This document shows, one piece after another, positions 1 through 64,000 of a DNA stretch of 64,000 nucleotides; the first letter of the stretch is position 1, and every line of letters starts with the position of its first letter. The translations under genes were made by a program, and so were the position numbers. Source of the stretch: Acidobacteriota bacterium (GTDB lineage: Bacteria > Acidobacteriota > Terriglobia > 20CM-2-55-15); contig JAJEEE010000057.1 in the NCBI GenBank assembly GCA_022821145.1, positions 4,213 through 68,212 of the forward strand, read 5' to 3'. The notes beneath the pieces were generated by a model. The model had not been told where the DNA came from. It was given only the letters and a program-made list of their open reading frames with translations, and ran no database searches.

Positions 1-54
1 CCCAGGCTGACCGCGTTCGACGCGGCCGTCGGGGCTCTCGGACTGACGGCGTAA
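1..54 (+). CDS. 3' end of a truncated upstream gene, possibly threonine synthase
   Basis: Open frame PRLTAFDAAVGALGLTA* ends at TAA 52-54, just before the RBS (GGAGG) of a MoaD/ThiS gene. thrC-moaD adjacency is common, but only 17 codons are visible. Confidence 0.35.
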   Translation, partial: PRLTAFDAAVGALGLTA

Positions 55-65
55 GGGAGGATTCC

Positions 66-353
66 ATGGCCGCGCGCGTCTCCATTCCAACGCCTCTCCG
101 GCGCTTCACGTCCGACGACGCCCTGATCGAGGTCGAGGCGGACACGATCAACCGCATCCTGGACGAGTTGGACCGGAAGTATCCCGGATTCAAGAATCGC
201 CTCTGCGAGGAGGACGGCCGGCTCCGCCGTTTCTTCAACATCTATGTCGACGGCGAGGACGTCCGCTTCATGGACGACCTGGAAACGAAAGTCCCGGCCG
301 GGGCGGAGGTGTCGATCATCCCGGCGATTTCGGGTGGCGCGGAGCGCCCTTGA
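66..353 (+). CDS. MoaD/ThiS/CysO-family ubiquitin-like sulfur carrier protein
   Basis: VSIPTPLRRFT...RLRRFFNIYVDGEDVRF...IIPAISGG motif pattern; GGAGG RBS at 56-60. Confidence 0.88.
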   Translation: MAARVSIPTPLRRFTSDDALIEVEADTINRILDELDRKYPGFKNRLCEEDGRLRRFFNIYVDGEDVRFMDDLETKVPAGAEVSIIPAISGGAERP

Positions 354-371
354 GGGACCCGCGTCCCGACG

Positions 372-1304
372 TTACGGGTCGAGAATCGCCCGGCCCTCGT
401 CCGCGGCCCTCACGGTGGTGCGGATGATTCGCCATCCCTCCCGTACGCGCCTCGCGACGTCTTCCCCGGTATTCGCCGAGATCGCACACGCGACGTCGTG
501 TCTCACGCACGCCGCAAGAATCCGCTGGAACGCTTCCTCGAGCTCCGGCGAGTCCTGCGTCACGCCCAGCGACAGGCTCAGGTCGCCGCCGGCGCCCGGG
601 AACAGGGCCCCGACGCCGGGCGTCGCCGCGATCGCGTCGAGGTTGCGCATGCCCTCCTCGGACTCGATCATCATCACCGCCAGCAGGTCCCCGTCGGGAT
701 TGAGCGGCCACAGGTCGGCCCGGCGCCGGTACTCGGCCACGCTCACGCCCCAGGCCCAGGCCGCGTTTCCAGGAGAGGAGCCGCGAATGCCCCGCGGTTC
801 GGGATAGCGCGAATCGCGAAGCTGCGGGTAACGCATGGTGCTCACGGCGAACGCCGCCTGCTCGGGCGTATCGACGCCGTTGAAGATGATCCCGTACAGG
901 CCCAGGTCCAATGCCTGCTTCACGACCCATTCGGATTCGTCCGGCGGCGGCGCGAATCGCGCCAGCAAGGCGACGTCGGGCTGCGCGTTCCCCTTCGCCA
1001 GGAGGGTCTCCTTGTCGCCCATCGCCAGGAGGAACGTCCGCAGGGCGGCGAAGTCCATCGGGCTGTGCTCCATGTCCACGTACATGAAGTCCGCCCTCGC
1101 CCGCGCGACCTCCCGGGCGTGCGACAGGGACAGGTCCTGGGTGCTGAGGCCGTAGACGATTTCGCCCGCCTCGAGCTTGGCGACGACCGGATTCAGATGA
1201 ACGCTCTGCCGCGCCGCCGCGAGGTTCGGAAACACGATGAGCGCGGCCATGAACGCACACGAGCGTGTGCGGGCGCGCGGGAACGAAGCAATCTGCCTGA
1301 GCAC
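372..1304 (-). CDS. HpcH/HpaI aldolase/citrate lyase family protein with an N-terminal signal-peptide-like segment
   Basis: DFMYVDMEHSP, VVKQALDLGLYGIIF, MMIESEEGMRNLDAIAATPGVGALF motifs; GTG start. Confidence 0.85.
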   Translation of the reverse strand: MLRQIASFPRARTRSCAFMAALIVFPNLAAARQSVHLNPVVAKLEAGEIVYGLSTQDLSLSHAREVARARADFMYVDMEHSPMDFAALRTFLLAMGDKETLLAKGNAQPDVALLARFAPPPDESEWVVKQALDLGLYGIIFNGVDTPEQAAFAVSTMRYPQLRDSRYPEPRGIRGSSPGNAAWAWGVSVAEYRRRADLWPLNPDGDLLAVMMIESEEGMRNLDAIAATPGVGALFPGAGGDLSLSLGVTQDSPELEEAFQRILAACVRHDVACAISANTGEDVARRVREGWRIIRTTVRAADEGRAILDP

Positions 1305-1405
1305 TGCGCTACCCCCTACAGACAGCAGACACCATAGTCAAGCCGCCGATTCGATGGCAAGACGTCGTCGAACCGCAGTCGGCGACTGAACGATCCGGCG
1401 CGACG

Positions 1406-2824
1406 CTACTTCCCTCTACGAAGGACGCTCGCGCGGAGTTCTTCCAGCCGGTCGCGCTCGAGCACGACGTTGCCGAATACGACCGTCGCCGGCGAGACGA
1501 CGCCGTCGGCGCGAACGCGGATGTCCTCGAGCCGCCCGACGCGGACATCCTGATCGTGGAGAGTCCCGCGCGACACGACCGCGGCCGGCGTCCGAGGGTC
1601 GCACCCCGCCGCTTCCAGGCGCTGAACGATCATGGGCAGATGCGCCAGGCCCATCAAGACTACCAGCGTCCCGCCGCCGGCGATCAGGCTGGCCGCCCCC
1701 GTCCACTCTTCCTGGGGCGCGTGGTTGGCGCGGGAGCCTGTCATGACCATGAAGGCGTGCGCGGAGCCTCGATGCGTCACCGGGATCCCGGCCGCCCCGG
1801 GCGCCGCCGTCGCGCTGGTCACGCCGGGGACGATCTCGAACGGAATGTCCGCCTCGGTCAGCGCCCGCGCCTCTTCGCCGCCGCGACCGAAAACGAACGG
1901 GTCGCCGCCCTTGAGCCGGCATACGATCTTGCCGCGGCGCGCGTGCCCCACCATGGAATCGTGAATGAGCTCCTGCAGGCCCTCCTGTTTTCCGAGCCGC
2001 TTGCCGACGTCCACGACCTCGGCATCATCGGGCGCGGCCTCGAGCAGCCGCGGGTCCACCAACCGGTCATGCAGGACCACATCCGCGGACCGCAGGCACT
2101 CCAACCCGCGAACGGTAATCAGTCCGGGATCCCCCGGACCCGCTCCGACGATGTAGACGCAGCCCCTGGATTCCCGGTCCACGAGGTCCGACGAGGCCTG
2201 CCGGATCACCGTCTCGATCCTGTGCTCGATCGCCTCCCGATTCGATTCGCGGACAAGTTGCTGGAGATCGGAGTCGATCAGGCGATACATCACGCGCTTC
2301 TTCTGCTCGAAGTCGAGGCCCGTGTCCTTCAGGCGTTGACGCGCGCCGTCCAGAACGGCGATGTAGGATCCGATCTCGGATCCGAGCATGGCCGAAAAAC
2401 GGCGGCGGAGCCGCGACGCCAACGCGGGACTCCTGCCGGCGGTCGAGATCGCGACGGTCAAGTCGCCCCGCTCCACCAGCGCGGGAACGATGAAGTCGCA
2501 CTTCGACGGATCGTCGGCGACGTTGATGGGAACCTCGCGCGCCCGGGCCTCGGTCCAGACCGAGCGGTTGACCTCGGGATCGTCGGTGGCTACGAATACC
2601 AGCACCGCGCCGTCGAGGTCTCCCGTTCGGAAGGGCCGTTCCACGAGCGTCAAGCGCCCGGCCCGGGCCGCCTCCCGGACCGGGCCCGCGGGCGACGGAT
2701 CGATCACCGAGAGCCGCGCTCCGCAGTCCAGAAGCTGTTCGGCGCGCCGCCGGCCCACGTCGCCCGCGCCGACGAGCACCACGGATCGGCCCTCGAGCCT
2801 GAGGAACGCGGGGAAGTACTTCAC
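1406..2824 (-). CDS. cysG: Siroheme synthase (precorrin-2 dehydrogenase/ferrochelatase fused to uroporphyrinogen-III C-methyltransferase)
   Basis: N-terminal VVLVGAGDVG and AISTAGRSPALA; C-terminal VYIVGAGPGDPGLIT, RLKGGDPFVFGRGGEE, VPGVTSA. Confidence 0.95.
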   Translation of the reverse strand: MKYFPAFLRLEGRSVVLVGAGDVGRRRAEQLLDCGARLSVIDPSPAGPVREAARAGRLTLVERPFRTGDLDGAVLVFVATDDPEVNRSVWTEARAREVPINVADDPSKCDFIVPALVERGDLTVAISTAGRSPALASRLRRRFSAMLGSEIGSYIAVLDGARQRLKDTGLDFEQKKRVMYRLIDSDLQQLVRESNREAIEHRIETVIRQASSDLVDRESRGCVYIVGAGPGDPGLITVRGLECLRSADVVLHDRLVDPRLLEAAPDDAEVVDVGKRLGKQEGLQELIHDSMVGHARRGKIVCRLKGGDPFVFGRGGEEARALTEADIPFEIVPGVTSATAAPGAAGIPVTHRGSAHAFMVMTGSRANHAPQEEWTGAASLIAGGGTLVVLMGLAHLPMIVQRLEAAGCDPRTPAAVVSRGTLHDQDVRVGRLEDIRVRADGVVSPATVVFGNVVLERDRLEELRASVLRRGK

Positions 2825-3642
2825 GCGGCCCCTCCGGCCAGGTGGTCCCCGATGGCCTGGGCCAGCGCCGCCATCTTCGGCGCGCGCGGATGTATCCGGG
2901 CGCGAACGCCGCGTTCGGCCAGCGCGCCTTCGGCGACCTCGCCGATGACGGCGACCGCGATCGAGCCGTTCAAGCGGGCGGCCAGCGCCTCGGACGTTCC
3001 GGCCGACTCCGCGGTCTCGAACAGCGAGCTCACCTGCGGGGCGCTGGTGAACGTCACGACGTCCACGTCCTCGTCGAGCAGCGTCCGAATGAAACCGAGC
3101 ACGCGTTCGCGATCCGACGCGGGCGCGTAGTCGTAGACGTGCACGGCGGTCACGATCGCGCCGGCGGCCTCCAGGCCCTCTAGGAAGCCGGGGTTGGGCC
3201 GACCGTAGAGCTGCACGCCGATGCGCCGGCCGTCGACGCCCGCGCGCCGGAACATGTCCAGCAGGCCGGCCGAAGTCGGCGGGTCCGGCGCCAGGTCCAC
3301 GCCGCGTCCCAATTCCCGCAGGGCCTTCCTCGGTTTCGGCCCGCGCGCCGCGACCGTCAACCGGTGGAGCGCCGCGACGAACGCGTCCAGCCGGCCTCGG
3401 CTCCCGGCCTCGGCCGCGAGAAAGCGAACGCCGACACCGGTGAAGAAGACCATCGTGTCCAAGTCGCCGGCGATCAGGCGTTCGACGAATCGCGCGAGCT
3501 CGGGATCGTCGCCCACGGGCCGCTCCTCCAGCAAGGGGCAGGAAACGACCGTCGCGCCGTGACGCTCGATCAGCGTCCGGAACTCGTTCTCGAAGCGGTG
3601 CTCCGTGATGGCGACCGTGCGGCCTTTGGAAGGACCCGGCAT
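2821..3642 (-). CDS. hemD: Uroporphyrinogen-III synthase
   Basis: VFFTGVGV, AARGPKP, VTFTSAPQV, AVIGEV motifs; GTGA overlap with cysG. Confidence 0.88.
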   Translation of the reverse strand: MPGPSKGRTVAITEHRFENEFRTLIERHGATVVSCPLLEERPVGDDPELARFVERLIAGDLDTMVFFTGVGVRFLAAEAGSRGRLDAFVAALHRLTVAARGPKPRKALRELGRGVDLAPDPPTSAGLLDMFRRAGVDGRRIGVQLYGRPNPGFLEGLEAAGAIVTAVHVYDYAPASDRERVLGFIRTLLDEDVDVVTFTSAPQVSSLFETAESAGTSEALAARLNGSIAVAVIGEVAEGALAERGVRARIHPRAPKMAALAQAIGDHLAGGAA

Positions 3643-3670
3643 GGCGCGGCCATGGACCGATGCGCCCCGG

Positions 3671-5506
3671 CTAACGCCGGCCCATCGTGGCGATGGCGGC
3701 GATGGCGCCGGCCACGATCAGGCCCGCGATGACGAAACCGGCGTTCAGGATGCCGCTTTCCGCGTACGAGACGATGCCGTAGCCCAGCGAGCCGGTGAAC
3801 AGCGCGTAGTAGACGAACACCCAGAAGGTCTTGCGGATGACCTCGCCTTCTCTTCCGACGAGTCCGACGACGGCCGAGGCCGCCACCACGTTGTGCACGC
3901 AGATGATGTTCCCGGCGGCGCCCCCGACGGCCTGCAAGGCCACGATCCACGCCGGGTCGGCGCCGATGCGCTCCCCGACGCCGAACTGGAAGGACGAGAA
4001 CATCATGTTGCTGATGGTGTTGCTGCCCGCGACGAACGCGCCCAGGCCCCCGATGAAGGTGGCGAACAGCGGCCAGGCCGAGCCCGCGAGCGATGCGACG
4101 CCCTCGGCCAGCACGTAGGGCATCTCCATGTAACCGGACTCGCCGCCGCCGGAGTTCAGGAACACCTGGACCATCGGCACCGTGAACACCAGCGCCGCGC
4201 CGGCCGACAGAATCGTCCTGCCCGAGGTCTTCCAGGCGCGGACGTAGGCCGCCGGGTTCATTCCATGCACGAAGTAGGTGATCGCCGATACCGCAAGGAA
4301 CAGGGCGCCCGGCGAATAGAAGGGTTCGACCTCCTGGCCGATGCCCGTGCCGAATATTCCCTGGAGCGTGAACGTGGACCATGTGAACGACACCGACCCG
4401 ACGGCGTCCGCCCCGACGGTCCCGATCGCCGCCATGTCCGTGCCCCGAAGCCAGTCGTTGAACGGCAGCGCGATCGACGAGCCGAGGAACGGAACGCCGA
4501 CCTCCTGCAACCGGGTCAGGATGAGCAGCCCGGCCACGAAAAGGTAGGGCGACCACGCCTTGACGAGAGACATTTCCGGCCCGGCGGTCACGGGCTCGTC
4601 GGAGGGCGCGGCGCCGGCGTCGGCGAACTCCCAGTGCGCCGTGTCGCGCGGCATCAGGAAGCCCTTCTTGGACGCGGTCACGACGATCGCCAGCCCGATC
4701 AGGCCGCCCAGGAGCGACGGGAACTCCGGCCCCAGCACGTTGGCGACCACCAGGTACGGTATGGTCATCGCGAACGCCGCGAACAGGGCGAACTTCCAGA
4801 TCTTGAGACCCTCGGCGAAGGACTTGTTGCGGCCGAAGAAGCGGGTCATCACCGACACGACGATCAACGGGACGAACGTCCCGGCCACGGCGTGAATCGT
4901 GGCCACGCGCGCGCCCACCAGCGCCAGGAACCCGGGGTACTCCAGGCTCAGCCCTTCCGCGTAGGTCAGCACCTCGGGCGCGCCGCCCAGGCCCGTCCCC
5001 ACGCCGACCAGGATCGGAGTCCCCAGGGCGCCGAACGACACCGGCGTGCTCTGGATGATCATGCCCGCCACCACGGCGGCCATGGCCGGGAAGCCCAGGC
5101 CGACCATCAACGGGACGGCCACGGCGGCCGGGGTCCCGAAGCCGGCGGAGCCCTCGATGAAGGAACCGAACAACCAGGCGATGATGATGACCTGGATGCG
5201 CCGGTCCGGCGTGATGTCGGCGAACCCGCGGCGGATGGCCGGGATGGCGCCGCTCTCCCGCAGCGTGTTCAGGAGCAGGATCGCGCCGAAGATGATGAAG
5301 ATCAGCTCCAGGGCGTCGACGAGACCGTTGAACGACGCGGCCGCGGCCTGCGGGAAGGAAACGCCCCAGACCCAAAGGGCCAACGCCAGCGCGACGACGT
5401 AGGAGATGGGCATCGCCTTGCTGGCCGGCCATCGCAGCCACACCAGGAAGAACGCGACGGAGATGATGGGCAGCAACGAGAGCACGGACAGGAAGCCGAT
5501 GGACAT
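3671..5506 (-). CDS. lctP: L-lactate permease (LctP/LldP family)
   Basis: [42 protein letters not shown] motifs; many hydrophobic helices. Confidence 0.92.
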
Positions 5507-5659
5507 GTCAGTTCCCCGGGTTCGTCACAATGGGCGCCGAAGGCGCCGGTGCGTCCGGCGCTCGGTTTGTCCTCGATCGGAGTGGATGCACTGTAGCAGG
5601 CCGCGCCGGAATTGTACACGGTCCGGTCGCGGCGCACGGGACGGCCGTCGGACGCGCCT

Positions 5660-6046
5660 TCAGACGGCGCGGATCGGCCCCGGATAGCGCGCGACGACGG
5701 CGTCGCTCGTCAAGAGCGTCAACCCCTCGATCTGGGCCTGGGCCACCAGGATCCGATCGAACGGGTCCTTGTGGATCGGCGGCAACACGTCCACGGCCAC
5801 GGCATGCGTCCCCCTCACCGGTAGTTCGGAATAGCCGTTCTCCAGCAACCCTCGCCGCAGGAGTCGCGGGTCGAAACGGAAATCGACGTACCCGAGAGCG
5901 TTCTTGATGGCCACCTCCCACAACGACGCGGCGCTGAAGAAAACCGCGTTGGCCGGATCCTCGATCAACGCGCGCGCGTCGTCGGTCAACCGCGGCGATG
6001 CGCCCGCCGCCCACAGGAGCACGTGCGTGTCGAGTAGCAGATTCAT
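5660..6046 (-). CDS. vapC: PIN-domain toxin (VapC family)
   Basis: LLLDTHVLLW, SAASLWEVAIK, HKDPFDRILVAQA; ATGA overlap with the antitoxin gene. Confidence 0.93.
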   Translation of the reverse strand: MNLLLDTHVLLWAAGASPRLTDDARALIEDPANAVFFSAASLWEVAIKNALGYVDFRFDPRLLRRGLLENGYSELPVRGTHAVAVDVLPPIHKDPFDRILVAQAQIEGLTLLTSDAVVARYPGPIRAV

Positions 6047-6288
6047 CCACCGTCTTCGAACAGGGACCGGATTTCCTCCTCTCCGGCCCGGTCGAAATCG
6101 TCGCGGACGTCGATTTGTCCGGCCATGAACCCGACCCGGCGAACGGACTGGCCCGCCGGCGCGTCCACCGCGGTGACCTTGACGACGGGTTTGCCCGAGC
6201 GGGCAATCACGAACGGTTCGCCATTGACGGCGGCCTCGACCAAGCGCGAGAGATGCGTCTTGGCCTCGTGCATGTTGACCGTGCGCAT
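6043..6288 (-). CDS. vapB: Phd/YefM-family antitoxin
   Basis: MRTVNMHEAKTHLSRLVE...IARSGKPV. Start moved to ATG 6288, which has a GGAGGT RBS. Confidence 0.92.
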   Translation of the reverse strand: MRTVNMHEAKTHLSRLVEAAVNGEPFVIARSGKPVVKVTAVDAPAGQSVRRVGFMAGQIDVRDDFDRAGEEEIRSLFEDGG

Positions 6289-6389
6289 GACACCTCCGAA
6301 TGAACTTAGTCTGTATAGCTTAGTTCGATTGCTCGCCGTCGGCAAACGGAAGCGGAGTGGGACGGGACAGCCGCCTCAGGTGCGGGTGG

Positions 6390-6821
6390 CTACCCGCCGA
6401 TGCCGTCGGCTGTGATGAAGGCTTCGAGCGAGTCCAGTTCCTGCGTCAGGTGTTCCACCTTCAGGTTCAACAGGTGCCGGATGGAGATCATGGCCAGGAC
6501 CTTCCCGTCGGCGTCGACGACGGGCAGATGACGGAAGTGGCGTTCTTTCATGGTCTTCAACGCGTCGTCGGGCGCCGTCTCCTTGGAGATCGTCAGGACC
6601 GGAGCGGTCATGACTTCGGCGACGGCCACCTGTTCCGGGTCCTTCTTGGGCAGGACGATGCGCAGCATCACGTCGCGCTCGGTGAACATGCCGCGGATGG
6701 CCCCGGCGTCGACCACGACCACGGCGCCGACCGTCCCGTCCTTCATCGCGCGAATGGCCTCGATCACCGTGGCATCCGGGCTGACGGTCACCGCCGGCTT
6801 GGCTATCTTGAGCAGGTTCAT
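6390..6821 (-). CDS. Tandem CBS-domain protein
   Basis: GAVVVVD, GMFTERD, RHLPVVD, MISIRHL. Start set to MNLLKI, which has a GGAGG RBS. Confidence 0.9.
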   Translation of the reverse strand: MNLLKIAKPAVTVSPDATVIEAIRAMKDGTVGAVVVVDAGAIRGMFTERDVMLRIVLPKKDPEQVAVAEVMTAPVLTISKETAPDDALKTMKERHFRHLPVVDADGKVLAMISIRHLLNLKVEHLTQELDSLEAFITADGIGG

Positions 6822-7019
6822 ATCGCCTCCATCGAGCCCGGTCCCGAACCTCATCGCGCTCCGTCGAGATTCGAGGCGGCGCATGGGCCGGAAGTCGGAT
6901 CCGTGCACGGACCGGCGGGACGAGAATAACGCCGATCGCGTTTCCAGTCCAGCGCCGCCGGATACCGCGGAGCCGAAAACCACTTGAAACCGGCCCCGGC
7001 CGATTGTTCAATAGGGCCC

Positions 7020-8369
7020 ATGGGATGGGCATCGGCATTGGGCGCCGCGGCGGCGCTCCTCCAGTTGACCAGCATCGACGTGGCCGTGGTCACGGTCCCG
7101 CCCGACTCCCGCGTGGACATTCCTCTGAGCCCGGCGGTCGGAGAAGTCGAAGCGCGCCGGCAAACGCATCAGACCACGCTCGAGGTCCGGTTGGACTCGA
7201 CCGCTCCGTTCCGCGCCTTCGGTGAGGCAATGCGCGCCTACGTCGTATGGGCGGTGTCGCCCGAGGGCGAGTTCGAAAACCTCGGCGAACTGGAGCTGGA
7301 CGGGGACGAAGCGGAGCTGGACACCGCCACGGCGTTCCAGCGGTTCGGGCTGCTGGTCACCGCGGAGCCGTACTTCAACGCGCCCGGCCCGGCCGCGTCC
7401 GTCGCCTTCACGTCCGGCCCCCCGCGCGACGACCGGATCCGGTCCGAAACCCACCGGGTGGAGGTCGGTCAGCACGATTACTCGACGGCGGCCCTGCCGC
7501 CGCAAGGCAGCATCTCGCCGCGCGTCACCCAGGCGCGGATGGCGTTCCGCATCGCGGAACTGGAAGGCGCGGCCGAGTTCGCGGAAACGGAATTCCGGCA
7601 GGCCCGCATCGCCTACGACTCCATGGAAGAGCTCCTTCGCCGGCAGATGGACGCGGACGTGCTGGACGCGTACGTCAGCGACGCCATTCGCCTGGCGGCG
7701 CGCGCCATCCGCGTGGGCCGCGAACGCCAGGGAGAGTTCCGGACCGATGCGCTCGCGCGGCGCGCCGAGAACGCGGAGCAGGACAACGTGCGCCTTCGCA
7801 CCGACGTCGAACGGCTCACCGCCCGGCAGGACGACGCCGAGCTGCGTCTGACCGCGCTCCAGTCCGAGCTGCAGGCCGCGCGCGAAGAGGCGCGGCAGTC
7901 CGACCTGGCCCGCGCCGAGGCCGAGCGCGCGGTGCGTGAAGTCGAAACCGAGATCGAACGGCTGAGCGATCCGTGGCCGCCGCTTCTCGACGCGTTGGTT
8001 TCGGCCGGCGCCCGGCAGACGGCCGCCGGCGTGCAGATCACGCTGCCGGTCGACCGTTTCGAGGAGGATTCGGCCGAGTTCGCCGACGGGACGCGCGAGG
8101 TCCTCGCCCGCCTGGTGGGCATCGTGGCGTCGGGCCCGCCGCCGGAGATTCGAATCGAGGCCCACCTCAGCGAATCCGGCCCGGCCTCCGATAGCCTGAC
8201 GTTGACCGAAGATCGCGCCGCCGCCGTTCGCGATTACCTGGTGTCGGCCGGCGTGCCCGAGCAACGGGTCCGAGCCGAAGGGTTCGGTTTCGCCCGCCCG
8301 GTGCCCGGCGTCGGCGATCCCGCGGACCCCGTCCACGAACGCGTCGAGATCCTCGTCACCGAGCCCTGA
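7020..8369 (+). CDS. Exported protein with a coiled-coil region and a C-terminal OmpA-like domain
   Basis: Signal-like N-terminus; helical/coiled-coil middle; C-terminal RAAAVRDYLVSAGV...GFGFARP...RVEI. Confidence 0.8.
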   Translation: MGWASALGAAAALLQLTSIDVAVVTVPPDSRVDIPLSPAVGEVEARRQTHQTTLEVRLDSTAPFRAFGEAMRAYVVWAVSPEGEFENLGELELDGDEAELDTATAFQRFGLLVTAEPYFNAPGPAASVAFTSGPPRDDRIRSETHRVEVGQHDYSTAALPPQGSISPRVTQARMAFRIAELEGAAEFAETEFRQARIAYDSMEELLRRQMDADVLDAYVSDAIRLAARAIRVGRERQGEFRTDALARRAENAEQDNVRLRTDVERLTARQDDAELRLTALQSELQAAREEARQSDLARAEAERAVREVETEIERLSDPWPPLLDALVSAGARQTAAGVQITLPVDRFEEDSAEFADGTREVLARLVGIVASGPPPEIRIEAHLSESGPASDSLTLTEDRAAAVRDYLVSAGVPEQRVRAEGFGFARPVPGVGDPADPVHERVEILVTEP

Positions 8370-8373
8370 AGCA

Positions 8374-9162
8374 TCAACCGGGCGGAACCTCTCCGCCGGA
8401 CGCGAAGGCCGGGATGTCGGCGCCCTCGCGGCGCAACCGGGCGTCGAACAACGTGTAGGGGTGGACGTTGCCCAGCGCGGCCGTCACGGACCCGGCGACG
8501 CCGGCGTGCCTTCGGTCCATGTGGCCGAGAAACTCCCGGATCTCGCTCCGCGGCCCGGCATTCTCGGCGCAGACGCATCCCACCGTCGTCAGGCCGTGCG
8601 CGGCCGCGTATTGGGCGGTCCACGCTTCGGGGACGTAGACCAGCGGGCGAATGACGCGCAGTGCGCCCTTCCTGGACGCGGCCACCGGCGGAAGCGACGC
8701 GATCCGTCCGTTGAACAGGACGTTGCGCAGGAGGGCCTCGGCGCAGTCGTCGGCCGTGTGGCCCAACGCGAGAACGGTACAACCCTCATGGGATGCGACG
8801 CCGTAGAGCGCGCCCCGCCGGTGACGGCTGCACACGTCGCATCCATGCGCGACGCCCTCGTCCACCAACCGCAGGGTCCGCGGTTCCGCTTCGAGGACCC
8901 AGCGGATGCCGAGCCGCTCGATCGTGGGACGAATGGTCTCGATCGGCGCGGTGAACTTGCCCTGCTCCACCGTCACGGCCACCAGGTCGTAGGCGAAAGG
9001 CGCGCGCATCCGGTACCGGGCGAGCGCGTCGAGCAGGCACATGCTGTCCTTGCCGCCGGAGACGCCGACGGCGACGCGGTCGCCGGGGCGAAGCATCGAG
9101 AACGCGCCCATCGCGCGGCCGACGGCGTCGAGAACCTTGGTGCGAACGGCGGCGCTATCCAT
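8374..9162 (-). CDS. ttcA: tRNA 2-thiocytidine biosynthesis protein (TtcA family)
   Basis: PP-loop SGGKDS, CDVCSRHRRG, LGHTADD, IRPL. Confidence 0.88.
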   Translation of the reverse strand: MDSAAVRTKVLDAVGRAMGAFSMLRPGDRVAVGVSGGKDSMCLLDALARYRMRAPFAYDLVAVTVEQGKFTAPIETIRPTIERLGIRWVLEAEPRTLRLVDEGVAHGCDVCSRHRRGALYGVASHEGCTVLALGHTADDCAEALLRNVLFNGRIASLPPVAASRKGALRVIRPLVYVPEAWTAQYAAAHGLTTVGCVCAENAGPRSEIREFLGHMDRRHAGVAGSVTAALGNVHPYTLFDARLRREGADIPAFASGGEVPPG

Positions 9163-10546
9163 CGTCGCCCTCCCGGGACGCGCCCTCCACCGCCCCGGAC
9201 TTCGTCACCCGGGCTTCGAGACGTCCCTCGTGCAGGAGAATCGTCACATCCGCGCCGGCCGGGGCTTCCTGCGCCGAGCGCACGACGCGCCCCTCGGCGG
9301 TGCGGCAGACGGCGAACCCCCGCGCCAGGACGCCCAGCGGGCTGAGCGCCTGCAGCGTCTCCTCGAGCGCAGCCAGCCGCTGCCGGGCGCGGACGACCTT
9401 CAACTCGCCCGCACGCCGCATGGCGTCGACGGCCGAGGCAAGCCCGCGGCGGCCCTCCACGGTCATCGCCGTAACGCTCGTCCGGGCCCGTACGGTCGCG
9501 TCATCGACACGCCGCCTCCGCTCGCCGACCCACTGGCCGGACCGGACGACCCGATCCATGCGGAACACGCAATCGTCCACCTGCTGCGCCCGCTGCTTCA
9601 ACCGGCCCTCGACGATCGCGAAGCCCCGGTGCCCGGCCCGCGCCGTGAGAAACTGGCGCAAGCGGGACAGCCGGTATCGAAAGGCCGCGGCCATGCGCTG
9701 TTCGCCGGCGTGGAGCCGGTCGGCCAGCTCCCGCTTGCTGCGCGCGACCATTTCCGCCGCGGCGCTCGGCGTCGGCGCGCGCACGTCGGCAACGAAGTCG
9801 CTGATCGTGAAATCCGTCTCGTGCCCGACCGCCGAAACGACCGGTTTGGGACAGGCGGCGATCGCGCGCGCCACGACCTCCTCGTTGAAGGGCCACAGGT
9901 CCTCGATCGAACCGCCGCCGCGCGTGACGATGACGAGATCGACGTCGCGGCCCCCCATCTCGCCGAGCCCGCGCGCGATCTGCGCCCCCGCCCCCTGGCC
10001 CTGGACGTCGGCCGGGTGGATCAACACGTCGATCGCGTCGTGCCGGCGCTCCAGGACGGACAGGATGTCCCGGAGCGCGGCGCCCCGGGCCGAGGTCACG
10101 ACGCCGATGCGCGACGGGTACGGGGGCAGCTTCCGCTTGCGTTCGGCGGCGAACAGGCCTTCCCGCGACAGCTTTTCCTTCAGCCGCTCGAACTCCTCGT
10201 GAAGCGTCCCGCGGCCCGCCGGCTCGAGCACCTCGACGATGATCTGGTACTGGCCGCGCCCCTCATAGACGCTCACGCGGCCGCGCGCGCGGAACGATTC
10301 CCCGTTCTTCGGCTTGAAACGCAGATAGACGGCGGCGCTCCGGAAACAGACGGCGGGAAGCTGGGCGCGATCGTCCTTGAGCGTGAAGTAGAGATGCCCG
10401 GCGGCCGACGCCCTCACGTTGGAGACTTCGCCCTCGACCCAGACGTCCGGGAACCGGGGCTCGACGAGTTCCTTGATGCGGCGGCTGATCTCCGAGACGG
10501 AATGAACGACGCGCCCATCGCCGCCCGACGCGGGGCCGGCCGCCAT
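9155..10546 (-). CDS. xseA: Exodeoxyribonuclease VII large subunit
   Basis: VWVEGEVSN, GHLYFTLKD, RGGGSIEDLWPFN, SAVGHETD, APTPSAAAE, LARGF. True start at the ATG overlapping the fbaB stop, not 11581. Confidence 0.95.
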   Translation of the reverse strand: MAAGPASGGDGRVVHSVSEISRRIKELVEPRFPDVWVEGEVSNVRASAAGHLYFTLKDDRAQLPAVCFRSAAVYLRFKPKNGESFRARGRVSVYEGRGQYQIIVEVLEPAGRGTLHEEFERLKEKLSREGLFAAERKRKLPPYPSRIGVVTSARGAALRDILSVLERRHDAIDVLIHPADVQGQGAGAQIARGLGEMGGRDVDLVIVTRGGGSIEDLWPFNEEVVARAIAACPKPVVSAVGHETDFTISDFVADVRAPTPSAAAEMVARSKRELADRLHAGEQRMAAAFRYRLSRLRQFLTARAGHRGFAIVEGRLKQRAQQVDDCVFRMDRVVRSGQWVGERRRRVDDATVRARTSVTAMTVEGRRGLASAVDAMRRAGELKVVRARQRLAALEETLQALSPLGVLARGFAVCRTAEGRVVRSAQEAPAGADVTILLHEGRLEARVTKSGAVEGASREGDDG

Positions 10547-11601
10547 CAGGCGACGGTGACCTCCGGCGCCAGGTACACGTCCTGGATCGCGTTCAGAAGC
10601 TTCACGCCCTGCTTCATCGGACGCTGGAACGCCTTCCGGCCCGAGATCAGGCCCATGCCGCCGGCCCGCTTGTTGATCACCGCGGTCCGGACGGCCTCCT
10701 CCAGGTCGCCCGCGCCGCTGGACGCGCCGCCGGAATTGATCAGCCCGGCCCGGCCCATGTAGCAGTTGGCGACCTGGTACCGGGTCAGATCGATCGGGTG
10801 ACTCGACGTGAGATGCGAGTACACCCTGGAGTGGGTCTTGCCGAACTTGATCGCCTCGTAACCGCCGTTGTTCTCGGGCAGCTTCTGCTTGATGATGTCC
10901 GCCTCGATCGTCACGCCCAGGTGGTTGGCCTGTCCGGTCAGGTCGGCCGAGGCGTGGTAGTCCGCGTCCGACGTCTTGAAGTCCGGGTTGCGGAGATAGC
11001 ACCAGAGAACGGTGCACATCCCCAGGTCGTGGGCGTGCTCGAACGCCTCGGTCACTTCCTGGAGCTGCCGGGCGGACTCCTCCGAACCGAAGTAGATGGT
11101 GGCGCCAACGCCCACGGCGCCCATGTCGAACGCCTGGTCGATGCCGGCGAACGCCACCTGGTCGAAGCGGTTGGGATAGGTCAGCAACTCGTTGTGGTTG
11201 AACTTCATGATGAACGGGATCCGGTGCGCGTACTTGCGCGAGACCGCCCCCAGCACGCCCAGCGTCGAGGCGACGGCGTTGCAGCCGCCCTCGATGGCGA
11301 GTTCCACGATCCGCTGCGGATCGAAGTAGACCGGGTTCGGCGCGAACGAGGCGCCGGCGGAGTGCTCGATGCCCTGGTCGACCGGGAGAATCGACACGTA
11401 CCCGGTGCCCCCCAGACGGCCGGAACGGGTCAGCGCCGCCAGACTGCCCAGAACGCGCGTCGGGCGGTCCGACAACGCGAAGACCCGGTCCACGTGGTCG
11501 GGCCCGGGAAGATGCAGCGAACGCGTCGGTATGGTCCGGCACTTGTGATTCAACAGGTCGTCGGCCTCGTCGCCGAGCCACTTGTGGATCGAGTCGATCA
11601 T
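10546..11601 (-). CDS. fbaB: Class I fructose-bisphosphate aldolase
   Basis: [32 protein letters not shown]. Confidence 0.96.
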
Positions 11602-11670
11602 GGTGTCCCCTTCGTCACGTATCAGGATAGACGACGAGCGGACCCGGCCGTCCGGATCCGATCGTCCGCG

Positions 11671-11889
11671 TCAACGCCGGCGGATCCACGTCCACGCCAG
11701 GGTCAGGATCAGGCTGACCAGGATGGACGTTCCCAACGGGAAGTAGAACCGTACGTCGCCGCGTTCGTATCGAAAGTCCAGCGGCAGGCGTCCGAGGCGG
11801 AACGGGAGCCGGTCGCCGAAGGTCAGCAGCAGGCCGATAAGGACGATGACGGCGCCCAGACCGATCAGGACCTTGCCCGCCTGCTCCAT
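11671..11889 (-). CDS. DUF2905-family small membrane protein
   Basis: GRLPLDF...FYFPLGTSILVSLILT pattern with two hydrophobic segments. Confidence 0.8.
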   Translation of the reverse strand: MEQAGKVLIGLGAVIVLIGLLLTFGDRLPFRLGRLPLDFRYERGDVRFYFPLGTSILVSLILTLAWTWIRRR

Positions 11890-11900
11890 TGCGCATTCTC

Positions 11901-12314
11901 CTAGACGATCTCCAACCGATTGAAGAAGTACGCGATCTCCACCGCGGCCGTTTCCGGCGCATCGGAGCCATGGATCGCGTTGCGCTCGATGTTGGTCGCG
12001 AACCGTTTCCGGATCGTGCCGTCCCCGGCCTTGGCGGGGTCCGTGGCCCCCATCAGTTCCCGCAGCTTCGAGACGGCGTCCTCGGCTTCCAGGACCATGA
12101 CGATGACCGGCCCCTCCGTCATGAAGGCGACCAGGTCGCCGAAGAACGGACGTTCCCTGTGGACGGCGTAGAACCCCTCGGCCTGGCTCCGCGTCAGGTG
12201 GAGCATCCGGGCCGCGCGGATCCGGAACCCGGCCTCCTCGATCGATGCGATCACGGCGCCGGCGCGGCCGGCTCCGACCGTGTCGGGCTTGAGTATCGTC
12301 AGCGTCTTCTGCAT
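11901..12314 (-). CDS. ndk: Nucleoside diphosphate kinase
   Basis: [32 protein letters not shown]. Confidence 0.97.
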
Positions 12315-12334
12315 CGGTCTCCCGCGGTTTTCCC

Positions 12335-13200
<866 letters not shown>

Positions 13201-13204
<4 letters not shown>

Positions 13205-14376
13205 CCGACGTCTCCGCCGGGCTCGGACGCGGCCACCACCTTCCGGGCCGCGTCGGCCATCCCGTCGGCGACGATGAAGTGGAGTCCCGAGTCGCCGAGA
13301 ATCCGTTGCGCCTCGGCCGCGTTGGTGCCCTCCAGGCGCACCACGACCGGAACCGCCACGCCCAGCTTCCGCGCCGCGGCCACCACGCCCGTCGCGACCA
13401 CGTCGCAGCGCATGATGCCGCCGAAGATATTGACCAGGACGGCCCGGACGTGCGCGTCGGCCAGCAGGATGCGGAAGGCGTTCTCGACCTGCTCGGCGTT
13501 GGCGCCTCCGCCGACGTCCAGGAAGTTGGCCGGATTGCCGCCGGACAGCTTGATGATGTCCATCGTCGCCATCGCCAGCCCGGCCCCGTTGACCATGCAA
13601 CCCACGTTGCCGTCCAGCTTGATGTAGTTCAACCCGTGCCTCGCAGCCTCGACCTCCAGGGGCTCTTCCTCGTCGAGGTCGCGGAGCTCGCGGATGTCCG
13701 GATGGCGCGCCAGCGCGTTGTCGTCGAAGTTCATCTTGGCGTCGAGCGCATACACCCGGTCGTCGCCGGTCACCAGGAACGGGTTGATCTCGGCAAGCGA
13801 CGCGTCCGTATCCTCGAATGCGCCATAGAGGGCGGTCATGAACCGCGCGGCGTCGAGGGCGACCCGTCCGCCGAGACCGAGACCGAAAGCCAGCTTGCGC
13901 GCCTGAAAGTCCTGGAGTCCGAGTCCCGGGGACACCCATTCCTTGAGAATCTTCTCCGGGTGCGTGGACGCGACCTCCTCGATGTCCATTCCGCCCTCGG
14001 TCGACGCCATCAGCACCGGGAGCCCCGCCTGCCGGTCGATCACGATGCCCAGGTACAACTCGTTCCGGATGTCCAGGCCTTCCTCGATCAATACCTTCCC
14101 GACCCGGCGGCCTTCCGGACCGGTCTGGTGAGTGACGAGCATCATGCCCAGTATCTCGTCCGCGATCCGTTCGGCCTCGTCGGGGCCGGAGGCCAACCGG
14201 ACGCCCCCGCCCTTGCCCCGGCCGCCCGCGTGGATCTGGGCCTTGACGACGACGGCGCCGCCGATCGACGACGCCGCGGCCCGCGCCTCGGCCGCCGTAT
14301 GGGCCACCTCGCCGCGCGGCACGCGCACGCCGTACCGCGCGAGGATCGCTTTCGCCTGGTACTCGTGGATTTTCAT
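13201..14376 (-). CDS. sucC: Succinyl-CoA ligase beta subunit
   Basis: [40 protein letters not shown]. Confidence 0.97.
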
Positions 14377-14423
14377 GGAAACCGCGTTAACGGAACCGGG
14401 CCGGCGGGGCCGGCCAAACCCCA

Positions 14424-14453
14424 ACATTACGCAAGGCCGGAAGCCGTTGTCAA
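14424..14453 (-). promoter_or_regulatory. Putative sigma70 promoter of the sucC-sucD-ndk operon
   Basis: TTGACA (14453-14448), 18-nt spacer, TAATGT (14429-14424) on the minus strand. Confidence 0.5.
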
Positions 14454-14502
14454 ACGCGCCGGGAAGCGCGCCCCCGCCGCGGGTCCGTTTCGCGGGCGCG
14501 GG

Positions 14503-15912
14503 CTATTCGACCCGCTCCACCTGAATGAAATTCGTCGCGCCGGGACTGTGGAGCGGCGTGCCGCCGGTGACGACGATCCGGTCGCCCGGACGCACCAGCC
14601 CGGTCCCCTTCGCCGCGTCGATCGACAGCCGCAGTTGCTCCTCGATCGAGGTCGCCGTCGCGATGCGCAGCGGGACCACGCCCCAGCAGAACGCCAGGAA
14701 GTGGGCCGAGATCCGGTTCGGCGTGGTCGCGACGATCGGCTGCCGCGGGCGGAAACGCGACACCAGCCTCGGGGTGTATCCCGACCATGTCGGCGTGATG
14801 ATCGCGGCCGCCCCGACCCCGCGCGCGATGTTGTAGCTGGAACGCGTGATCGCGTCGCTGGTGCCCGGACGCTCGTGAAAGTCCCACTGGAACTTGCCCT
14901 CGTCGATGGAGTCCTCCACCGACGCGGCGATCCGGTCCATGGTCTGGACCGACTCGACGGGGTACTTCCCGGCCGCCGTCTCTTCCGACAGCATGACGGC
15001 GTCGGTGCCGTCGAGGATGGCGTTGGCGACGTCGGCGGCTTCGGCGCGCGTCGGCCGCGGCTGGTCGACCATGCGGACCAGCATCTGCGTCGCCGTGATG
15101 ACCGGCTTGCCGAGCAGGTTGGCCTTGCGGATGATCTTCTTCTGGATCAGGGGCACGGTGGCCAGGTCGATCTCGATACCGAGGTCCCCGCGCGCGATCA
15201 TGACCCCGTCCGCGGCGTTCAGTATCCCGTCGATGTTGTCGACGGCCTGCGGTTTCTCGATCTTGGCGATGACGCGGACGTCGGCGCCGACGCCCAGCAG
15301 CACGTCGCGCAACGCCTGCACGTCCGCCTCGGTGCGGACGAAGCTCAACGCGATGGCGTCGACGCCGGCCTCGATGCCCACCTGGATGTCGTCGCGGTCC
15401 TTGGCGCTCAGCGACTCGACGTCCAGCCGCGCGCCGGGCAGGTTGACGCCCTTGTGCGAGCTCAGGACGCCGCCGACGCGGACCCGGCAACGCACGTCCG
15501 GGGCCTCGACCTCCTCGACCTCCAGCTCGATCGTGCCGTCGGCCAGCAGAACCCGGTGTCCCGGCCGGACGTCGTCGGCCAGGCTCTCCAGCGACACCGA
15601 GGCGCGCGACGCGTCGCCCGGGAAGCTGCCGGAGGTCAGCGTGAACCTCGCCCCGTGCTCGAGCCATGCCATCCCGTTCGTCATCCGGCCGACGCGCACC
15701 TTGGGCCCTTGCAGGTCCTGGAGCACGGCGACGGGCAGGGACAGCCGTTCGCGGACGGTCTGGATTCGCTGGATGACCGTCCGGTGGTAGTCCGCGCCGG
15801 CGTGCGAGAAGTTGACGCGGGCCACGTTGACGCCGGCCGTGAACAGGCGCTCCAGCATCGCCTCGGAATCGCACGCGGGACCGATCGTCGCCACCAGTTT
15901 GGTTCGCCTCAC
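14503..15912 (-). CDS. pyk: Pyruvate kinase
   Basis: RRTKLVATIGP, RVNFSH, DLQGPKVR, MIARGDLG, TATQML, DAVMLSEETA; GTG start. Confidence 0.97.
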   Translation of the reverse strand: MRRTKLVATIGPACDSEAMLERLFTAGVNVARVNFSHAGADYHRTVIQRIQTVRERLSLPVAVLQDLQGPKVRVGRMTNGMAWLEHGARFTLTSGSFPGDASRASVSLESLADDVRPGHRVLLADGTIELEVEEVEAPDVRCRVRVGGVLSSHKGVNLPGARLDVESLSAKDRDDIQVGIEAGVDAIALSFVRTEADVQALRDVLLGVGADVRVIAKIEKPQAVDNIDGILNAADGVMIARGDLGIEIDLATVPLIQKKIIRKANLLGKPVITATQMLVRMVDQPRPTRAEAADVANAILDGTDAVMLSEETAAGKYPVESVQTMDRIAASVEDSIDEGKFQWDFHERPGTSDAITRSSYNIARGVGAAAIITPTWSGYTPRLVSRFRPRQPIVATTPNRISAHFLAFCWGVVPLRIATATSIEEQLRLSIDAAKGTGLVRPGDRIVVTGGTPLHSPGATNFIQVERVE

Positions 15913-16028
15913 GGGGAGTCTCCCGCGGGGGCTGGCGAAGCGGGCGATCCCGGGCGCAGTCGGGAACGCGCGGGACGTTCGTTCGGGCTCATGATTCCAT
16001 TATGGCCGACGGGGCGGTGGTGTCGAGG

Positions 16029-16189
16029 GCCGCCCTGAGGCGTTCCCGGGCTGGTGGCGGATTGAAGAGATCATTTTATTGGACTGACGCCTCGGCTGCC
16101 GCCGCGTCAGCCCAAGAAACTGATCTCTTCAGTTCATCCAGCACCAACGCACACGAAGTTGCACCGTTCCGTCCCACGGGCGGGGCGGC
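16029..16189. ncRNA. Long structured intergenic element (6S-RNA-like ncRNA or miniature repeat element; unresolved)
   Basis: Nested inverted repeats: GCCGCCCTG (16029-37)/CGGGGCGGC (16181-89), GAAGAGATCA (16064-73)/TGATCTCTTC (16121-30), CTGACGC (16084-90)/GCGTCAG (16104-10). Confidence 0.4.
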
Positions 16190-16220
16190 TCCTGGACCCA
16201 GCCCCCGGCGCGGACCCGCA

Positions 16221-16229
16221 TGCTACAAT
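16221..16229 (+). promoter_or_regulatory. Extended -10 element upstream of ino1
   Basis: TGCTACAAT (TGn plus TACAAT), followed by an AGGAGG RBS at 16261-66. Confidence 0.5.
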
Positions 16230-16273
16230 TCAGCCGCTTTTCTCGCGTCCGAGGCGGCCCAGGAGGGGTGGAA

Positions 16274-17590
16274 GTGACTGAAAACAGGGTTCGTATTTCG
16301 CCCGCGGACGGCAAGCTCGGGGTGCTGATTCCCGGGCTCGGAGCCGTCGGCACCACGTTCATCGCGGGCGTCGAGGCCGTCAAGAAGGGGATCGCGCAAC
16401 CGATCGGCTCCTTGACCCAACTCGGCACGATCCGTCTCGGGAAACGCACCGAGCACCGCGTCCCCACGATCCGGGACTTCGTACCGCTTGCCGAACTGGA
16501 CGACCTGGTGTTCGGCGGATGGGACATCTTCGAGGACAACGGCTACGAGGCGGCGCTGAAGGCCGGCGTCCTCGATCCGCGCCTCCTGGACCAGGTCCGG
16601 CCCGAAGTCGAAAGCGTCCGGCCGTGGAAGGCCGTCTTCAGCCAGGACTACGTCAAGAAGCTCGACGGGCGCCACGTCAAGACCGGGGCGAGCAAGATGG
16701 ATCTGGCCGAGCAGGTGATGGCCGACATCGACGGGTTCCGGCAGGCCCACGGCCTCGAGCGACTCGTCATGATCCTGTGCGCGAGCACGGAGGTCTTCCT
16801 GACGCCGCAGCCCGTCCACCAGTCGCTGGAGGCCTTCGAACGGGGCCTTCGCGAAAGCGACGCCGCCATCGCGCCCAGCATGATCTACGCCTATGCCGCC
16901 CTCCGGCGGGGCATCCCGTTCGCCAACGGCGCGCCGAACCTGACCGTCGACATCCCGGCGCTGCTGGAGCTGGCGGATTCCCAAGGCGTTCCCGTCTGCG
17001 GCAAGGACTTCAAGACCGGACAGACCCTGATGAAGACGATCCTGGCGCCCGGGTTGAAGTCGCGCATGATCGGGCTGGCGGGGTGGTTCTCGACCAACAT
17101 CCTCGGAAACCGCGACGGCGAGGTCCTGGACGATCCGGATTCCTTCAAGACGAAGGAGGAGAGCAAGCTGTCGGTCCTTGACCAGATCCTGCAACCCCGG
17201 CTCTACCCCGACCTGTACGGGGACTTCACGCACAAGGTGCGCATCAACTACTACCCCCCCCGCGGCGACAACAAGGAGGGCTGGGACAACATCGACATCT
17301 TCGGCTGGCTGGGCCACCCCATGCAGATCAAGATCGACTTCCTGTGCCGGGACAGCATCCTGGCCGCCCCGCTCGTCCTGGACCTGGTCCTGTTCCTCGA
17401 CCTGGCCCAGCGCTCGGGCATGCGCGGCATCCAGGAGTGGCTGAGCTTCTACTTCAAGAGCCCCATGTGCGCGCCGGGCCTCTACCCCGAGCACGACCTG
17501 TTCATCCAGTTGATGAAGCTGAAGAACACGCTTCGGCACCTGCGCGGCGAGGAGCTGATCACCCATCTCGGAATGGAGTACTACGACTGA
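16274..17590 (+). CDS. ino1: Inositol-3-phosphate synthase
   Basis: GLGAVGTT, FGGWD, PFANGAPN, GKDFKTGQT, STNILGNRDG, GDNKEGWD, CRDSILAAP; GTG start 7 nt after the RBS. Confidence 0.95.
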   Translation: MTENRVRISPADGKLGVLIPGLGAVGTTFIAGVEAVKKGIAQPIGSLTQLGTIRLGKRTEHRVPTIRDFVPLAELDDLVFGGWDIFEDNGYEAALKAGVLDPRLLDQVRPEVESVRPWKAVFSQDYVKKLDGRHVKTGASKMDLAEQVMADIDGFRQAHGLERLVMILCASTEVFLTPQPVHQSLEAFERGLRESDAAIAPSMIYAYAALRRGIPFANGAPNLTVDIPALLELADSQGVPVCGKDFKTGQTLMKTILAPGLKSRMIGLAGWFSTNILGNRDGEVLDDPDSFKTKEESKLSVLDQILQPRLYPDLYGDFTHKVRINYYPPRGDNKEGWDNIDIFGWLGHPMQIKIDFLCRDSILAAPLVLDLVLFLDLAQRSGMRGIQEWLSFYFKSPMCAPGLYPEHDLFIQLMKLKNTLRHLRGEELITHLGMEYYD

Positions 17591-17592
17591 AG

Positions 17593-17612
17593 ATCCCGCC
17601 GCGGGATTTCTT
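17593..17612 (+). terminator. Possible weak intrinsic terminator after ino1
   Basis: ATCCCG-CCG-CGGGAT hairpin followed by TTCTT. Confidence 0.3.
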
Positions 17613-17675
17613 GACCGATCGCCGGCGGGAACGTCCATAATGGAGGAACTCCGTTCCATTGGGAGCCGACCCGGG

Positions 17676-18788
17676 ATGACCAGAAACTCGATTCTGACCA
17701 TGGCGCTGGCGAGCGTTCTCGTGAGCGCATGGCCGACGCGGGCGCAGCAATTCCAGACCAAGGACGAGTACGACGCCTACATGGCGCTTTACAACGAAGA
17801 AGATCCGACCGTGAAGTTGGATCTGGGCGAGGCCTTCATCCGGGAATTCGCGGAATCGGAATACGGCGCGATCGCCCACCAGCTCCTGGTCGCGACGCAC
17901 TACTCGCAGCGGGACTGGCGCGGGGTCGTCGACGTCGCCAAGCGGTTCGACCGCGCGCACCCCGACGCGGCGAACGACACCCGGACCTTCATCTACCGGC
18001 GCGCGATGGCGGCGGCGCAGCAGGAACGGAACGCGATCGACATATTGGACTTCGGCGACAAGATCCTGGAGCTGGACCGCAACAACCTGGGCGCGCTGCT
18101 GACGCTGCCGGCGGTGATCCTGGAGAATCTCCCGGAATTCGGAAGCGCCCGCGAGAACAATCTTGCGCGGGCGTTCGAGCTTGCGAACCGGGCCCGCATC
18201 CGGGCCCAGGCGGCCTATCCCCCCGTCGGCGGCGACGCGCAGCAGTCGTCCGAGCGCGTGCAGGTATTCTCACGCGTCCACCTGTACCTGGGCCAGGTGC
18301 ATGAGCTGCGGGGCGATGACGACCGCGCGGCGTCCGAGTACACGCGCATCCTCGACTACGATCCGCGCAGCTCCGACGCCTACCTCCGCCTCGGCCTGTC
18401 CTACCACCGCCGGGCCGCCGCTGAGTCGGAGCTCCTGGAACGGGCGTTGGAGCGGGCCGACGCAGCGGCCGAGGGCCCGGCCGAAGGCGCGGCCGAAGAC
18501 GCGGACGAGGGCCCGGCCGAAGACGCGGCCGGGGGCGCGGCCGAAGACGCGGCCGGGGGCGCGGCCGAAGATGGTGAGCTGGACCCGGCTTCGGCAGCGA
18601 TCGAGCGGACCGTCCTCGAGAACCTGGATCTCGCGATCGACTACCTGACCAGCGCCGCCGCCCTCGGCGGCCAGGCGGCGGATCTGGCTCGCGCCGAACT
18701 GGAACCGCTCTACGCGATGCGGAACGGGGAGTCCATGGACGGGCTCGAGGATCGGATTCGCGACAGACGCGTCGAGCTGACCCGGTAG
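17676..18788 (+). CDS. Exported tetratricopeptide-repeat protein
   Basis: Signal peptide MTRNSILTMALASVLVSAWPTRA; TPR-like helices (VHLYLGQVHEL, AYLRLGLSYH). Confidence 0.75.
   Translation: MTRNSILTMALASVLVSAWPTRAQQFQTKDEYDAYMALYNEEDPTVKLDLGEAFIREFAESEYGAIAHQLLVATHYSQRDWRGVVDVAKRFDRAHPDAANDTRTFIYRRAMAAAQQERNAIDILDFGDKILELDRNNLGALLTLPAVILENLPEFGSARENNLARAFELANRARIRAQAAYPPVGGDAQQSSERVQVFSRVHLYLGQVHELRGDDDRAASEYTRILDYDPRSSDAYLRLGLSYHRRAAAESELLERALERADAAAEGPAEGAAEDADEGPAEDAAGGAAEDAAGGAAEDGELDPASAAIERTVLENLDLAIDYLTSAAALGGQAADLARAELEPLYAMRNGESMDGLEDRIRDRRVELTR
18467..18571 (+). repeat. In-frame 24-bp tandem repeat (about 4.4 copies)
   Basis: GGCCGAAGACGCGGCCGGGGGCGC is exact at 18515-38 and 18539-62, partial at 18563-71 and degenerate at 18467-90 and 18491-514. 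It encodes an acidic AEDAAGGA-type linker. Confidence 0.9.
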
Positions 18789-18813
18789 CGGCCGCCGCCA
18801 CCGTCTGCCGAGA

Positions 18814-19371
18814 TCACTCCGGATCCGGATGCGTCGCGTGGCAGGTCAGGCAGTCGACCGGCCGCGCCAGCTTCGCCCGGGCGAAGTACTCGTCGCTGTT
18901 GAGCCGCGCCACCCACTTCCGCATCAGGTCCGCCATGAACTCGTGGTCGTTCTCGTAGACGTCGGTCATCGGCACGCGCATCTTCGGGATATTCTCGAAG
19001 TCGACCTGGCCGGAGACGTGACAATCGGTGCACCAGACACGATTGTCGACGGGATCCAGCAACGGGGAGGTCCAGTCGGGGTTGGGGTTGTTGTTGGCCG
19101 GCACGCTGTAGAGCGCCTCGACCCAGGTGTGCATGAAGAAGGCCTTGACGAAGGGCGGCACTTCCGGCTCCTCGAAAGCGTCGAAGTCCAAGGCCTCCTG
19201 GGCCGTGAACAGGAGCGGGTTCCCGCCGACAGGGACCGGCGGCGGCGAGTCCTCGAGCCGCTCGCCGTCGCGAACGGTCTCGACGTTCTGGCTGCAGCCG
19301 GCGATCAAGACCGAAGCCCCGGCCAGCAAGCCGAGGGCGATGGGAACGCTTCGCTTGGCGGTTCGTTTCAT
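18814..19371 (-). CDS. Diheme c-type cytochrome lipoprotein (reminiscent of the reaction-centre cytochrome c domain family)
   Basis: Lipobox LIAGC; two heme motifs, CTDCH and CLTCH; Met-rich helix FMADLMRKW between them. Confidence 0.75.
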   Translation of the reverse strand: MKRTAKRSVPIALGLLAGASVLIAGCSQNVETVRDGERLEDSPPPVPVGGNPLLFTAQEALDFDAFEEPEVPPFVKAFFMHTWVEALYSVPANNNPNPDWTSPLLDPVDNRVWCTDCHVSGQVDFENIPKMRVPMTDVYENDHEFMADLMRKWVARLNSDEYFARAKLARPVDCLTCHATHPDPE

Positions 19372-19402
19372 GACAACCCTCCCGCGGCGGCGCCCGATCG
19401 TC

Positions 19403-20071
19403 TCAACACCCCGGCGCGTGGCTGATGCCCAGCTCGTGCACCTGCCGGTTCTGGATCCGCTCGGCCAGGTCGAGGACGGCCGTGGACGCCGCCAACGCCA
19501 GTACCTGCGAATCCGGCGTCGTGGCGTATTTCTCCAGGGTCCGCCGCCCGAGCCGGACGTGCCACTGCTCGTCGGGCTGGATCTCCGTCCGGTAGAACTC
19601 CGCGGTCGCGGCCGCTCCGGCCCCGTCGCAGAACGCGATGAACTGCTCGTTCTTGGTCAAGGCCAGGGACTCGCGCGTCAGTTGGGCCGCGGCCACTCGC
19701 TCGATGGTCGATTCGTATCCGCGAAGCAACTGGAACATCGGGCTGTATCCACCCTCGAGCGGATCGAACCCCGTCAGATCGACTTCCAGCGTCTCCAGGT
19801 GCTCCTCGATCAGACGGTAATGCCGGGCTTCGTCGCCCGCCTGCCGCGCCAACCCCAGCTTGACGTCGATCTCGGGCGTGGAGGGCATCCACATCGCCGC
19901 CAGTTCGCTGGCTTCCATCTCGTTCCGCAGCGCCAGCTTGAGACGGGACACGACCGCGTCCATCGCCTCGCCCTCGCCGGGCGCATCCGGGTTCCCGACC
20001 CGCTCCAACTCCGCCATGCGCAGGTCGATCCGTTGCTGCAGCGTCTCCACGAACTCCCCGGCCGTCGCCAT
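19403..20071 (-). CDS. Ferritin-like diiron-carboxylate protein
   Basis: E (NEME)...DEARH...E (TRES)...DEQWH diiron ligand spacing. Confidence 0.8.
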   Translation of the reverse strand: MATAGEFVETLQQRIDLRMAELERVGNPDAPGEGEAMDAVVSRLKLALRNEMEASELAAMWMPSTPEIDVKLGLARQAGDEARHYRLIEEHLETLEVDLTGFDPLEGGYSPMFQLLRGYESTIERVAAAQLTRESLALTKNEQFIAFCDGAGAAATAEFYRTEIQPDEQWHVRLGRRTLEKYATTPDSQVLALAASTAVLDLAERIQNRQVHELGISHAPGC

Positions 20072-20092
20072 CCCGAATCCCTCCGTCCGGCG

Positions 20093-20106
20093 GTATTATA
20101 TGATAC
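20093..20106. promoter_or_regulatory. Overlapping divergent -10 elements / near-palindrome
   Basis: GTATTATATGATAC contains TATAAT on the minus strand (20095-20100) and TATGAT on the plus strand (20099-20104), between divergent genes. Confidence 0.5.
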
Positions 20107-20136
20107 GTCTCCGGTTCCGCCGGAGCCGTCCGATCC

Positions 20137-20475
20137 ATGGTCAACCGTCGCGATTTCTTCACCGGCTTTCTGAAGCTCCCTCGGAGGAAACCCGCCGTCC
20201 GCCCGGCGCGCGCGCCGCGGATGCGGAGCCTGGAAACGTTCGTCGTCGCCGACGTGGTCCCCGACGACGTCGACCTGACGCGCGAGCAGGATCGCGAGCT
20301 GCGCTCGCGCGTGCGCGCGTTGATGGAAGCGACCAGCGACCCGGACCTGTTCTCGATGGCCGTCGTCGGGAAGCTGGAAAAGCTCACCGAGGCGTTCGTC
20401 CGGGAAGTGGAGGCCAGCGCGCGCGAACACGCGCCGCCCGACGGCGCCGGGACGCAATCGGGAGGAACCCCATGA
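20137..20475 (+). CDS. Hypothetical protein starting with an RRDFF motif
   Basis: High-GC-type codon pattern; ATGA overlap with the downstream cupin gene. Confidence 0.6.
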   Translation: MVNRRDFFTGFLKLPRRKPAVRPARAPRMRSLETFVVADVVPDDVDLTREQDRELRSRVRALMEATSDPDLFSMAVVGKLEKLTEAFVREVEASAREHAPPDGAGTQSGGTP

Positions 20476-20915
20476 CGATCCGTATCCGCGCCGCGGCGCT
20501 GGCCGCACTGATCGCCGCGTTCGCCCATTCTTCCCTCGCCCAGGATGCGGCTCTGGCGCCCGTGCGCATGGCGCCGGACGACCTGGAGTGGGACGCCGAA
20601 GCGGACGGCGTGTTTCGCGTCCGGATCGCCGGCGACAACGCGACGCCCGGCATGTACCTCTACCGCGTGCGCTTTCCACAGGGCTTCCGGAACCAGCCCC
20701 ACTTCCACCCCGACGACCGGACCGTCACCGTCATCTCCGGCACGCTCGACATGGGATACGGTGACGTGTTCGAGGAGAGCGCCATGCGCGCGCTGCCGCC
20801 CGGCAGCGTCTGGACCGAACCCGCCGGGGAGCCTCACTTCGTCTGGGCCCGGACGGGGGACGTGGTCATCCAGGTGATCGGCGTGGGGCCATCGGGCACG
20901 ACCCAGGTGGAATGA
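20472..20915 (+). CDS. Exported cupin-domain protein
   Basis: Signal peptide ending SSLA; PHFHPDDRTVTVISG and EPAGEPHF cupin motifs; GGAGG RBS. Confidence 0.88.
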   Translation: MTIRIRAAALAALIAAFAHSSLAQDAALAPVRMAPDDLEWDAEADGVFRVRIAGDNATPGMYLYRVRFPQGFRNQPHFHPDDRTVTVISGTLDMGYGDVFEESAMRALPPGSVWTEPAGEPHFVWARTGDVVIQVIGVGPSGTTQVE

Positions 20916-20981
20916 GGCGCCGGGGAACCGGGACTCCCGGTTCCGTCGGCATGTCCGTCACGCGTGCGTAACCGCTCGATC

Positions 20982-21974
20982 TCAGCAACTGCCCGACGAA
21001 CTCGCCGCGGCGCCCGCCGCGACGGCGCCGGCCATTGCCGCCTGTTGCGCGTCCAGGACGTCGCGGATCGCCTGGAGGGCGATGAGGTCTCCCGCGTGGG
21101 CGCGGCCCGCGCGCGCGCAGTCTTCGGCCAGCGCGATGCCGGCGGCGAGCGAGAACGCCAGGTCCTTCGACGGCCGGGGCTTGGCGGCGCGCACGCGATC
21201 GCGATAACCGAGTACCCGGCGCACCACCTGTCCGGGAGTCTCTTCCGTCAGCGACAACACGGCGGTCTCGTCGTAGCGGCTGGGCCAGACGCGTACGCCC
21301 GCGTCCCGCAGCCGCTCGGCGATCCTCGCGAAACGCCCGACGGCGGCTTCCACGCCGCGCGGATCGACGGCCAGCAGGTGCGAAACCAGTTGCAAGGGGT
21401 TCCCGCGCCGGAAGCCGGACCCGCGCAGGCGCTCGTAGGCGCGTTCCACGTCGGCGGTCAGGACCTCGACGGCCGTGTCGCGGCCGGCATGAAGCGCGGC
21501 CGCCGGCAGATCGTCGGCGTTCGTCAACCAGAAGTGGTCGGCGCGCCAGCGCCGATAGATACCGGCCAGGCGCTCGATCTGCCGAGGCGGCACGGTCCGG
21601 CCCCCGCTGCGAAGCGCCAGCAGAAGCGCGGCCAGCGTCGGACCCGTTCCGCGGCTCGGCAACCCGTGCGACCGGAACGAATCGCGCGTCTCGAACACGC
21701 GTGCGTGGACGTCCGCCGGTTCCAGTCCGCGCCGCATGATCATCGCCGCGACCACGTAGCGAATCTCCGACTTCAACGGGCTCGACCACCGGGCGCGTTG
21801 CCGGAGTCCCGCCGCTACCTTTTCCAGGTGGTCGTAGTCGACGTCGGCGCCGGCCGCGCCCAGGGCCAGCGCGACGAAGCGGATCGTGTCGGAGTCGGTC
21901 GACCACCGCTTGCGCGCGCGCAACCGTTCGAACGTCTCCAGATACAGGGCCACGGGATCGATTGTCGCCGGCAT
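20982..21974 (-). CDS. DUF4003-like protein
   Basis: FWLTNADDLPAAALHA, GFRRGNPLQLVSHLLA, AAMAGAVAAG...SSS C-terminus resemble DUF4003 proteins. Confidence 0.6.
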   Translation of the reverse strand: MPATIDPVALYLETFERLRARKRWSTDSDTIRFVALALGAAGADVDYDHLEKVAAGLRQRARWSSPLKSEIRYVVAAMIMRRGLEPADVHARVFETRDSFRSHGLPSRGTGPTLAALLLALRSGGRTVPPRQIERLAGIYRRWRADHFWLTNADDLPAAALHAGRDTAVEVLTADVERAYERLRGSGFRRGNPLQLVSHLLAVDPRGVEAAVGRFARIAERLRDAGVRVWPSRYDETAVLSLTEETPGQVVRRVLGYRDRVRAAKPRPSKDLAFSLAAGIALAEDCARAGRAHAGDLIALQAIRDVLDAQQAAMAGAVAAGAAASSSGSC

Positions 21975-22107
21975 CGCGTCCTCCGCGCCATTGTCAACTC
22001 TCCGACCGCACGGCTGCAAGCGTGGCTCCGGATAACCACTGGATCTACGGCCGGGCTCCTGATAGATTAGCCGTCGGTTCGCGTCATGCGCGCCGGATGA
22101 TCAACCG

Positions 22108-22497
22108 ATGCTGACCGACACGACAATGCGGCTCGGACTGGCCGTCACGCTCGCGCTCGCCGGCGCCGCCGGTGGGTCGGCCCACCACTCCTTCGCGATG
22201 TTCGACACGCAGACGACGATCCGGCTCGAGGGGACGGTCACGGAGTTCCAGTGGACGAACCCGCACGCCTATATCGAGGTGGACGTTGCCGGCGACGACG
22301 GCGAAACGCGCCATTGGACGATCGAGCTGGGGAGCCCGAGCATCCTGATGCAGAGCGGCTGGAAGTATAACGACATCCGGCCGGGCATGGAGATTTCGGC
22401 GACGCTCAATCCCTTGCGGGACGGGCAGCCCGGCGGGTTGCTGGGCAGAGTGACCCTGCCCGACGGGCGCGAGCTGCCCAACGGGCCGGGCCGATGA
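22108..22497 (+). CDS. DUF6152-family exported protein (copy 1)
   Basis: Signal peptide followed by AHHSFAMFD; FQWTNPH, WTIELGSP. Confidence 0.85.
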   Translation: MLTDTTMRLGLAVTLALAGAAGGSAHHSFAMFDTQTTIRLEGTVTEFQWTNPHAYIEVDVAGDDGETRHWTIELGSPSILMQSGWKYNDIRPGMEISATLNPLRDGQPGGLLGRVTLPDGRELPNGPGR

Positions 22498-23234
22498 CAC
22501 CGATCGCGCGCATCGCGGCCGCCGGCATGGTCGCCGCTCTTCTCGCCACCGGGGCCGCCGGCGCGCAGTCTTCCGACGCGCCGGACCTGTCCGGCGTGTG
22601 GGGCATCCTTCGCGGCGGCGAGTTTGCGCCGCCGCCGGCCGGAGAACTCGAGTTCCGCCCGGAATACGCGGCCCGGTACGAGGCCGAGCAGGCCGCCGCG
22701 GCCGAGGCCGCGGCCCGGGGCGAGCCCTTGCCGCCGTCCGCGTTCTGCCTCCCCTACGGCGTGCCGACGATGATGGCCGTGGCGATCTACCCCGTCGAGA
22801 TCATCCAGACACCGCGGCAGGTGACCATCATCGCCGAAGCGTTCAGCGAAGTCCGCCGCGTCTACATGGACGAGCCCCAGTTGCCGGTCGAGGAGGTGCC
22901 GCCCGGTTACTACGGCCACTCGGTCGGACGCTGGGACGGGGACACGCTCGTCATCGACACGGTCGGCATCAAGGAGACGGTGCGCGGCTACGACGGCATG
23001 CCGCACAGTCCGGAAATGCGCGTGACCGAGCGGATGCGCCTGGTTGCGCCCGACATCCTGTACGACGAGATCACCATCGACGACCCCGTCGTCCTGGAGC
23101 GGCCCGTGACCTACACGCTGGCCTACCGCCGGCTGCCGGGGTACAAGATGGTCGAGTTCGTCTGCGACAACAACCGCGAGTACGTCGACGAGGACGGCGT
23201 GGTCCGGATGCGGCTCGGCTCCAGCCCGCAATAG
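22494..23234 (+). CDS. Exported hypothetical beta-rich protein (DUF6152 partner, copy 1)
   Basis: PDLSGVW, CLPYGVP, GHSVGRWDGDTLVIDT, TERMRL; ATGA overlap with the upstream gene. Confidence 0.8.
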   Translation: MTPIARIAAAGMVAALLATGAAGAQSSDAPDLSGVWGILRGGEFAPPPAGELEFRPEYAARYEAEQAAAAEAAARGEPLPPSAFCLPYGVPTMMAVAIYPVEIIQTPRQVTIIAEAFSEVRRVYMDEPQLPVEEVPPGYYGHSVGRWDGDTLVIDTVGIKETVRGYDGMPHSPEMRVTERMRLVAPDILYDEITIDDPVVLERPVTYTLAYRRLPGYKMVEFVCDNNREYVDEDGVVRMRLGSSPQ

Positions 23235-23246
23235 AGAGGAACGCCC

Positions 23247-24020
23247 ATGATCCAACGATTCGGAATGACGATGCTCGCCGCCGGCCTGTTCATGGCGGCC
23301 GCGCCGGCCGGCGCGGCGCAGCAACTCGGCGCGCTCGCGCCCGAGAACCTGGCGCAAGAGCGCCCCGCGCCGCCGTTCGACCTGACCGGCACGTGGCTGC
23401 ACGCCAGCCCGCCGGGCGTCGGTTTCCGTTTCAGCCCGCCCGAGGGTTTCCGGCTCACCCCGGAGGCGCAGGTCCACTATGACGCCGCGCAGGCCGCGGC
23501 CGCCGAGGGCCTGGTCTACCGCAACGACATCGGATTGTGCTGGCCGGCGGGCCTGCCGCTGATCATGACGCGCGTGTGGCCGATCGCGATGATCCAGCTT
23601 CCGACGGCCATCTACATGGTCAGCGAGTTCATGAACAGCCTGCGGATCGTCTACCTCGACGGGCGGGAGCACACCGATCCGGACTTGGTGGTCCCCAGCT
23701 TCAACGGCGAGTCGATCGGGCGCTGGGAAGGCGACACGCTGGTGATCGACACGCGCCACTTCCCGGGGCATCACCATTGGATCGACACGGGCATCCCGGC
23801 CAGCGACGCGCTGAACATCGTGGAGCGCATCCGGATGATCGAGGACGGCGCGCGGATCGAGATCGAGTACACGCTTACGGATCCGAAGAGCTGGGAAGGT
23901 TCCTGGACCATGACCAAGCAATGGCGGCGGGTCGACGACCGGGACATCGAGGAGGTCGAATGTCTTCCCGACCTCAACGACTTCATGCCGACGGTCCAGT
24001 CGGATTTCAATGTACGATGA
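23247..24020 (+). CDS. Exported hypothetical beta-rich protein (DUF6152 partner, copy 2)
   Basis: FDLTGTW, CWPAGLP, GESIGRWEGDTLVIDT, VERIRM; clear paralog of the previous gene. Confidence 0.8.
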   Translation: MIQRFGMTMLAAGLFMAAAPAGAAQQLGALAPENLAQERPAPPFDLTGTWLHASPPGVGFRFSPPEGFRLTPEAQVHYDAAQAAAAEGLVYRNDIGLCWPAGLPLIMTRVWPIAMIQLPTAIYMVSEFMNSLRIVYLDGREHTDPDLVVPSFNGESIGRWEGDTLVIDTRHFPGHHHWIDTGIPASDALNIVERIRMIEDGARIEIEYTLTDPKSWEGSWTMTKQWRRVDDRDIEEVECLPDLNDFMPTVQSDFNVR

Positions 24021-24042
24021 GCGAAGACGCGGGAGGCATGGC

Positions 24043-24429
24043 ATGACTGTTCGGCTCGCTGCGGGTTCCTGCGCGCTGGGATTCCTGATCGCCGGCGCCG
24101 CGCTGGCGCACCATTCGGCCGCCGGCATCGACCGTTCCCAAACCCGGACGATCGAGGGCACGGTCCGGGCGTTCGGCTGGCAGAACCCCCATTCGTACAT
24201 GCAGATCGACGTCACCGACGACGAGGGCGAAACTGTCACCTGGACGCTGGAGATGACGGCCCCGAGCTTCCTGATCCGGGCCGGGTGGACGCGGTCGACC
24301 GTCGAGCCGGGAGACGCGGTGACGGCCGTCCTGCGCCCCCTTGTCGACGGATCGCCCGGCGGATTGTTCGTATCGGTCACGGCGCCGGACGGCCTGACGT
24401 ACTCGGAGCGCGGACAGCCGCAAGAGTAG
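24043..24429 (+). CDS. DUF6152-family exported protein (copy 2)
   Basis: GGAGG RBS; signal peptide followed by AHHSAAGID; FGWQNPH, WTLEMTAP. Confidence 0.85.
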   Translation: MTVRLAAGSCALGFLIAGAALAHHSAAGIDRSQTRTIEGTVRAFGWQNPHSYMQIDVTDDEGETVTWTLEMTAPSFLIRAGWTRSTVEPGDAVTAVLRPLVDGSPGGLFVSVTAPDGLTYSERGQPQE

Positions 24430-24434
24430 CCGCC

Positions 24435-25703
24435 GTGCGCCGTTCCACGGCTTCTCGCCGGCGGTGGACCATCGCCGTCGCCGTGTGGCTGCTCCACGTC
24501 TCCGGAGGCGCCGCCCAGGACTGGCCCCAGTTCTTCGGCCCCGACCGCAACGGCGCGTACACCGGGCCCGCGCTTTCGGAAGACTGGGGGGACGGCGGCC
24601 CGCCCCTCCTGTGGTCGCGCGAGGTCGGCGAGGGACTGAGCGGACCGGTCGTCGCGGACGGCCGCGTCGTTCTGCACCACCGGGTGGAGAACGAGGAAGT
24701 CGTCCAGGCCTTCGACGCCGCTTCCGGCGATCCCGTCTGGCGTTACGCCTATCCCACCAACTACCGCGACGATTTCGGTTTCGACGAGGGGCCGCGGGCC
24801 ATCCCGGTCGTCGCCGGCGGCGTCGTGTACACGTTCGGAGCCCAGGGGCAACTGCACGCCGTCGACCTCGACACCGGCGAAGCGGTGTGGAGCGTCGACA
24901 CGATGACCCGGTTTCGCGTCCCCAAGAACTTCTTCGGCGCCGGAGGGTCTCCGCTGGTGGAAGACGGCCGGGTGATCGCCAACATCGGAGGCCGGACCGC
25001 GGCGGGCGATGCCGCGGGCGTGGTTGCCTTCGACGCGGCCACCGGCGATGTGCTGTGGACGGCCATCGACGACGAGGCCAGCTATTCCTCGCCCGTCGGC
25101 GCCACGCTCGACGGGGAGCGCCTCGCCGTCTTCTTCACGCGCACCGGTCTCCTCGGTATCGATCCGGCGACCGGAGACGCGGCGTTCCAGTTGCGGTGGC
25201 GCTCGCGCAGCGCGTCGTCGGTCAATGCCGCCTCGCCCATCGTCGTCGGCCACCGCATCTTCATCTCGGCGGAGTACGGCCCCGGCGCGGGCGTCCTCGA
25301 ATGGGACGGCGAACGCCTGTCGCCGCTCTGGTCCTCGAACGACGTCCTGTCCACGCACTACGCGACGAGCATCTACCGGGACGGGGTTCTCTACGGCTAT
25401 CACGGACGCCAGGAGTTCGGGCCGAGCCTGCGCGCCGTCGAGTTCGAAACGGGCGCCGTGGCCTGGAGCGTCGACCAGTTCCGCGCCGGAAGCATCATGC
25501 GGGCAGGCGACCGCCTGCTCATCTTGCGAGAGAGAGGCGAACTGGTCCTGGCCGACGCGTCGCCCGAAGCATTCCGCCCGATCGCCCGCGCCCAAATCCT
25601 GCCCGCCACGGTGCGGGCATACCCGGCGCTTTCGGACGGGATCCTCTACGTCCGCAACAGCGACCGCCCCGACGCCGTGCTGGCGGCCGTGGACCTGCGA
25701 TAG
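24435..25703 (+). CDS. Exported PQQ-binding-like beta-propeller protein
   Basis: QDWPQFFGPDRNG; repeated AxDxxTGxxxW blades; GTG start inferred. Confidence 0.85.
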   Translation: MRRSTASRRRWTIAVAVWLLHVSGGAAQDWPQFFGPDRNGAYTGPALSEDWGDGGPPLLWSREVGEGLSGPVVADGRVVLHHRVENEEVVQAFDAASGDPVWRYAYPTNYRDDFGFDEGPRAIPVVAGGVVYTFGAQGQLHAVDLDTGEAVWSVDTMTRFRVPKNFFGAGGSPLVEDGRVIANIGGRTAAGDAAGVVAFDAATGDVLWTAIDDEASYSSPVGATLDGERLAVFFTRTGLLGIDPATGDAAFQLRWRSRSASSVNAASPIVVGHRIFISAEYGPGAGVLEWDGERLSPLWSSNDVLSTHYATSIYRDGVLYGYHGRQEFGPSLRAVEFETGAVAWSVDQFRAGSIMRAGDRLLILRERGELVLADASPEAFRPIARAQILPATVRAYPALSDGILYVRNSDRPDAVLAAVDLR

Positions 25704-25712
25704 GAGCGCACG

Positions 25713-26321
25713 ATGACAACGGCCTGGCTGGCACTAATGCTCGCGCTGGCCGCGAACGCGGCCCAGGACAACGTCCGGGCGATCTTCGAGCAGGCCAACA
25801 GCGATCTCCTGGCCGGCCGCTTCGAGGAGGCCGCCGCCGGGTTCGACACCGTCGCCGCCCGCACGCCCGACGAGGCGCCCTACCTCTGGCAGCGCGGCAT
25901 CGCCCTGTACTACGCCGGCCGGTACCAGGACTGCCGGGAACAGTTCGAGCTGCACCGCACGGTGAACCCCGCGGACGTCGAGAACGCGGTCTGGCACTTC
26001 ATGTGCGTCGCCCGCCTGGAGTCCCCCGCCGGGGCCCGGAACGCGCTGTTGCCCGTCGGACGCGACCCGCGCTCGCCGATGCCCGAGGTCTACCGGATGT
26101 TTCGGGGGGAGTTGTCTCCCGACGACGTCCTGGCGTCCATGACCGAGGATCTATCGTCCCGGTTCTACGGCCACCTGTACGTGGGCCTCTACCATGACGC
26201 CCTCGGAGACGGCGACCGCGCGTTGGAGCACATCCGGATCGCCGCGGAAGAGCGGTTCGGCGCCGGCTACATGCCCGCTGTCGCCCGTGTTCACCTCGCG
26301 TACCTCGAAGACGAGGAATAG
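25713..26321 (+). CDS. Exported NlpI-like TPR protein
   Basis: PYLWQRGIALYYAGRY, NPADVENAVWH, YGHLYVGLY. Confidence 0.8.
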   Translation: MTTAWLALMLALAANAAQDNVRAIFEQANSDLLAGRFEEAAAGFDTVAARTPDEAPYLWQRGIALYYAGRYQDCREQFELHRTVNPADVENAVWHFMCVARLESPAGARNALLPVGRDPRSPMPEVYRMFRGELSPDDVLASMTEDLSSRFYGHLYVGLYHDALGDGDRALEHIRIAAEERFGAGYMPAVARVHLAYLEDEE

Positions 26322-26328
26322 CATCCTC

Positions 26329-26697
26329 ATGCCGAGGGAATCCATCCGGACGCGGATCGCGAACGCCGTGGCGTCCTGGCCGGACGTCACGGCCCGCGCC
26401 CACGCCGGCGGCATGATCTTCTTCCACGTCGGGGCCCGCGAGATCGGTCATCTGCACGGCGACCGGATGGCCGATCTTCCCTTCCCCGTCCGCATTCGTG
26501 AACGGCTCGTCGCCGAGGGGCGGGCGGACATCCACTACATTCATCCGCAATCCGGGTGGGTGACGCGCTACATTCGCGGCGAGTCCGACGTCGAGCCGGT
26601 CATCGAGCTGTTCGACCTGAACTACCGCCGGCCGTGGCTGAAGCCTCATACCCTGAGTCCCGTCGACGATTCACCCGCGCGCGTCGATGCTTACTGA
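26329..26697 (+). CDS. DUF5519 / luciferase-like family protein
   Basis: REIGHLHG...ADLPFP...HYIHPQSGWV motif pattern. Confidence 0.7.
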   Translation: MPRESIRTRIANAVASWPDVTARAHAGGMIFFHVGAREIGHLHGDRMADLPFPVRIRERLVAEGRADIHYIHPQSGWVTRYIRGESDVEPVIELFDLNYRRPWLKPHTLSPVDDSPARVDAY

Positions 26698-26743
26698 AAT
26701 CTCAGAAAACCGCGATTGCACCGCGGGCTGTTGGCGTGTTCGC

Positions 26744-27259
26744 ATGGGAAAGGCAAAACTCGCATGGAGCATATTGTTCCTCGGTGGCGATGTCTACACG
26801 TTGGTCCGGTGGATCAAACCCGATGGCGCAACGGTGAACTTGGAACTGGGAGCCCCGGAATACGCCGCCGCACTGACCCTATTCACCGGCGGTCTGATCG
26901 GAGTCAATTGGACATGGATCGTCACGCGATACCGAGCACCCAGGGACAGGTTAGAGTCTTTTGTGGGCCTCGTGGAAAAGGTGTACGACGATCTGCGTCT
27001 CGTTGATCGCACTGATTGGAACAACGTTGATTGGGGGGCTTTTGACCGCAACCTGCAACAGTTGCAACGCGGCGTAGAAGGCCTCGGTCTTGTTCCACCC
27101 CCTAAACCAAAGACTCCCATGGCCCATGCACTCTTGAAGGAATGGCTCTTGGAGTTTCTCGCAATAGCAAGAAATCGGGACCTAAGGACGGCGAGACAGT
27201 TATCATCCCTCGGGCTGAAACGCTACAAGGAAAAGCGAAGGCCGTTAGGTGAGGAATGA
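26744..27259 (+). CDS. Low-GC hypothetical membrane-anchored protein
   Basis: Open 171-codon frame with two N-terminal hydrophobic segments. Hand-counted 60-nt lines here are 50-57% GC. Confidence 0.55.
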   Translation: MGKAKLAWSILFLGGDVYTLVRWIKPDGATVNLELGAPEYAAALTLFTGGLIGVNWTWIVTRYRAPRDRLESFVGLVEKVYDDLRLVDRTDWNNVDWGAFDRNLQQLQRGVEGLGLVPPPKPKTPMAHALLKEWLLEFLAIARNRDLRTARQLSSLGLKRYKEKRRPLGEE

Positions 27260-27511
27260 TTCGATAACTACAGCATCTTGAGCAACTCTCGTCTTAACGC
27301 GCCGATGGCCATGACTACAGCTCCAAAGGTGCCTCCGGCCATGTCTCCGATCTCTTTCCATCAAATTCACGCGTTGCCCAACTGGCACCACTGGCGAAAG
27401 CGTTTCAGACGCGGGTTGGGTTGAGTGTCCGCGCGTTCGGGCGCGGCGCTGTCGATGGAATCCGCCTACGGCTCGGCTCGCTGCCCATCCGCACTCGAAC
27501 GTCGGACACCT

Positions 27512-28351
27512 TCAGCACGAACGGGCCGGGGTTGCGGCGCTGACGGCGCTGCGAAAGATCGCGTTGAGGCGGTTCCGAGTTTCTTGCGATTCGAGCAAGT
27601 CGGGTCGTCCGAGGCCCGAGAACGCATCCCGGTGGCGCTCGAGTTCGGCGTCGATAAAGTGTCCCAGTTCCGGAATCGGGCTGCCTGTCCCGAGTTCGGA
27701 GATCGCTCTCTTCACTTCGAGCAGCCTCCCGATGCCAGGTCTGATCGCTGCCGGGGCGACCGCGTCCACCAGCGATTCGAACGGCACCGGCGGCACCTTC
27801 CGTTCTTGCTCGATGTAGCGGATCGCGAGCAGCGGACGCAGAACGTAGAAATACTTCTTCAGCCGCACGCGGCTCCCAAGCAGGCATCCGCTGGCGTTCG
27901 ATCTCGCCATGTGACTGTAGTGGTAACACAAGGCGGTCGCGTTGAAACTCTCGGACACCACCCGACGCAGGTCCGCTGCGAAACGGTCGCGCTCGATGTA
28001 GCGTATGGGACTGTTCAGCCACTCGATCAAGGCGCCGTTCGTGCGGGTGAACAGATACAGGGCCTTGCGTACGTCCCAACCCTGGAGGTCGATGTCGCCG
28101 ACAATCGGTTGCTCGATCACGTCCCGCTGGCTCTCGACATCGAACGCGAGATACCAGTCACGCGGGTGGGCGTAGACGAAGCGGACATCGTAGTCGGAAT
28201 CCGGCGAGGCGAATCCCCAGGCGCGGCTGCCCGACTCACATGAGTACAGGACGGTGACCGCGCTATCCGTTTCGACCGTGGCGAGGCGGTCGAGAATCTC
28301 TCTGCGGACACCCGGCCCCACAACGTGTTTCTGGGATGCCGGCATCGTCAA
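27512..28351 (-). CDS. Predicted nucleotidyltransferase (RlaP/YcgL-like, Pol-beta superfamily)
   Basis: CESGSRAWGFASPDSDYDVRF, GWDVRKAL, EWLNSP, KKYFYVLRPLLA. Confidence 0.88.
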   Translation of the reverse strand: MTMPASQKHVVGPGVRREILDRLATVETDSAVTVLYSCESGSRAWGFASPDSDYDVRFVYAHPRDWYLAFDVESQRDVIEQPIVGDIDLQGWDVRKALYLFTRTNGALIEWLNSPIRYIERDRFAADLRRVVSESFNATALCYHYSHMARSNASGCLLGSRVRLKKYFYVLRPLLAIRYIEQERKVPPVPFESLVDAVAPAAIRPGIGRLLEVKRAISELGTGSPIPELGHFIDAELERHRDAFSGLGRPDLLESQETRNRLNAIFRSAVSAATPARSC

Positions 28352-28479
28352 ACTCCTTCCATCAGTCCGGCCCGGAAGACTCGGCGCTTCCGATCTTCAG
28401 CATGGCATCCGTCATGCTGGATGTCGAAGACGCCGGGGTGAGCGATTCGACGCCGGAGCATCCGCGTCGTGCCGATGCC

Positions 28480-28624
28480 GGCCACACCCTCCTGACGGTC
28501 CAGAACACCTTGCCGACGATATGGACGTCGGAGGCGAGGCCGGCGTAGTCGGCGTAAACGGATTCGTCCGCCGCGATCTTGCCGACAGCCGCGAGCCGGC
28601 GCACCGATCCGCGAGAAATCTCAC
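28480..28624 (-). pseudogene. Chimeric remnant: DUF5615 toxin 5' stub joined to an S24-peptidase-like 3' fragment
   Basis: GTG start overlapping the DUF433 stop reads VRFLADRCAGSRL and then loses similarity. A different frame reads ...SDVHIVGKVFWTVRRV. Confidence 0.55.
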
Positions 28625-28872
28625 GGCTCGGTGAGGCTGACCTCCGAGAGGCTGTCCCCTGCGATGACCGCGTGCGCGTAGGCCGTGCAGGGGCGGATGT
28701 CGTCCGACTCCAGATCCGGATAGTCGTCCAGGATCTCCTCCGGACGGACCCCTTGCGTCAGCAGGCTGAGGATCATCTCCACGGATATCCGCATGTCGCG
28801 GACGATCGGCTTACCGCCGAAGACATCGGGACGAGCCGGTATGTGCTTGAGGAGTCGGGCGCGTTCCGTCAT
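28621..28872 (-). CDS. DUF433-family antitoxin
   Basis: PDVFGGKPIVRDMRISV...ILDDYPDL. Confidence 0.9.
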   Translation of the reverse strand: MTERARLLKHIPARPDVFGGKPIVRDMRISVEMILSLLTQGVRPEEILDDYPDLESDDIRPCTAYAHAVIAGDSLSEVSLTEP

Positions 28873-29132
28873 GGAATCCCCCGACGCGCCTTGCGGCGCC
28901 GGCGCGCGCGGTCGAATGCCGACTGCATGCCGAGCCAGGTTTCCGGGGTTGAGCCGAAAGTCCGGGACAACCGGTCGGCCATCTCGATGGAAACGGCAGC
29001 CTCTTCGTTAACCAGACTGGACAGCGCTTCCCGCTCGACGCCCAGCCTCCGCGCGGACTCGGTGACCGACAGGTTCAGCGGCTTCAGGCAGTCTTCGCGC
29101 ACGATGGCGCCCGGATGCACAGGGTTCTTCAT
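28869..29132 (-). CDS. higA: HigA-family HTH antitoxin (orphan)
   Basis: MKNPVHPGAIVREDCL...SIEMADRLSRTFGSTPETWLGMQ. Confidence 0.85.
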   Translation of the reverse strand: MKNPVHPGAIVREDCLKPLNLSVTESARRLGVEREALSSLVNEEAAVSIEMADRLSRTFGSTPETWLGMQSAFDRARRRRKARRGIP

Positions 29133-29413
29133 CTCCCATTCGGGGCGACACGGTCCTTTATAGCGCGCCAGAGTCACGTTGACATTGTGGCATAGCCGAG
29201 AAGACTCCGCACGGACGCGAACATCATCGCTTGAGGCGCGGCCGCTGCGTTACCCGGCGGGCCGGCTCCGCAACGAGAACGCGGTGAACACCAAGCACTT
29301 GACCCTGTCGACGAGCTTTCAGGTGGTGAAGGACCGGAACGTGACCGCGTACGGCGGCCTCTCGCCTCCGCGTTTTCGCATCGGCCATCACCGCCGGGCT
29401 TGCTATGGGCGCG

Positions 29414-29443
29414 TTGCATCGAACGGCAGAATGTAGTTACATT
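29414..29443 (+). promoter_or_regulatory. Toxin-antitoxin promoter with operator palindrome
   Basis: TTGCAT-N18-TACATT; AATGTA-GT-TACATT inverted repeat at 29430-29443 overlaps the -10. Confidence 0.6.
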
Positions 29444-29469
29444 GCTATATTCAACGCCGGAGGTTCACC

Positions 29470-29724
29470 GTGGCCATAACGACCGTCACGAGTCGCCAAC
29501 TCAACCAGGATCTTGCCCACGCCAAACGGGCCGCCCGCACCGGCCCGGTTTTCATCACCGACCGCGGCAAGCCCGCGCTCGTGCTGCTCTCCATCGAAGA
29601 CTACCGGCGGTTGTCGGGAGAGCGTCGCAACCTGCTGGAATCCTTGGCCATGGAGGGTTTGTCGCCTATCGGCCTTGAGCCTCCGCGGGCGGACGTCGCC
29701 AGTCGTCCCGCCGAACTTCTCTGA
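29470..29724 (+). CDS. Phd/YefM-family antitoxin
   Basis: TSRQLNQD...AKRAARTGPVFITDRGKP; GGAGGT RBS. Confidence 0.92.
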   Translation: MAITTVTSRQLNQDLAHAKRAARTGPVFITDRGKPALVLLSIEDYRRLSGERRNLLESLAMEGLSPIGLEPPRADVASRPAELL

Positions 29725-30146
29725 TGTTCCTGCTCGATACGAACGTCGTTTCGGAACTCCGAAAGGTGGGCGACGGGAAGGCCGACGCCCACGTGACCGG
29801 ATGGATCTCCCGTCAGGATGCGTCGAGCTTGTACGTTTCCGCGTTGACACTGATGGAGCTCGAGATCGGCATTCTGCGCATCGAACGGCGAGACGCCGTG
29901 CAGGGAGAACGGCTGCGAAGCTGGATGGATCGGCACGTCCTGCCGGAGTTCCGTGAACGCACCCTGCCGATCGATGCCGCGGTCGCCCTCAAATGCGCCC
30001 GCCTGCACGTGCCCGATCCGCGGGCCGAACGGGACGCCCTGATCGCTGCCACGGCCCTCGTGCATGGGATGACTGTCGTGACGGGAAACCGCGCTGACTT
30101 CGAGGCGACGGGTGTCGCCTTGATCAACCCCTGGACGGAGGCCTGA
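29724..30146 (+). CDS. vapC: PIN-domain toxin (VapC/StbB-like)
   Basis: FLLDTNVVSELRK, LTLMELEIG, DALIAATAL, VTGNRADF. Confidence 0.93.
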   Translation: MFLLDTNVVSELRKVGDGKADAHVTGWISRQDASSLYVSALTLMELEIGILRIERRDAVQGERLRSWMDRHVLPEFRERTLPIDAAVALKCARLHVPDPRAERDALIAATALVHGMTVVTGNRADFEATGVALINPWTEA

Positions 30147-30163
30147 CCGGCGCTCTCAGCCCG

Positions 30164-31837
30164 TCACCCGGCGGCCCAGCCCCACAACGCCAGCGCCGCC
30201 AACGCCATGACGGCGCCCATCACGGCGACGCCGATCGGCACGCGCTTCTCCCAGGCCCCGACCAGGTCCGACGGCAGGACGGCGGCCCGCGCCGCGATGC
30301 CGGCCGCCGCCGCCGCGCCGAGGTCGAACGCCGCTCCGATCGGGTCCAGGACCCACCGGCGGGCCGGTTTCCCGGCCGCGCGGTAGAACCAGTCCGTGTC
30401 GATGGAGACGGTCGCCGTCGGCTTCAGCGGATCCAGGAACAGCCAGAACGCCAGCGCGGTGAACGCCAGGTACTCGGCCGTGTGGACAAGCTTGTAGCTG
30501 GTGTAGGGCTGGAAGTCGATCGCGTACGGCAGCAGCTCGTAGAACGGGTAGTGGTACACGCCGATTCCGATCGAGAGCGCGGCGGCCAGGCCCATGCCCG
30601 CGTACATGTTGGCCGGGACCGGGCGTATGGGCATCTCCCGCCGCGGACCGAACCAGGTGAAGTAGGGCAGCTTCAGTCCCGTGTGCAGGAACGTGCCGAT
30701 CGAGGCCGCGTACAGCAGCAGCGCGGCCCAGATCAGGCCGGACTGCTCGGCGGCCTCGATGACGATGGACTTGGCGACGTAGCCGCTGAACAGCGGGAAG
30801 CCCGAGATGGCGAAGCCGCCCACCATGTAGAGCACCATCACCCAGCGCAGCCGGTCGACGACGCCGCCCAGCTCGGTCAACTTCGAGCGCCCCGTGGCGT
30901 ACAGCACGGCGCCGGCGCCCATCACGAGCAACCCCTTGTAGAGGACGTGGGCGAAGGCGTGCGCGGACGCGCCGTTGACGGCGATCTCGGTCCCGATCCC
31001 GGCGGCGGCGACCATGAAGCCCACCTGGCTGACGATGTGATAGGCCAGAAGCCGCCGCGTGTCGTTCTCCAGGACCGCGTAGACGACGCCGTAGAGCGCC
31101 ATGGCGACGCCGCCGTAGATCAGGACGTCCCAACCGGCGAAGCCGCGCAGCAGGGCGTAGACCGCGGCCTTGGTCGTGAACGCGCTCAGGAACACCATGC
31201 CGGTGATGGAACCTTCCGGGTAGGCGTCCGGCAACCATGCATGAAGCGGCGGGATGGCCGCGTTGACGGCGAAGCCCAGCAGGATGCAGACGGCCGCGGG
31301 CGTGACCTCGAAGAGGTCGAACGCGATCGAGCCGGTTTGCCCGATATGAATCAGGATGCCGGTCAGGACCAGGCCTCCGCCGGCCGTGTGCACCAGCAGG
31401 TACCGGAACGCGGCTCTCGAGGATTCCGGGTAGCGGCCCGCGTAGACCAGGTAGGCGGCGGAGACGGCCATGGCTTCCCAGAACACCAGCAGCGTGATCA
31501 GGTCGCCGGAGAACAGGACGCCCATGGCCGCACCGGCATAGGCCAGGGCCGCGATCTGCTGGCCGCGCTCGCCCATGTGGAGCGCGTAGACCCCGCCGGC
31601 CACGCCGACCAGTGCGAACGCCGCGGCGAACACGACGCTGAGCGCGTCGACGCGCAACGGCGTCAACTCGAAACCCAACCAGGCGACGCGGACGGCGGCG
31701 CCGGTCTCCAATTGGAACAGTTGGACCAGCACCAGGACGAACGCGGCGACGAAGGCCCAGGCGCGCAGGCGCCGCGGAACGACGAGCATGAGCGCGGCGG
31801 CAGCCAGCAGGATCACGCCGGGGGGGACGCTACTCAT
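30164..31837 (-). CDS. mrpD: Mrp/Mnh antiporter MrpD-like subunit (third copy)
   Basis: VFWEAM, PPLHAWLPDAYP, FTTKAAV, HAFAHVLYKGLL, ISGFPLFSG; highly hydrophobic. Confidence 0.88.
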   Translation of the reverse strand: MSSVPPGVILLAAAALMLVVPRRLRAWAFVAAFVLVLVQLFQLETGAAVRVAWLGFELTPLRVDALSVVFAAAFALVGVAGGVYALHMGERGQQIAALAYAGAAMGVLFSGDLITLLVFWEAMAVSAAYLVYAGRYPESSRAAFRYLLVHTAGGGLVLTGILIHIGQTGSIAFDLFEVTPAAVCILLGFAVNAAIPPLHAWLPDAYPEGSITGMVFLSAFTTKAAVYALLRGFAGWDVLIYGGVAMALYGVVYAVLENDTRRLLAYHIVSQVGFMVAAAGIGTEIAVNGASAHAFAHVLYKGLLVMGAGAVLYATGRSKLTELGGVVDRLRWVMVLYMVGGFAISGFPLFSGYVAKSIVIEAAEQSGLIWAALLLYAASIGTFLHTGLKLPYFTWFGPRREMPIRPVPANMYAGMGLAAALSIGIGVYHYPFYELLPYAIDFQPYTSYKLVHTAEYLAFTALAFWLFLDPLKPTATVSIDTDWFYRAAGKPARRWVLDPIGAAFDLGAAAAAGIAARAAVLPSDLVGAWEKRVPIGVAVMGAVMALAALALWGWAAG

Positions 31838-32075
31838 CGTCCGGTCTCCCCTTCCCGGCGTAATAGTCCTCGCGCTGCTGGACGCCGGCTTTCCCGATCC
31901 ACTTGGACGCGAACACGAAGACCAGGAACCAGAGGACGGCGAACGCCGGCCAGTATCCGACCAGTCCGCTGCCCCACAGGGGCGTGGCGTGATGATCCCC
32001 CAGAATCAGAAGCACGTCGGCCGCCGCCGCGACGATGGCGGCCGCCAGCGCAATCCGCACGAGCTTCCGCGTCAT
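31830..32075 (-). CDS. Small two-TM accessory protein of the Mrp operon
   Basis: 81 aa, overlaps both neighbours; C-terminal QQREDYY. Confidence 0.7.
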   Translation of the reverse strand: MTRKLVRIALAAAIVAAAADVLLILGDHHATPLWGSGLVGYWPAFAVLWFLVFVFASKWIGKAGVQQREDYYAGKGRPDDE

Positions 32076-33553
32076 GGCGCCGTCACCGCCGCGCTGACGT
32101 CCAGGGCCAGTTCCATGAAGCCGAACGCCGCGTCGGGGGCCAACCCCAGCACCAGCGCCAGGCCGGCGGTGATCATCAGCGGAACGACCATCAGGCCGGA
32201 CGCCTCGTCGACGCTCGCGCTTCGCTCGGCGTGCCCTTCTACGGGCACATTGCGGAAGGCGCGAAAGACGATGGGAAACAGGTACGCCGCGTTCAGCACG
32301 CCGCTCAGGACGTACACGGCCAGGAACGGGACCATGGCGGCGTCCACGGCGCCGGCCCCCAGGTACCACTTGCTGGCGAACATCATGAACGGCGGCAGGC
32401 CCGCCATCCCCAGGCTGGCCAGCGCGAACGCCGCCATGGTCCACGGCATCCGCCAACCGATCCCGTCGAGCTGGCTGACGCGGTCCTTGTGGGCGTGGGC
32501 GTGGATCGCCCCGGCGCAGAAGAACAGCGTGATCTTCGTCACCCCGTGGGCGGCCATGTGGAACAGGGCGCCCACCCAGGCCGCCGGCGCCAGGATCGCC
32601 GTCCCGAGAACGATGTAGGACAGGTGGCTCACCGTGGAGTAGGCCAGGCGCTGCTTGAGGGGGTCCATGCCGAGCGCCAGGATCGAGCCGACCGTCAGCG
32701 TGACGGCGGCGAAGGCGGCCACGACATGCAACGCCCCCATGTCGGCCAGCAGCGCCGGCCCGAAGACGTATCCCATGACGCGCACGAACCCGAACGCCCC
32801 GGCCTTGACGACCGCCACGGCGTGCAGCAACGCCGAAACGGGCGTCGGCGCCACCATGGCCGCCGGCAGCCAGGAATGGAGCGGCATGACGGCCGCCTTC
32901 ACCGCGACGCCCGCCGCCAGCAGCGCGAACAGGCCCCACAAGACGCCCCCGCGGCCGGTGAGCTCCGCCAGGAAACCTCCCGCCTCGAACGTCGCGTCGA
33001 CGCCCAGCGCCAGGAGCCATGCCGTCGCCGCGATCAGCGCCAGCCCGGCCGTCAGCGTGTAGGCCAGGTACTTGCGGCCGGCCCGGATCGACGCGGCGTC
33101 CTGGTGGTGGGTGACCAGCGGGTAGGTGGCCAGCGTCAGCAGCTCGTAGAACAGGACGAAGGTCACCAGGTTCGCCGCGAGCGCGACGCCGACGGCCGAG
33201 CCGACGCTCAACGCGAACGCCGCGTAGTAGCGGGTCTGGTTGCCCTCTTCCAGCGTCCGCATGTAGCCGATCGAATAGACCGTCGTCACGACCCAGAGAC
33301 CGGACGCGAGCATGGCGAACAGCATGCCCGCCGCGTCGGCCCGGAACGCGATCGCCGCCCCCGGCGCCAGCTCGAACAACACGGATTCGGCCGGCTCGCC
33401 CGCGAGCGTTCCGGAGAGCATCGACCATACGGCCCCCGCGGTGGCCAATGCCGCCGCCAGGCTCCAGGCCTCGCGCAGGTTGGGCCGCCGGCCCGAGAGC
33501 AGAATCGGGACCGCCGCGGCCATCGGGACCGCGACCGCGATGAGCGGGCTCAC
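32072..33553 (-). CDS. mrpD: Mrp/Mnh antiporter MrpD-like subunit (second copy)
   Basis: FYELLT, VKAAVMPLHSWLP, AVVKAG, AYSTVSH, HGVTKITLF; GTG start. Confidence 0.9.
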   Translation of the reverse strand: MSPLIAVAVPMAAAVPILLSGRRPNLREAWSLAAALATAGAVWSMLSGTLAGEPAESVLFELAPGAAIAFRADAAGMLFAMLASGLWVVTTVYSIGYMRTLEEGNQTRYYAAFALSVGSAVGVALAANLVTFVLFYELLTLATYPLVTHHQDAASIRAGRKYLAYTLTAGLALIAATAWLLALGVDATFEAGGFLAELTGRGGVLWGLFALLAAGVAVKAAVMPLHSWLPAAMVAPTPVSALLHAVAVVKAGAFGFVRVMGYVFGPALLADMGALHVVAAFAAVTLTVGSILALGMDPLKQRLAYSTVSHLSYIVLGTAILAPAAWVGALFHMAAHGVTKITLFFCAGAIHAHAHKDRVSQLDGIGWRMPWTMAAFALASLGMAGLPPFMMFASKWYLGAGAVDAAMVPFLAVYVLSGVLNAAYLFPIVFRAFRNVPVEGHAERSASVDEASGLMVVPLMITAGLALVLGLAPDAAFGFMELALDVSAAVTAP

Positions 33554-35019
33554 GGACCCACCGCCGGTACGAGCAGTCGGGTCACGATCGGAACGTTCGC
33601 CAGGCCCAGGACCAGGGTCGCCGAGGCCAGCACCAGCGCGGGCGCCAGCATGTCGGCGGGCGGGTCGGCCGCCTCCGCGGCGGAGCCGCCGTCCGGGGCG
33701 TCCCGCAGGTAGACGCGCTCGAGAATCCGGACCATGTAGGCCGCGGTCAACAACCCGCTGACCAGGACGACGAGCGCCACGCCCCATAGGCCCTCCGCCA
33801 GCCCGGCCTGTGCGAGGTAGAGCTTCGAGAAGAAACCGGCCGTGGGGGGGACGCCCACCATCGAGACCGCGGCCACGGTGAACGCCAGCATGGTCCACGG
33901 CATCGCGCGTCCCAGGCCCGCCATCCGGTCGATGTCGACCTCCCCGGTCCGGTAGCGCACGCTGTAGGCCGCCAGGAACAACGCCGCCTTCATCACGGCG
34001 TGGGTCATCACGTGGAACAGGGCCGCGGCGGCCGCCAGCGGGCTTGCCAGCCCGATGCCCGCGGCGATCAGCCCGACCTGCGCGATGCTGCTGTAGGCCA
34101 GGATGCGCCGGAGGTCGGACTGGGCGAAGGCCGCCGCGCCGCCGGCGACGGCGCCCCCGAGCCCGACGACGAGCAGCACCGTGGCCACCGGCGTGGCTTC
34201 GGCCAGGTACCCGGCGGGAAACACGGTCAGGAACATACGGAGCATGGCGTAGGCGGCGACCTTGGTGGCGATCGGCGCCATCAGCGCGGTCACCGGAGAG
34301 GGCGCGTAGTTGTAGGCGTCGGGCAGCCACCAGTGGAGCGGGACCAGGGCCGTCTTGACGCCCAGACCCGCGAAGATCAGCGCGGCGCCGGCCAGGACGG
34401 CCGGCGAGTCCAGTATCTCGGGCAGGCGCGCGGCGGTGTCGGCCATGTTGAGCGTGCCGGTCGAGAAGTAGAGGTATCCGACGCCCAGAAGGTACAGGGC
34501 GCCGCCCAGCGTGCCGACGATCAGGTAGCGGAAGGCCGCGATCATGGCCCGGCCGCCGCCCATGAAGATCAGCGCGTAGGTGGCCAGCGACGAGATCTCG
34601 AGGAACACGAAGACGTTGAACAGGTCGCCGGTGACGACGATGCCGAGAAGACCGGTCAGCATCATGAGCACGGCGCCGTAGAAAAGCCCGGGCCGGTCGC
34701 CCATCTCGCGGTCCGCCATCCGGCGGGTGGCCGTCAGCACCAGCAGCGCGACCGCGGCCACGACGGTCGCGACGAACGCCGAGACGCCGTCGACGACGTA
34801 TTCGATCCCGACCGGCGGCGCCCAACCGCCCAGCGCATAGCGCACGGCGCCGGCGCGCGCCGTCTCGACGAGCGATGCGATCGACGCGGCCGCCGAGGCG
34901 CCGACGGCCAGGATCGCCAGCGGGAAGGCGGATCGCGGACGCCAGAGGCCGCAGAGCGTGACGACGAACGCGCCGAGGAGCAGGGGCAGGATTATGAGAA
35001 TGGGCAGGTGCGGGGTCAC
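33550..35019 (-). CDS. mrpD: Mrp/Mnh antiporter subunit D (first copy)
   Basis: DLFNVFVFLEI, VKTALVPLHWWLPDAY, TKVAAY, AYSSIAQ, GVPPTAGFFSK. Confidence 0.92.
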   Translation of the reverse strand: MTPHLPILIILPLLLGAFVVTLCGLWRPRSAFPLAILAVGASAAASIASLVETARAGAVRYALGGWAPPVGIEYVVDGVSAFVATVVAAVALLVLTATRRMADREMGDRPGLFYGAVLMMLTGLLGIVVTGDLFNVFVFLEISSLATYALIFMGGGRAMIAAFRYLIVGTLGGALYLLGVGYLYFSTGTLNMADTAARLPEILDSPAVLAGAALIFAGLGVKTALVPLHWWLPDAYNYAPSPVTALMAPIATKVAAYAMLRMFLTVFPAGYLAEATPVATVLLVVGLGGAVAGGAAAFAQSDLRRILAYSSIAQVGLIAAGIGLASPLAAAAALFHVMTHAVMKAALFLAAYSVRYRTGEVDIDRMAGLGRAMPWTMLAFTVAAVSMVGVPPTAGFFSKLYLAQAGLAEGLWGVALVVLVSGLLTAAYMVRILERVYLRDAPDGGSAAEAADPPADMLAPALVLASATLVLGLANVPIVTRLLVPAVGP

Positions 35020-35387
35020 GTTCGGGCCGGGCGCTCCAGGATTTCGCGCTCGTCCAGGGTACGGTGGCCGTCGAATATTCGGATCATCAACGCCAGGGCC
35101 AGGCCGTTCGTGGCCGCCGACACGACGATGGCCGTCAGCATGAGGACGTGCGGCAGCGGGTTCACGTAGAGGGCCGGATCGGTGGCGCCCTCGTCGATGA
35201 GGACCGGGACGGTGGCGCCCGCCTTCACGCTGCCCGCGATGAAGAAGAGGATGACCGCGCCCTGAAACACGTTCAACCCGATCAGCTTCTTGATCAGGCT
35301 GCGCTTGAGAAGCATCCCGTAGAGGCCGATCACCATGAGGACGGCCGTCGCCCAGTAGGGGTACCGGCCCAGCAGCTCATCCAGCAT
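35016..35387 (-). CDS. mrpC: Mrp/Mnh antiporter subunit C
   Basis: LIKKLIGLN, NPLPHVLMLTAIVV. Confidence 0.93.
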   Translation of the reverse strand: MLDELLGRYPYWATAVLMVIGLYGMLLKRSLIKKLIGLNVFQGAVILFFIAGSVKAGATVPVLIDEGATDPALYVNPLPHVLMLTAIVVSAATNGLALALMIRIFDGHRTLDEREILERPART

Positions 35388-35841
35388 CGCTGCCGCTCCA
35401 TTCGGCGCCCGTGAGGTAATCGAACATCGCGCCCAGCACGCCCATCACTCCCATCGCGACGCCCAGCTCGATGGCGAAGACGCCGATGCTGCGCACGGTC
35501 ACGCGCCCGAACACGATCCCGTCCGTGGCGGGGATGGGCAGGCGGCCGTAGTCCAGGTACTCGCCCCCGAAGAACATCGGCGCCACGCCGGTCAACGCGT
35601 AGACCAGCAGCCCGGCGACGGCCAGGATCACCAGGCCGCCGGTCGAGACGATGCGCTGCTCCCGCCCCAGGGCGAGCCGCGACAGGATGACCGCGGCGGC
35701 CAGGACCGCGCCGGCCTGGAACCCGCCCCCCGGTCCGGCCTCCCCGTGGACCAGGACATAGAACGCGTACAAGATGATGAACGGGATCATCATTATCCGC
35801 GCGATGAAGTTCACGATGATGCTGCCGTGCGGATCAGTCAC
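35377..35841 (-). CDS. mrpB: Mrp/Mnh antiporter subunit B (MnhB domain)
   Basis: HGEAGPGGGFQAG, IELGV. Confidence 0.9.
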   Translation of the reverse strand: MTDPHGSIIVNFIARIMMIPFIILYAFYVLVHGEAGPGGGFQAGAVLAAAVILSRLALGREQRIVSTGGLVILAVAGLLVYALTGVAPMFFGGEYLDYGRLPIPATDGIVFGRVTVRSIGVFAIELGVAMGVMGVLGAMFDYLTGAEWSGSDAG

Positions 35842-36112
35842 GTTTCCGCCCTCTCCCCAGGACCATCAGGAGCGCGACCCCGGCGGTGAAGATCACGGCG
35901 GTTTCGCCCAGCGTGTCGTAGCTCCGGTAGTCGCCCAGGACGGCCGTGACGATGTTGGGCGTTCCGACCTCGCTGGCGCTCCGCTCGACGTAGTACGGCG
36001 AGAGATACCGGTGCGCGGGCGCATCCGGATCGCCCCGGAGCGGCAGCGCCGAGGTGGCGTAGACCACCAGCCCGGCGAACCCGAGCATCGCGATGACGGA
36101 CAGCACTCTCAA
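35834..36112 (-). CDS. Split MrpA/MrpB piece (MbhE-like)
   Basis: PNIVTAVLGDYRSYDTLGET. Confidence 0.88.
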   Translation of the reverse strand: MRVLSVIAMLGFAGLVVYATSALPLRGDPDAPAHRYLSPYYVERSASEVGTPNIVTAVLGDYRSYDTLGETAVIFTAGVALLMVLGRGRKRD

Positions 36113-36354
36113 TCCACCGACCTCCGATCCATCCGGGCGATGCCGGCCACGAGGAGCACGCCCGTGACGCCAGCGCCCAGCACGACCTCGGTGAACGCGA
36201 CGTCGACGGCGCCCATCACCGCCAGCAGGAGGGCCGTGAAGACGCTGAAGACACCCAGCGCGACCACCGCGGCCAGAAGGTCGCGCGTCTCCAGCGCGAC
36301 CACGGCCGTCAGGACCAGCAGGAAGAACAGCGTCAGCTCGATCTCCCAGATCAC
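36109..36354 (-). CDS. Split MrpA/MrpB piece (DUF4040/MbhD-like)
   Basis: RDLLAAVV...AVDVAFTEVVLGAG; GTG start. Confidence 0.85.
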   Translation of the reverse strand: MIWEIELTLFFLLVLTAVVALETRDLLAAVVALGVFSVFTALLLAVMGAVDVAFTEVVLGAGVTGVLLVAGIARMDRRSVD

Positions 36355-36707
36355 GGCGCCGCGCCCCCTCCGGACGTCGGCGAACCGGCGCCGCGCCCGC
36401 CCGCGGCCGGCGCCCGGCGCGTCCACGGATGGTGTCCCAACCGGGCCGCCGCCCGTGCCAGGAGGTGCGCCGAGGCGGGTCCCGCCACGAAGATGAACAC
36501 CCCGGCCAACAGCAGCTTGACGAAGACCAGGCTGACGCCCTCGTAGAACCCGAGGCCCAGCATGATCAGGGCCAGACCGAGCGTTTCGGTCTTGGAGACG
36601 GCGTGCAGCCGGGAATAGAAGTCGGGAAGCCGCAGCAGGCCGATGGCCGTCACCGCCATGAAGAACACGCCGGCCCACAGGAGGATGCTTCCGACGAGGA
36701 CGTTCAT
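36351..36707 (-). CDS. mrpG: Mrp/Mnh antiporter subunit G
   Basis: GLLRLPDFYSRLHAVSK...PASAHLLARAA. Confidence 0.93.
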   Translation of the reverse strand: MNVLVGSILLWAGVFFMAVTAIGLLRLPDFYSRLHAVSKTETLGLALIMLGLGFYEGVSLVFVKLLLAGVFIFVAGPASAHLLARAAARLGHHPWTRRAPAAGGRGAGSPTSGGGAAP

Positions 36708-36967
36708 TCTGCCCGATCCCTCTGCGACTCGAGATAGCGCGCGATGGCGACGGTTCCGATGAAGTTCAGAAGCGCGTACGCGATGGACAGGTCGACGAAC
36801 ATCTCCGGCCGTTCGAAGATGAACCCGACCAGGGCGATGAGCACGATGTTGGTCGTTCCGATGACGCCGGCCGACAGCATCCGGTCGAACAGCGTCGGTC
36901 CCACGATGACGCGGTAGAAGTTCACGATCGCGACCGCCAGCACGGCCATGGCCACGGCGATGAGCAT
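36704..36967 (-). CDS. mrpF: Mrp/Mnh antiporter subunit F
   Basis: GPTLFDR...DLSIAYALLNFIGT. Confidence 0.93.
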   Translation of the reverse strand: MLIAVAMAVLAVAIVNFYRVIVGPTLFDRMLSAGVIGTTNIVLIALVGFIFERPEMFVDLSIAYALLNFIGTVAIARYLESQRDRAE

Positions 36968-36973
36968 CCCGGC

Positions 36974-37603
36974 TCAGTCCTCCTCGTAGAACCAGCCGAC
37001 GTTGTCCACGTCGTGCACCACGCCGCTGGACTGCACCGACGCCGACGTGCCGAAGACCTGGCCCACCTTCCGGGGCATGCCGCCCCGGGTCAGTCCGTGG
37101 GCCGAGCCCGGGTAGAGCGAGTGCACCAGGAACCGGCCGCGCCGCACGTCCACGGTGATCGTGCCGGGCGTCAGCGTGATCGACTGCGCCAGCAGCACTT
37201 GCGCCGGTTCCATCTTCAGCGGCGTCTCGAATTCGACGAGGCGGGGCGAGATCGGCAGCCGCGGATGCAGCACCAGGTAGGCCACCTCCAGGTTCGAACG
37301 GACGATTTGATAGCCGAGATACGGCAAGTATCCGATGAAGCGGACCAGCGAAGCCAGAAACCACCGGAAACTCTCCGGCACGGGCTCGAAGCGCTCGGTG
37401 CGGGCCGGCCGCAGTTGGCCCTGCGTCATCCACGCCGCCAGGATCGCGCTCAGCAATCCGAGGACCAGGAAGTGGATCTCGACGTGCCCCGAGAGCATGA
37501 GCCAGAAACCGTACAAGACCGCGACGCGAGCCACGCCCATGAAGACGGGATGCTCCCATCCCCGGCGGGCCGGTACCGTCGCGCTGTCCCGGTCGGCTGT
37601 CAT
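36974..37603 (-). CDS. mrpE: Mrp/Mnh antiporter subunit E
   Basis: FWLMLSGH, SNLEVA, LAQSITLTPGTITV. Confidence 0.9.
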   Translation of the reverse strand: MTADRDSATVPARRGWEHPVFMGVARVAVLYGFWLMLSGHVEIHFLVLGLLSAILAAWMTQGQLRPARTERFEPVPESFRWFLASLVRFIGYLPYLGYQIVRSNLEVAYLVLHPRLPISPRLVEFETPLKMEPAQVLLAQSITLTPGTITVDVRRGRFLVHSLYPGSAHGLTRGGMPRKVGQVFGTSASVQSSGVVHDVDNVGWFYEED

Positions 37604-37645
37604 GTGGAAGTCGCTCCGCCCGTCCGAGGCGGAGAACAGTGGGTC

Positions 37646-37675
37646 AGCGTACGCGCCGGGCGCGACACGTGTCAA
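37646..37675 (-). promoter_or_regulatory. Putative sigma70 promoter of the mrp operon
   Basis: TTGACA (37675-70), 18-nt spacer, TACGCT (37651-46). Confidence 0.5.
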
Positions 37676-37845
37676 GGCGGCGTCCGATCGCCGGGCCCCG
37701 GAAGGCTCGACGCGGCGGAGCGCACAAAATTCGCTCCCCCGACACTGGGCGCCCGGTATAATCCGAAGACGCCTTTCGGGCGCACGCGACGCCCGCCTTT
37801 CATGGCCAACCCAGTGCCCCGAGAGCGCGCCGGACACCGGCAACG

Positions 37846-40338
37846 ATGACGATCGCACGTTGGATCGCGGCATGCGCCGCCCTCGGAGGGTGGGCGCCTC
37901 TGTCCGCGGGCGCCCAGGACACTCTGGACGGCGTGTCCCCCCACGCCGCCCTGTTGGATGCCTACTGCCTCGGTTGCCATTCCACGGAACGGTTCGAACG
38001 GGGCGACGCGCCCATCGCGCTGGACACGCTCGATCCGGCCGATGTCGCGCGCGACGCCGAGGCGTGGGAAACCGTCGTCCGCAAAGTGCGCACGGGACAG
38101 ATGCCGCCTTCCGGAGCGCGGCGTCCGGACGGGACCGCCCGGGACGGCTTCGTCCGATATGTCGAGAGCGCGCTCGATCGGGCCGCGGCCGCCGCACCGG
38201 ACCCGGGCCGGACCGAGGCGCTGCACCGGCTGAACCGGGCCGAGTACCGGAACGCGATCCGCGACCTGCTGGACCTGGACGTCGACCCTTCGGCATGGCT
38301 TCCGTCCGACGACGCGAGTTACGGTTTCGACAATATCGCCGGGGTCCTCGGCATGTCGCCCACCTTGATGGAGCGCTACCTGAACGCGGCCCGGGAGATC
38401 AGCCGGGTGGCCGTGGGAACGCCGCCGTCCTTTCCCGCCATCGACTACTACCGCGTGGCGGACGACCTGTCGCAGGACGCGCACCTCACGGGCCTGTCGT
38501 TGGGCACGCGCGGCGGAGCGAAGATTCGATACACGTTCCCCATGGACGCCGAGTACACCATCCGGGTGGAGCTGACGCGCGACCTGAACGAGTCGCTGCC
38601 CTACTATCCGGAACCCCAGCACCTGGAGATCAGCATCGACGGCGAGCGCGTGCACGTGTTCGCGATCGAGCCCAATCCCGCGCCGCCGCCCGAGCCGGCG
38701 TCCGCCGAGGCCTCGGCCCAGGGGCAGGAGCCGCAGATCAGCCAGGTCGCCCGCCGCGGGCCGCGGCTCACCCGCGAGGAACGCGCGGCGCACAACCGCG
38801 TCGACCGCGAATGGGAAATCCGGATCCCGGTCCAGGCCGGCGCGCGCGACGTGCAGGCCGCGTTCGTCCGGCTGACGTCGGCCGTCGCCGAGACCGCGCG
38901 CCTCCCATTCTTCCGGCCGTACCCGGGAGGCGTCAACATCCCCGAGTCGCGGCTGGGCAACTATCTGCGCGGCGTCGAGATCAGCGGTCCCTACGATCCG
39001 ACCGGCCCGGGCGACACGGCGTCCCGGCGGCGGATCTTCGCGTGCCGTCCGGGCCCCGGCGCCACGCCGGACGAGGAAGCCGCCTGCGCCGGGCGGATCC
39101 TGGGAACGCTGGCGCGGCGCGCCTACCGCCGGCCGGTCACCGGGCGGGACCTGGAACCCCTCCTCGAGTTCTTCCGGCGGGGACGCGCCGAGGGCGGCTT
39201 CGACGACGGGATCGAGCGCGGCCTCGGCCGTCTGCTCGTCAGCCCGGAGTTCCTGTTCCGCGTGACGGCCGACCCGCCGGGGGCCGCGCCGGGCGAGGTG
39301 TACGCCATCGACGACGTCGAGCTGGCGTCGCGGCTGTCGTTCTTCCTCTGGAGCAGCATTCCCGACAACGCGCTCCTGGAGCTGGCCGAAGCCGGCCGCC
39401 TCTCCGAGCCGGACGTACTGGAAGCCGAGGTCCGGCGCATGATCCGGGACGAACGGTTCGACGCGTTCGTCGAGAACTTCGCCGGCCAGTGGCTCTTCCT
39501 GCGCAACCTGGAAGCGACGGTCCCGGTGCAATACCGCTTCCCCGACTTCGACGACGCGCTCCGGCAGGCGTTCCGGCGCGAGACCGAACTGTTCTTCGAG
39601 AGCGTGGCCCGGGAGGACCGGAGCGCACGCGACCTGCTTCGCGCCGACTACACGTTCCTGAACGAGCGGCTGGCCGTCCACTACGGCATTCCCAACGTCA
39701 AGGGAAGCCACTTCCGGCGGGTGACGCTGGACGCTGGCGGGGGCCGCTCCGGCCTGCTGGGCCACGGCAGCGTCCTGACGGTCACCTCCTACCCGGACCG
39801 GACCTCGCCCGTGGTCCGCGGCAAGTGGATCCTGGAGAACCTGTTCGGGTCGCCGCCGCCGGATCCGCCGGCGATGGTCCCGGAGTTGGAACCGTCCGAC
39901 ACGTCGGGAGACGTGCTCTCGATGCGGGAACGGATCGCCCAGCACCGCGCGAATCCGGTGTGCGCAAGCTGCCACGCGACGATGGACCCGCTGGGCCTGG
40001 CGCTGGAGAACTTCGACGCCGTCGGCCGGTGGCGTACGCTCGAAGAATCGGGCGCCGCCATCGACGCGACCGGCGCGCTTCCGGACGGGACACGGTTCGA
40101 AGGCGCCGAGGGACTCCGGCAGGCCCTGCTCTCCTCGGACCTGTTCGTCGTGACGCTGACCGAGAAGATGCTGACCTACGCCCTGGGACGGGGGCTGGAG
40201 TACCATGACGGGCCCGCCGTCCGCGAGATCGTGAGGGACGCCGCCGGCGGCGGCTACCGGATGCAGTCGCTGATCGCGGGCATCGTCCGGAGCGTGCCGT
40301 TCCGGATGCGGACGGCGGGACCGGCAGCCGCGGAATGA
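37846..40338 (+). CDS. Exported DUF1587/1595/1592/1588/1585 (PSD/PSCyt) diheme protein, system 1
   Basis: Signal peptide; CLGCH plus MPP; RLNRAEY, GFDN, LASRLSFFLWSSIPD, TSPVVRGKWIL, CASCH, TYALGR. TATAAT at 37757-62 upstream. Confidence 0.92.
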   Translation: MTIARWIAACAALGGWAPLSAGAQDTLDGVSPHAALLDAYCLGCHSTERFERGDAPIALDTLDPADVARDAEAWETVVRKVRTGQMPPSGARRPDGTARDGFVRYVESALDRAAAAAPDPGRTEALHRLNRAEYRNAIRDLLDLDVDPSAWLPSDDASYGFDNIAGVLGMSPTLMERYLNAAREISRVAVGTPPSFPAIDYYRVADDLSQDAHLTGLSLGTRGGAKIRYTFPMDAEYTIRVELTRDLNESLPYYPEPQHLEISIDGERVHVFAIEPNPAPPPEPASAEASAQGQEPQISQVARRGPRLTREERAAHNRVDREWEIRIPVQAGARDVQAAFVRLTSAVAETARLPFFRPYPGGVNIPESRLGNYLRGVEISGPYDPTGPGDTASRRRIFACRPGPGATPDEEAACAGRILGTLARRAYRRPVTGRDLEPLLEFFRRGRAEGGFDDGIERGLGRLLVSPEFLFRVTADPPGAAPGEVYAIDDVELASRLSFFLWSSIPDNALLELAEAGRLSEPDVLEAEVRRMIRDERFDAFVENFAGQWLFLRNLEATVPVQYRFPDFDDALRQAFRRETELFFESVAREDRSARDLLRADYTFLNERLAVHYGIPNVKGSHFRRVTLDAGGGRSGLLGHGSVLTVTSYPDRTSPVVRGKWILENLFGSPPPDPPAMVPELEPSDTSGDVLSMRERIAQHRANPVCASCHATMDPLGLALENFDAVGRWRTLEESGAAIDATGALPDGTRFEGAEGLRQALLSSDLFVVTLTEKMLTYALGRGLEYHDGPAVREIVRDAAGGGYRMQSLIAGIVRSVPFRMRTAGPAAAE

Positions 40339-40357
40339 AGGAGGCGCGCCTCGAAAC

Positions 40358-41701
40358 ATGTTCATCACGAATAAAACGCTGAACCGCCGCGCGGTGCTCC
40401 GCGGCGCCGGGGCCGCCGTGGCGCTCCCCCTGCTCGACGCCATGGCGCCGGCCTTCGGAGCGGCCCGCCAATCGCCGGACACCGGCGCCCGCCGCATCGG
40501 CTTCGTCTACATGCCGAACGGAGTGTCCAAGAACTTCGCGGGCATCGACTACTGGACACCCGCCGGGGAAGGCGCCGGCTTCGAGCTCTCGCCGATCCTC
40601 GAGCCGCTGGGACCGTTCCGCGAGCGCCTGCACGTCATCAGCGGCCTGGCCCAGCACCAGGCCGACGCGCACGACGACGGCGCCAACGGCGACCATACCC
40701 GGGGAACGAGCAGTTGGCTGACCGGCGTTCACCCCAAGCGCACCGAAGGCGCCGACATCCGCAACGGCACGTCGGCCGACCAGATCGCCGCGGCGCGGCT
40801 CGGGGCCGAAACGCCCCTGCCCTCGATCGAGCTGGCGATCGACCTCAACTTCCTGGCCGGCCAGTGCGAGAACAGCTACAGTTGCGCCTACCTGAACACG
40901 CTGGCGTGGACCTCGCCCACCACGCCGCTGCCGACGGAGAACAACCCGCGCATCGTCTTCGAACGCCTGTTCGGCGACGGCGGCACGCCCGAGCAGCGCG
41001 CCCGGCAGGCGCGCCGGGACGGGAGCCTGCTCGACTCGGTCCTCGAGGACCTCGACCGGCTTGGCCGGAGGCTGGGGCCGGGCGACGCCGGCCGCGTCGG
41101 CGAGTACCTGGACTCCGTGCGGGAGGTGGAGCGCAGAATCGAACGGTCGGGCGGCCGGGCCGACGCCCCGCTGCCGGCCCTGGACCGCCCGCGAGGCATC
41201 CCCGATCAGTTCGGAGACCACGTCCGTCTGATGTACGCCCTCCAGCGGCTCGCCTTTCAGGCCGACCTGACCCGCGTGGTCACCTTCATGCTGGGACGCG
41301 AGCTGAACTTCCGCGTCTACCCGGAGATCGGCATCACCGAGGGGCACCATGGCCTGTCGCACCACGGCGACCGGCCCGAGCAACTCGAGAAGTACTCGCG
41401 ACTGGGCGCCTACCAGGCGACGTTGTTCGGCGAGTTCCTCCAGTCGCTGGACGACACCCCGGAAGGGGACGGGACGCTGCTGGACCACTCCCTGTTCCTC
41501 TACGGCGCCGGGCTGAGCAACCCGAACGTGCACGCCCACTACGACCTGCCGCTGGCCGTCATCGGGGGAACGGGCGCGCTGGAGGGAGGCCGGCACGTCG
41601 TTCTGCGGGAGGAGACGCCCATGACCAACCTGCTGCTCACGATGCTGGACCAGGTGGGCGTGCATGCCGAATTCCTCGGCGACAGCACCGGCCGGTTGTA
41701 G
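40358..41701 (+). CDS. DUF1552 (HXXSHH) Tat-exported protein, system 1
   Basis: LNRRAVLRG twin-arginine motif; CENSYSC, ENNPRIVFERLFG, HHGLSHH. Confidence 0.92.
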   Translation: MFITNKTLNRRAVLRGAGAAVALPLLDAMAPAFGAARQSPDTGARRIGFVYMPNGVSKNFAGIDYWTPAGEGAGFELSPILEPLGPFRERLHVISGLAQHQADAHDDGANGDHTRGTSSWLTGVHPKRTEGADIRNGTSADQIAAARLGAETPLPSIELAIDLNFLAGQCENSYSCAYLNTLAWTSPTTPLPTENNPRIVFERLFGDGGTPEQRARQARRDGSLLDSVLEDLDRLGRRLGPGDAGRVGEYLDSVREVERRIERSGGRADAPLPALDRPRGIPDQFGDHVRLMYALQRLAFQADLTRVVTFMLGRELNFRVYPEIGITEGHHGLSHHGDRPEQLEKYSRLGAYQATLFGEFLQSLDDTPEGDGTLLDHSLFLYGAGLSNPNVHAHYDLPLAVIGGTGALEGGRHVVLREETPMTNLLLTMLDQVGVHAEFLGDSTGRL

Positions 41702-41702
41702 C

Positions 41703-43544
41703 GTGCGCCTTCGGATCGGAGTTCCCGCTCTCCTGTTGCCGATCGCTTTCGGCGCGGCCGCCGCCGCGCGCCAGGTCTCGCTCATCGACGCCGTACGATC
41801 GGCGGACCTCGACGCCGCGCAAGCCCTGCTCCAAGCCGGCGCCGACGCGAACGAGGCCGGCGCCGACCGGACGGCGGCGCTCCACTGGGCCGTCCTGAAC
41901 GACGACCCCGACATGACGGCCGCGCTCCTCGACGCCGGCGCCGATCCGCGGGCGGCGAACCGGCTCGGGGTCACCCCGATCCATCTGGCCGCAACGAACG
42001 GCAACGCCGCGATCGTTCGCCGGCTGCTCGCATCCGGCGTCGACGCGAACACGGCGTCGCCCGGGGGCGAGACCGCGCTGATGACCGCGGCGCGAACCGG
42101 CGTGGTCGAGGTCGTCGACGCGCTGCTGGAGGCTGGCGCCGACCCCAATGCGCGCGAGAGCTGGAGAGGCCAGACGGCGCTGATGTGGGCCGCCGCCGAG
42201 AACAATGCCGGCGCCGTCGAGGCCCTCGTTCGGGGCGGCGCGGCACTGGAAGCGACCTCCGACGGCGGCGAGATGACCCCCTTCCTGTTCGCCGTACGCG
42301 GGGGCCACGTCGACGCCGCGGGCGCGCTGCTCGCATCCGGCGCCGACGTCGACCAGACGCTTCCGGACGGCATGAGCGCGCTGGTCCTGGCGCTGTGGAA
42401 CGCCCACTACGAGATGGCCGGCTTCCTGCTCGACAACGGGGCCGACCCCAACGCCGACCTCCAGGGCTGGACCGCGCTGCACCAGATCGCCTGGTCCCGC
42501 AGGCCCAACGCGGGCTTCAACATGCCCGGCCCTCCCGCGACGGGCGACCTGGACAGCCTGGAACTGGTCCGCAGACTCGTTGACGCCGGCGCCGACGTCG
42601 ACCGCCGGGTGAGCGCGGAACCGCGGGACGGAAACCGGAACATGCTGAACCGGATCGGCTCCACGCCCTTCCTGATGGCGGCCAAGTCGGACGACGTCCC
42701 GCTGATGCGCGTCCTCCTGGAGATGGGCGCCGATCCGTCGATTCCCAACGAGGACGGCACGACGGCCTTGATGGTGGCGGCCGGAGTCGGGATCTGGGCG
42801 CCGGGCGAGAATCCCGGCACGCACAAGGAAGCGCTCGCCGCCGTGAGGCTCGCGCTGGAAGCCGGCGGCGGGCAGGTGACCGACATCGACGCCAACGGCG
42901 AGACCGCCGTGCACGGGGCGGTCTACCGCGGGGGCGCCGTCGACGTCATCCAGTTCCTCGCGGAGCGGGGCGCGCCGCTCGACGTCGTCAACGACAAGGG
43001 CTGGACGCCGCTGACCGCCGCCGAGGGCGTGGAGTACACGCCCGCCGTCCTGAAGCGGTACCCGGAAGCGGCAGCTCTGCTGCGCCGCCTGATGCGCGAT
43101 CGCGGCCTGGACGTGCCCGAGCCGGGCCCCGCCCTCAGCGTCGCCGTGACCAACCTGGAAGGCGCCCCGCCCCGCACCGACCGCGACGGCGTCTTCACCG
43201 GGGAGCAGGCCGCGCGGGGACTCCGTGTCTACGAACAGTCATGCGGGTCGTGCCACTACGCCAACCTCCGCGGGGACGCCGACGCCCCGCCGCTGGCCGG
43301 ACCGGAATTCGTCGAGCGATGGGCGGGCTCGAACGCGGGCAACATGGTCCGCGTCGTCAGCAACCAGATGCCGCCCGACGCGCCCAACAGCCTCGGCCGG
43401 CAGGCCTACGTCGACGTGGTCGCGTACCTGCTGGAAGCGAACGGCCGCCCGGCCGGGGACGAGGAGATGTCCCCCAACCCGCTGGTCCTGGAACGCATCG
43501 GGCTGACGGGGCCGGCCTCCGACGAACGACCATCGGACGACTGA
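41703..43544 (+). CDS. Exported ankyrin-repeat protein fused to a C-terminal cytochrome c domain
   Basis: Many G-x-T-A/P-L-x-x-A ankyrin repeats; C-terminal CGSCH...QMPP; GTG start inferred. Confidence 0.88.
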   Translation: MRLRIGVPALLLPIAFGAAAAARQVSLIDAVRSADLDAAQALLQAGADANEAGADRTAALHWAVLNDDPDMTAALLDAGADPRAANRLGVTPIHLAATNGNAAIVRRLLASGVDANTASPGGETALMTAARTGVVEVVDALLEAGADPNARESWRGQTALMWAAAENNAGAVEALVRGGAALEATSDGGEMTPFLFAVRGGHVDAAGALLASGADVDQTLPDGMSALVLALWNAHYEMAGFLLDNGADPNADLQGWTALHQIAWSRRPNAGFNMPGPPATGDLDSLELVRRLVDAGADVDRRVSAEPRDGNRNMLNRIGSTPFLMAAKSDDVPLMRVLLEMGADPSIPNEDGTTALMVAAGVGIWAPGENPGTHKEALAAVRLALEAGGGQVTDIDANGETAVHGAVYRGGAVDVIQFLAERGAPLDVVNDKGWTPLTAAEGVEYTPAVLKRYPEAAALLRRLMRDRGLDVPEPGPALSVAVTNLEGAPPRTDRDGVFTGEQAARGLRVYEQSCGSCHYANLRGDADAPPLAGPEFVERWAGSNAGNMVRVVSNQMPPDAPNSLGRQAYVDVVAYLLEANGRPAGDEEMSPNPLVLERIGLTGPASDERPSDD

Positions 43545-43623
43545 CGTCAGCCGAAGTGTCCATCGCGGCGGTTCGGCATCGGGCCCCGCCACTTTCGTCG
43601 CGGCGGTGTCCGTTCGCCGTCCG

Positions 43624-43935
43624 TCAAGCCGTGTCCGAATCGAGCACCGCTTCGGCGCGCAGTTTCAGCCCCAACGCGGCCACCACCCTCAGAACCGTGT
43701 CCAGTGTCGGTTTGCGGTCTCCCGACAGCGCCTTGTACAAGCTCTCACGGGAGAGGCCGGCGTCGGCCGCGACCCGCGACATGCCTTGGGCGCGGGCAAT
43801 GTCCCCCAACGCCTTGGCGATGAACGCGGCGTCGCCATCGGCTTCCTCGATGGACGCCTCCAGATATGCCGCCATGTCCTCCGGCGTGCGCAGGTGCTCG
43901 GCGACATCGTAGGGTGAAGTGGGTGTTCTGGTCAT
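43624..43935 (-). CDS. Addiction-module antidote protein (HTH, HI1420-like)
   Basis: YDVAEHL, ALGDIARAQGMSRVA, GLSRESLYKALS. Confidence 0.92.
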   Translation of the reverse strand: MTRTPTSPYDVAEHLRTPEDMAAYLEASIEEADGDAAFIAKALGDIARAQGMSRVAADAGLSRESLYKALSGDRKPTLDTVLRVVAALGLKLRAEAVLDSDTA

Positions 43936-44235
43936 GGCGTTCACCTGAAGGTCTCTTGCGAGGCGCAAGGCTCGCTTGACGTCCCGACTCCGGGTCCGCT
44001 TGTCCCCGCCGGCCAACAGAACAACCAGCGCATCGCCGGTCTTCTTGAAATACACCCTATAGCCGGGTCCAGAGTCGATCCGCTATTCGGAAACACCCTC
44101 GCCCACGGCCCTGACATCTCCCGGATTGCCGGCCGCAAGACGCTCGATCCGAACCAGGACGCGTGCGCGTGCCCGCGGATCCCGCAGACTGTCGAGCCAG
44201 TTCGCGTATGGCTCCGTCTTGCGAACGTCGAGCAC
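43936..44235 (-). pseudogene. RelE/ParE-like addiction-module killer protein (HI1419-like) with an internal amber stop
   Basis: GTG start reads VLDVRKT...GNPGDVRAVGEGVSE*RIDSGPGYRVYF...LLAGGDK. In-frame TAG at 44085-44083; no terminal stop before the antidote ATG. Confidence 0.85.
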
Positions 44236-44241
44236 ACGAAG

Positions 44242-44270
44242 AATGTAGCCTCGAGGCTACAGCCTGTCAA
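44242..44270 (-). promoter_or_regulatory. Toxin-antitoxin promoter with a perfect 18-bp operator palindrome
   Basis: TTGACA-N17-TACATT; TGTAGCCTCGAGGCTACA at 44244-44261; GTG start 6 nt after the -10. Confidence 0.8.
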
Positions 44271-44576
44271 CCCAGGCCCGCGCACAGTTGGCGGTTGCGG
44301 CGATGCAACAACGCGCGAGGGAAACCGGGGCCGGATGTTGGCGTCGTTCGAATACGCCGAAACCGCGCCGGTACTCCGAATCGGTTCGTCAGTCCCAGGT
44401 TCCGGCGGCACAAGCGTTTCCACGAATTCCGTCCACGCCATGCCGAAGGCAGTCTTGACGGATCCGTTGTATTCCTCGAACTTGACGGCGAACCCGGACT
44501 GACCGTACCGTCGACAGAAGTGTTCGGACGCCGAAATCGGCGTCGTCGTGTTCTTGGCGCGAACCGCGCCCCCGCG

Positions 44577-46415
44577 TCACCCGTGCTCGCGGATCACCGC
44601 CAGGAACGTCTCCGCGTAGCGCTCCAGCTTCGACGCGCCCACGCCCGAGATGTCCGCGAAATCCTCCTTCGACGCGGGCCGGCGCTCGGCCATCTCGGCG
44701 AGCGATCGGTCGTTGAACACGACGTAGGCGGGAACGTCCTGCGCCTGGGCGAGTTCCAGCCGCTTGGCGCGCAACGCGTCGAACAATCCCCGGGCCTCGG
44801 ACGACACGGTCTTCGGCGTCGGCCGCTCCGACGCCGCCTTCCGCCGGCGTGCGGCCCGGGGCGCCTCGGGGCGGAGGCGGACCGGCGTCTCGCCCCGCAG
44901 GACCGGGGCGACGCGATCCGTCGGTCCCAGCCGCAACACGCTGTGGTGCTCCAGGTCGACGCGGATCATGCCCAGCGCCACGAGCTGCCGGACGATGCCC
45001 AGCCACTGCCGCTCCTCGAGATGGCCGCCGCGTCCGAAGACGTTCAGCCGGTCGTGCCCGAAACGCCGGGCCTTTTCTGTCGACGCGCCCCGAACGACGT
45101 CGACGATGTGCCGGCTGCCGAAGGACTCCCGGCAGCGGTGGATCGCCGACAGGATCATCCGCGCCTCCTCGGTCCGGTCCATGAGTTCGACCGGCTCCAG
45201 GCACGTGTCGCAGTTGCCGCACGGATCGATGGTTTCGCCGAAGTACTCGAGCATGACCTGGCGGCGGCAGCGCGCCGTCTCGCAATAGCCCAGCAGGGCC
45301 TCCAGCTTCTTGACCTCGATGCGCCGGACGGCGTCCGGTGCCGTCGACGCGTCCATCAGCCCGCGGAGCAGCGCCAGGTCCTGCAGCCCGTAGAGCATGA
45401 GGGCGTCGGCCGCCAGACCGTCGCGTCCGGCCCGGCCCGTCTCCTGGTAGTACGCCTCGAAAGACTTGGGCATGTCGATGTGCGCGACGAAACGCACGTC
45501 CGGCTTGTCGATGCCCATGCCGAACGCGATGGTGGCCGCCATCACGACGCCCTCCTCCATCAGGAACCGCTCGTGATGGGCCGACCGGGTCCGGGCGTCG
45601 AGCCCGGCGTGATACGGCAGGGCGCGAATCCCCTCCTTCTCCAGGAACGCGGCCGTCGCTTCCACGGTCTTCCGGCTCATGGCATAGACGATGCCCGCGT
45701 CGCCGTCGTGCTCGCTGCGGATGAATTCGAGCAGTTGACGCCTGGGATTGTCCTTCACCCGCACCCGGTACCGGATGTTGGGACGGTTGAAGCTGGCGAC
45801 GAACACGCGGGCGCCGCGCAGGTCGAGCTGGGCGGCGATGTCGCGCCGGGTCACCTCGTCGGCGGTGGCGGTCAGCGCGATGCGGGGCACGGACGGGAAC
45901 CGTTCGGCCAGGATGGACAGCTCCCGGTATTCCGGACGGAAGTCGTGCCCCCACTGGCTGACGCAATGGGCCTCGTCGATCGCGAACAGGGCGATCGGCA
46001 CGGCGGCGAGCCGGTCCAGCAGCGTGTCGCCCAGGAGCCGTTCCGGCGAGACGTACAGGATGTCCAACGCGCCCCGGTCGATCGCGCGGAGCGCGTCCCG
46101 CGCCTGGACCGCGCTCAGGTGCGATGTCAGCGCCACGGCGTGGACGCCCGCCTGGACGAGCTGGGCCACCTGGTCCTCCATCAGCGCGATCAGGGGGGAC
46201 ACGACCACGCCCATGCCCTCGCGGCACAGGGCCGGCACCTGGAAGCAGATGGACTTGCCGCCCCCGGTCGGCATCAGGACCAGGGCGTCGCCCGACGCCG
46301 TCACGTGGTCGACGATCTCCTCCTGCAGTCCCAGGAACTCGGAATGCCCGAAGACCCGGGACAGCACGTCGCGGGGAGTGGCGCCGGGCGCGTGGGCGGA
46401 CGTATCGGTGGGCAT
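44577..46415 (-). CDS. recQ: ATP-dependent DNA helicase RecQ
   Basis: [54 protein letters not shown] cysteines, HRDC domain. Confidence 0.96.
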
Positions 46416-46487
46416 GCGTTTGGGTGTCTCGCGAGGGCCTCGCGGGGTATAGTAGCGCGAATCGACAACGGTCGTGGAGGTCCCGTC

Positions 46488-47504
46488 ATGAAGAAGTCCC
46501 GTTTGTTGGCCGTCTTGTCCTGGCCGCTTTTCGCCGGCGCAGCCTTCGCCCAGGGAACCCTGGACCGCGTCACCGTCTTCGGCCCGTCGCTGGAGGGGAA
46601 CCTCATGGGCGCGCCCGACGCGCCGGAGGTGTCGATCTACCTGCCCGAGAGTTACGCGGGCGAGCCCGACCGCCGCTACCCGGTCGTCTACGTCCTGCAC
46701 GGGTACACCGGTACCGACCAGGGCTGGTTCGGACCCGAAGGGCGGCGGCAGACCGAGCTCATCGCCGACCGCGTGTTCGCCGCGGGCGGAGCGGACGAGA
46801 TGATCCTGGTCATGCCGAACTGCTACAACGCGTACGGCGGGTGCATGTACGCGAACTCGGCCACCACCGGGTATTGGGAGGACTACATCGCCGACGACCT
46901 GGTCGCCTACATCGACGGCCGCTACCGGACGCTGCCGGAACGGGAGTCGCGCGGCCTGGCCGGACACTCGATGGGCGGATACGGCGTGATGCGGATCGGG
47001 ATGAACCGGCCGGACGTGTTCTCGGCGCTGTACGCGATGAGCTCCTGCTGCCTGAACGAAATGACCCCGCGCGGCGGGGAGCGCGCGTTGGCGATGGAGC
47101 GGATCGGGACGCCCGCCGAGCTGGCGGAAAACCGCGGCGCGCTGCGCACGTTCGCCGTGACGGCCGCGTGGGCGCCCAACCCGGACAAGCCGCCGTTCTA
47201 TTTCGATCTGCCGACGAAGGACGGCGAGGTCATTCCCGAGGTCGCGGCCCGGTTCGCGGTCAACTCACCGATGGCGATGCTCGACTCCCACGCCGGCGCG
47301 TTGAGGAAGATGACCGCGATCGTGATGGACGTCGGCGAGCAGGACGGGTTGATCGGGTCGAACCGGGAACTCAGCGCGGCGATGACGCGGTTCGGCGTCG
47401 ACCACGCGTTCGAGACCTACGAGGGCGACCACTCCAACAGAATCTCGGAACGTTTCGAACTCGAGGTGCTGCCCTTCTTCTCCCGGCATCTGGCGTTCCG
47501 GTAG
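46488..47504 (+). CDS. Exported esterase (alpha/beta hydrolase)
   Basis: Signal peptide; YVLHG, GHSMGG nucleophile elbow, DVGEQD, YEGDH. Confidence 0.88.
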
Positions 47505-47521
47505 AGCGGCGCCGGGCGCGT

Positions 47522-48533
<1,012 letters not shown>

Positions 48534-48541
<8 letters not shown>

Positions 48542-50033
48542 GAAACGACTCCAGCTCGGGGCTGTCCACGTCGCGCGCCCGATCGAACGACGCGACCGGG
48601 GACCCGGTCCGCACCTGCTCCAGCCACAGCACGCCGTCGTAGGGCGTGCTGTTGCCGCGCGTCGTGACGAAGTCGACGTCGCCGTCGGCGTCCATGTCCC
48701 GGGCGATGAACTTGTCGAACATGCCGCGCCGGCGGCGCGAGATCTCGTGCCGGAGCCAGCCGTCGGCACCGTCGTTCTCGAACCAGACCAGCACGCCGGC
48801 CGCGGAGTCGACGGCCAGGTCCAGGTCGGCGTCGCGGGCGCCGCCGCTGTAGCCGCCCGTCATCACGTCGGGGCGCCCGTCCCCGTTGACGTCGGCGACG
48901 ACGATGCCGACGACCTCGTCGGGGTGGTAGTCGGCGATCTCGTGGAGCCGCCATTCCCCGTCCAGGCTCTCGGGTTGCTCCAACCAGACCAGGGAGCGGC
49001 CCAGGAGCGTCGAGAACTCGAACGTCACGATGTCGAGGCGGCCGTCGCCGCTGAGGTCCACGTAATCCATGTTGAAGCCGCTGACGAGCGCGTCCTCGTC
49101 GCCACGCCGGCCGGGCGGCCGTTCCTCGCCCGTCAACGACGTGCCCGCAATCCGCATCGGATGCTCCGTGAACGCACCCGCCCCGTCATTCTCGAACACG
49201 ATCATGCGCGTCTCGGCCACCGAGCCGCCGACGATGTCGATGTCGCCGTCACCGTCCAGGTCGACGGGCTCGGAGTTGATGGGCCAGACGACGCGCGTCA
49301 GCTCGTGCTCGATCCAGGCGTCGGGCTCCAGAGGGTCGCCGGCGATCTCGAGCCAGGAAATGGCGCTCGCCGGCTGGTCGCGGCGCGGGCTCTGCGCGCC
49401 CTTGTTCGGCGTCATCACCTCGGGCTGCCCGTCGCCGGTCAGGTCCGCGATGAACGCGCGGATGTAGGAGCCGCGGCCGTTCGTCACGGGCGGAATCAGG
49501 CGGGGCCACGCCTCGGTCGCCCGGATGTCCGTCCCCGGGTTCTGGAAATAGATCAGGTGGGCCAGCTCGCAGGCGGCCACGATATCGAGAAACCCGTCCC
49601 CGTTGAGATCCGCGATGGCGACGTCTTCCGGCGCGGCCGCCTCGGCGCCGCTCGAGAGCGTGGTCAGATCCCACGCGTCCGGGTCGGCCGAGCCGAACGC
49701 CACGCGGATATGGCCGTCGGGCACGCCGTCGTACTCGACGTCGGACTCGTGGACCGAGACGATGTCCATGTAGCCGTCGCCGTCCAGGTCGGCCATCGCC
49801 AACCCGTCGCTGCCGGCGATGGCCTCGCCGCCGATGGCGGGATCGTCGACAATGTGCTCGCGCCAGGAAATGTAGCGGCCGTCGTCGGCCATGGCCCGGG
49901 TGGGCGTCGAGGCGACGCCCACGCCCGGGTCGGCGTCCGGCGGGCCGCCGTCCGGCTCACCGCCGCACGCGGTTGTCAGAAGGGCCGAGCCGACGATAAT
50001 CGCCCATGGCGCACGCATCAGGGATTCCCGCAT
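48534..50033 (-). CDS. FG-GAP/VCBS-repeat lipoprotein (about 7-blade propeller)
   Basis: Lipobox LTTAC; seven D-x-D/N-G-D-G-type repeats. Confidence 0.85.
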
Positions 50034-50039
50034 CGTGTG

Positions 50040-50068
50040 ATCGTATTCCCGGCGACAGGGTATGTCAA
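50040..50068 (-). promoter_or_regulatory. Putative sigma70 promoter giving a leaderless FG-GAP/pirin transcript
   Basis: TTGACA (50068-63), 17-nt spacer, TACGAT (50045-40), then 6 nt to ATG 50033. Confidence 0.65.
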
Positions 50069-50116
50069 AAAGCGGCCGGAACGGACGGGCGATTCTCGGT
50101 GAGGTGGCCGGGCGAG

Positions 50117-50133
50117 GCGTCAGCCCAAGAAAC
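50117..50133 (+). repeat. Dispersed 17-bp repeat identical to 16104-16120
   Basis: GCGTCAGCCCAAGAAAC occurs exactly at both positions, each intergenic. Confidence 0.85.
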
Positions 50134-50215
50134 GAGACCGACACGGTGCGGCGGCCCGGATGGCCGTGCGGGCGCGTGTGTCAACAAGCGCCATAACGAC
50201 AATCGCCGTGGACGC

Positions 50216-50827
50216 TCATCGAGAAACGGATGGGTCGGGATCCATGCGCGGCGCATCGGCCGCGAGCCGTTCCAGCTCGTCGACGACCCGCTCCAACTCG
50301 TCGACGAGCGGCGTGCGGCCCGCCCGGATCAGCGTATCCAGCACGGACCGGTAGTACCACAGGGTCCCGTCCTTGCGAGCCCGGAACCGATTCCAGATGT
50401 CCGCGCCCACGCCGCGGTAGTCGCTCACGATGCAGCGCGCGTTGTGGAGCTTGTCCGCGGCGCAGACCAGGCGGACCGATTCGGACGCGCCGCCGAGCCG
50501 CGCGATGAAAGCCCGCTTCCGCTCTTCCCAAGGAGGTTTCGGCGTGGTGTCGGAATCCGTGCAGCCGTCGACTATTGCGGTCACGCGCTCGCCGAAACGG
50601 CGGCGAATCTTCGCCCGCGCCGTCTCCCCGCCCTGGTCTTCGATGGCGTCGTGCAACAGCGCGGCGATGGCCTCGTCCTCGCCGCCTCCGTGCTCGATGA
50701 CCAGCGACGCGACGGCCAGCGGATGCGAGATGTAGGGAACGCCGGTGCCTTTCCGCCGCTGCTCACGGTGGAGGTTGGCGGCGAAGGCGAGGGCGTCGTC
50801 GAAACGTCGGGTGAGCGCGACAGGCAT
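50216..50827 (-). CDS. HD-domain protein (small alarmone hydrolase/MESH1-like)
   Basis: HREQRRKG...PYISHP, AALLHDAIEDQ, ADKLHN. Confidence 0.88.
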   Translation of the reverse strand: MPVALTRRFDDALAFAANLHREQRRKGTGVPYISHPLAVASLVIEHGGGEDEAIAALLHDAIEDQGGETARAKIRRRFGERVTAIVDGCTDSDTTPKPPWEERKRAFIARLGGASESVRLVCAADKLHNARCIVSDYRGVGADIWNRFRARKDGTLWYYRSVLDTLIRAGRTPLVDELERVVDELERLAADAPRMDPDPSVSR

Positions 50828-51052
50828 GGCGGCGCACGATTGTACCCCGCCGGCGGATCGTAGTCCCACCGTTCGCCGCGTTTGGGCGTACCGTTCCGAT
50901 GCGGTAGTCTTGAAGACGCCGCCGGCGGCGTCCACGACTCCCTCTCCGACGACGAACCGCCCTTCGCGCGTTGTCCGGCGGGCGACGAGCCCAAACCCAG
51001 GCGGGATGCACTGAACGCGTTCGAATCCCGCCGCTTTCAACGAGGTTCCACG

Positions 51053-52072
51053 ATGAGATTCAAGATCATGGACACCGAAGTCGAGGTGCCGTCCTTCCGG
51101 GAGACGCACATTTCCCGGCGGCCGATCCTGATCGGACTGGCCGCCGTCCTCGCTTTGGTCGTCTTGCTGGGCACGGTCTACCAGATCGCCCCCGAGGAAG
51201 CCGGCGTCGTGCTCCGGCTCGGACGCTACGTCCGCACGACGGATCCCGGGCTGCGTTTCAAGTTTCCGCTGATCGAACAGGTCACCAAGGTTCCCGTCGA
51301 GCGCCAGCTCAAGCAGGAGTTCGGGTTCCGCACCGAAGAGGCCGGCGTTCAGAGCCGTTTCTCGACCGCCGGACTCGAAGACGAATCGCTGATGCTGACC
51401 GGCGATCTGAACGTCGCCGTCGTCGAGTGGATCGTGCAATACCGGGTGGCCGATCCCTACGACTACCTGTTCCGTGTGCGCAACGTCGAAGAGACGTTCC
51501 GCGACATGAACGAGGCGGTCGTCCGGGCCGTCGTGGGCGACCGCACCGTGACCGAAGTCCTGACCATCGGACGGCAGGACATCGAGGTGACGGCGCAAGC
51601 GGCGCTGCAGGAGCTCTGCGACCAGTATCAGAACGGGATCCGCATCGAGCAGATCGTGCTGCAGGACGTGAACCCGCCCGACCCGGTCAAGCCGTCGTGG
51701 GACGAGGTGAACCAGGCGCAGCAGCAGCGCGACCGGATGATCAACGAGGCGCTGACCGACTACAACAGCGTGATCCCGCGCGCGCGGGGCGAAGCCGAGC
51801 AGACGATTCTCCAGGCCGAGGGATACGCCCTGAACCGGGTGAACCGGTCCGAGGGCGACGCGGCGCGGTTCACGGCCCTCTACGAAGAGTACCGGCAGGC
51901 GCCGGAAGTGACGCGCCGCCGCATGTACCTGGAAACCATGAGCACGACGATGGCAAGGGTTTCCCACAAGGTCATTCTGGACAGTGACGCCCAGGGCGTC
52001 CTGCCGCTGCTGCCGATCGACGGCATCGGGAACCGGCTGGCCAGCAACGCGCCCAACCAGGGAGGCAACTGA
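51053..52072 (+). CDS. hflK: FtsH protease modulator HflK
   Basis: SPFH domain; MLTGDLNV, ARGEA, YRQAPEVTRRRMYLETM. Confidence 0.93.
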   Translation: MRFKIMDTEVEVPSFRETHISRRPILIGLAAVLALVVLLGTVYQIAPEEAGVVLRLGRYVRTTDPGLRFKFPLIEQVTKVPVERQLKQEFGFRTEEAGVQSRFSTAGLEDESLMLTGDLNVAVVEWIVQYRVADPYDYLFRVRNVEETFRDMNEAVVRAVVGDRTVTEVLTIGRQDIEVTAQAALQELCDQYQNGIRIEQIVLQDVNPPDPVKPSWDEVNQAQQQRDRMINEALTDYNSVIPRARGEAEQTILQAEGYALNRVNRSEGDAARFTALYEEYRQAPEVTRRRMYLETMSTTMARVSHKVILDSDAQGVLPLLPIDGIGNRLASNAPNQGGN

Positions 52073-53007
52073 TGAGGAACACCGGCACGAAAATACTCGC
52101 CGCGGCGGCCGCGGTCGTCGCCTTGATCGTCCTTTCCAGCGCTCTGTACATCGTCGACGAAACGCAGCAGGTCATCGTCACGCAGTTCGGCGAGCCCGTG
52201 GGCGACGCCGTGAACACCCCGGGTCTGCACGTCAAGTTGCCGTTCATCCAGCGGGCCAACTATTTCGACAAGCGGTTCCTGGAATGGGACGGCGACGCGA
52301 ACCAGGTGCCGACGCGCGACAAGCGGTTCATCTGGGTGGACGCCTACGCGCGCTGGCGGATCAGCAATCCGCGGACGTACCTGGAACGGCTTCGCGGCGA
52401 CGAAATCACCGCGCAGTCCCGGCTGGACGACATCCTGGACGGCGAGACGCGCAACTCGGTGGCCCGCAACGACCTGGTCGAGGTCGTGCGGACGACCAAC
52501 CGCGTGCCCGCCACGACGGAGAGCGACGAGGAGGAAACCGGCACGCTCGAGGACATCACGACGGGACGCGCCGACATCGCCGAGGTCATCCGGCAGACGG
52601 CGGCCCCGCGGCTGGCCGAGCTGGGGATCGAGCTGGTCGATTTCCGCTTCAAGCGGATCAACTACGTCGCCGAGGTGCAGCAGGACGTGTTCGCCCGGAT
52701 GATCGCCGAACGGCAGCGGATCGCGCAGCAATACCGCTCCGAGGGCGAGGGCGAGGCGGCTCGGATTCGGGGGGAACGGGAACGCGACCTCCAGCAGATC
52801 CAGTCGGAAGCGTACCGGCAGGCCGAGGAAACCCGGGGCGTCGCCGACGCGGCCGCGACGGGCATCTACGCCGAGGCCTACGATCGCGATCCCGCGTTCT
52901 ACGCTTTCCTGAAGAGCATGGAGACGTTCCAGACGGCGATCGACCCGAACACGACGCTGGTGCTGACGACGGACGGCGAACTGCTCCGTTATCTGGACAA
53001 CCCGTAG
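52072..53007 (+). CDS. hflC: FtsH protease modulator HflC
   Basis: VTQFGEP, PGLHVKLPF, RMIAER, FYAFLKSMETF. Confidence 0.93.
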   Translation: MRNTGTKILAAAAAVVALIVLSSALYIVDETQQVIVTQFGEPVGDAVNTPGLHVKLPFIQRANYFDKRFLEWDGDANQVPTRDKRFIWVDAYARWRISNPRTYLERLRGDEITAQSRLDDILDGETRNSVARNDLVEVVRTTNRVPATTESDEEETGTLEDITTGRADIAEVIRQTAAPRLAELGIELVDFRFKRINYVAEVQQDVFARMIAERQRIAQQYRSEGEGEAARIRGERERDLQQIQSEAYRQAEETRGVADAAATGIYAEAYDRDPAFYAFLKSMETFQTAIDPNTTLVLTTDGELLRYLDNP

Positions 53008-53106
53008 TCGAAGCGCCCGGCGGCGGGCGTCCGGCGCGGCGAATGGCCGTCGACCGGACGCTCCGCCGGGGTCCGGAATCGAACGGCTCGTCCGACGACG
53101 ACTCCG

Positions 53107-56100
53107 CTACGTGTCGCGTATCGAGACGTCGATGACGCAAACCGAAATCTTGCGCCTTTCGTCATCGGAGAGCGTACCCGTCAGACGCTCTTCGAGTTCG
53201 CCGGCGCTCTTCGGCGGCGGCCCCTCGCCCGGCGTCGGCCGGCAACGTTCCGTGTGTCCGAACCAGAAAACGAGATAGATGCCGTAACCGTGCGCGCCCG
53301 AATCCCGGGTGTATTTGGCGATCAACTGCGTCCGGACCGCGCTCCAAAGATCTCGATGGCAGCTCTTCTTGATCTCCACGGGGACGTTGAAGCCATCGAA
53401 GGAGACACGAATGTCCGACCTCTTGTCATCGGCGTATCGTGCCTCGGAATGCGCGTTGATGTTCAACGGGCCTATTCGAGTCTTCAAAACGGACAGGAGG
53501 GCGTCGCGGCACGCGTCTTCCGGTTTCGGGTCCAGAGGCCGATTGTAGGAGTCCACGTTCCAATACTGCCGCCAGTCCGACGTGTCCCCGTCCCGTATAT
53601 TTCTCGAAATCTCGCGCAAATGCTCGAGGGTCAGCGCGGCCAAATCGGCGGCGTTGGTCGGTGATTGGTTGTCCAGCACGGCAATCACGTTTTCGACATC
53701 GAACCGGCGGAATTCCGCTTCGCGTCGCGCGGCGTTTTGCCGATACGCCGCAACGTCGAGTTGGAATCGCCATGCGCGCAGGCTGTCGTCGGACGACAGT
53801 GCCTCGAGTGCCTCCGAGGCCGCCCGGGACGGGATGGCGGCAAGGTGGCTGATGTACGTCTCGACAGTCAAACCCGTGGCCATGGCCGACGTGTGCCCCC
53901 GGCGTTCCGCGGAATCGGATCCATTGGACTCCGGATGACGAGAAAGAAGTCTGCAGGAGCCGCCAATCAGCCGAATCAAGATCGACAAGACCGGAACGTC
54001 GAAAGCAATTGTTAGCCGTGGGGACAATCCGTTAACGGCAAAAAAGTCCACGAGATGCCCGATCCGGCGTTCGTTCCCGGCCACGCAGAACTCCAGTTCC
54101 TCCAGATACCGCTCCGGCGAAACCGTCAGCCCGGCGGCGAGCCAGTTGACGCGCTGTCCGACGCTCATGCTTCGGTGCGCGAGCCTGCGGTCGATCAACT
54201 CAAGTAAACGCTTCTCCTGACCGTCCCGCCGAACCGATCCGAGCAGAACGCTCAAGTTCCAGAGTTGCCGATTCGAACAGCGCACGGGAAACGCTTCCAG
54301 CAAGGCCAGTGACGCCAAGTCCGAGACGGCGGCATGGTCCTCGTCGAGCAATTCATGGACGCCGGGAAAATAGTCCGCGCCGCTGCGCATCCTGGACGCG
54401 GTGGATCGAATCAGGACGTCGGCAACCACATGGGGACGAGACGCCAGCAACGGCGAGAACCACGGCGGCGTCCGTTGCGCGGGATGCCGCGTATACGGCC
54501 GCATGGGAACGGTGTAGTGGATGGCAACAGCCACCCGGATCTGTGCTTCGTCGAGCAAAAGCTTCCCGTGCGGGGCGTTCCGAAACTGCTCGTCGAGTCC
54601 GGCCATGATCGGAAGCGCCAAGTGGTGCGTCCGACTCCGGGCGTTGAGCTCCAGAATCTCGGCCAACGTGGGGGCATCGCTCCTGGCGATCGATCCGCGA
54701 AAGCCTTCCAGAACAGCGGCAATCAGGCTCTCGTCGCCACCCAGCAGGTCACCCAATCGTTCCGTGCCGGTACGGCCCACAATGTCGACGAACTCTCCGA
54801 AGTAGATCCTGGCCAACTCGTGAAGTAGTTCCGGAGACACCCGACCTTCGCGGAACGCCGCCTCGCGAGACTTCACCCGGTCTTGCCAGTCCCGCCGTAT
54901 TTGCGCGTCCCGGGTCTGCTCTGTCAGCTCGTAGCGTTTTCTCCATTCACCGACCCCGGCACGAAACCCTTCGAATTCGGCCCACTCCTTGTGGAACAGG
55001 TTCAGCAGGTACGTGTTGCCGGCCAGCTTGCGTTCGACGGCTTCGCGAGAAAGATCCCCATCATGAATACGCTGGTTCAGGCAACGCGCGACCTCGCTCA
55101 TGAACCAGGCTGCGGCGTCGCCGTCTTCGGCGGCGATGGCTCGGTCGAGGCACCAGGATCCGTAATCCGGCGTTTTGGCTCCGAATAGACGGTCTTCGAC
55201 CGCATACATGCAGCGGCGAAAATCCCCAGAGCGAACGCTTTGCCCCACGCCGACGTCGATGATCGTCTTCAACTCGCCGGGATGGCTGTCCAACCAGGAT
55301 CTCAAGTATTCGGCGCCGTCTTTGTCCGTTCGAAGTTCGGGATCGGACACGATCCCCAGCCAATCGAAAAGCCGTGTGGTATCGACTCTGTCTAGAGATG
55401 TCTCCAGGTAACGTTTCAAGAGGACTACGACGATCGGTCGAAGAAAGGCCGGGTTCCCCCGAGATCCCACGAATACGGGTTTCAGTCGATCGAACTGCCG
55501 GGCAATCGCGTCGAGGATTTCGGCCAGTTGGGCGTTCGTCGACGTTTCCGGAACCCGACCGGTCCAAAACCGCACATAACTGGCAACGAGCGAAGCATTC
55601 TTTGGCGTCCGCAAGTACCGGATGCTGTCGGATACCGACAGATGCGCGGGATACAACTCGGTCAACAGACAGCCCAGCAACTCATCGTCGGGATCCGATA
55701 CCCGTTCGGCATCCACATCCGCGAGCAGCGCCTCGAGTTCAGCGAAAACCTTTGCGTCGTCTGTTCCGTTCCGGACGAAGACCTGGACCGCACGCCGTCT
55801 GATCTCGGACTGCCATGCGCCGTCTCTGACGATGTCCACCATGACGTCGGCGAGTCCGAGGACCGGCGTTCCATGCGCGAGCGCTTCGACAAGGAACCGG
55901 ACCAAGGCCTGACGCGCGTCGTCCCTCGCCGGATCGTTCAGAAATCGTCGAAAGACGTCCGCCATGTCCGGCGTTGCAAGGTCGCCCAGCCGAGGATCCA
56001 ACTGGATCGTCCCGCCAAGCCAGGGATTCCTCTGTGTGTCCCGGCACAGGCAATCCAGTACTCGACGCTTGTCTTCGGTCGAGAAACCTCGGACGTCTCC

Positions 56101-57219
56101 GTAGAGGACGGTTCCGAGCGGATCGCGCGTGATCAGTTCCGCGCGGCCGCGTCGACTATGCGCAGCAAGCCAAGCGGCCAGACCGCGCAACTCCGACACC
56201 GGGACACCGTCATGGCCGGTCATCAGGGCCAGAACACGTCCGACCGGCAGACCCCGGTCGATTAGCGCGGCCAAGTGCCGGGCACCGAGAAACTCGGCGA
56301 TCTGGCGGTGAACCGGGACCGCGCAACCGTCGCTAGGCGCCTCGAACAGCTTGGTGCCGAGCGCGTGCCGCAGGATGTCACGGTCTTCGCCGGGTATCGT
56401 TTCCGATCCCAGGTATTCGCTATCGCTCTCGCCGCCGACAAGGGCGAATCCGGCGCTGCCGGTCAGCAGTTGCACCGCGCAAAGCCACCCCGCGGCGTCC
56501 ATCAGATCGGAAGTATCGAAGCGATTCCGGGTCGCGATCCGGTGTTCCTCGTTGTGCTCGCGGAGCAACGTGCGGCACGCCAGATCGAACGTCTGCAAGC
56601 GCGACTCCGGCCAAACGCCGTCCGAAACGGCCTTCGCCAGCATCTCCAGGCTTTGGGGATTCGACAGAAGAGTATCGATTCCCCTCTCGCGGGCCGAGCT
56701 GACCAATTCATCCGCGTCTTCGATGCCGAAGTTGGCCCGCAGGATCTCGCGAATGTCGGCATCGGAGAGTGGGTTGAGGCGCAGGACCGTCACCTTTTTG
56801 TCCCGCGATACGTTCTTCAGATGATCTCGGTCGTTGGCTCCGAACCAGTCCGCCTCGCGGCAGGACAAGCGGAACTTCGGGCGGTCCAGTTGGTCGAGCC
56901 GGGTGCGGATGTTGTCGAGCGGCGTGCGACCGTCCTCGGACCCGGCCCGCGTTTCGTCGAGCCCGTCGATGAACAGTGTCGTGTCGCGCCATTCGGCTCG
57001 TTCGTCGAACGTAGTGAAGTCGCGCGCAGTGACGTACGGCCCACCCGTTGACTCGGCTTCGCTTCGGAATGCCGTCGTCTTGCCGGCGCCGGGAGCGCCG
57101 AGTAGCACGCACGCATCCATTTCCCTGAAATCGTCCAACGGCCGGGGCGTGTTGCCCGGATCACCGCTGTAGGCGCCTCTCTCGATCACGGTGCACGTGC
57201 GTGGAACGATGCGCTTCAT
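53107..57219 (-). CDS. NACHT/STAND-like NTPase with a C-terminal PD-(D/E)xK-like domain (1370 aa)
   Basis: Walker A GAPGAGKT, Walker B LFIDGLDE, LSCR, NPQSL, HRQIAEFL; C-terminal RSDIRV...VPVEIK...QLIAKY...GIYLVFWFG. The ATG overlaps the upstream stop codon. Confidence 0.78.
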   Translation of the reverse strand: MKRIVPRTCTVIERGAYSGDPGNTPRPLDDFREMDACVLLGAPGAGKTTAFRSEAESTGGPYVTARDFTTFDERAEWRDTTLFIDGLDETRAGSEDGRTPLDNIRTRLDQLDRPKFRLSCREADWFGANDRDHLKNVSRDKKVTVLRLNPLSDADIREILRANFGIEDADELVSSARERGIDTLLSNPQSLEMLAKAVSDGVWPESRLQTFDLACRTLLREHNEEHRIATRNRFDTSDLMDAAGWLCAVQLLTGSAGFALVGGESDSEYLGSETIPGEDRDILRHALGTKLFEAPSDGCAVPVHRQIAEFLGARHLAALIDRGLPVGRVLALMTGHDGVPVSELRGLAAWLAAHSRRGRAELITRDPLGTVLYGDVRGFSTEDKRRVLDCLCRDTQRNPWLGGTIQLDPRLGDLATPDMADVFRRFLNDPARDDARQALVRFLVEALAHGTPVLGLADVMVDIVRDGAWQSEIRRRAVQVFVRNGTDDAKVFAELEALLADVDAERVSDPDDELLGCLLTELYPAHLSVSDSIRYLRTPKNASLVASYVRFWTGRVPETSTNAQLAEILDAIARQFDRLKPVFVGSRGNPAFLRPIVVVLLKRYLETSLDRVDTTRLFDWLGIVSDPELRTDKDGAEYLRSWLDSHPGELKTIIDVGVGQSVRSGDFRRCMYAVEDRLFGAKTPDYGSWCLDRAIAAEDGDAAAWFMSEVARCLNQRIHDGDLSREAVERKLAGNTYLLNLFHKEWAEFEGFRAGVGEWRKRYELTEQTRDAQIRRDWQDRVKSREAAFREGRVSPELLHELARIYFGEFVDIVGRTGTERLGDLLGGDESLIAAVLEGFRGSIARSDAPTLAEILELNARSRTHHLALPIMAGLDEQFRNAPHGKLLLDEAQIRVAVAIHYTVPMRPYTRHPAQRTPPWFSPLLASRPHVVADVLIRSTASRMRSGADYFPGVHELLDEDHAAVSDLASLALLEAFPVRCSNRQLWNLSVLLGSVRRDGQEKRLLELIDRRLAHRSMSVGQRVNWLAAGLTVSPERYLEELEFCVAGNERRIGHLVDFFAVNGLSPRLTIAFDVPVLSILIRLIGGSCRLLSRHPESNGSDSAERRGHTSAMATGLTVETYISHLAAIPSRAASEALEALSSDDSLRAWRFQLDVAAYRQNAARREAEFRRFDVENVIAVLDNQSPTNAADLAALTLEHLREISRNIRDGDTSDWRQYWNVDSYNRPLDPKPEDACRDALLSVLKTRIGPLNINAHSEARYADDKRSDIRVSFDGFNVPVEIKKSCHRDLWSAVRTQLIAKYTRDSGAHGYGIYLVFWFGHTERCRPTPGEGPPPKSAGELEERLTGTLSDDERRKISVCVIDVSIRDT

Positions 57220-58493
57220 GGTTCGTCGAACCACTCCCCGGCCGGGATGGACAGGAACTCCGGAAGCGGCCGTCCGCCCTCCCCGACGAGTATCGAGAAG
57301 GTGACGCCGAACCGCTGTCCGAATTCCGTCAGCCCACTCACGCTCGCTTTCCGCAAACCGCTCTTGACCTCGAACGCGGCCAACTTCTTCCCGCGTTGCA
57401 GAACGAAGTCGACCTCGTGATTGTCGTCCCGCCAGAAGTAGAGCCGGTCTCCCGCCGACTTGGTGTTGAACAGATGCGCGCCGACCGCGCTTTCGACCAG
57501 CCGGCCCCAGAAGCTTCGGTCGGACCGCGCCTCTTCGAACGTGTATCCGGACTGGGCGGCCATCAGAGCGGTATTCAGCACGTTGAGCTTGGGACTCGAG
57601 GCCCGGCGGCGTTGCGCGCGGCCGGCATACTTGGCGAGACCGGCGATCAGGCCGGCGTCCGACAGCAGGTCGAGGTAACGCGCCAGGGTGGTCGTGTTAC
57701 CCGCGTCCTGAAGTTGCCCGAGCATCTTGTTGTAGGACAGGATCTGGCCGGAATAGTCGGAGCCGAGATCGAACAATCGCTTCAGCAGCGCCGGCTTGTC
57801 CACTCGCTGCATCGCCAGAATGTCGTGCTCGATATTGGGTTCGACCAGCGATTCCACGATGTATTGGCGCCACCGATCCTGCGCGGGAACGAGCGGCGCC
57901 GCGCCCGGGTAGCCTCCGAAGTAGATGTAGGTCGGCAGATCGAAGTCGAACGCGGCCGCCATCTCGGCGAATGACCAATGGGAGAGATGAATGGTCTCGT
58001 AGCGGCCGGCCAGACTCTCGATCATGCCCTTTTGCGTGAGCAGCGGGGCCGAGCCCATCAGAATCACGTGCAGTGGACGTTCGTGACGCCGGTCCGCATC
58101 CGACAACCCCTTGACCGCCTCCGACCAGTTCGGGATCTTCTGGATCTCGTCGATCGCCAGAACGAAGCCCCGTTCCGAACGGTCGGCTTCCATTCGAGCC
58201 TGCTCCCAGTGACGGACCAGCCAACGCACGTCCCGCTCGCCGGCTAGGCGGCCGGGCGCGTCGCCGGGGTACACGTTGGTACTCGTTTCACTTCCTGGGA
58301 ACGGTGGGAGCGTGGCAGAATCCGGCTCATCGACGGACACGTAGCGGTTCGGCCGGTCGATCCGGGCCAGCACCTGGCAGACAAGCGTCGTCTTGCCCGT
58401 CTGACGCGGCCCGGTGACGACGATCAACCGTCGCGGGGCCTCCCCCAGACGGCTGATGAGCGTCGACTTCTGTGCGCGTTCATAGGCGCTCAT
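57216..58493 (-). CDS. AAA_14-family ATPase with a C-terminal DUF4143 domain
   Basis: GPRQTGKTT, AIDEIQ, GGYPG, ESAVGAHL, EVDFV...FEVKSG. Confidence 0.92.
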   Translation of the reverse strand: MSAYERAQKSTLISRLGEAPRRLIVVTGPRQTGKTTLVCQVLARIDRPNRYVSVDEPDSATLPPFPGSETSTNVYPGDAPGRLAGERDVRWLVRHWEQARMEADRSERGFVLAIDEIQKIPNWSEAVKGLSDADRRHERPLHVILMGSAPLLTQKGMIESLAGRYETIHLSHWSFAEMAAAFDFDLPTYIYFGGYPGAAPLVPAQDRWRQYIVESLVEPNIEHDILAMQRVDKPALLKRLFDLGSDYSGQILSYNKMLGQLQDAGNTTTLARYLDLLSDAGLIAGLAKYAGRAQRRRASSPKLNVLNTALMAAQSGYTFEEARSDRSFWGRLVESAVGAHLFNTKSAGDRLYFWRDDNHEVDFVLQRGKKLAAFEVKSGLRKASVSGLTEFGQRFGVTFSILVGEGGRPLPEFLSIPAGEWFDEP

Positions 58494-58501
58494 TCCAAGA
58501 T

Positions 58502-58539
58502 GATGCGTCTATTGAGTAAATGTTCTCAATAGACGTATC
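58502..58539. promoter_or_regulatory. 15-bp inverted repeat (operator) over the promoter of the ATPase island
   Basis: GATGCGTCTATTGAG-N8-CTCAATAGACGTATC (one mismatch). On the minus strand, TTGAGA-N18-CATCAT lies 6 nt before the ATG. Confidence 0.7.
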
Positions 58540-58632
58540 GGATGAACTTCAGCGCGACGGCTGCTCGCGGTCAACGAAGCGGCATGGCCGCCCGGTCACC
58601 GGAAACGCTGGGGCCCGACGGTCGGCGGCCCA

Positions 58633-59031
58633 TCACTCCTGGATCGCGAAGCTGTCCGATGCCAGGGTCCGCCCGCCGGCGTCGCGGATCTCGACCGTCC
58701 ACTCGCCGGTCCATTCCGGCAACAGCGTCTTCCGGCTCCACGTCCTCCAGGAGGGGCTGCCCACGTCGAGGGGCACGACCCACTCCAGGTCCTTGTATCT
58801 CCAGACATGTTCGATGGTCGTCCCGGACAGGCCGATCGCGCGTGTCCACGCAACGACGTGCTCCTGGCCGGCCGGAAACGTCCGCTTCGGATCGACGGGT
58901 TGCCGGTCGACAACGTCCCCGGCAAGGACCAGCTCGACGCGGGCCTCCGGTTCTTGCGCGGCCGATGCGACGGCGACGCACGCCAACATCGCGACCGCGA
59001 ACCCCGAACGACGAAACGCTCTTTCCTTCAT
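58633..59031 (-). CDS. Exported DUF2914-like protein
   Basis: Signal peptide; IEHVW, SPSWRTWSRK, GEWTVEI. Confidence 0.8.
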   Translation of the reverse strand: MKERAFRRSGFAVAMLACVAVASAAQEPEARVELVLAGDVVDRQPVDPKRTFPAGQEHVVAWTRAIGLSGTTIEHVWRYKDLEWVVPLDVGSPSWRTWSRKTLLPEWTGEWTVEIRDAGGRTLASDSFAIQE

Positions 59032-59084
59032 GGCAACCTCCCGTTGTGCGCGGGCGGGTGAATTCCCTTCCCGGTCCGTCGCGT

Positions 59085-59100
59085 TGCACGCACCGTTCCA
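59085..59100 (-). promoter_or_regulatory. Possible sigma54 -24/-12 promoter
   Basis: TGGAACG-GTGC-GTGCA with GG-N10-GC spacing, upstream of the DUF2914 gene. Confidence 0.35.
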
Positions 59101-59240
59101 TTCCGGCAAGTCGTTGAACAGGCGTGGGATGGCGGAATAGTCCGCTTTCCGGAAAGAACCCGAAAACGGGAATAATTCCCTACTCCGGGTTCGGCGCGTA
59201 TGTCAGAATTGGCCGAACGCTTTCGACCGAGGAATCGACG

Positions 59241-60797
59241 ATGCGGATTCCACAGCTCGCTCTGCCGTTTTTCGTCGCGACCGTCGCGACGGGCGCCGCG
59301 TTCGGAGCCCAGGACACACACCCCCTGATCGAAGCGTCGGAGAACGGCGACCTCCCGAGGGTCCGCACGCTGCTGGCCGAGGGCGCCGACCCCGACGCCC
59401 GGCGCATCGACGGCACGACGAGTCTCCATTGGGCCGTCCACTCCGATCACGCCGAAACGGCCGTGCTTCTGCTCGAGGCCGGCGCCGACGCGCGGGCCGG
59501 GGACCGTTACGGGATCACGCCGCTGCACCTGGCCGCCGTCAACGGCAACGCGGCGCTGATCGCACGTCTGCTCGAGGCCGGCGCGGACGCCAACGCCGTG
59601 GCGCCCACGGGAGACACCGCGCTGATGACGGCGACGCGCACGGGCCAACCGGACGCCGTCAGCGTGCTGCTCGAGGCCGGCGCCCGCGTCGACGCGCGCG
59701 ACGCGGAGTTCCAACAGACCGCGTTGATGCTGGCGGTGCGCGAGAACCACCCCCGCGTAGCGGAGATGCTGATCGCGAGCGGCGCCGACGTCGACGCTCG
59801 GACGCGCGTGGGGGCGACGCCCGAGTTCCAGCCGCCGTGCAAGGGCACCGGGTGCGGCTCCGAGGGCGTGGGCATCAACCGCGGCGGGTTGCCCGACCGG
59901 GGACGGCGCGCCGAGACCCGGGGCGGCATGACGCCGCTGCTCTACGCGGCGCGCGAGGGGCGGATCGAGGCCGCGCGGCTCTTGATCGCGGCGGGCGCCG
60001 ACGTGGAGCGGGCCGAGGCCAACGGCATCCGGCCCCTGCTGATGTCCGTCCTCAACAACCGGCTCGACGTCGCGCGCCTGCTCCTGGACAGCGGCGTGGA
60101 CCTCAACGCCGACGACTTCTGGGGCCGCCGGCCGCTTTGGGCCGCCGTGGAGTACCGCAACCTGGACATGAACAACCGCGACCAGGACAGCCCCACCCAC
60201 AACGGCGTCGACCGGGCGCCGATCCTGGAGTTCATCCGCGTCCTGCTCGACGGCGGGGCCGATCCGAACGCGCGGACGCGGGAAGTGCCGCCGTCCCGGC
60301 GTTGGCTCTACTCGCTGGGCGACGTCTCCTGGGTGGACTTCACCGGCCAGACGCCGTTCCTTCGGGCCGCACTGTCGGGGGACACGGTCGCGATGCGGCT
60401 GCTGCTGGAATACGGCGCCGATCCGAATCTGCCGACATTCGCCGGCACGACGCCGCTGATGGCCGCCTCCGGGGTCAACTGGGTCGTCGCCCAGACCTAC
60501 ACGGAATCCGGCGCGGCGGTGATCGAAGCGGTCCGGCTGTGCCTGGAGCTCGGCGCGGACGTCAACGCCACGAACTCGATGGGCCTGTCGGCGCTGCTGG
60601 GGGCCGCCAACCGGGGCTCCAACGACATCATTCGCATCCTGGTCGACAACGGCGCACACCTGGACGTGGTGGACCGGGAGGGGCGGACGGCCATCCGGTG
60701 GGCGGAAGGCGTCTTCCTGGCCGCGGTCGGCGCGGAGCGCAAACCCCAGACGATCGCGCTGCTCGAGGAGTTGATGGCCGCGACGGCGGCGCCCTGA
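59241..60797 (+). CDS. Exported ankyrin-repeat protein, system 2
   Basis: Signal peptide; repeated GxTxLHxA/GxTPLxxA motifs; paralog of the ankyrin part of 41703..43544. Confidence 0.9.
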   Translation: MRIPQLALPFFVATVATGAAFGAQDTHPLIEASENGDLPRVRTLLAEGADPDARRIDGTTSLHWAVHSDHAETAVLLLEAGADARAGDRYGITPLHLAAVNGNAALIARLLEAGADANAVAPTGDTALMTATRTGQPDAVSVLLEAGARVDARDAEFQQTALMLAVRENHPRVAEMLIASGADVDARTRVGATPEFQPPCKGTGCGSEGVGINRGGLPDRGRRAETRGGMTPLLYAAREGRIEAARLLIAAGADVERAEANGIRPLLMSVLNNRLDVARLLLDSGVDLNADDFWGRRPLWAAVEYRNLDMNNRDQDSPTHNGVDRAPILEFIRVLLDGGADPNARTREVPPSRRWLYSLGDVSWVDFTGQTPFLRAALSGDTVAMRLLLEYGADPNLPTFAGTTPLMAASGVNWVVAQTYTESGAAVIEAVRLCLELGADVNATNSMGLSALLGAANRGSNDIIRILVDNGAHLDVVDREGRTAIRWAEGVFLAAVGAERKPQTIALLEELMAATAAP

Positions 60798-60801
60798 GTT
60801 C

Positions 60802-63084
60802 ATGATCTACGCGTTGTCCAGCTTCCTGGTCCCGGCTCTCGCGCTCGGCGCGGCCCAGGAAGGGGGGAGACTCGAGCCGGGGGAGCTGCTGGAGGCGTAT
60901 TGCGTCACCTGCCATAACGCGGCGCTCCTCGCGGGCGAACTCGACCTGAACGCGCTCGATCCGGACCGCGTGGGCGACGACGCGGAGACGTGGGAACGCG
61001 TGGTGCGGAAGCTGCGGACGGGCCTGATGCCGCCGGCCGGCGCCCGACGGCCCGACCGCGCGGCGTTGGACGCATTCGCCGCGGGCCTGGAGGACGCGCT
61101 CGATCGCGCCGCGTCGCTCCGGCCCAACCCCGGGGCGCCGGTGCTGCACCGCCTCAACCGGGCCGAGTACGCCAACGCCGTGCGGGATCTTCTGGACCTG
61201 CCGGTCGACGCGGCGGCGCTTCTGCCCGCCGACGATTCCAGCAACGGCTTCGACAACGTCGCCGCCGCCCTGAACGTGTCCCCGGCCCTGATGCAGGCCT
61301 ATGTCGCGGCGGCGGGCAAGATCAGCCGGATGGCCGTGGGCGACGCGACCATCAGCCCGGCGCGCACGACGTACCGCCCCGCCCGCGGCCTCTCGCAGGA
61401 CAACCACATCGAGGGTCTGGGCCTGGGAACGCGCGGCGGCATGGCCGTCGACCACGTGTTTCCGCTCGACGCCGAGTACGTCTTCGATATCGGCCGGTCC
61501 GGCGGCGGGTTCGGCCAAGCCACGACGGGCGGCTCCGAAGCGGTCGAGATCGCCATCGACGGCGAGCGCGTCGCGCTGGCCGCCCCGGACGGGCTTCGGG
61601 GCATCCGGCTGCGCGTAGAGGCGGGTCCGCGCCGGGTCACCGCGGCCGTCGTCTCGACGAGAAGCGCCGTGGGCGTCGACGACCTTTACTCCCGGCTGGC
61701 GGTCAGCCCCGGCGTCGCCAACGTCTCGATCTTCGGACCCTTCGACCCGACGGGTCCCGGCGACACGCCGAGCCGCCGGCGCATATTCTCGTGCCGGCCG
61801 GCGGCGGAAGCCGGGGAACGCGCCTGCGCGATGGAGATCCTGGGCGCGCTGGCCCGACGCGCGTTCCGGCGGGCCGTCGACGACGCGGATCCCAAGATGG
61901 AGACGCTGATGGGGTTCTTCGAGTCCGGGCGCGAGCTCCGCGGATTCGAGACCGGAATCCAATACGGGGTGGCGCGCATCCTGGTCGATCCCGAGTTCGT
62001 CTTCCGGTTCGAAGACGAACCGTCGGCACTGGCCGACGGCCGCGTCTACGAGCTGGACGGCCTGGAACTGGCCACGCGGCTCTCGTTCTTTCTCTGGAGC
62101 AGCATCCCGGACGCGAGGCTTCTCGACGCCGCCGCCGCGGGGCGGCTCTCGGATCCCGAGGCGCTGGAAGCCGAAGCGCGGCGCATGCTGGCCGATCGGC
62201 GCGCCGGCGCGCTGGTCGAGAACTTCGCCAGCCAGTGGCTGCTGCTCCGGCAACTGGATACGGTGGCGCCCGCGTCCAACGACTTCGACGGCAACCTGCG
62301 CCGCTCGTTCCGCCGCGAGACCGAGATGCTCTTCGAGAGCATCCTGCGGGAAGACCGCAGCATCATGGACCTGATCGACGCCGACTACACGTTCATCGAC
62401 GAACGCCTGGCGCGGCACTACGGCGTCCCGAACGTCCGCGGAAGCCGGTTTCGGCGCGTCAGCGTCGAGGACGAGCACCGCCGGGGCCTGCTGGGGCACG
62501 GCAGCGTCCTTACGGTCACCTCGGCCGTCAACCGGACGTCGCCGGTCAAGCGCGGTCACTGGATCCTGGAGAACCTGCTCGGCGCGACGGTGCCGCTGCC
62601 GCCGCCCGGAGTGGAATCGAATCTGGACGAGAGCGCGGACGCGGGGCCGGCGCCAGCCTCCATGCGCCGGCGCCTGGAACGCCATCGAGCGGACCCGGCG
62701 TGCGCAAGCTGCCACGCCATCATGGACCCGATCGGTTTCGCGCTGGAAAACTTTGACTCCGTCGGCAAATGGCGCGATGCTGACGGTGGCGCCCCGATCG
62801 ACGCGAGCGGCGAGATGGCCGACGGAACGGCGATCGACGGGCCGGCGAGCCTGCGGCGCGCGCTCATGGATCGGAGGGACGCGTTCGCGGCCGTCGCCGT
62901 CGAGAAGCTCCTGACCTACGCGCTGGGACGCACGGTGGATCACGACGACATGCCCGCCGTGCGGTCCATCGTCCGGGGAGCGGCCTCCGACGACTACCGC
63001 CTCTCGTCGCTGGTGCTGGGCGTGGTCGCAAGCGACGCGTTTCGATCGAAGATCAAGGTGTCCGACGAGGCTCGGGATCGATAG
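60802..63084 (+). CDS. Exported DUF1587/1595/1592/1588/1585 diheme protein, system 2
   Basis: CVTCH plus MPP, RLNRAEY, GFDN, LATRLSFFLWSSIPD, TSPVKRGHWIL, CASCH, TYALGR. Confidence 0.92.
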   Translation: MIYALSSFLVPALALGAAQEGGRLEPGELLEAYCVTCHNAALLAGELDLNALDPDRVGDDAETWERVVRKLRTGLMPPAGARRPDRAALDAFAAGLEDALDRAASLRPNPGAPVLHRLNRAEYANAVRDLLDLPVDAAALLPADDSSNGFDNVAAALNVSPALMQAYVAAAGKISRMAVGDATISPARTTYRPARGLSQDNHIEGLGLGTRGGMAVDHVFPLDAEYVFDIGRSGGGFGQATTGGSEAVEIAIDGERVALAAPDGLRGIRLRVEAGPRRVTAAVVSTRSAVGVDDLYSRLAVSPGVANVSIFGPFDPTGPGDTPSRRRIFSCRPAAEAGERACAMEILGALARRAFRRAVDDADPKMETLMGFFESGRELRGFETGIQYGVARILVDPEFVFRFEDEPSALADGRVYELDGLELATRLSFFLWSSIPDARLLDAAAAGRLSDPEALEAEARRMLADRRAGALVENFASQWLLLRQLDTVAPASNDFDGNLRRSFRRETEMLFESILREDRSIMDLIDADYTFIDERLARHYGVPNVRGSRFRRVSVEDEHRRGLLGHGSVLTVTSAVNRTSPVKRGHWILENLLGATVPLPPPGVESNLDESADAGPAPASMRRRLERHRADPACASCHAIMDPIGFALENFDSVGKWRDADGGAPIDASGEMADGTAIDGPASLRRALMDRRDAFAAVAVEKLLTYALGRTVDHDDMPAVRSIVRGAASDDYRLSSLVLGVVASDAFRSKIKVSDEARDR

Positions 63085-63095
63085 AGGAGACGACG

Positions 63096-64000
63096 ATGTT
63101 CATCACCCGGAAACACCTTTCCCGCCGCACGTTCCTCCGCGGCACGGGCGCGGTCGTGGCGCTGCCGTTCCTGGAATCCATGGTCCCGGCGCAGACGCCG
63201 CTGGCCCGGACGGCGGCCAGTCCGCGAACCCGGCTGGGGTGCATCTACATTCCTCACGGCGCGACCATGGACAAGTGGACACCCCTGGGCGAGGGCCGCG
63301 ACTTCGCGTTCTCGGAGATCCTCCAGCCGCTGGAACCATTCCGGGAACGCGTGTGCGTCGTCAGCGACCTGGCGCACGCGCAGGTCGCGCCCTGGGAAGG
63401 CGAGGACACCGGCGGCGCCGAGAACCACGTCCGGGCCGCGGCGGTCTTCCTGAGCGGCGCGCACCCGGTGAAGGGCGACACGGCCGTCGTCGGACCGTCC
63501 GTCGACCAGGTTGCCGCCGCCCACGCGGGGCAGGACACGCCGCTGCCGTCCATCGAGCTGTCGATCGAGGCCGTGGGCCTGAACTGCGATTCGGGTTTCA
63601 CCTGCGCCTACCGCAACACGCTGTCCTGGAAGTCCGAAACGCTCCCGCTGCCGATGGAGAACAACCCCCAGATCGTGTTCGAGCGGCTCTTCGGCGACGG
63701 CAGCACGGACGCGGAGCGCCGCGAACGGCGGCGGCTGTCCCAAAGCCTGCTCGATTCCGTCCGGACCAAGGCGGCGTCGCTGGGGCGCGACCTTCCCGCC
63801 CCCGACCGCGTCCGGCTCGATGAGTACCTGGAACAGGTCCGCGAGATCGAGCGCCGGGTGCTGCTGTTCGACGAGCGGCTCTCGACCGGCCTGGAGCTGC
63901 CGGAGGCCCCCGTCGGCGTGCCGAGCGATTTCGAGGAGCACCTGGACCTGATGTTCGACCTGCAGGTCCTGGCGTACCGAGCCGAGATCACGCGCATCTC
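63096..64000 (+). CDS. DUF1552 Tat-exported protein, system 2 (runs off the window end)
   Basis: MFITRKHLSRRTFLRG, CDSGFTC, ENNPQIVFERLFG; absent from the ORF track because no stop falls in the window. Confidence 0.9.
   Translation, partial: MFITRKHLSRRTFLRGTGAVVALPFLESMVPAQTPLARTAASPRTRLGCIYIPHGATMDKWTPLGEGRDFAFSEILQPLEPFRERVCVVSDLAHAQVAPWEGEDTGGAENHVRAAAVFLSGAHPVKGDTAVVGPSVDQVAAAHAGQDTPLPSIELSIEAVGLNCDSGFTCAYRNTLSWKSETLPLPMENNPQIVFERLFGDGSTDAERRERRRLSQSLLDSVRTKAASLGRDLPAPDRVRLDEYLEQVREIERRVLLFDERLSTGLELPEAPVGVPSDFEEHLDLMFDLQVLAYRAEITRI

Follow-up and report, generated by a model that had tools for sequence, protein, structure and literature searches.

A pair of overlapping genes and an inverted repeat upstream of them are found in a segment of low GC content within the window, i.e. 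the whole 64,000-nucleotide stretch of DNA that was analysed (Table 1). The open reading frame of the large gene, when read from the first GTG, extends over 53107..57234 (-) and gives a translation of 1375 aa. Translation more likely begins with the ATG at 57219, whose overlap with the TGA of the upstream gene reads ATGA. This start yields 1370 aa, and residue numbers refer to this shorter chain unless stated otherwise. GC3 is 0.74 versus a GC2 of 0.47, which fits a real gene in a genome of approximately 70% GC, and there are more than 3,107 homologues of the protein. The analysis confirms a real gene that encodes a NACHT module first, then a presumed sensor and finally a nuclease.

Table 1. 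Positions of the gene pair, its domains and associated features in the window
Feature	Position	Strand	Remarks
Whole inserted cassette	53073..58641		5,569 bp; GC 62.7% vs 69.9% in flanks
Erebus/EruA-like NACHT sensor-nuclease gene	53107..57219	(-)	1370 aa; stop codon 53107-53109
C-terminal PD-(D/E)xK nuclease domain (predicted)	53110..53577	(-)	~residues 1215-1370
Presumed sensor, helical middle region	53578..56139	(-)	~residues 361-1214, boundaries approximate
NACHT NTPase module	56140..57123	(-)	~residues 33-360, boundaries approximate
Partner gene, AAA_14 ATPase + DUF4143	57216..58493	(-)	425 aa; TGA overlaps NACHT-gene ATG
Inverted repeat GATGCGTCTATTGAG-N8-CTCAATAGACGTATC	58502..58539		38 bp; candidate operator

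The Walker A motif GxxxxGK[ST] is present as GAPGAGKT at residues 41–48, near the N-terminus as the preliminary description had it, and no effector domain fits ahead of it. G41, P43, G44, G46 and K47 are invariant among 120 homologues. The NACHT signature D[GAS]hDE within Walker B, in the definition of Kibby et al., is found as D85-G-L-D-E89, with D85, L87, D88 and E89 invariant in the 120 homologues. An AF2 model of residues 1–560 (pLDDT 80.9) gives Foldseek matches to NLRC4 (4kxf, E 1.7e-8), also to NAIP/NLRC4, NLRP3 and NLRP5, and to Avs4 (E 8.3e-5). The model thus displays a predicted NBD-HD-WHD fold of the animal-NLR type in these residues.

The middle region, presumed to be the sensor, is the part of the large protein with the lowest conservation, with a mean column identity of 0.54–0.6 versus about 0.8 for the flanking NACHT and nuclease domains. 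About 900 aa of helical sequence had been proposed to follow the Walker A motif. This holds for residues ~150–560 and 1110–1215, which are nearly all helix in the AF2 models; these are the parts of the proposed helical stretch that the models cover.

The C-terminal domain carries the motif D...E-x-K...Q...Y, consisting of D1269, E1282, K1284, Q1298 and Y1303, all invariant in the 120 homologues. The AF2 model of the domain has a pLDDT of 84.3. The best Foldseek match in the PDB is Can2 (E 3.6e-3, probability 0.96), with further matches to PspGI, Can1, Hjc, Mus81 and EcoRV; the top 13 matches, and nearly all of the 50 listed, belong to the PD-(D/E)xK nucleases. No Foldseek match of this domain has E<1e-3, and the fold match by itself is therefore modest. 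Nucleases of the Can2/Can1/Hjc type are the closest structures, and at 8–19% identity and weak E-values the likeness is one of fold class, not of family. Motif and fold combined make a good case for a PD-(D/E)xK nuclease, and the tail nuclease suggested earlier is upheld, together with the order of N-terminal NTPase, middle sensor and C-terminal nuclease.

The partner gene product displays two Pfam domains, AAA_14 (6.8e-23, 81.5 bits) and DUF4143 (1.9e-28, 99.7 bits), both above the gathering score. DUF4143 is counted among the PD-(D/E)xK families (Steczkiewicz et al. 2012). The partner (PDC-S01/COG1373) is a full-length match to PADLOC PDLC04791 (PDC-S01; 528.7 bits, positions 4–422 versus 2–394 of 395). 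Invariant in 82 sequences are the Walker A segment G28–T36, D115 E116, E360-x-D362 and E375-x-K377. Based on tblastn matches, 78 of 80 related loci, which represent at least 12 phyla, have a PDC-S01 gene directly ahead of the NACHT gene and in the same orientation, and in 55 of the 78 the gene junction is a 4-nt overlap. The two genes also co-evolve (mirror-tree r = 0.90, Mantel 0/999). The partner is a fixed companion of the NACHT gene in the window's clade. A search of the literature for papers that join DUF4143 or PDC-S01 with NACHT found none.

The locus could instead be read as two independent single-gene defence systems, one Erebus-like and the other PDC-S01, that are merely neighbours within a defence island. 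PADLOC lists PDC-S01 as a single-gene candidate in its own right, solo copies of EruA without the partner exist and give the highest scores against the NCBIfam EruA profile, NF058535, and the tree shows that the partner was lost secondarily at two loci (L057 and L062) inside the paired clade. However, the partner here keeps a fixed place ahead of the NLR-like gene, and the adjacency on the same strand across phyla, the retained overlap and the correlated distance matrices all argue against independence, as does an insertion that holds exactly this gene pair plus a single control region ahead of it. We consider independence unlikely. We know of no tested Erebus/Avs10 member that carries the partner; the tested members apparently act as single genes, so that the partner may be dispensable.

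The inverted repeat begins 9 bp upstream of the partner ATG and overlaps the sole sigma-70-like site. Its TTGAG..CTCAA core recurs ahead of the partner gene at 34 of 76 loci versus 0.0009 expected per 150 nt, and the conserved palindrome is situated about 35–45 bp upstream of the gene pair. It is a candidate operator of the pair. Intrinsic terminators were not found above chance.

A genome of the same genus is collinear with the window on both sides of the cassette and has 25 bp in its place. This empty site identifies the gene pair as a 5,569-bp low-GC insertion. The cassette carries no integrase or transposase, neither terminal repeats nor a target-site duplication were found at the insertion ends, and no tRNA is present in the window. 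The distribution is patchy (7 of 41 relatives), and the cassette tree is strongly at odds with the organism phylogeny.

The pair would be mainly a selfish or addiction module if the partner and the palindrome served to move or maintain the 5.6-kb element and not to sense phage. The clean insertion without integrase or transposase and the discordant tree are in line with this, and the combination of an AAA+ ATPase with a PD-(D/E)xK nuclease may, by analogy, recall transposition proteins. The missing terminal repeats and target duplication count against a selfish module, and the palindrome, rather than marking an end of the element, has the spacing of a promoter relative to the first gene. Antiphage activity has moreover been measured in the family of the large protein (PMC13581612), and we regard a selfish module as very improbable.

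The large protein yields nothing significant in a Pfam profile search (AAA_22, E 0.15) or in PADLOC (mad8, E 0.0014), and neither its sequence nor a 49-sequence profile finds a relative in sequence searches of the PDB. The precomputed Pfam family PF28130 covers all of its homologues. NCBIfam NF058535, annotated as 'NACHT domain-containing antiphage protein EruA', matches with 957.5 bits (E 1.6e-287). The alignment covers positions 27–1371 of the 1375-aa GTG translation (about 22–1366 in the 1370-aa numbering) and profile positions 11–1318 of 1318 (1308 positions), i.e. end to end. The score is 4% below the equivalog cut-off of 1000 bits, and the large protein is therefore not named EruA in the strict NCBI sense. 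Full-length homology and the same order of NACHT, helical sensor and C-terminal D..ExK nuclease place it in the broad EruA/Erebus family.

In the tree, copies that exceed the cut-off branch off below the window's clade (solo L108, 1318 bits; solo L109, 1055 bits) as well as within the paired group (L066, 1028 bits; L084, 1051 bits), and the window's copy nests among them. A further solo copy, L112 (1190 bits), is also above the cut-off and was left out of the tree. The window's copy is ~30–36% identical to the solo copies, which retain the nuclease motif and align with it in the NACHT motifs as well. No DUF4143 gene is found near solo EruA in the four neighbourhoods examined, whereas the window's clade is locked to the PDC-S01 partner. 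The window's clade also has the conserved palindrome; the contrast drawn with solo EruA concerns the partner gene.

EruA is taken here to be Erebus, given the name pattern (Erebus to Eru, Hypnos to Hyo) and the fact that both are NACHT antiphage proteins; in the literature searched, 'EruA' and 'HyoA' turned up solely in unrelated senses. Erebus is said to have been described by van den Berg et al. in Cell Host Microbe in 2024. Erebus, Hypnos and bNACHT64 have been grouped as Avs10, which has a TPR-like sensor, is reported to sense the phage major capsid protein, and no longer causes cell death when the effector domain is mutated or deleted (Nature 2026, PMC13581612). The window's protein is assigned to Avs10 solely via the Erebus/EruA name link. 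Antiphage activity of the window's copy is predicted from the tested members of the family.

The preliminary description had proposed a distinct STAND class in which a central sensor is followed by a nuclease tail, and had named a match to an already described system as grounds for giving the proposal up; it had overlooked the coupled gene upstream. Such a match exists, and an undescribed class, which the lack of significant Pfam and PADLOC profile matches and of a solved structure matched by sequence would allow, is scarcely tenable in view of the end-to-end NF058535 match, the span of PF28130, the published Avs10 family, and the statement already in 2022 that some bacterial NACHT effectors are found at the extreme C-terminus (Kibby et al.). 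By itself the large protein is one more member of a named and tested family. The part that looks undescribed is the partner and the palindromic control site travelling with the EruA-like gene as a 5.6-kb cassette.

The locus is thus probably a horizontally acquired two-gene antiphage cassette, consisting of an Erebus/EruA homologue of the Avs10 family and a translationally coupled PDC-S01 partner. By analogy with the tested members, the sensor would bind a conserved phage protein, which in the Avs10 case is the major capsid protein, and this binding would lift the autoinhibition of the large protein. The NACHT module would then drive NTP-dependent oligomerisation, bringing the nuclease tails together, with degradation of DNA and abortion of the infection as the expected outcome. 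The partner most likely acts together with the sensor, either by controlling expression via the palindrome or as a co-effector or helper.

A more specific form of the two-gene cassette is a two-protein immune receptor, somewhat like the sensor/helper NLR pairs of plants. Here the NLR-like sensor-nuclease would have the PDC-S01-type AAA+/wHTH/PD-(D/E)xK protein as its obligate partner, which would autoregulate the gene pair through the palindrome and join or license the activated oligomer. This is a tentative proposal, which we think possible but not probable. DUF4143/COG1373 ATPase-nucleases are among the commonest uncharacterised proteins in prokaryotes and figure in defence solely as a candidate (PDC-S01), and a two-protein receptor, if true, would provide the first function for any branch of this very large family. 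A clade that ties the partner firmly to an NLR-like sensor offers a concrete and testable handle on its function, and the pairing also gives one on the regulation or assistance of bacterial NLRs. The pair shares a candidate operator, co-evolves, and forms a minimal mobile unit of 5.6 kb that spans at least 12 phyla. The possible importance of the locus lies in the fixed companion gene, not in the large protein alone.

Avs1–4 (Gao et al. 2022) and typical bNACHTs such as bNACHT25 likewise have a STAND NTPase joined to a nuclease effector and to a sensor that is helical or built of repeats. However, their effector is N-terminal, and in Avs1–4 the TPR sensor is C-terminal, whereas the nuclease of the window's protein forms the last ~155 residues. 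Hypnos/HyoA (NCBIfam NF058534) is a distant full-length homologue with 179 bits over residues 138–1329, far under the NF058534 cut-off of 1200. Hyo-like copies form the outgroup of the tree, and two of the three examined keep the nuclease motif. Solo homologues of the large protein are also found on plasmids, in a defence context. On a Pantoea plasmid the gene lies between Ppl and Abi genes, and on a Bradyrhizobium plasmid a SIR2 gene is found near it.

The longest frame of the region, ORF 53107..57234 (-), shows GC of 0.66/0.47/0.74 at the three codon positions in a window of about 70% GC, and this composition identifies it as a real gene. The ATG at 57219 is the likely start, since the upstream gene ends in '...gaa cca TGA' and the two genes share ATGA. 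From this ATG the product is 1370 aa long.

The Walker A motif, GAPGAGKT, is found at residues 41–48 and so begins within the first ~45 residues, as in the preliminary description. Among 120 aligned full-length homologues, invariant residues of the NACHT part include G41, P43, G44, G46, K47, D85, L87, D88 and E89. DGLDE (residues 85–89) agrees with the D[GAS]hDE signature that defines NACHT in Kibby et al. An AF2 model of residues 1–560 (49-sequence alignment, pLDDT 80.9) matches NLRC4 best (E 1.7e-8), followed by NAIP/NLRC4, NLRP5, NLRP3 and Avs4.

Invariant residues in the tail include D1269, E1282, K1284, Q1298 and Y1303. The AF2 model of residues 1110–1370 (pLDDT 84.3) shows a helical bundle that leads into an alpha/beta core. 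PD-(D/E)xK nucleases make up its top 13 Foldseek PDB matches and nearly all of the 50 listed; matches include Can2, PspGI, Can1, Cdn1, Hjc, Mus81, EcoRV, SwaI and HindIII, the best with E 3.6e-3 and probability 0.96 and none at E<1e-3. Motif and fold together support a predicted nuclease tail, and the C-terminal PD-(D/E)xK domain proposed earlier is borne out by the invariant D1269/E1282/K1284 and these matches. Of the ~900 aa of helix also proposed, the parts that fall in the two modelled ranges (1–560 and 1110–1370) are helical. Residues 560–1110 are the least conserved of the protein, which fits a sensor role. Sequence and model display intact NTPase and nuclease motifs with an NLR-like fold.

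Local Pfam and PADLOC searches gave no match for the large protein. NCBIfam NF058535, 'NACHT domain-containing antiphage protein EruA', aligns end to end (profile 11–1318 of 1318, E 1.6e-287), and NF058534 (HyoA) matches weakly (179 bits). The NF058535 score of 957.5 bits is below the equivalog cut-off of 1000, and the name EruA in the strict NCBI sense is withheld. However, the cut-off is no clade boundary. Copies without the partner gene (solo) score 1318 (L108), 1190 (L112, Bradyrhizobium plasmid), 1055 (L109) and 776 bits (L111, Pantoea plasmid); copies with it (paired) score 1051 (L084), 1028 (L066, Thauera), 972 (L001), 967 (G406, same genus) and 957 bits (the window copy). In a FastTree tree of 87 sequences the window protein falls within a group whose bounds are set by copies above the cut-off. 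Solo copies retain the nuclease motif, as do two of the three Hyo-like copies examined. Pfam PF28130 is present on every homologue in precomputed annotation but missing from the local Pfam copy, and the EruA-like family thus apparently entered Pfam very recently.

The definition of 'Avs10 (Erebus/Hypnos/bNACHT64)' comes from PMC13581612 (Nature 2026) and the corresponding preprint, with reference to Kibby 2023 and van den Berg 2024; from the name pattern, 'Eru' and 'Hyo' presumably stand for Erebus and Hypnos. Both report that Avs10 uses a TPR-like sensor to detect phage major capsid proteins, and that cell death is abolished when effector domains are mutated or deleted. Kibby et al. noted that the effectors of some bacterial NACHT proteins lie at the extreme C-terminus, and argue that the same spatial position is open to a C-terminal as to an N-terminal effector. 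The NF058535 match and these papers show that the protein and its architecture are already known, probably as part of the EruA/Avs10 family, and the distinct, undescribed STAND class of the preliminary description does not stand. By analogy with what is published on Avs10, Avs and bNACHT proteins, the sensor would bind a conserved phage protein, most likely a capsid protein, NTP-dependent oligomerisation would then gather the nuclease tails, and these would cut DNA and abort the infection.

Features of the cassette and its surroundings, in window coordinates
Feature	Position	Strand	Description
SPFH/Band 7 genes	50882-53007	+	tandem, 396 and 311 aa
Insert	53073-58641		5,569 bp, GC 62.7% (flanks 69.9%)
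Large gene	53107-57219	-	EruA-like
Partner	57216-58493	-	425 aa, AAA_14 + DUF4143, immediately upstream of large gene
Inverted repeat	58502-58539		GATGCGTCTATTGAG-N8-CTCAATAGACGTATC, starts 9 bp upstream of partner ATG
Small gene	58633-59030	-	132 aa, signal-peptide-like N-terminus (MKERAFRRSGFAVAMLACVAVASAAQ)
Ankyrin-repeat gene	59124-60797	+	557 aa
DUF gene pair	60802-63998	+	DUF1592/DUF1588/DUF1587/DUF1585/DUF1595 with cytochrome-c-like N-terminus, then DUF1552 with TAT signal

PADLOC candidate PDC-S01 matches the partner over its full length (528.7 bits), and DUF4143/COG1373 is among the PD-(D/E)xK families of Steczkiewicz et al. (2012). With one genome scanned per species, 80 loci were recovered, many of them from MAGs, in phyla including Latescibacterota, Pseudomonadota, Nitrospirota, Gemmatimonadota, Acidobacteriota, Chloroflexota, Verrucomicrobiota, Binatota, Tectimicrobiota, Nitrospinota, Spirochaetota and Thermodesulfobacteriota. 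A partner homologue (53–93% identity) lies directly upstream on the same strand in 78 of the 80, with a 4-nt overlap at 55 of the 78 junctions and a 1-nt overlap at 6. Conservation across 82 partners is at least 95% for Walker A (G28-T36), D115-E116, E360-x-D362 and E375-x-K377. Pairwise distances of partner and large protein correlate (r = 0.90, Mantel 0 of 999), the partner being more conserved (mean distance 0.37 vs 0.57). By these comparisons the partner is coupled to and co-evolving with the large gene. It may be a regulator acting through the palindrome, or a helper or co-effector; an independent neighbour is disfavoured by the constant position, the 4-nt overlaps and the distance correlation.

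Paired copies form one large group in the tree with two secondary partner losses (loci L057 and L062), and the solo copies lie basal to it; their long branches leave the exact rooting unsure. No partner-type gene is found near the four solo copies examined: a MFS transporter gene precedes L108, PIN and HTH-M78 genes precede L109 with a TrwC relaxase adjoining, ppl and an Abi gene flank the Pantoea copy and a SIR2 gene is near the Bradyrhizobium copy. In a Longimicrobiales MAG (L069:10303-13679) cassettes stand in tandem: after the pair come a distant DUF4143 gene (27% identity), a second partner (50%) and a second Eru-like gene. Two paired copies are without sensor residues ~626–1100 (L077) and ~521–772 (L067; window numbering), and represent variants with a shorter sensor or else genes in decay.

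Within 52900-59200 there is a single sigma-70-like site, and the palindrome overlaps it. In 34 of 76 loci the 150 bp upstream of the partner contain a strict TTGAG-N4-12-CTCAA core, which usually lies about 35 bp from the partner's start, against an expected 0.0009 per 150 nt from the remainder of the same loci; a looser search shows a TGAGTAA..TTACTCA core in more loci. Since only the two genes travel with it, this candidate operator must be bound by the product of either gene or by a host factor. The partner region 'TLARYLDLLSDAGLIAGL' resembles a winged helix and may be one. The accessible literature, the key papers' supplementary tables aside, does not mention a fixed PDC-S01 partner, the operator or the minimal cassette, and a prior description of these is possible.

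Contig C116 of the same-genus genome G407 is collinear with the window at 87–90% DNA identity (Pirin, FG-GAP, two SPFH genes, small gene, ankyrin, DUF1592), and 25 bp there replace the insert, which contains nothing beyond the two genes and the region upstream of them. Terminal repeats or a duplication are not seen at the insert ends, nor a tRNA in the window. Congener G406 carries another allele at another locus (sensor 60% identical, partner 78%), and G404 (C5:97418-98002) retains just the ~190 codons at the 3' end of an Eru-like gene, interrupted by a TAA stop, the remnant of a lost cassette. A homologue is matched in only 7 of 41 relatives. Empty site, other-locus allele, remnant and distribution thus show a cassette that behaves as an accessory, frequently exchanged defence gene.

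The SPFH/Band 7 genes converge on the cassette end but are not part of the insert, since they are conserved at the congener's empty site. The last few codons of the small gene are unlike those of the congener, and the change falls exactly at the right-hand insertion joint; the opposite-strand frame searched gave no Pfam match. Ankyrin-repeat paralogues number 14–19 in each of four same-genus genomes (E<=1e-40), an expansion typical of host-associated symbionts, e.g. of sponge or coral. The two genes that follow are the 'planctomycete-type' gene pair.

Follow-up and report, generated by a model that had tools for sequence, protein, structure and literature searches.

An ankyrin-repeat gene, a gene for a two-haem DUF1592-type protein and a DUF1552 gene lie side by side at positions 59241-64000 of the window (the whole 64,000-nucleotide stretch of Acidobacteriota DNA under study), as the sequence-only reading of this DNA had observed. 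The comparisons described below strongly support that these three genes (locus B) have been retained as a single functional unit. Taken as a whole, the sequences and models favour, with a probability of roughly 0.7, an exported three-protein periplasmic redox system with the ankyrin protein as its cognate adaptor. The parts of this reading differ in strength. It is very likely that the genes constitute a conserved functional module. Judged from sequence, the ankyrin protein is probably a specific physical partner of the other two, and we tentatively propose that the system is a redox enzyme whose catalytic subunit is DUF1552.

The coordinates of the genes and motifs are collected in the table. 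For the ankyrin ORF two candidate starts, 59124 and 59241, were found. We place the start at the ATG at 59241, as had been proposed before, because a separate gene prediction for this contig yields a protein of 518 aa; that prediction gives 760 aa for the DUF1592-type protein and 444 aa for DUF1552. The ankyrin N-terminus (MRIPQLALPFFVATVATGAAFGAQ) resembles a Sec signal peptide, and the protein is devoid of a cytochrome domain. Its stop codon lies 4 nt upstream of the DUF1592-type start, and a gap of 11 nt separates the latter gene from the DUF1552 gene on the same strand. A search of RNA runs found none that contain the locus. The DUF1592-type protein comprises the Pfam domains PSCyt1, PSD3, PSD5, PSD4 (DUF1592), PSCyt3 and PSD2, the last five scoring 84, 47.9, 145.9, 116.4 and 77.2 bits, respectively (cut-offs 23-34). 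The window covers the first 301 of the 444 aa of DUF1552. The gene ends at ~64430 (window coordinate), ~430 nt past the window, and the HNASHH motif (aa 325-330 of the full-length protein) was read from the contig in this part. With the Pfam TAT_signal profile, DUF1552 scores 22.6 bits, just short of the cut-off (22.7).

Table. Genes and motifs of the two ankyrin-DUF1592-DUF1552 loci in the window
Feature	Position	Strand	Remarks
Locus A, DUF1592-type two-haem protein	37846..40338	+	830 aa; 53% identity to B
Locus A, DUF1552	40358..41701	+	447 aa; 47% identity to B
Locus A, ankyrin with fused C-terminal class I cytochrome c (CGSCH)	41664..43544	+	40% identity to B
Locus B, ankyrin-repeat protein	59241..60797	+	518 aa; Pfam Ank_2 212 bits, 6 matched stretches
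CKGTGC loop, aa 200-205 of locus B ankyrin	59838..59855	+	in insertion between ankyrin repeats
Locus B, two-haem PSCyt/PSD protein (DUF1592 type)	60802..63084	+	760 aa; signal peptide; Pfam
Haem-binding motif 1, CVTCH, aa 34-38 of locus B DUF1592-type protein	60901..60915	+	23/23 paralogues
Variable central insert, aa 180-341, between PSD3 and PSD5	61339..61824	+	predicted all-beta sandwich
Haem-binding motif 2, CASCH, aa 634-638, within PSCyt3	62701..62715	+	23/23 paralogues
Locus B, DUF1552 (HXXSHH)	63096..64000, open end	+	Pfam PF07586 226 bits on the in-window 301 aa
Twin-arginine motif SRRTFLRG, aa 9-16 of locus B DUF1552	63120..63143	+	hydrophobic stretch next
C-x5-C motif CDSGFTC, aa 164-170 of locus B DUF1552	63585..63605	+	absent from 4/23 paralogues

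A second copy of the system is present in the same window (locus A, 37846-43544), and the gene order is indeed permuted between the two, with ankyrin-DUF1592-DUF1552 at locus B versus DUF1592-DUF1552-ankyrin at locus A. Most motifs that had been described as conserved between the copies are also conserved across the family in this genome. Each DUF1592-type protein contains two CxxCH haem motifs (beginning at aa 34 and 634 in B, 41 and 706 in A), and all 23 DUF1552 paralogues have the RR pair of the Tat motif, which reads SRRTFLRG in B and NRRAVLRG in A. The C-x5-C motif is shared by both loci (CDSGFTC in B, CENSYSC in A) but is not universal, as it is missing in four of the 23 paralogues. The other 19 have a C-x4-6-C motif, and both cysteines are invariant across 12 aligned paralogues. 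The central insert of the DUF1592-type protein, 162 aa long in B and 223 aa in A, differs as stated before and is the least conserved region over the 23 paralogues.

The sequence-only reading had proposed to count the paralogous loci genome-wide and to compare the three gene trees; both analyses were carried out. The genome (4.18 Mb) contains 23 DUF1552 and 23 DUF1592 genes, all of them paired (23/23), and an ankyrin-family ORF lies no more than 1 kb away from 22 of the 23 pairs. The exception is locus C23. Each DUF1592-DUF1552 pair thus retains its own ankyrin in 22 of 23 cases, for which the chance probability is P ~1e-27, given 25 ankyrin-family genes in 4.18 Mb. These 22 locus-linked ankyrins, including that of locus B, form a clade with 100/100 support, and the three orphan ankyrins of the genome fall outside it. 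A signal-peptide-like N-terminus, judged by eye, is found in 21 of the 22 linked ankyrins; in the remaining one (C56) the sequence is trimmed and the N-terminus is missing. Occasionally, redox genes, namely stand-alone cytochrome c genes and PQQ dehydrogenase genes, are located near the modules. The cytochrome c domain fused to the ankyrin of locus A was found in 1/22 linked ankyrins here and in 1/81 elsewhere, which rules out that the ankyrin generally bears such a domain. With 2 such fusions in ~103 ankyrins, few cases speak for a role of the ankyrin in electron transfer.

The trees of the three genes agree with one another. Of 19 splits, 12-13 are common to them, whereas 2000 label shuffles never yielded more than 3, and the patristic correlation between the trees is r = 0.76-0.81. 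Neither of the outcomes named beforehand as speaking against the sequence-only reading, incongruent trees and a majority of loci lacking the ankyrin, was observed. Among the paralogues the gene order tracks the clade, and the position of the ankyrin gene varies around a fixed DUF1592-to-DUF1552 core. The orthologues of locus B in L002-L005 all contain the three genes in the same order, with identities to B of 61-73% for the ankyrin, 54-63% for DUF1592 and 64-79% for DUF1552. Having the ankyrin first is a trait inherited throughout this orthologue group and no local accident. Hence, the proposal that the three genes were retained through rearrangement stands as far as their retention as a unit is concerned, but the rearrangement is not a local one.

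The linkage extends to relatives. A neighbouring ankyrin was found for 23/24 DUF1552 genes in G003, 32/33 in G007, 3/3 in G006 and 5/5 in G018, and the number of copies, 23 per genome here, reaches 34 or more in relatives. Over 21 genomes, the number of DUF1552 copies correlates with that of ankyrin-family genes (r = 0.99), and genomes without DUF1552 have zero family members. Named MAGs (Acidobacteriota, Gammaproteobacteria and one Acidimicrobiia) were scanned with a DUF1552 alignment as query. An ankyrin was located within 3 kb of 79 of the 86 DUF1552 genes detected, and five of the seven ankyrin-less loci are cut by contig ends. When 120 Acidobacteriota genomes were sampled evenly, 95 of the 115 DUF1552 genes proved to be ankyrin-linked and ~17% did not. 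The module duplicates, diverges and travels between phyla as one unit. One annotated DUF1552-ankyrin fusion (P0110), a Rosetta-stone candidate, was discarded as an artefact of a frameshift-prone long-read contig, in which ankyrin and PQQ genes are also split.

Could the arrangement persist without selection on the trio, as mere inertia after recent segmental duplications? In its favour, a single genome contains many copies, some of them close together on one contig (C33, C51). However, the paralogues are merely 34-61% identical across modules, the trio was kept through several reshuffles of its order, and it is conserved between phyla. We give this explanation almost no weight. The depth of divergence and the cross-phylum conservation contradict gene-order inertia, and the latter together with the linkage statistics leads us to reject both inertia and chance adjacency.

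Ankyrin-repeat proteins of sponge symbionts have been viewed differently. The genome derives from sponge metagenomes, and a high content of ankyrins has been reported for sponge-associated Acidobacteriota, the repeat counts being taken as evidence for host interaction (PMC8163846). The eukaryote-like ankyrins of sponge symbionts (Nguyen et al. 2014; Robbins et al. 2021, PMC8163846) have the same Pfam repeats, come from the same host-associated type of genome and make up a similar share of the gene content. The ankyrins described here might then be effectors acting on the sponge host, their placement beside the pairs being incidental. Against this, 22 of the 25 family members reside within modules, their tree is congruent with those of the partners and their copy number follows that of DUF1552. 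Moreover, this ankyrin family accompanies the same pair in MAGs of Acidobacteriota and Gammaproteobacteria from soil, lakes and other free-living settings. Neither restriction to or enrichment in host-associated lineages nor the lack of a bacterial enzyme context, which would mark a host-directed effector, was found. Since the ankyrins are locked to DUF1592-DUF1552 pairs, unlike the symbiont effectors, and are equally present in free-living relatives, host manipulation is an unlikely role; we consider this explanation highly improbable. According to these data, the majority of the "eukaryote-like" ankyrins in this symbiont may be partners of enzymes rather than host effectors. For sponge-symbiosis genomics this means that 22/25 of the ankyrin genes here belong to predicted periplasmic modules common to free-living relatives.

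The sequence-only reading had called the three-component system obligate, and this is too strong. A well-supported DUF1552 subfamily is free of ankyrins; it includes C23 as well as loci from G014, G019 and Bryobacterales-type assemblies. The deep outgroups and ~17% of the sampled DUF1552 genes phylum-wide have no ankyrin either. Since such loci exist, the DUF1592-DUF1552 pair can occur without the ankyrin, and because a whole subfamily and the deep outgroups work without it, the ankyrin is not required for the basic chemistry. We infer that it would have joined the pair secondarily and become fixed where a large radiation of the pair began, rather than being a universal requirement.

The same loci bear on the strongest alternative, in which the pair alone does the chemistry and the ankyrin is a dispensable, clade-specific helper, for instance a periplasmic factor for the folding, stabilisation or haem/metal loading of its own DUF1552 or DUF1592 protein, or an inhibitor that protects it. 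In addition to the ankyrin-less subfamily and outgroups, the shifting of the ankyrin gene around the fixed pair is consistent with such a role, and the literature on Planctomycetes and Verrucomicrobia describes the pair alone (PMC5615132). Yet one would not expect a general helper to exist as a separate diverged copy for each paralogue. The ankyrin is also as long-lived as its partners, and its identity among orthologues (61-73%) is above that of DUF1592. In these data a specific helper and a subunit look alike. Overall, we regard a dispensable helper as unlikely, though clearly less so than the two explanations above.

Precedents for periplasmic ankyrins are known. AnkB of Pseudomonas aeruginosa, encoded beside the catalase KatB, is a periplasm-facing ankyrin required for full KatB activity, and Bd3460 of Bdellovibrio is a periplasmic ankyrin acting as a helper or inhibitor; both have been counted here in favour of the helper explanation. 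Compared by description, KatB-AnkB resembles locus B in three respects: the ankyrin bears an export signal, its gene shares an operon with that of a haem protein, and its site of action is, or for locus B would be, outside the cytoplasm. AnkB, however, is small, with few repeats, occurs once per genome and has a catalase as partner, whereas the ankyrins described here are ~520 aa long, exist in 22 diverged copies and have two-haem and phosphatase-fold partners. No catalase domain was detected by Pfam in either neighbour of the locus B ankyrin.

The pair itself is known. Rhodopirellula baltica was the first organism in which PSCyt3/PSD and DUF1552 genes were noticed, under the name "Planctomycete-specific cytochrome c" genes, and Verrucomicrobia followed (He et al. 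2017, PMC5615132). The haem-protein architecture of that pair (DUF1587-DUF1595-DUF1592-DUF1588-DUF1585) is the same as here, DUF1552 likewise lies directly downstream, and multi-copy expansions per genome are a common trait. What distinguishes this genome, most Acidobacteriota and several Gammaproteobacteria is the third, co-diversifying ankyrin, since the papers found on the PVC side give the pair only. In the literature searched, no description of an ankyrin linked to the DUF1592-DUF1552 pair was found.

Structure models of two locus B proteins, DUF1552 and the DUF1592-type protein (AlphaFold for the latter), were analyzed. Foldseek searches with the DUF1552 model (pLDDT 70) against the PDB returned 11 matches at E<=0.001, all of them sulfatases, LtaS or other members of the alkaline-phosphatase superfamily. 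Matches to sulfatases, LtaS and YejM reached a probability of 1.0 and E-values down to 8.7e-7, with TM scores of 0.34-0.46. DUF1552 is thus modelled as an alkaline-phosphatase-superfamily fold with moderate confidence (pLDDT 70, TM ~0.4). The predicted fold is shared with S1 sulfatases, LtaS, phosphoethanolamine transferases and YejM, which are likewise exported or periplasmic. In contrast to S1 sulfatases, DUF1552 gave no Pfam match to PF00884 (Sulfatase) at E<=0.01, and the C/SxPxR formylglycine nucleophile motif has no conserved position: three scattered, non-aligned matches were found in the 23 paralogues, none of them in A or B. Conserved instead are a histidine cluster (HxxSHH plus further invariant His such as H386) and the cysteine pair. 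DUF1552 also differs from alkaline-phosphatase-superfamily enzymes by its putative Tat signal and its haem-protein partner.

The model of the DUF1592-type protein (pLDDT 77) is largely helical and had no match in the PDB at E<0.001. Within it, the insert is predicted as a beta-sandwich with strands at aa 187-318. Foldseek gave weak CBM-like and collagen-binding-like matches for the insert, and a weak CBM60 Pfam match was found in a relative. Over the 23 paralogues the insert is 150-223 aa long, with a mean pairwise identity of 0.34 versus 0.43-0.58 in the other regions. The insert had been proposed to set substrate specificity across the paralogues. Its ratio of orthologue to paralogue identity, 1.44, is the highest among the regions of DUF1592 (1.21 for the whole protein) and is compatible with this idea, but the signature is stronger in DUF1552 (~1.5) and in the ankyrin (1.69). 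On these ratios, the ankyrin, DUF1552 and the insert appear as the parts that are best conserved among orthologues and most diverged among paralogues, and specificity may at least as likely reside in the ankyrin or DUF1552 as in the insert. When DUF1592 was searched for indels and substitutions that track ankyrin loss, one 6-column gap and six conservative changes were found, giving no usable signal for a docking site.

Together, these observations are consistent with the following working model of the redox system. The ankyrin, a solenoid of about a dozen repeats, and the two-haem PSCyt/PSD protein with its variable beta-sandwich insert would be exported by Sec, and DUF1552, with its alkaline-phosphatase-type fold and conserved histidine cluster, by Tat. 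In the periplasm the trio would act jointly as one redox enzyme system, with DUF1552 as the putative catalytic metal subunit and the two-haem protein exchanging electrons, in either direction, with soluble cytochromes or with PQQ dehydrogenases encoded nearby. The ankyrin may serve as a paralogue-specific adaptor or scaffold that binds its own partner, and the substrate choice of the 23 paralogues could be set by the ankyrin, DUF1552 and the beta-sandwich insert together.

Few unexplained gene expansions in Planctomycetes, Verrucomicrobia and Acidobacteriota are as large as that of the DUF1592/PSCyt3-DUF1552 pair. A near-constant cognate third partner offers a biochemical handle on this family; the ankyrin is a likely site of paralogue specificity and a marker that divides the family into ankyrin-dependent and ankyrin-free lineages. 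As a more speculative extension, the ankyrin might be the paralogue-specific recognition subunit of an unrecognised class of periplasmic enzymes, built from alkaline-phosphatase-fold metal proteins and two-haem proteins, present in dozens of copies in Acidobacteriota and used for the oxidative turnover of diverse organic substrates. If true, most "eukaryote-like" ankyrins of sponge-associated Vicinamibacteria/Luteitaleia-type Acidobacteriota would be subunits of this enzyme class and not host-manipulation factors.

The CKGTGC loop of the locus B ankyrin is missing in its nearest paralogue (C18_45k), occurs in a variant form in L014 and is kept in the orthologous ankyrins of L002-L005.

Pfam searches and gene calls on the same metagenomic contig identified three genes at the end of the window (locus B), which encode an ankyrin-repeat protein (518 aa), a DUF1592-type two-haem PSCyt/PSD protein (760 aa) and a DUF1552 (HXXSHH) protein (444 aa). 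Spacing is tight, with 4 nt from the ankyrin stop to the DUF1592 start and 11 nt from DUF1592 to DUF1552. At locus A the order is DUF1592, DUF1552, ankyrin, and this ankyrin carries a cytochrome c domain at its C-terminus, a fusion seldom seen across the wider family. The gene identities and the permuted order proposed by the sequence-only reading were therefore upheld, as was the length difference of the central DUF1592 insert between PSD3 and PSD5 (162 aa in B, 223 aa in A). Two CxxCH motifs per DUF1592 haem protein and an RR motif in DUF1552 were found at both loci. The C-x5-C motif, also said to be conserved, is present in both (CDSGFTC in B, CENSYSC in A) but not family-wide, since 19 of the 23 DUF1552 paralogues of the genome hold C-x4-6-C. 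A PPIase (rotamase) and TPR gene right after the locus B DUF1552 (gene call on locus L001) could encode a periplasmic folding helper, without conservation at other loci.

Coordinates of module genes and associated features (loci A and B in window positions; C, contigs of the same genome; L, module loci of scanned assemblies)
Feature	Location	Strand	Remarks
Locus B, ankyrin-repeat gene	59241-60797	+	Pfam Ank_2, 212 bits
Locus B ankyrin, CKGTGC loop	59838-59855		
Locus B, DUF1592-type gene	60802-63084	+	PSCyt1, PSD3, PSD5, PSD4 (DUF1592), PSCyt3, PSD2 (Pfam)
Locus B, DUF1552/HXXSHH gene	63096 onward, past window end	+	Pfam; stop near 64430
PPIase/TPR gene	~64481-65560	+	
Locus A	37846-43544		
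Metallo-beta-lactamase-fold gene	C29:36.9-37.9 kb		HYHADQTG motif
Metallo-beta-lactamase-fold gene	C79:92.8-93.8 kb		HYHADQTG motif
Metallo-beta-lactamase-fold gene	C11:14.0-15.0 kb		HYHADQTG motif
Ankyrin-free pair	C23:66731-70470		outside window
Unlinked ankyrins, three genes	C23:46071-47543 and C86:16398-20697		
P0110, annotated DUF1552-ankyrin fusion	L082:6001-9308		ENA contig_104642
Neighbour family of ~290 aa, example	L069:4444-5322		

The genome (4.18 Mb, 67% G+C, 99% complete), of which the window is contig C63, contains 23 DUF1552 and 23 DUF1592 genes, paired without exception and with DUF1592 upstream. The window sequence was found in four sponge-metagenome runs, all from one study, and the closest homologues of the locus A DUF1552 carry a Vicinamibacterales label, placing the source among the Acidobacteriota. 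A search with both window ankyrins returned 25 related ORFs, 22 of which are no more than 1 kb from a pair. For 22 of the 23 pairs to adjoin an ankyrin by chance, the probability is ~1e-27 at a density of 25 such genes per 4.18 Mb; the sole pair without one is on C23. DUF1592-DUF1552-ankyrin is the commonest arrangement. The ankyrin comes first at five loci (B, C18_45k, C12, C33_58k, C56) and is upstream and divergent at three (C60, C18_56k, C70_20k). At C29, C79 and C11, which form one paralogue clade, a Tat-signal metallo-beta-lactamase-fold gene is placed between DUF1552 and ankyrin.

The same linkage was observed in relatives. An ankyrin-family match adjoins 23/24 DUF1552 genes in a genome of the same genus (G003), 32/33 in one of the same family (G007), 3/3 in G006 and 5/5 in G018, from another family of the class. 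Across 21 relatives the copy numbers of both families are correlated (r = 0.99), and DUF1552-free genomes hold no ankyrin-family member. Scanning with a DUF1552 alignment, one genome per species, yielded 80 named loci with 86 DUF1552 genes from Bryobacterales, Vicinamibacterales, other Terriglobia, several gammaproteobacterial orders and one Acidimicrobiia MAG. An ankyrin lies within 3 kb of 79 of these genes (56 downstream, 14 upstream on the same strand, 9 upstream and divergent). The other seven comprise five contig-end cuts, one frameshifted locus with ankyrin fragments and one true exception (L069). Because relatives of locus B are over-represented among the named MAGs, a further 120 Acidobacteriota genomes, sampled evenly, were searched. 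Here DUF1552 was present in 22 other genomes, with an ankyrin-family match within 6.5 kb for 95 of the 115 DUF1552 genes listed; ankyrin-free genes were mostly found in low-copy genomes. The annotated fusion P0110 is most likely a long-read frameshift artefact, because the ankyrin and the adjacent PQQ gene are both split in L082. Several well-supported clades of the DUF1552 tree mix modules labelled Gammaproteobacteria (L003, L005, L012, L021, L035, L047 and others) with acidobacterial modules, which suggests repeated inter-phylum transfer of whole three-gene modules, or some mis-binned contigs.

Maximum-likelihood trees of all three families, pruned to the 22 loci holding all three genes, were congruent. 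They have 12-13 of 19 splits in common, compared to at most 3 in 2000 label permutations, and their patristic distances are correlated (r = 0.76-0.81). Strongly supported clades all reappear across the three trees, namely (B, C18_45k), (C12, (C33_58k, C56)), ((C33_2k, C52), (C60, C18_56k)) and (C29, (C79, C11)). Gene order tracks these clades, indicating that order permutations were few and old. The 22 linked ankyrins form a single clade (support 100/100) apart from the three orphan ankyrins, which group in a clade of their own. The three genes are co-inherited, co-diverging and cognate, and gene-order inertia as the cause of their adjacency is contradicted by the data. A CxxC motif in one ankyrin-repeat helix (e.g. 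AAREGCLECAR) is confined to an eight-member clade (C73_22k, C51_218k, C33_31k, C33_48k, C29_35k, C79_91k, C11_12k, C66_7k) and absent from A and B. The DUF1552 tree contains this clade as well. The two cysteines of the CxxC might be redox-active or bind metal.

The nearest relatives of locus B (L002-L005, labelled Acidobacteriota, Gammaproteobacteria and Terriglobia) share the complete trio and its ankyrin-first order, at 61-73% (ankyrin), 54-63% (DUF1592) and 64-79% (DUF1552) identity. The module was thus inherited, and probably also transferred, as a unit. For this orthologue group, the supposed "permutation" is the ancestral order. The CKGTGC loop of the B ankyrin, within a conserved GxGIxRGGxPxRG insertion between repeats, is kept in orthologues from Acidobacteriota- and Gammaproteobacteria-labelled MAGs. 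Identities of locus B to the four orthologues and to 22 paralogues were then compared, where a high ratio is the pattern that would be expected of specificity-bearing parts. The ratio was 1.69 for the ankyrin (0.65 and 0.38), ~1.5 for DUF1552 (~0.72 and ~0.47) and 1.21 for whole DUF1592 (0.58 and 0.48). The insert reached 1.44 (0.52 and 0.36), the highest within DUF1592, as the remaining regions were at 1.08-1.25. Placing substrate specificity in the insert, as previously proposed, hence finds modest support but is overstated, the signals in ankyrin and DUF1552 being at least as strong.

On a tree of 127 DUF1552 sequences, loci without an ankyrin occur in three places: deep divergent branches (the second-type DUF1552 genes of the relatives G014 and G019), one nested subclade and a few singletons. 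The subclade is well supported, lies within the ankyrin-linked radiation and unites C23 with G019, G014 and Bryobacterales-type loci; no ankyrin was present among the called genes within 7 kb. The C23 DUF1592 has the longest branch of the paralogue tree (1.38, median 0.44). Ankyrin presence changes at least five times on the tree, the simplest reading being that the gene was gained once, where a large radiation began, and then lost by one whole subfamily and sporadically elsewhere. Most of the family thus has the ankyrin as a fixed partner, yet the pair does not strictly need it. The inference of an obligate three-component system was right in substance, as the trio is kept together at 22/23 loci, but "obligate" goes too far for a family with a conserved ankyrin-free subfamily. 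The main rival to an integral role takes the ankyrin for a helper or inhibitor, specific yet dispensable.

The DUF1552 model (pLDDT 70, moderate confidence) matched only alkaline-phosphatase-superfamily proteins, i.e. sulfatases, LtaS, YejM and phosphoethanolamine transferases (Foldseek probability 1.0, TM ~0.4); searches for a sulfatase Pfam match and a C/SxPxR motif were negative. The modelled phosphatase-type fold has a His cluster (H325, H329, H386), invariant together with a cysteine pair and several acidic residues; S328 and H330 are nearly invariant. The DUF1592 model (pLDDT 77) is helical except for the insert, predicted as an all-beta sandwich (aa 187-318). While the whole model had no significant PDB neighbour, the sandwich weakly matched carbohydrate- and collagen-binding modules, and the insert of one relative's DUF1592 gave a weak CBM60 match. 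All three proteins carry apparent export signals. Signal-peptide-like N-termini were recognized by eye in 21 of 22 linked ankyrins (the trimmed C56 sequence lacks its N-terminus), so that linked ankyrins should act in the periplasm. Together the three proteins might work as a redox enzyme of the periplasm: DUF1552 would be the catalytic part, the two-haem protein would transfer electrons and the ankyrin would serve as paralogue-specific adaptor or scaffold.

The analysis shows the locus to be a genuine, conserved three-gene form of an already known, uncharacterised gene pair. He et al. 2017 (PMC5615132) describe PSCyt3 genes adjoining a family of unknown role, with function wholly unknown, and the text returned by full-text searches on the DUF names and PSCyt3, which retrieved few papers, made no mention of an ankyrin partner. 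According to Robbins et al. 2021 (PMC8163846), 0.55% of genes in sponge-associated Acidobacteriota of class Luteitaleia are ankyrin-repeat genes, interpreted as host interaction. The 25 family members would amount to a roughly similar share of the genome's genes, estimated from gene density. Of these 25, 22 are module-linked, and a host-effector role is contradicted by the data; the three unlinked genes are the genome's only candidates for free-standing "eukaryote-like" ankyrins.

No neighbour was constant across ~100 module loci. The most frequent, at 28 loci, is an unnamed ~290-aa family, which is exported, has no Pfam match and often occurs in tandem copies. CarboxypepD_reg-type outer-membrane barrels adjoin 19 loci, PQQ dehydrogenases 17 and stand-alone cytochromes c 5; the neighbourhood is a periplasmic oxidative setting. 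Metallo-beta-lactamase-fold proteins adjoin about 13 loci and may be an optional fourth component.
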